A DNA stretch of 9,203 nucleotides, taken from IMG/VR virus record IMGVR_UViG_2548876962_000017; one strand, written 5' to 3'. The position numbers were made by a program, and so were the translations under genes. Shown one piece after another: positions 1-9,203 of the stretch (within the stretch, counting starts at the first letter, position 1; each line of letters begins with the position of its first letter). A model generated the notes under the pieces. That model was not told the origin of the DNA, made no database searches, and worked only from the letters and a program-made list of their open reading frames with translations. The stretch is from a virus. Lineage: Duplodnaviria > Heunggongvirae > Uroviricota > Caudoviricetes.

Positions 1-102
1 TTAATGTTTTTTAATGTTGTATTCCACAATGTGTCCACATTTATTATGCGGCTTTTCCGTATAAAGTAGCTTTTCTATGTCACCTTCACGTGTGAGGGTA
101 CC

Positions 103-146
103 AAAAAGAAAACCCGCAGTATTTACGCTGCGGGTTTTCTTGTTTG
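103..146. terminator. Bidirectional intrinsic terminator hairpin
   Basis: Stem acccgcag (113-120) pairs with ctgcgggt (129-136), extendable by A/T pairs, around an 8-nt loop. A T-run follows on the + strand (137-146) and an A-run precedes it (103-112), which is a U-tract for a - strand transcript. It lies downstream of the hok-like gene on the - strand. Confidence 0.55.
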
Positions 147-192
147 TGTCCATGGGATAGGGTGCCACTTCGGCCAGCCTTAGCAACCGATT

Positions 193-214
193 GACGGGGG
201 ATTGCTCCCCCGTC
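193..214 (-). other. GC-rich stem-loop just 3' of the hok-like stop, possibly the 3' fold of the toxin mRNA
   Basis: gacggggg / cccccgtc inverted repeat around a short loop (attgct). No clear U-tract, so more likely an mRNA-stabilising or fold-back element than a terminator. Confidence 0.3.
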
Positions 215-223
215 GCGGTTTCC

Positions 224-364
224 TTACTGCTTACACTGTAAGAACGCCGCAAACTCCGCTCCCCAGAAGCTCATCCGTATTTCACACAGCGAACCGTGCA
301 GCATCCAGATGATGAGGATTACCGTCACGCAGAACGTGATGGCTATCAGCGATTTTTGCGACAT
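224..364 (-). CDS. hok: Hok/Gef-family type I toxin (small membrane-depolarising peptide), 46 aa
   Basis: Hand translation of the - strand from ATG 364..362 to TAA 226..224 gives MSQKSLIAITFCVTVILIIWMLHGSLCEIRMSFWGAEFAAFLQCKQ. It has one hydrophobic transmembrane stretch followed by the SLCE(I/L)R and AAF(L/M)xC/Y motifs of Hok/Gef/HokA-type toxins. SD AGGAG lies 8 nt upstream (379..375). Too short for the ORF track. Confidence 0.8.
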   Translation of the reverse strand: MSQKSLIAITFCVTVILIIWMLHGSLCEIRMSFWGAEFAAFLQCKQ

Positions 365-581
365 AGCGCTTGCTCCTTTTTCGGAGAGGCGCTAACCTGT
401 CACTTGCTTAGGGTAGACGGTTAGGGCCTCGGTTAAACAGAGATGTTTTCCGGGGCCTTTCCACATCCGGCTTTCGGGTATTCCCTCCGACCATCAGCCG
501 AAAGGCACCCGCGCGTAATTTACCGTTTTCTGAGTTAATTCTCCAAATAAAATTCCAGAGTCAAAAAACAGATACAGGCGA
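365..581 (-). promoter_or_regulatory. Leader region of the hok-like gene; expected location of the hok promoter, any mok-like frame and the antisense Sok-like RNA; may also contain the prophage end
   Basis: About 215 bp non-coding gap between the ogr stop (582) and the hok start (364), with several stem-loops (e.g. 424-456, 470-504). No overlapping mok-like frame with a canonical start was found; both alternative frames hit stops (TGA, TAA) within 45 nt upstream of the hok ATG. Confidence 0.3.
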
Positions 582-839
582 TCACATTACCGGAAACGGC
601 AGTGACAACTGCGCATCACCCCGGTGAGACGCAGGCAGGCTTTGCCACGGAATATCCTGTGAAGTGCTGCCATAACGTTTAACAGTGAGTTTGTCGAAAC
701 TCTCCAGCGTCGAGAAGGAGAGACTGCATTCCGGGTTGTTGCACTGGCAGAGTTTCCAGCGGACAGTTCCGGTATCGTTCGCTGCGCGACTGGTGCGGGT
801 GCGTGTGCTCGCACCACAAAAAGGACACGGAAAAGACAC
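582..839 (-). CDS. ogr: Ogr/Delta-family zinc-finger late transcription activator
   Basis: The translation contains CPFC...ARTSR...CQCNNPEC-S-x-x-F, matching the P2 Ogr pattern CPLC...ARTSR...CQNVNC-S-A-T-F. The preferred start is GTG 839..837 with SD AGGAGG at 853..848 and an 8-nt spacer, giving 85 aa. The ORF-track start ATG 911 has no SD and would overlap the gpD 3' end. Confidence 0.8.
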   Translation of the reverse strand: MSFPCPFCGASTRTRTSRAANDTGTVRWKLCQCNNPECSLSFSTLESFDKLTVKRYGSTSQDIPWQSLPASHRGDAQLSLPFPVM

Positions 840-889
840 GACGAAGACCTCCTTTTTCGTGAAGGTGAATCGTCGTGATTTTATTCTGG

Positions 890-2023
890 TTATTCCTGTT
901 GTGCTATCCATTCAGGAATTTTTAATTCCAGTTCAAGCCGCGTGGTGAAGCCGCTGTCGTCGATGTTGTGCTCCACCTTCGCCAGCACCCAGTCTTCCGC
1001 GTCGATGTCGCTCTTGAAACCGGATACCGTGCCGCGCATTTCGGGGTACAGGTCGGGGCGACCGCGTGCCAGTGTGATGGAGAACTCCGCCGCACCGCGC
1101 TGTAGCTGCTGCCACTTTGCCGCCGCCGCACGGCGTGCGGCCTCCTCGTTTTTGAAGGTTTGGCGCATGACGTACACATTGCCGTCTGCGCCCTCGATGT
1201 AATCCCCCTCGCGGCTGCTGCTTTTCTCCTTTTTTGTTTTTTGGGCAGAACCACGTTTCTTCACGCTGACTTTTTTCTTTTTGCCATAGTCCAGGTCCAG
1301 CCAGTAAGCGCGTACCCCCGTGTACGCCTGCCGGTCTGCAATGCGGAAGTGATGGCTGTCACCGCTGCTGCGGGTGATGGCGAATGAGGGCAGCGGCTTT
1401 CCGCTGGCGCTCACCCCCTGTCCGGGCACGATGAAAAGCAGTGCGCCGTTCTTGACGGTGGCTATGGCTCCCAGCATGTCTGCCATACGCGTGAGAAACG
1501 AGATGTCACTTTCCTCCGTCTGGTCGGCGTGGTCGATTTCCACCCCTGCCAGCGAGGCGCTGATTTGCGCTTTCAGCCCGTAACGGTACGCGATGGCAGA
1601 AACAACCTGCCCCACCGTCACGTCATGCCAGGACACTTCACGCTTCACGTTGAACTCCTGGCGGAAGTCTGCGCTGCTGGCCGTAATGGTGAGTCTGTCC
1701 GGCGGTCCCTCGTGTGTCACCTCGTCAACGATGAACGCTCCCTTGTCCGTCAGCGCCTCACCTTTCCAGCCCAGCGCCAGTCCCAGCTTCTGCCCTCGCT
1801 TCGGGAGACGCACGCCGCCGTCGCTGTCGTCAATCGTGAGGGTTAACTGGTCTGCCTCAAATCCCCGGTTGTCGGTCATTGCCAGCGAGATGACCCGTCG
1901 GGTTAACGCCTCGTTTTCCTCTTTTTTTCCGGTTTCCGCGTTGTCAGTTGTGACGGAAAAATCCGGTATCTTCACGCACTCTGCCAGCCCCGCGAGGTAT
2001 CCGTTAATGCCTGAAAGGTTCAT
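890..2023 (-). CDS. D: P2 gpD-family tail protein (late control gene D, baseplate hub-like)
   Basis: Long - strand ORF with gpD-family motifs (RRVISLAMTDNRGFEADQLTLTIDDSDGG, GWKG, FRIADRQAYTGV, lysine-rich linker, SGFTTRLELE C-terminus), positioned immediately upstream of ogr as in P2. Preferred start is ATG 2023 (M56 of the track ORF) with GGAG 8 nt upstream, giving 377 aa. Alternative starts are 2095 and 2188. Confidence 0.8.
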   Translation of the reverse strand: MNLSGINGYLAGLAECVKIPDFSVTTDNAETGKKEENEALTRRVISLAMTDNRGFEADQLTLTIDDSDGGVRLPKRGQKLGLALGWKGEALTDKGAFIVDEVTHEGPPDRLTITASSADFRQEFNVKREVSWHDVTVGQVVSAIAYRYGLKAQISASLAGVEIDHADQTEESDISFLTRMADMLGAIATVKNGALLFIVPGQGVSASGKPLPSFAITRSSGDSHHFRIADRQAYTGVRAYWLDLDYGKKKKVSVKKRGSAQKTKKEKSSSREGDYIEGADGNVYVMRQTFKNEEAARRAAAAKWQQLQRGAAEFSITLARGRPDLYPEMRGTVSGFKSDIDAEDWVLAKVEHNIDDSGFTTRLELELKIPEWIAQQE

Positions 2024-2186
2024 CCCGCTTTCTCCGTCTGTGTCTTCGTCCTGCAAATCATTCCACACACGCGAAATACACCGCGAGCCGCGCATGTTGT
2101 AGGAGAACGGCGAGAAGGGGCGGCGCGTGAATGTCGGGGTGTTTTTCGGGAGGATAGTGCCACAGAAAAAACACCAGGAGGTGCTC

Positions 2187-3368
2187 ATGAGTGAAACACG
2201 CTTTCACGGTGCACGCGTCAAAGAAAACACCGACCTCGTGACCGCGATTAATGACATTGATTCCAGTGTCATTGGCATCGTGGCCACGGCAGACGATGCA
2301 GACAGCGACGCGTTCCCGTTAAACAAGCCCGTATTGATCACCCGCGTGGCGAATGTGCTGGGTAAGGCAGGCACAACAGGCACGCTGTACAAAACGCTCA
2401 AGGCGATTTCCGACCAGACCAGCCCGAAGGTTATCGTGGTGCGTGTGGCAGAAGCCGGAGAGGAAGGTGAGACACAGGATCAGCTTGTCATCGGTGGCTC
2501 GCAGGCTGACGGCAGCTACACGGGCATGTATGCCCTGCTGGTTGCTGAACAGGACGAGAGCATTGGTTACCGCCCGCGCATTCTGGCGGCTCCCGGTCTG
2601 GATACCGAAGCAGTCACATCCGCCCTGTGCGTCATTGCGGACAAGCTCCGCGCCTTTGTGTACGCCGGATGTAACGGGTGCGACACGATGGCGGAGGCAA
2701 TCACTTACCGTGCGAAGTTCTCCGCGCGTGAGCTGATGCTGCTGTGGCCTGACTTCATTGCCTACAACCCGGTGAGCGGAAATAACGAAACATTTCCGGC
2801 AGCGGCGTATGCGTGCGGGTTGCGTGCGCGGATTGACAGTGAACAGGGCTGGCACAAGTCACTGTCCAACGTGGCGCTGAAAAATGTTCTCGGTATGTCG
2901 CAGCAGGTGTTCTGGTCGTTGCAGGCCGAAGACAGTGATGCGAACAACCTGAACAACAAGGAAATCACCACGATTATTCGCCGTAACGGCTTTCGCTTCT
3001 GGGGGAACCGTACTGCCGAAACCAGCGACTACATCTTTGAGGTGTACACGCGCACAGCGCAGATTCTGGCAGATACCATCGCTGAGGCGCAGTTCGAAAC
3101 CATTGACGAACCGCTGACCCCGGCGAACGTGAAGGACGTGATTAGCGCCATCCGCGCAAAACTCAATGCCCTGGTCACCGCCGGAAAACTCATCGGTGCG
3201 GAGTGCTGGTATGACGTGCTGGACAACGGCACGACGGATTTGCGTCAGGGGCGCGTGCGCATCCGCTACAAGTACACGCCAGTGCCACCGATGGAAGATC
3301 TGACGCTGTATCAGACCTTCACGGATGAGTATTTCGACTCCGCTTTTGCAACGCTGGGAGGTGCGTAA
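2187..3368 (+). CDS. FI: Contractile tail sheath protein (P2 gpFI family)
   Basis: Strong P2 FI-like motifs (FPLNKPVLIT, QYTGMYALLVAE, PRILAAPGLDTEAV, LRAFVYAG, ELMLLWPDF, GLRARIDSEQGWHKSLSNV, IRRNGFRFWGNRT, RYKYTPVPPMEDLTLYQ). Start is ATG 2187 with AGGAGG at 2176-2181, 394 aa. The track start GTG 2127 is an upstream in-frame artefact. Confidence 0.93.
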   Translation: MSETRFHGARVKENTDLVTAINDIDSSVIGIVATADDADSDAFPLNKPVLITRVANVLGKAGTTGTLYKTLKAISDQTSPKVIVVRVAEAGEEGETQDQLVIGGSQADGSYTGMYALLVAEQDESIGYRPRILAAPGLDTEAVTSALCVIADKLRAFVYAGCNGCDTMAEAITYRAKFSARELMLLWPDFIAYNPVSGNNETFPAAAYACGLRARIDSEQGWHKSLSNVALKNVLGMSQQVFWSLQAEDSDANNLNNKEITTIIRRNGFRFWGNRTAETSDYIFEVYTRTAQILADTIAEAQFETIDEPLTPANVKDVISAIRAKLNALVTAGKLIGAECWYDVLDNGTTDLRQGRVRIRYKYTPVPPMEDLTLYQTFTDEYFDSAFATLGGA

Positions 3369-3884
3369 ATGGCTGTACCACGTTACGTTCGCCAGTTCAC
3401 GCTGTTTGTGAACGGCAAAAACAAAATCGGCACGGTGACAGGCGTCACTCTGCCCAAGCTGACCCGAAAAACCGAAGCCTATCGCGGTGGTGGGATGCTG
3501 GGTGCGGTGCATATTGACCTCGGACTGGATGACGGCGCACTGGATGCCTCATTCACCACCGGCGGTGTTGAAAAAGAGTTGCTCCAGGAATACGCCACCG
3601 GCATCAATGAAGTGGCACTGCGCTTTGTGGGTGAGCTGTTCACCGATGGTGAGGAAAGTCAGCTCCTTGAGGTGGAGATGCGCGGACGCATCACGGAAAT
3701 CGACCGTGGCGAAACCAAACAGGGCGACACCACGCAGTACACCTTCGCCGTCAAAAACACCTACTACAAGGAGTCGGTGGATGACAGCGATGTGACAGAA
3801 ATCGACCTGCTGAACTTCATCTACAAAAAAGACGGCCAGAACGTCTTTGGCGACCGCGTGAGTTCGGCGCTCGGTCTGAACTGA
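3369..3884 (+). CDS. FII: Tail tube protein (P2 gpFII family)
   Basis: 171 aa with VTLPKLTRK, YRGGGM, DLGLDDGAL and EVEMRGRITEIDRGETKQG motifs. Its ATG directly follows the FI stop (TAAATG), with GGGAGG upstream. Confidence 0.9.
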   Translation: MAVPRYVRQFTLFVNGKNKIGTVTGVTLPKLTRKTEAYRGGGMLGAVHIDLGLDDGALDASFTTGGVEKELLQEYATGINEVALRFVGELFTDGEESQLLEVEMRGRITEIDRGETKQGDTTQYTFAVKNTYYKESVDDSDVTEIDLLNFIYKKDGQNVFGDRVSSALGLN

Positions 3885-3896
3885 CAGCATTAACAG

Positions 3897-3915
3897 GGCG
3901 GCACATTGTGCCGCC
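3897..3915 (+). promoter_or_regulatory. Intercistronic perfect hairpin between tube and gpE genes (possible attenuator or mRNA-stability element)
   Basis: ggcggcac-att-gtgccgcc: 8-bp perfect GC-rich stem with a 3-nt loop, 13 nt after the FII stop and just before the gpE SD (AGGAG 3918-3922). No U-tract, so not a full terminator. Confidence 0.35.
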
Positions 3916-3930
3916 ACAGGAGAAAGAAAA

Positions 3931-4347
3931 ATGGCAGCAAAGAAAGATGACATCATGAACAGCGAAATCGTCGTAGGTGACACCACCACTGAAAACATCG
4001 ATGTGGCAGAGGAAAACACCGTGGATAACGCTGAAGCCGCAGAGGAAAAAACGGGTGTGAAGTTATCCTGCCCGGTGGTACGTGGCGAACGCGTTATTGA
4101 CTACGTGGAGATTGGCGAGGAAATCCGTCAGGCAGGCTCGTTGCGCGGGCTGTCTCTGATTGAGGTGCTGAACCTCAAAACGGACCCGATGATGACGCTG
4201 CTTTCGCGCGTGACCGCACCACGCCTGAAACTGGCAGAAATTCAGTCACTGTCCACCGGTGATTTCGTGGCGCTGGCGACTATGGCTGCGAATTTTTTTG
4301 CTCCCACGGAGTCTGCGAAACCGCCCGTGGCGGTGATGGAAGCGTAA
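3931..4347 (+). CDS. E: Tail assembly chaperone gpE (zero-frame product)
   Basis: 138-aa ORF between tube and tape measure genes with SD AGGAG 8 nt upstream. It has an acidic N-terminal region, a GSLRGLSL motif, and a T7G slippery run near its 3' end. Confidence 0.75.
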   Translation: MAAKKDDIMNSEIVVGDTTTENIDVAEENTVDNAEAAEEKTGVKLSCPVVRGERVIDYVEIGEEIRQAGSLRGLSLIEVLNLKTDPMMTLLSRVTAPRLKLAEIQSLSTGDFVALATMAANFFAPTESAKPPVAVMEA

Positions 4348-4511
4348 TCACGCTGGCGAAGTTCGACAACGTTGAAGAACTGGTCGCTGATATAGCAGTC
4401 GTGTTTAACTGGTCGCCCGGCGAGATATTCTCAATGCCTCTCGTCGAGGTGATGAGCTGGCGTGAGCGGGCGGCGCAACGTAGCGGAGTCCGCAACAGTG
4501 AAATCCCTTGA
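3931..4511 (+). CDS. E+E': gpE+E' tail assembly chaperone made by programmed -1 frameshift (about 193 aa)
   Basis: After the slip at 4293-4299 the -1 frame is open for 70 codons (CSHGVCETARGGDGSVITLAKFDNVEELVADIAVVFNWSPGEIFSMPLVEVMSWRERAAQRSGVRNSEIP) and stops at 4509-4511, just inside the 5' end of the tape measure gene. This is the geometry expected for P2 E/E+E' and lambda G/GT. Confidence 0.6.
4293..4299 (+). other. Slippery heptamer T_TTT_TTT(G) for -1 ribosomal frameshifting
   Basis: aaTTTTTTTg lies in the E reading frame as AAT TTT TTT GCT (Asn-Phe-Phe-Ala), so an X_XXY_YYZ heptamer is correctly phased for tandem tRNA-Phe slippage. Confidence 0.6.
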
Positions 4512-7500
4512 TATTCGTGTCAGCTTTGGCGCAATTGACCGGCTGACACGCCCGACCGAAAACGCCCGCCGTCAGGTGGGCGCTCTCACTGAATCCCTTC
4601 AGAAGACGCAGAACAACATACAGGCGCTCGACAGACAGTCGAAGGTGTTCGATCGTGCCGCCGGAAATCTCAGTAAATACCGCGAACAGATTGCCCGCGC
4701 GGAGCAGAGGCTCGCCGGGCTGCGAAAGGCAGAGCAGAACGGTAACATCCTCTCCGAAAAGCAGCGTGAAACGCTGGCGGCACTCTCCGCGCGGCTTGAG
4801 CGCCTGAACGAGCTGCGCACGCGCGAGCGCGAAAAACTCCAGGCGGCGGCAGGCGAAATGCGCAAACACGGCATTCTGCTTTCCGGCAGCAGCCGCACCA
4901 TTGAAAGTGCCGTTCGCCGTACACAGCAGTACAACGAGCAGCTCGAGCGCGAACGGCAGGCACTGGCTCGCGTGACGCAGGCACAGAGCCGTTATGAGGC
5001 CGCGAAGGCACAGGCGGAAAAACTGCGCAACACAGGGGCTGTGGCGATGGCGGCGGGTACAGGCGGCCTGTATGCGGCGCAGCGTATGATGGCTCCGGCG
5101 ATGGAGTCCGAACAGCACGGTGCGGTCATCGCAGCCGGTTCGGGGGAAGGCGCACAGGATGGCGCACGTTACACCCACATCATCCGTAACATACAGGCTG
5201 ACGGTCTCGCTGATTTTGCCGGTGCTGCGGAGGCTGTGAGTGCGGTACGCAGTACGCTCGGTGCACTGGGCGACACCGGCGACCGGGAACTGGAGCGCAT
5301 CAGCCGTCGTGCGCTGGATATGCGGACCGTCTTTGGTGTTGATGTGCCGCAGAGCATTCAGGCCGCTGCCATCATGATGAAGAACGGGCTGGCTGCCAGC
5401 AGTGACGAGGCTACTAACCTGATGACGGCAGGCATGCAGCGCATGTCCGCTGAAATGCGCGATGAACTGCCGGAAATTCTGCATGAGTATTCCACCCACT
5501 TCCGCAACATGGGCTTCACCGGCAGCGAGACAATGAGTCTGCTGGTTGAGATGGCAAAGCAGGGCAAGTTTGCGCTGGACAAAACCGGCGATGCCGTGAA
5601 GGAGTTCAGTATCCGTGGTTCGGATATGTCGAAATCCAGTGTCTCAGCGTATGAGACACTCGGCCTGAATGCCGAACGGGTGTCTGCTGCCATTGCACAG
5701 GGGGGCAGCACCGCACGTCAGGCGATGCAGGTGACCGCCCGTGCACTGCTGGCCATCCGTGACCCGGCAGAGCGGGCGAACACGGCTATTGCGCTGTTCG
5801 GCACACCCGTTGAAGACCTCTCCGTTGACCAGATCCCGCAGTTCTTAAAGGCGCTGGCCGATGTCCGTGACAACCTGGGTGATGTCAGCGGCGTGGCAGA
5901 CCGCATGGGGCAGACGCTGCGCGGTAATCTTTCCGGCGATGTTCAGGCGCTGAGTGGTGCGTTCTCAGGGCTACGCACGGACATCTTCGGTACTGTGACC
6001 GAGGATTTGCGCGGGCTGGTTCAGACGGTGAGCGCGTGGGTGACCCGGATGCGCGAATGGGTCGGAGAGCATCATGCGCTGGTCAGAGTCCTGGTGCTGA
6101 CCGGCGGGAGTGTTCTGGCGCTGTCTTCCACGTTCGGTGCGCTGTCACTGACGCTAGGGCTGATTGCGGGACCACTGGCAAAACTGCAACTGGGACTGGG
6201 GCTGCTGACGGGGGGCGGTGGCATTGGTGGTGCTGTCCGGCTTGTGTCTGCGATGGCACTGCGCCTGACGGGGCTGCCTGCGCTGTGGGGGCTGGTCACG
6301 GGGGCGGTGTCGGTACTGGGGGGCGCACTGGGGGCGCTGTTCAGTCCGGTCGGGCTGATTGTTGCCGCCCTGGTGGGCGGCGCGGTTCTGGTGTGGAAAT
6401 ACTGGGATCAGATCAGCGCGTTTTTTTCCGGCTTTTTTGCCGGAGTGTGGGAGGCGCTGCAACCGCTGCGGGAAGCCTTTGCGTCGCTGGCTCCGGTGTT
6501 CGGGCTGATTGGCGATGGCATCAAAGCCGTGTGGGAGTGGTTCACCCGCCTGCTTGAACCTGCAAACGCCTCAAAAGAGACACTCGACAAATGCACCAGC
6601 GCCGGGGAGTCGTTCGGGAAAACGCTGGGGTGGGTCATTCAGAACATTGTGCTGGGGCCGCTGACGATGCTCCTTGATGGCCTCGGCACAGTGCTGAAGT
6701 GGCTGGGTGTTATCCCGGATGGCATCAGGGAAGCGCAGAAGGAGACGCAAAAACTCCAGGAGAGTGCCGCAAAACAGGCCACACAAAAAGCGCCGGTTGC
6801 GTGGGAGTGGGATCCTGCACAGAAAAAAATGGTGCAGAAAACATGGTCGTGGTCATCAGATGCAGCGGAAAACAACGGTGACAATAAACCCGCAATACCT
6901 GCCCCTGCTGTTTCCGGAGAGGTGAAGGGAACGGCGGACAATCCGGTCGGCAAACCCGGTAGTAAATCCCCGCTGGATGAGGCGTGGTTCCGGCAGGGGA
7001 TACAGAAAACCGCCAGCAACACCGGCGGGCTGCTTGAGGAAACTAAAAAACGTACTGGTCCCGGCGATATTGTTTTCAAAAATCTGCCCGGACCCGAAAT
7101 CATTCACGGCGAGTGGAAAGCACCGCAGGTTATCCGGACAGTGCAGGCGGTATCGGCGGGCGGAGGACTGACGGATGCGCTGACAACGCTCTGGCAGAAA
7201 CTCACCGGAAGACAGACTATTTCGCCCGTTCCGGCAGTGAATGTGCCAGCACCGGTGGTGAATGTGGCGCGTCAGGTGTCCGCACTGCCGCAGCCGCGTA
7301 ACGTGACGGAAGGTATGACTGGTGCGGTGATGGCTTCCGCTCCCGTCGCGGAGGCTATCCGGCTCCCGTTGCGACCGGAAGCGGCCAGAAGGGAAGCTAC
7401 GCCACAACCGCAGGCTGCTGCGTTTTCCGGTGAGATACATGTACATCTGCACAACGTCAACACACAGAATCCGCGCGAACTGGCAAAACTGGTTGGTGAG

Positions 7501-7566
7501 GCCGTCCGCGAAGAGATGCGCAGACAGGCGCGTACAGGCATGAACAGCTTCCGTGACAGGGACTAA
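4498..7566 (+). CDS. T: Tail tape measure protein (P2 gpT family)
   Basis: Over 1000-aa ORF with a coiled-coil-rich N-terminal third, a central Gly/Ala/Leu-rich hydrophobic segment (about 6060-6420) and a Pro/Ala-rich C-terminal region. The frame opens after TGA 4453-4455 and the first in-frame ATG is far downstream, so the start is GTG 4498 (GGAG 4485-4488, 9-nt spacer; 1022 aa) or GTG 4462 (1034 aa). It overlaps the E' end. Confidence 0.9.
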   Translation: MKSLDIRVSFGAIDRLTRPTENARRQVGALTESLQKTQNNIQALDRQSKVFDRAAGNLSKYREQIARAEQRLAGLRKAEQNGNILSEKQRETLAALSARLERLNELRTREREKLQAAAGEMRKHGILLSGSSRTIESAVRRTQQYNEQLERERQALARVTQAQSRYEAAKAQAEKLRNTGAVAMAAGTGGLYAAQRMMAPAMESEQHGAVIAAGSGEGAQDGARYTHIIRNIQADGLADFAGAAEAVSAVRSTLGALGDTGDRELERISRRALDMRTVFGVDVPQSIQAAAIMMKNGLAASSDEATNLMTAGMQRMSAEMRDELPEILHEYSTHFRNMGFTGSETMSLLVEMAKQGKFALDKTGDAVKEFSIRGSDMSKSSVSAYETLGLNAERVSAAIAQGGSTARQAMQVTARALLAIRDPAERANTAIALFGTPVEDLSVDQIPQFLKALADVRDNLGDVSGVADRMGQTLRGNLSGDVQALSGAFSGLRTDIFGTVTEDLRGLVQTVSAWVTRMREWVGEHHALVRVLVLTGGSVLALSSTFGALSLTLGLIAGPLAKLQLGLGLLTGGGGIGGAVRLVSAMALRLTGLPALWGLVTGAVSVLGGALGALFSPVGLIVAALVGGAVLVWKYWDQISAFFSGFFAGVWEALQPLREAFASLAPVFGLIGDGIKAVWEWFTRLLEPANASKETLDKCTSAGESFGKTLGWVIQNIVLGPLTMLLDGLGTVLKWLGVIPDGIREAQKETQKLQESAAKQATQKAPVAWEWDPAQKKMVQKTWSWSSDAAENNGDNKPAIPAPAVSGEVKGTADNPVGKPGSKSPLDEAWFRQGIQKTASNTGGLLEETKKRTGPGDIVFKNLPGPEIIHGEWKAPQVIRTVQAVSAGGGLTDALTTLWQKLTGRQTISPVPAVNVPAPVVNVARQVSALPQPRNVTEGMTGAVMASAPVAEAIRLPLRPEAARREATPQPQAAAFSGEIHVHLHNVNTQNPRELAKLVGEAVREEMRRQARTGMNSFRDRD

Positions 7567-7579
7567 AGGAGACACAATT

Positions 7580-8047
7580 ATGATGATGATTTTTGGCATG
7601 TTTGTGTTTGAACTGAAAACGCTGCCGCATCAGCAGATCCAGCAGAGCAAAACATGGCGACATGTGAGAAATGAGCGAATCAACCGTTCTGCGGCCTGGC
7701 AGTATATCGGTGCGGGTGATGACCAGATCACGTTGTCCGGCATGTTGTATCCCGAAATTACCGGCGGGGAGGTGTCGCTGACACTGCTGAACACCCAGGC
7801 CTACACCGGATGCCCCTGGCCGCTGATTGATGGCACCGGGCAGATTTACGGGATGTACGTGATTACGGGATTACAGACCACCCGTTCCGAGCTGGATCGT
7901 TACGGAAAGGCAAAAAAGATTGAGTTCTCCATCAGCTTTCAGCGGTGTGATGAGGATATGAGGGAGAAACTTCAGTCTGCTTCTGCAGGCGAACTGCTCA
8001 ACAGTATGAAGAGCAGAGCTGCATCCGTTCTCAATTCAGTTTTGTGA
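7580..8047 (+). CDS. U: Tail protein gpU (P2 gpU family, tail terminator-like)
   Basis: MMMIFGMFVFELKTLP...WRHVRNERINRSAA...LYPEITGG...WPLIDGTGQIYGMYVI...KIEFSISF matches the P2 gpU pattern. Start is ATG 7580 with AGGAG at 7569-7573, 155 aa. The track start GTG 7553 lies inside the T 3' end. Confidence 0.9.
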   Translation: MMMIFGMFVFELKTLPHQQIQQSKTWRHVRNERINRSAAWQYIGAGDDQITLSGMLYPEITGGEVSLTLLNTQAYTGCPWPLIDGTGQIYGMYVITGLQTTRSELDRYGKAKKIEFSISFQRCDEDMREKLQSASAGELLNSMKSRAASVLNSVL

Positions 8048-8051
8048 CCCG

Positions 8052-8085
8052 AAAAAAAGCCCGCCGCCCAGTCCTGACGGCGGGC
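8052..8085 (-). terminator. Intrinsic terminator between convergent gpU and tfa genes (strongest for the - strand transcript)
   Basis: Perfect 8-bp GC stem gcccgccg (8059-8066) / cggcgggc (8078-8085) with an 11-nt loop. The A7 run at 8052-8058 is a U7 tract immediately 3' of the hairpin on the - strand; on the + strand no U-tract follows. Confidence 0.6.
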
Positions 8086-8127
8086 ATACTGAACACCCAG
8101 CCAGTGTGTCTGTAAAGTGAGATTATG

Positions 8128-8772
8128 TCACTGAATCGTACTTGTGAAGGTTTGCGTATCGGTGTTTGTATTTTCGCCGGGAATGTCGGGCCAGATAATC
8201 GCCTCAACGTCCGCTTTGTTGGCGATGCTTGTGAAATCCAGTGCGTTCAGTGCGTCAACGTAGTCAAGCCACGCATCCAGTGATGCCTGCTCGTTTTCCG
8301 TCAGTGAACGGCCAAGCAGCAATTTTGTCTGGCTGATAACAAGCTGCTGGCGTGCGCTGTTGAGTAGCGAATCACGCCTGGTTTCCGCCGCTGCGACTGC
8401 GGCACTGCGCTGTGCTTCCGTATCCGTCACCCATGCTGTGCCGTTCCACTTCTGAAACTCCCCTTCCGGGGATAACCAGGTGACATTTTCCGGTAATGGG
8501 CCAGGTTCAGAAATAAATAACGCATCTCCTGTGCCCACGTCGTAAACTGTTTTACCCCGATGGTCTTCAACGAGATGCCACGATGCCTCATCACTGTTGA
8601 AAACAGCCACGAAACCAGCCGGAATATCTGGCGGTGCAATATCGGTACTGTTTGCTGGCAGACCTGTATGAGGCGGAATATATGCATCACCTTCACCAAT
8701 AAATTCATTGGTTCCCGGCAGCAGATTATAAATTTTTATGGTCTGTGGTTGTTCACTCATTCTGAATACCAT
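8128..8772 (-). CDS. tfa: Tail fiber assembly protein (Tfa family, TfaR/TfaE-like N-terminal domain)
   Basis: N-terminus [54 protein letters not shown]... closely resembles lambdoid/e14/Rac Tfa proteins. Its start ATG overlaps the tail fiber stop (TAATG) with GAGG 8 nt upstream. 214 aa. Confidence 0.9.
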
Positions 8773-9203
8773 TATGCAAGCCTCACAATATAGTTAAATG
8801 CGATGTTTTTTACGGTGTTTTCCGCGTTGCCATAAGCAGCAATGGCAATGGTGTGTGTGTGCGAACCAATAGCGAGCGTATGTGTATGCGCACCTATTGC
8901 TACTGTGTGAGTATGAGCTCCTGCGCTTAATACGCGATTACTTGCTGTCTTGCTTGTGTTAGTTGCATGCATTCCACCACCGGTACCGGGAGTTTCTGCG
9001 TACGCTGAAGTATTGTTGTAAGCAAAGTTGTGTGTATGTGCTCCGGTGTTATTTGTGGATTTAGTTCCGTAATCAAACGACGATGTGGTTTTCGTTCCCA
9101 AATCCGTACTGGATGCGCTGGCGCTGTGGGTATGCGATTTAATGCCATCCTGTTCCTGAGACAATACGGCACGACCACTGGCGGGCTTGCCCTTAATCGT
9201 CCA
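8772..9203 (-). CDS. Tail fiber protein, C-terminal (receptor-binding) portion; 5' end lies beyond the window
   Basis: The frame is open from the window edge (9203) to TAA at 8774..8772. The track's M at 9164 is an internal TTG. The C-terminus ...[49 protein letters not shown] is the characteristic end of Stf/gpH-type side tail fibers. Confidence 0.85.
8840..8920 (-). repeat. Three imperfect tandem 27-bp repeats encoding (G/S)(A/S)HTHT(V/L/I)AI nonapeptides
   Basis: + strand units caatggcaatggtgtgtgtgtgcgaac / caatagcgagcgtatgtgtatgcgcac / ctattgctactgtgtgagtatgagctc, within the tail fiber C-terminal coding region. Confidence 0.6.

Follow-up and report, generated by a model that had tools for sequence, protein, structure and literature searches.

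A putative hok/sok-type cassette with no mok frame between ogr and the attachment end of a P2-like prophage

The hok gene and its product

The stretch of DNA analysed in this work, hereafter the window, comprises 9,203 nucleotides of the IMG/VR virus record IMGVR_UViG_2548876962_000017. Its positions 1-6364 are 100% identical to contigs L023 (GCA_042710275.1) and L017, where the genes follow the order tape measure, tube, sheath, gpD, ogr, hok and then ihfA-pheT-pheS. The phage genes flanking hok are ogr, gpD, sheath, tube, tape measure and gpU. Directly upstream of hok, on the - strand, ogr occupies 582..839; its 85-aa product matches Pfam Ogr_Delta with 44.6 bits, and the gene is called in both L017 and L023.

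The hok coding sequence lies on the - strand at 224..364 and consists of 46 codons followed by TAA, as given by the ORF list and by matches in Pfam, PHROG and NCBI. According to the ORF list its product is the 46-aa peptide MSQKSLIAITFCVTVILIIWMLHGSLCEIRMSFWGAEFAAFLQCKQ. A Shine-Dalgarno (SD) sequence, AGGAG, can be read directly at 377-373 on the same strand, 8 nt before the ATG at 364, and its GGAG is kept across 55 unique relatives. An initial annotation of this DNA, made from the letters and an ORF list, had proposed an intact Hok/Gef-type gene of 46 codons with a good SD at this place, and the HMM search bore it out: Pfam HOK_GEF (PF01848), whose cut-off is 22 bits, matched with a score of 31.1 (E 1.8e-7), aligning residues 6-44 to positions 4-42 of the 42-position profile. 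PHROG 251 ('MokW-like host killing', category moron) covered the full length of the peptide (E 1.7e-23). The same annotation noted that the ORF track had missed the gene, which only reflects the default cut-off of 60 aa in the ORF list, since this cut-off hides so short an ORF.

The two motifs put forward as Hok hallmarks, SLCEIR and AAFLQC, are both present in the peptide. In the logo of 1264 Hok peptides the residues C16, T18, L30, C31, E32 and E41 are conserved in more than 80% of the sequences, and all of them are found in the window Hok, as C12, T14, L26, C27, E28 and E37. The peptide also has the general build of the Hok/Gef family, namely a length near 50 aa, one N-terminal hydrophobic helix (the hydrophobic stretch is LIAITFCVTVILIIWML) and the series C…T…LCE…E. 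The 46-codon coding sequence is intact in 59 of the 62 unique loci, and dN/dS against relatives ranges from 0.06 to 0.37. Judged from these sequence comparisons, the ORF is genuine and encodes an intact type I toxin of the Hok/Gef family, on which purifying selection acts.

The gene has earlier records. NCBI lists the exact 46-aa peptide under the title 'Hok/Gef family protein' [Escherichia albertii] / MULTISPECIES Escherichia, with 71 contigs that contain it, and in prophages of E. coli RefSeq has a near-identical gene (WP_000078916.1, WP_000078920.1) annotated at the same place beside ogr. Escalera-Maurer et al. (bioRxiv 10.1101/2025.08.07.668861) group such peptides in the 60%-identity cluster 72; the window peptide differs by one residue from entry 1628 of their catalogue and by two (T7I, A15V) from 72_1621. 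Both 72_1621 and the Stx-phage type 72_1589 stand in their table of arabinose-induced constructs tested, and the only constructs named as non-toxic among the 45 tested are 19_179, 60_1482 and 69_1540 (10.1101/2025.08.07.668861). In the cluster 72 constructs the native leader was replaced: the coding sequence stood behind an arabinose-inducible promoter and a constant SD that is not its own (10.1101/2025.08.07.668861). That study also found hok enriched in prophages (23% of loci vs 5% expected), and it dealt with the coding sequence only, stating that Mok, Sok and the mRNA structure were left out of its analysis (10.1101/2025.08.07.668861). The window hok is therefore already known, with the exact protein annotated and its subfamily catalogued and included in toxicity tests. 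As a gene call our analysis adds little; its value for annotation is that the end of the prophage is placed correctly, with hok inside the prophage.

The hok mRNA and a putative antisense RNA

The noncoding parts of the locus were compared in an alignment of 62 unique relatives, and the pairing statistics given below were calculated over 55 unique sequences. The search for relatives returned 80 loci whose proteins are 96-100% identical, and this high identity limits the power of any covariation analysis.

The initial annotation had proposed a covariance-model search for a Sok-like RNA, and here such a search matched the hok leader: Rfam RF01794 ('sok') aligned over its full model length to 510..351 on the hok strand with 43.4 bits (E 2.8e-7), a score under its gathering score of 59. 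On an R1-type plasmid locus (L106, 182-353) the same model matched the hok-sense strand with 87.2 bits and ended at the hok ATG. It follows that RF01794 models the leader of the hok mRNA, and that the strand of the match is not to be taken as the antitoxin strand.

The predicted 5' end of the hok mRNA is the tac element GGGUGCCUUUCGGCU at 510-496 (- strand), which coincides with the start of the RF01794 match at 510 and is near-invariant in the relatives. Its complement, the fbi element (…CCGAAGUGGCACCC), lies at 175-160 on the same strand. In the fold of the full-length RNA from 510 to 103 (MFE -178.1 kcal/mol, z -7.64), nt 1-15, which correspond to tac, pair with fbi at 175-160, and 94.9% of the tac/fbi cells in the alignment are paired. 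When the RNA is cut at 188 (fold z -5.06) the 5' end pairs instead with a local partner at 476-492 (- strand), in the place of the R1 ucb/anti-SD; in this tac hairpin 98.4% of the cells are paired. The sides that partner tac show G-C/G-U exchanges, including those at positions 489 and 490, and the variation is one-sided. Because the tac/fbi elements are almost invariant, the support for these pairings consists of conservation together with G-C/G-U exchanges and not of compensatory double changes. A closed/open switch of tac, such as that described for the R1 mRNA (PMC9841398), is predicted for the window by these folds. Among the relatives, a chimeric copy (L042) carries a foreign 5' leader, and its tac GGACACC no longer matches fbi GGCACCC.

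Toward the 3' end a stable hairpin at 215-192 (- strand) would be the stop for 3' exonucleolytic trimming. In the alignment 99.8% of its cells are paired and 4 of its 9 pairs show compensatory double changes; the R1 counterpart of this hairpin protects the truncated mRNA (PMC9841398). The hok transcript would end at a strong bidirectional intrinsic terminator at 106-141, which a terminator scan recognised by its 15 pairs and the T-run behind them. Weak Rfam matches at 80-181 on both strands (Thr_leader, MIR8001 and others) were discarded as look-alikes of this terminator hairpin. Homology to the copies in Stx phages stops at 160, directly after fbi. We also set aside an 83-aa ORF at 1..252 (- strand), which has no family match, overlaps the 3' end and 3' UTR of hok, fbi and the terminator, and is probably spurious, although the ENA entry for the identical contig L017 annotates it as a gene (6113-6364).

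The start site of hok is itself predicted to be sequestered. A hairpin at 403-358 (- strand) encloses both the SD and the AUG, with a local folding energy of -22.6 kcal/mol (z -4.75) and 95.9% of its cells paired across the 55 unique sequences.

A consensus promoter scan of positions 1-950 found no sigma-70 site, so the promoters described here are placed by alignment only. The putative hok promoter lies at 517..546 (- strand), with a -10 TAAATT at 522-517 and a -35 TTGGAG at 546-541, separated by an 18-nt spacer; the relatives have TTGCCG-17-TAGATT in the alignment. A recombination breakpoint falls inside this promoter at ~523-546 (near 530), where the -35 TTGCCG of most relatives is replaced in the window and in two relatives (L001 and L035), the -10 and everything downstream being kept. 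Read-through from ogr, which lies just upstream on the same strand, is another possible source of hok transcription.

On the + strand, a putative Sok promoter at 370..398 has a -35 TTGCTC (370-375), a 17-nt spacer and a -10 TAACCT (393-398), and both hexamers are conserved in the relatives. Its assignment follows from equivalence of position: it sits where TTGCGC-17-TATCCT, which we take to be the R1 Sok promoter, lies on the antisense strand of the R1-type locus. The Sok-like RNA that would start from it, of about 55-60 nt, is placed at 404..460 (+ strand) and comprises a 5' tail (404-423), a terminator hairpin (424-457) and a UUU run (458-460); its predicted fold has -23.5 kcal/mol (z -3.09), and its complement is covered by the RF01794 match. 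No part of the cassette varies more than the segment 396-425, complementary to the 5' tail of the putative Sok, which has 1- and 2-nt indels and 70-80% identity vs 90-94% in the adjacent SD region. This pattern fits a divergence of Sok/hok specificity between paralogous copies.

Translation of hok in a leader with no mok frame

Hok production in R1 strictly requires ribosomes to translate mok as far as the hok SD, and mutants of the mok start codon or with premature stops abolish it (PMC9841398). The initial annotation had found no canonical overlapping mok frame, and our reading of the leader agrees: stop codons close all three frames between 410 and 392 on the - strand, and a search of the window for ORFs initiated by ATG, GTG or TTG returned none that reaches the hok SD. 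A GAGG box homologous to that of R1 is present at 430-427, and the R1 mok ATG has no counterpart (GAGGCCCUAACCGUC vs GAGGCAUCCCAUAUG in R1).

Two upstream frames were considered. A 70-codon ORF from the ATG at 494 (-130 relative to hok) was rejected as mok, being open in 15 of the 62 relatives, having no SD and lying inside the tac stem. The second, a uORF of 24 codons at 466-392 (- strand), ends at a UAG (394-392) in the 5' arm of the start-site hairpin. Its ATG at -102 (window 466) is conserved and its end point is not, the ends ranging from -103 to +80 in the 62 relatives, with -30 in 11 of them, and we rejected it as a conserved surrogate of mok. Indels in the leader region of the relatives are not multiples of 3. 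Taken together, the restricted distribution of the 70-codon ORF, the shifting ends of the uORF and the non-triplet indels indicate that no conserved mok exists among the 62 relatives.

The UAG of the uORF pairs with CUA at 366-364, where the A is also that of the hok AUG, so that a ribosome terminating there could unmask the hok start site. We treat this only as a possibility because the end point of the uORF is not conserved. We tentatively suggest that the 46-aa prophage Hok subfamily (cluster 72/PHROG 251) might be a mok-independent variant of hok/sok, in which a hairpin-locked start site is activated with no conserved overlapping leader ORF. The routes may be ribosomes terminating on a short, non-conserved uORF such as 466-392, or direct refolding of the mRNA, and Sok may then act otherwise than by blocking mok translation.

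An alternative to a working cassette, which we regard as unlikely, is that the locus is a regulatory fossil: hok would be intact as an ORF, its native mRNA untranslatable since mok was lost, and the locus without function in the window prophage. The closure of all three frames at 410-392 and the start-site hairpin of -22.6 kcal/mol speak for this explanation, as do the replaced -35 of the hok promoter and the loss of Hok production in R1 mok mutants (PMC9841398). As R1 needs mok, and no ORF crosses the hairpin here, the native locus could be translationally silent. However, 59 of the 62 unique loci have an unbroken coding sequence, and dN/dS is 0.06-0.37, although most of these loci have no ORF reaching the hok SD, and this is not what would be expected of an untranslated sequence; the RNA elements are conserved too.

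Relatives of the 46-aa Hok are encoded at 310 IMG/VR loci in a search with a 6-sequence alignment. This widespread prophage Hok subfamily, present in P2-like and Stx phages, has no counterpart of the mok frame that is mandatory in R1. Should the native cassette prove active, the accepted rule that hok is coupled to mok would not hold throughout the Hok family. The mok-less regulation of the 46-aa subfamily is the sole point of this analysis that may go beyond existing knowledge.

The attachment end of the prophage and the origin of the cassette

The initial annotation had left two readings of the hok locus side by side, prophage cargo or a chromosomal locus at the integration site, and had expected the prophage boundary at 253-581. 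Comparison with the uninfected site decides for the first. The end of ihfA lies 60 nt past window position 1. The region beyond hok was queried against E. coli genomes and gave matches in all 5426; among the matches listed, the prophage-free genomes, K-12 included, show homology only from position 6382 of L023, that is, 18 nt left of the window, and at the empty K-12 site ihfA is joined straight to btuC, with no hok between them. Because the K-12 homology starts ~18 nt left of position 1, the whole window is prophage DNA. By this comparison the host junction is at the ihfA terminator, and attR is not within 253-581 as had been expected.

The phage arm of attR is placed at 1..45, with the motif TTCCACAATGTGTCCACATT at 22-41 and the host junction ~18 nt beyond position 1. 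Another prophage inserted at this site (L018) has the same motif at its att-proximal end, and the motif probably belongs to the phage att arm. Beyond ogr there are thus both the hok cassette and ~120 nt of phage att arm, and the view that ogr is the last gene at the att end does not hold for this prophage.

Copies of the cassette recur in other settings. Positions 92-532 are 92-96% identical to copies adjoining ogr in prophages that occupy four E. coli sites, flk, xylR, tRNA-Leu and ihfA; P88, Xuanwuvirus P884B11 and Citrobacter Shae_phiSM have copies of ~93% identity in their packaged genomes, and copies of 82-83% identity stand beside lom in Stx phages such as 933W. Some plasmids also carry copies. 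The recurrence at several chromosomal sites and in packaged phages identifies the cassette as mobile cargo and not as a chromosomal landmark. On sequence grounds, then, it is cargo of a P2-like (Peduoviridae) prophage, located between the phage genes and the att junction.

The opposite reading, in which a chromosomal hok locus older than the prophage marks the integration site and the boundary lies between hok and ogr, at 253-581, could draw on the several hok loci of E. coli chromosomes and on the failure of the earlier reader to find a boundary. We consider it very improbable: it is refuted by the empty ihfA-btuC site of K-12, which has no hok and whose homology starts ~18 nt left of position 1, and it is also contradicted by hok and ogr standing side by side at four chromosomal sites unrelated to one another and in the genomes of packaged phages. 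Lastly, short hydrophobic ORFs are common, but a chance ORF with superficial Hok-like motifs retains next to no probability and is refuted by the significant family matches, the exact database entry, the conserved flanking RNA architecture and the purifying selection.

Several observations were made on the relatives. In prophages at the same ihfA site (L018-L024) a 500-aa gene with a PIN_4 domain lies between gpD and ogr, and the interval from hok to attR contains a pair formed by com and an N6-methyltransferase gene (coordinate ranges 3804-5306 and 6361-7294 for these insertions); neither is present in the window prophage. These differences in cargo indicate that the ogr-attR end is a variable cargo region. 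In 933W (L005, 45192-46165) the 46-aa cluster 72 hok beside lom is unannotated, and Stx phages carry the 51-aa hokW besides. One locus (L012) has two hok genes in tandem. In a decayed copy (L015, from Stx2_6804) a 1-nt insertion shifts the hok frame, and the copy on the E. albertii plasmid pEA5_1 (L009) has an internal deletion.

Our preferred reading, to which we assign a probability of roughly 0.85, is that window positions 100-546 hold a complete hok/sok-type type I toxin-antitoxin cassette of the 46-aa Hok subfamily (PHROG 251; cluster 72), and that a P2-like (Peduoviridae, P88/Xuanwuvirus-related) prophage, inserted directly downstream from ihfA, carries it as a moron in the interval from ogr to attR. 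The cassette appears complete by the R1 criteria, mok excepted. By homology with R1, a weak promoter or read-through from ogr would give a stable hok mRNA of ~400 nt, from 510 to ~103, held closed by the pairing of 5' tac with 3' fbi. Slow trimming of the 3' end to the hairpin at 215-192 would remove fbi and let tac refold locally onto 476-492, while a short and unstable Sok RNA (+ strand, ~404-460), transcribed from a promoter inside the hok leader, would pair with the leader and lead to decay or repression. Once Sok synthesis ended, Hok would be translated, and with its one hydrophobic helix placed in the inner membrane it would kill or arrest the cell. The sequences themselves show the family membership, an intact gene under purifying selection, RNA elements that are conserved and in part covary, and the location in the prophage, whereas the promoters, the RNA ends, the action of Sok and the biological role are inferred.

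For that role, prophage retention, help in lysis and exclusion of other phages are candidates. R1 hok/sok stabilises its replicon. On a high-copy plasmid it has reportedly lowered the plating of T4 by 42% and made plaques ~85% smaller (cited in PMC8621323).

Comparison with known hok systems

The best NCBIfam match to the window Hok is HokA, encoded on the chromosome of E. coli K-12 (NF007290, 35.4 bits, E 8.3e-9), and the two share an M[PS]QK N-terminus and the C-terminal motif AAFL.C. This score is far under the equivalog cut-off of 89, and for this reason we rejected the window Hok as an orthologue of HokA. Its own subfamily is that of cluster 72, to which 72_1621 and 72_1589 (PHROG 251) belong.

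The likeness to R1 hok/sok extends over most of the cassette. Both systems have a single-helix Hok with the conserved C, T, LCE and E and a leader matched by RF01794, in the window at a score under the gathering score; both have tac and fbi, which can pair, a local tac hairpin and a protective 3' hairpin followed by fbi and the terminator, these folds being predicted ones in the window. The GAGG box is at the equivalent position (430-427 in the window), and so is the putative antisense promoter, TTGCTC-17-TAACCT in the window vs TTGCGC-17-TATCCT in the R1 type. The two also differ: the window Hok has 46 aa vs 52 aa in R1, and the protein is too diverged for a close relative; from the dcb region to the SD, the window leader has 14 nt fewer than that of R1; the R1 mok ATG stands 58 nt upstream of hok, whereas the window has no ATG there and no frame running through to the hok SD; and the cassette of the window is carried by a prophage, that of R1 by a plasmid.

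A prophage-borne type I system of the hok/sok kind is known in hokW-sokW of the Stx2 prophage Sp5 (PMC8621323). Phage records label the 46-aa gene 'MokW-like', but hokW is not its direct homologue: the primers and the length of 51 aa identify HokW (MKQQKAM…, of the HokD-like cluster 35_712) as a different paralogue from the 46-aa type of the window. Upon induction of the Sp5 prophage Sok disappears, Hok appears and phage release is doubled (PMC8621323), and by analogy such an effect on phage release would be a plausible role for a prophage hok like the one described here.

Follow-up and report, generated by a model that had tools for sequence, protein, structure and literature searches.

The 9,203-nucleotide stretch of viral DNA analysed here (the window) raises two questions: how a block of tail genes running from FI to U came to lie on the strand opposite to both gpD-ogr and the tail-fibre genes, and from which promoter gpD is expressed in that arrangement.

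Gene content and strand layout

Genes were called from a listing of open reading frames combined with profile searches against Pfam and PHROGs, which every call passed (Table 1). The homologues of FI, FII, T, gpU and gpD all exceeded the Pfam gathering score and their PHROG matches were strong; the window is a contractile tail and late-control module of the Peduoviridae (P2-like) type. The minus strand carries ogr and gpD, the plus strand FI, FII, E/E', T and U (2187-8047), and the minus strand again tfa together with the 3'-terminal part of H (8128-9203). The opposed orientation of FI-U had been put forward in a preliminary description of this DNA, and both reading frames and profiles confirmed it. 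The two junctions given there proved exact, with the divergent one (2024-2186) bounded by the ATG of D at 2023 and that of FI at 2187, and the convergent one (8048-8127) by the stop codons of U (8045-8047) and tfa (8128-8130). The homology of gpD and Tfa, which had been named as a point where the gene calls might fail, held in the profile search. Rfam and tRNA scans of the window gave nothing relevant to the inverted layout.

Table 1. Features of the window, with positions counted from its first nucleotide.
Feature	Position	Strand	Basis or remark
ogr-type late activator	582-839	-	Pfam Ogr_Delta zinc finger, E=8.6e-12; 85 aa
gpD, tail/baseplate hub, 'late control D'	890-2023	-	Pfam Phage_GPD and PHROG 52, E=2e-149; 377 aa
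Divergent D/FI spacer	2024-2186	.	163 bp; proposed bidirectional late promoter region
Proposed PD -10 element AATGAT	2057-2062	-	Offset 44 on the D side of the box; start predicted at ~2050
Ogr-type activator box TGTAGGAGAACGGCGAGA	2098-2115	.	TGT-N12-AGA; centre between 2106 and 2107
Predicted PF -10 element GAGGAT (xAxxAT)	2150-2155	+	Offset 43 from box centre; predicted start ~2162
FI tail sheath	2187-3368	+	Pfam Phage_sheath_1, Gp18_domIII_N, sheath_1C; PHROG 23
FII tail tube	3369-3884	+	Pfam Phage_tube, E=1e-45
E tail chaperone	3931-4347	+	PHROG 103
E+E' via predicted -1 frameshift	3931-4511	+	T7 run 4293-4299; Phage_P2_GpE
T tape measure protein	4462-7566	+	Pfam PhageMin_Tail; PHROG 28
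gpU	7580-8047	+	Pfam Phage_P2_GpU, E=4.6e-40
GC-rich hairpin, T-run on minus strand only	8059-8085	-	Best terminator-like site of the scan
Tail fibre assembly protein G/Tfa	8128-8772	-	Pfam Caudo_TAP, E=8e-27; PHROG 105
Tail fibre H, C-terminal part, leaves window	8772-9203	-	Pfam Phage_fiber; PHROG 295, E=3e-72

The gene set and its internal order are those of the P2 F operon (FI-FII-E-E'-T-U-D, then ogr), including a -1 frameshift between E and E' on a T-run and the position of ogr after D. The frameshift is predicted here: no stop interrupts the -1 frame between 4263 and 4511, and the fused E+E' product would carry the Phage_P2_GpE domain at residues 152-187 (E=7e-14 in the profile search). 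An alternative start for T at 4498 corresponds to the one annotated in a relative. The Ogr/Delta zinc-finger activator lies directly downstream of gpD, after a gap of 50 bp; by our reading of the sequence it starts with GTG preceded by AGGAGG, and its length equals that of the annotated ogr of E. coli AR_0085. Compared with its P2 counterpart, gpD is 48% identical and alignable from residue 20 on, and gpU is 47% identical over residues 1-127.

In P2, however, a single strand carries all these genes, the F operon closes with D, and Z/fun lies between G and FI, whereas in the window FI-U runs the other way, D forms a transcription unit apart from it and cargo is absent at the G/FI position. The observation that the U/tfa junction leaves no room for such cargo applied to the window and to most of its relatives, in which the interval from I to U (1.6-3.8 kb) is occupied by H and tfa. 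The hairpin in this convergent spacer is the predicted terminator of the H-tfa (V-type) operon, and hairpins after U are present in relatives too. At the D/FI junction both GC skew and AT skew change sign, as is expected where the coding strand switches.

Distribution and polarity of the inverted layout

The same contiguous divergent D/FI junction was found in the phages P88, P884B11, PhiR44_2, Citrobacter Shae_phiSM (PhiSM) and Xuanwuvirus 520873, and 10 complete chromosomes of E. coli, 91-97% identical, had the inverted layout as well. The top matches in E. coli showed 95-97% identity to the window, and its closest relatives are prophages, for example one beside flk in E. coli AR_0085 (95.8%). 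A wider scan took one genome per species and binned the loci by the identity of their gpD to that of the window. The result was a clean division: all 55 of the species-representative loci with a gpD 58-72% identical to the window's had the inverted layout, and all 25 enterobacterial loci in the 47-53% range were collinear. The inverted loci span about 25 genera, including Serratia, Salmonella, Klebsiella, Erwinia, Photorhabdus, Xenorhabdus, Providencia, Yersinia and Hafnia. Thus, the alignment to P2-like prophages proposed in the preliminary description showed the inversion to be lineage-wide (55/55 loci and the 10 E. coli chromosomes), while the rarity which that account implied did not stand, as the layout is old, fixed and present in ICTV-classified, inducible phages.

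Because P2 and the outgroup phiCTX are also collinear, the inverted state is read as derived, a polarity that rests on few outgroups. In trees of D, FI and U the inverted and collinear groups were reciprocally monophyletic, with the window inside the inverted group, and this pattern points to a single old inversion. An in-place inversion of FI-U, as originally suggested, is therefore supported by the collinear order in P2, phiCTX and the 25 loci together with the monophyly of the inverted group for genes both inside (FI, U) and outside (D) the block.

The module order and orientation of the window are identical to those of P88, the ICTV genus Xuanwuvirus (Peduoviridae) and Citrobacter PhiSM. 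In P88 and Xuanwuvirus, V-W-J-I-H-tfa lie on one strand, U-T-E-FII-FI on the opposite strand, and D-ogr followed by hok/gef back on the first. DNA identity between P88 and the window is about 80% over D-FI-FII, and the gpD proteins are 71% identical. P88 and 520873 differ from the window in the interval between U and the fibre genes, where they have a DNA invertase and a second fibre/tfa cassette; the window has nothing there but an 80-bp spacer that contains the hairpin. As a megablast alignment to P88 covered about 20% of the 9.2-kb window (81% identity), the window likely belongs to a sister lineage of P88/Xuanwuvirus. Since P88 can be induced and PhiSM is active spontaneously (PMC5285337, PMC6456863), the inverted layout is viable. 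The arrangement is the normal inherited one in a large known P2-like branch comprising P88 and its relatives, not a rare or recent one, and it represents no new kind of system. For the annotation of P2-like prophages this means that two stable tail-module layouts are to be expected, and a P88-type layout is no reason to flag misassembly or a fresh rearrangement. A search of the available literature found no paper describing the FI-U inversion or a gpD promoter; neither is mentioned in the P88 paper, a 2026 paper on P2-like diversity or the C. rodentium prophage paper.

A probable shared activator box between gpD and FI

The preliminary description had reasoned that a gpD uncoupled from its operon needs its own promoter. 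The D/FI spacer contains a single Ogr-type box, which matches 5 of the 6 bases of the TGT-N12-ACA consensus (PMC3931495), having AGA for ACA. It aligns with the GTTGT-N12-ACAAC or AGA boxes of the 55 related loci, which have one box per spacer; the AGA variant is common to about half of the inverted clade, and in many relatives the box is perfect. Across all loci of the inverted clade the spacer measures about 140-180 bp, and a second Ogr box that could serve gpD was found neither in the window's spacer nor in those of its relatives. A generic sigma-70 scan of the spacer gave no promoter, a result that is uninformative because activator-dependent late promoters have poor -35 elements.

On the FI side, an xAxxAT element at offset 43 from the box centre was found in 53 of 55 inverted loci and in 17 of 21 collinear ones. 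This geometry is of the P2 pF type, with the box at about -55 and the -10 element at an offset of 43-44 (44 for P2 pF, 43 for PF of the window). The two groups differed on the D side: a mirrored xAxxAT at offsets 41-45 was present in 45 of the 55 inverted loci as against 4 of 21 collinear loci (Fisher p=6e-7, a value that ignores shared ancestry). The remaining 10 inverted loci have TGnGATCCT at the mirrored position. In the P88-type spacer (locus L001), as in the window, a single Ogr box is accompanied by -10 elements on both sides. This conserved mirrored element, specific to the inverted clade, supports a promoter of its own for gpD, which most likely depends on Ogr.

A precedent for such a shared site exists within P2 itself. 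The P2 record gives one 'activator binding site; pO, pP promoters', with -10 elements at offset 43 on both sides (43 on the FI side and 44 on the D side in the window) and start sites 111 bp apart; the predicted PF and PD starts of the window are about 112 bp apart. The P2 starts are mapped positions in the record annotation and belong to the packaging and head operons, whereas those of the window are predicted and would serve FI-U and D-ogr. Similarly, PP' and PO' of Smp131 are described as lying on the same 18-bp element (PMC3931495).

Taking the promoter and the phylogenetic evidence together, we consider it very probable that one ancestral inversion of PF together with FI-U was fixed in the P88-like lineage and that the single Ogr box serves both PF and PD. 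The unit 'PF promoter + FI-FII-E/E'-T-U' would have been flipped in place and have stayed so ever since, giving V-W-J-I-H-tfa facing the oppositely directed U-T-E-FII-FI, followed by D-ogr in the first direction again. The flip would have brought the PF activator box beside the 5' end of gpD, where the box, as a dyad, could act both ways; towards gpD, the inverted clade has a second -10 element at the mirror distance. Once bound to the box, Ogr may thus drive PF rightward into FI-U and PD leftward into D, with read-through into ogr, and the H-tfa operon would terminate at the hairpin beside the end of U.

A further step, towards which we lean with less assurance, is that the dyad symmetry made the 6-kb inversion tolerable, and that a new leftward promoter for gpD/ogr came into being once the mirror -10 had arisen. 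PD/PF would then be a second, undescribed bidirectional late promoter of the P2 type, and expression of gpD and late expression of ogr would be uncoupled from the sheath operon.

An alternative is that the promoter of gpD and ogr works without Ogr, being of the extended -10 sigma-70 type or controlled by a different regulator, and that the mirrored spacing is incidental. TGg precedes the D-side AATGAT in the window, TGn is found before the hexamer in 25 of the 45 loci in which the hexamer is clear, a conserved CGCGCG block just upstream of it is a possible site for another factor, and P2 ogr likewise has its own promoter. With this extended -10 TG and an offset of 44 rather than 43, the D-side element could fire without Ogr. 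However, strongly as the spacers have diverged, the element stays 43-44 bp away from the centre of the dyad, the distance also seen at P2 pP, where the start is annotated in the P2 record, and an independent promoter would need no such register; in addition, gpD is a structural late protein. Ogr independence therefore appears unlikely. The shared-box promoter is a prediction directly testable in P88 or PhiSM, and its confirmation would provide an example of a symmetric activator site that lets the inversion of an operon create a new co-regulated promoter.

Other origins for the reversed block

The reversed order could also have been produced by replacement, a foreign FI-U module having recombined in backwards. 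P2-like phages are mosaic, rearrangements of the tail module have been reported, for example in Smp131 (PMC3931495), and the junction-proximal first 19 aa of D and last 28 aa of U cannot be aligned with P2. As breakpoint scars these termini are suggestive only, as such termini vary anyway. Against replacement, FI and U within the block and D outside it share the same split into inverted and collinear groups with similar between-group identities (0.51, 0.50 and 0.47 for D, FI and U), and so appear to represent one lineage evolving as a unit. A single two-break inversion also accounts for the order without extra steps, and replacement is accordingly judged improbable.

A recent inversion in this one strain, or an error in its assembly, seems barely credible. 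It could be suspected from the exact U/tfa junction sequence (~8004-8173), for which no spanning match was found in 5,426 complete E. coli genomes. However, isolated phages and 10 finished chromosomes have an unbroken D/FI junction, and the topology of both junctions recurs in all 55 related loci, which come from different species, U convergent with tfa/H being general in the inverted clade. The unmatched stretch coincides with an ordinary mosaic swap of the tail-fibre cassette, the window being about 90% identical to lambdoid stf/tfa from 8413 onward, and this explains why no record spans that junction.

Equally hard to credit is active inversion of the FI-U segment by a site-specific DNA invertase: the invertase gene between U and the tail-fibre cassettes of P88 and 520873 and a 16-nt imperfect inverted repeat, the only one with an arm in each of the two spacers (2135-2150 and 8048-8063, 88%), speak for it, but no invertase ORF lies within the window, the P88 enzyme flanks a classic opposed fibre/tfa cassette pair that is its expected substrate, and the block has a single orientation in 57/57 related loci. 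The repeat itself, considered as a trace of recombination, was attributed to chance, as it pairs a T-run with an A-run, its left arm falls between the Ogr box and the -10 element, and so within the block rather than at its edge, and inspection of the spacer and of the sequence following U in the nearest relative (L002) did not reveal it. The window does resemble the segments of Gin/Cin/Hin-type systems (the Mu G segment, the P1 C segment and carotovoricin Er) in that a segment of a contractile-tail cluster has the opposite orientation and an invertase of this type is carried nearby in its relatives. In those systems, however, the segments that flip are fibre C-terminus/tfa cassettes of 3-4 kb bounded by short crossover repeats, and the two states occur side by side, whereas the window has a 6-kb structural operon in one fixed state without recombination sites.

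Gene order in the window and in related phages

Genes of the window were assigned from an ORF table together with Pfam and PHROG scans. All of the genes named in the preliminary description were borne out by these calls, as was the opposite orientation of FI-U relative to gpD/ogr and the tail fibre genes, and inspection of the sequence placed the divergent junction at 2024-2186 and the convergent junction at 8048-8127, exactly as first described. The E frame contains a run of seven T residues (4293-4299) from which the -1 frame is open to 4511, so that E' is present; a profile search found the Phage_P2_GpE domain in the fused E+E' product (E=7e-14).

Genes of the window and conserved elements of its D/FI spacer (offset, distance in bp from the centre of the activator box to the -10 hexamer)
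Feature	Position	Strand	Evidence or remarks
Hok/Gef toxin	224-364	-	Pfam HOK_GEF; PHROG 251 'MokW-like host killing', E=2e-23
Ogr/Delta zinc-finger activator	582-839	-	GTG start, AGGAGG site ahead of start
gpD	890-2023	-	Pfam/PHROG
D-side mirrored xAxxAT	2062 to 2057	-	AATGAT, offset 44 (41-45 among loci), TGg ahead; 45/55 inverted loci
Ogr-type box, TGT-N12-ACA type	2098-2115		TGTAGGAGAACGGCGAGA; GTTGT...ACAAC, AGA variant common; one per spacer; in the window TGT at 2098-2100, AGA at 2113-2115, centre 2106/2107
FI-side xAxxAT	2150-2155		GAGGAT, offset 43; kept in 53/55 inverted loci
Sheath FI	2187-3368	+	Pfam/PHROG
Tube FII	3369-3884	+	Pfam/PHROG
E chaperone	3931-4347	+	Pfam/PHROG
Tape measure T	4462-7566	+	Pfam/PHROG
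gpU	7580-8047	+	Pfam/PHROG
Tail-fibre assembly protein (tfa)	8128-8772	-	Pfam/PHROG
Tail fibre, C-terminal part	8772-9203	-	Pfam/PHROG

In megablast searches ogr-D-FI-FII matched as a single unbroken stretch in four isolated phages (Escherichia P88, P884B11 and PhiR44_2, and Citrobacter Shae_phiSM), and in 10 complete E. coli chromosomes the matches extended to 81-86% of the window, with identities of 91-97%. In the P88 annotation V-W-J-I-H-tfa lie on one strand and U-T-E-FII-FI on the opposite strand, after which D and hok are back on the first; the layout is the same in Xuanwuvirus 520873 and in the prophage of E. coli AR_0085, which adjoins flk and also carries a complete head, lysis and baseplate gene set. 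The window carries the tail and late-control module of a P2-family phage of the P88/Xuanwuvirus type; phages of this type have already been deposited, classified and experimentally induced, and finished E. coli genomes include annotated prophages of the same kind. As P88 is inducible and PhiSM spontaneously active (PMC5285337, PMC6456863), the inverted layout is viable.

The distribution of the layout was surveyed in one genome per bacterial species, with four aligned gpD proteins as the query, and V, W, J, I, tfa, FI, FII, E, T, U, D and ogr were mapped on the 80 loci obtained. The inverted layout was found in all 55 loci in which gpD was 58-72% identical to that of the window; these represent about 25 Enterobacterales genera, among them Kluyvera, Edwardsiella, Serratia, Citrobacter, Salmonella, Erwinia, Pantoea, Enterobacter, Klebsiella, Photorhabdus, Xenorhabdus, Providencia, Morganella, Yersinia and Hafnia. 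Where gpD was 47-53% identical, the collinear P2 order was present in 25/25 loci. The inversion, initially left as either lineage-wide or strain-specific, is thus lineage-wide, being split by gpD identity into 55/55 versus 0/25, and a misassembly or strain-specific event is excluded by the isolated phages, the finished chromosomes and the 55 related loci.

Rearrangement of the tail module in P2-like phages has been reported earlier, for example in Smp131 (PMC3931495). The inverted layout is plain in public annotation, and we found no paper in the literature searched that spells out the FI-U inversion or a gpD promoter. The layout is a real feature that was correctly interpreted in the preliminary description, but an ordinary one.

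Origin of the inverted layout

In neighbour-joining trees of D, FI and U the inverted and collinear groups were each reciprocally monophyletic, and the identity between groups was alike for D, which lies outside the block (0.51), and for FI (0.50) and U (0.47), which lie within it. P2 and the Pseudomonas outgroup phiCTX are both collinear, and the inverted state is therefore derived. The in-place inversion originally proposed, in which a single two-break event involving 'PF promoter + FI...U' (PF being the late promoter of the block) turns the P2 order into that of the window, is supported by the layout survey, the congruent trees and the collinearity of P2 and phiCTX; the event is an old one that defines the clade, rather than a recent one. 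Next to the junctions, residues 1-19 of gpD and the C-terminal 28 of gpU gave no alignment with P2, which is weakly suggestive of remodelling at the breakpoints.

That a foreign FI-U module was brought in backwards is a less economical explanation than in-place inversion, and is at odds with the congruence of the D, FI and U trees. There is no support for active inversion of FI-U: neither an invertase nor crossover repeats occur in the window, a single orientation was seen in 57/57 related loci, and the sole repeat touching both spacers is a misplaced A/T run. This 16-nt imperfect inverted repeat (2135-2150 / 8048-8063; CGGGGTGTTTTTCGGG / CCCGAAAAAAAGCCCG), with one arm in each junction spacer, was considered as a trace of recombination and judged to be a chance match between a T-run and an A-run, since the left arm falls within the inverted block and the repeat could not be seen in the corresponding sequences inspected for the nearest relative.

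The D/FI spacer and expression of gpD

On the minus strand only the antisense of FI-U lies between tfa and gpD, and tfa is followed by a strong terminator (hairpin 8059-8085, then TTTTTTT). Consequently gpD needs a promoter inside 2024-2186, in agreement with the initial suggestion that it requires one of its own. The spacers of 55 distinct inverted-clade loci were aligned and then re-anchored on the activator box, which revealed three conserved elements in otherwise diverged sequence: the box, an FI-side hexamer and a D-side hexamer, with TGnGATCCT at the D-side position in the 10 loci that lack the latter. Collinear control loci had the FI-side element in 17/21 cases and the mirror-side element in only 4/21, a difference from the inverted loci that was significant for the mirror side when shared ancestry is ignored (Fisher p 6e-7).

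P2 late promoters have been described as Ogr-dependent TGT-N12-ACA sites (PMC3931495). In the P2 GenBank record a single 'activator binding site; pO, pP promoters' is annotated at 3057-3087, and the start sites are placed at 3016 (-) and 3127 (+); each of the two P2 -10 elements is 43 bp away from the box centre. This box and two-sided geometry are reproduced in the D/FI spacer of the window. In the near-identical AR_0085 prophage the box of the O/P spacer is perfect and is flanked on either side by a hexamer at offset 44, so the two-sided single-box design is already used once in the same phage type. By this reasoning Ogr acting on the single box would activate PF toward FI-U and, in the opposite direction, PD, the proposed leftward promoter of gpD/ogr. 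The box and both hexamers are conserved in sequence and geometry; from them we infer the Ogr dependence of the PF/PD pair and its start sites, which are predicted at ~2162 (+) and ~2050 (-), 112 bp apart, with leaders of ~25 and ~27 nt that end in good ribosome-binding sites. It is possible that PD is an Ogr-independent promoter, as the D-side hexamer carries an extended -10 motif, although the fixed register of this hexamer to the dyad argues against it. The predicted bidirectional PD/PF promoter on one Ogr box is the sole mildly new element here, and it copies the P2 pP/pO design.

Two other motifs were seen near gpD. A CACG-CGCGCG block at ~2066-2077, immediately upstream of the putative D-side -10, is among the best-conserved spacer elements of inverted-clade loci L004-L058, is degenerate in the window (CACACACGCGAA) and is absent from collinear phages; it may serve as a PD spacer element or be bound by another factor. 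Between the gpD stop codon and the start of ogr, a gap of 50 bp, lies a TAAAAT hexamer (878-883, minus strand), a candidate promoter for ogr itself, comparable to the P2 promoter annotated between D and ogr.

Tail-fibre cassette and accessory genes

The 80-bp U/tfa spacer contains one GC-rich hairpin with an A-run at its left and no T-run at its right. This hairpin is therefore a proper intrinsic terminator for H-tfa, whereas FI-U transcripts would be terminated weakly at most; assorted hairpins follow U in relatives. The match of the window to the closest P88-like prophages ends at ~8003, within the last codons of U; of the two junctions, U/tfa alone had no exact counterpart in other records, complete E. 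coli genomes included. By megablast, 8413-9203 (fibre and tfa) shares ~90% identity with the side-tail-fibre/tfa genes found in lambdoid and Stx phages. The host-range cassette at 8004-9203 is a mosaic produced by ordinary tail-fibre cassette exchange. The suggestion that the inversion left no room for accessory cargo is a fair one: the distance from gene I to gene U in most relatives, 1.6-3.8 kb, is taken up by H and tfa, although in P88 and 520873 this interval contains an invertase gene and a second fibre cassette.

The cargo of the window is instead hok/sok, a type I toxin-antitoxin module that lies downstream of ogr, the same arrangement as in P88 and AR_0085. The region just upstream of the hok/gef ORF (351-510, minus strand) is sok-like, an antisense RNA, and scored 43 bits against Rfam sok (E=3e-7), below the gathering score of 59. 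The D-ogr distance is ~1.4-1.9 kb in three loci (L005, L042, L050) versus the usual ~50-100 bp, and some relatives (also E. coli H41-H46 and H49) have inserted genes around D/ogr/hok, including one for a TIR-domain protein in APEC E12053, which suggests that this lineage has its accessory/defence hotspot at the ogr end and not in the Z/fun position. A strong symmetric hairpin at 100-147, preceded by an A-run and followed by a T-run (AAAGAAAACCCGCAG...CTGCGGGTTTTCTT), resembles a bidirectional terminator and is close to the end of the prophage. Window 1-82 has no match to the AR_0085 locus, and the integration site or end sequence therefore differs.

The deposited 520873 'phage' record looks like a decayed prophage, with a sheath gene broken by IS100 (IS21 family; L086 6004-7784) and gpD and T in fragments. 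The tape measure gene of the AR_0085 prophage (4008 bp versus 3105 bp in the window) contains a 180-bp (60-aa) unit in ~5.5 additional tandem copies (L002 22132-23183), of which the window has part of one only (7231-7281), and a longer tail is predicted for that prophage.
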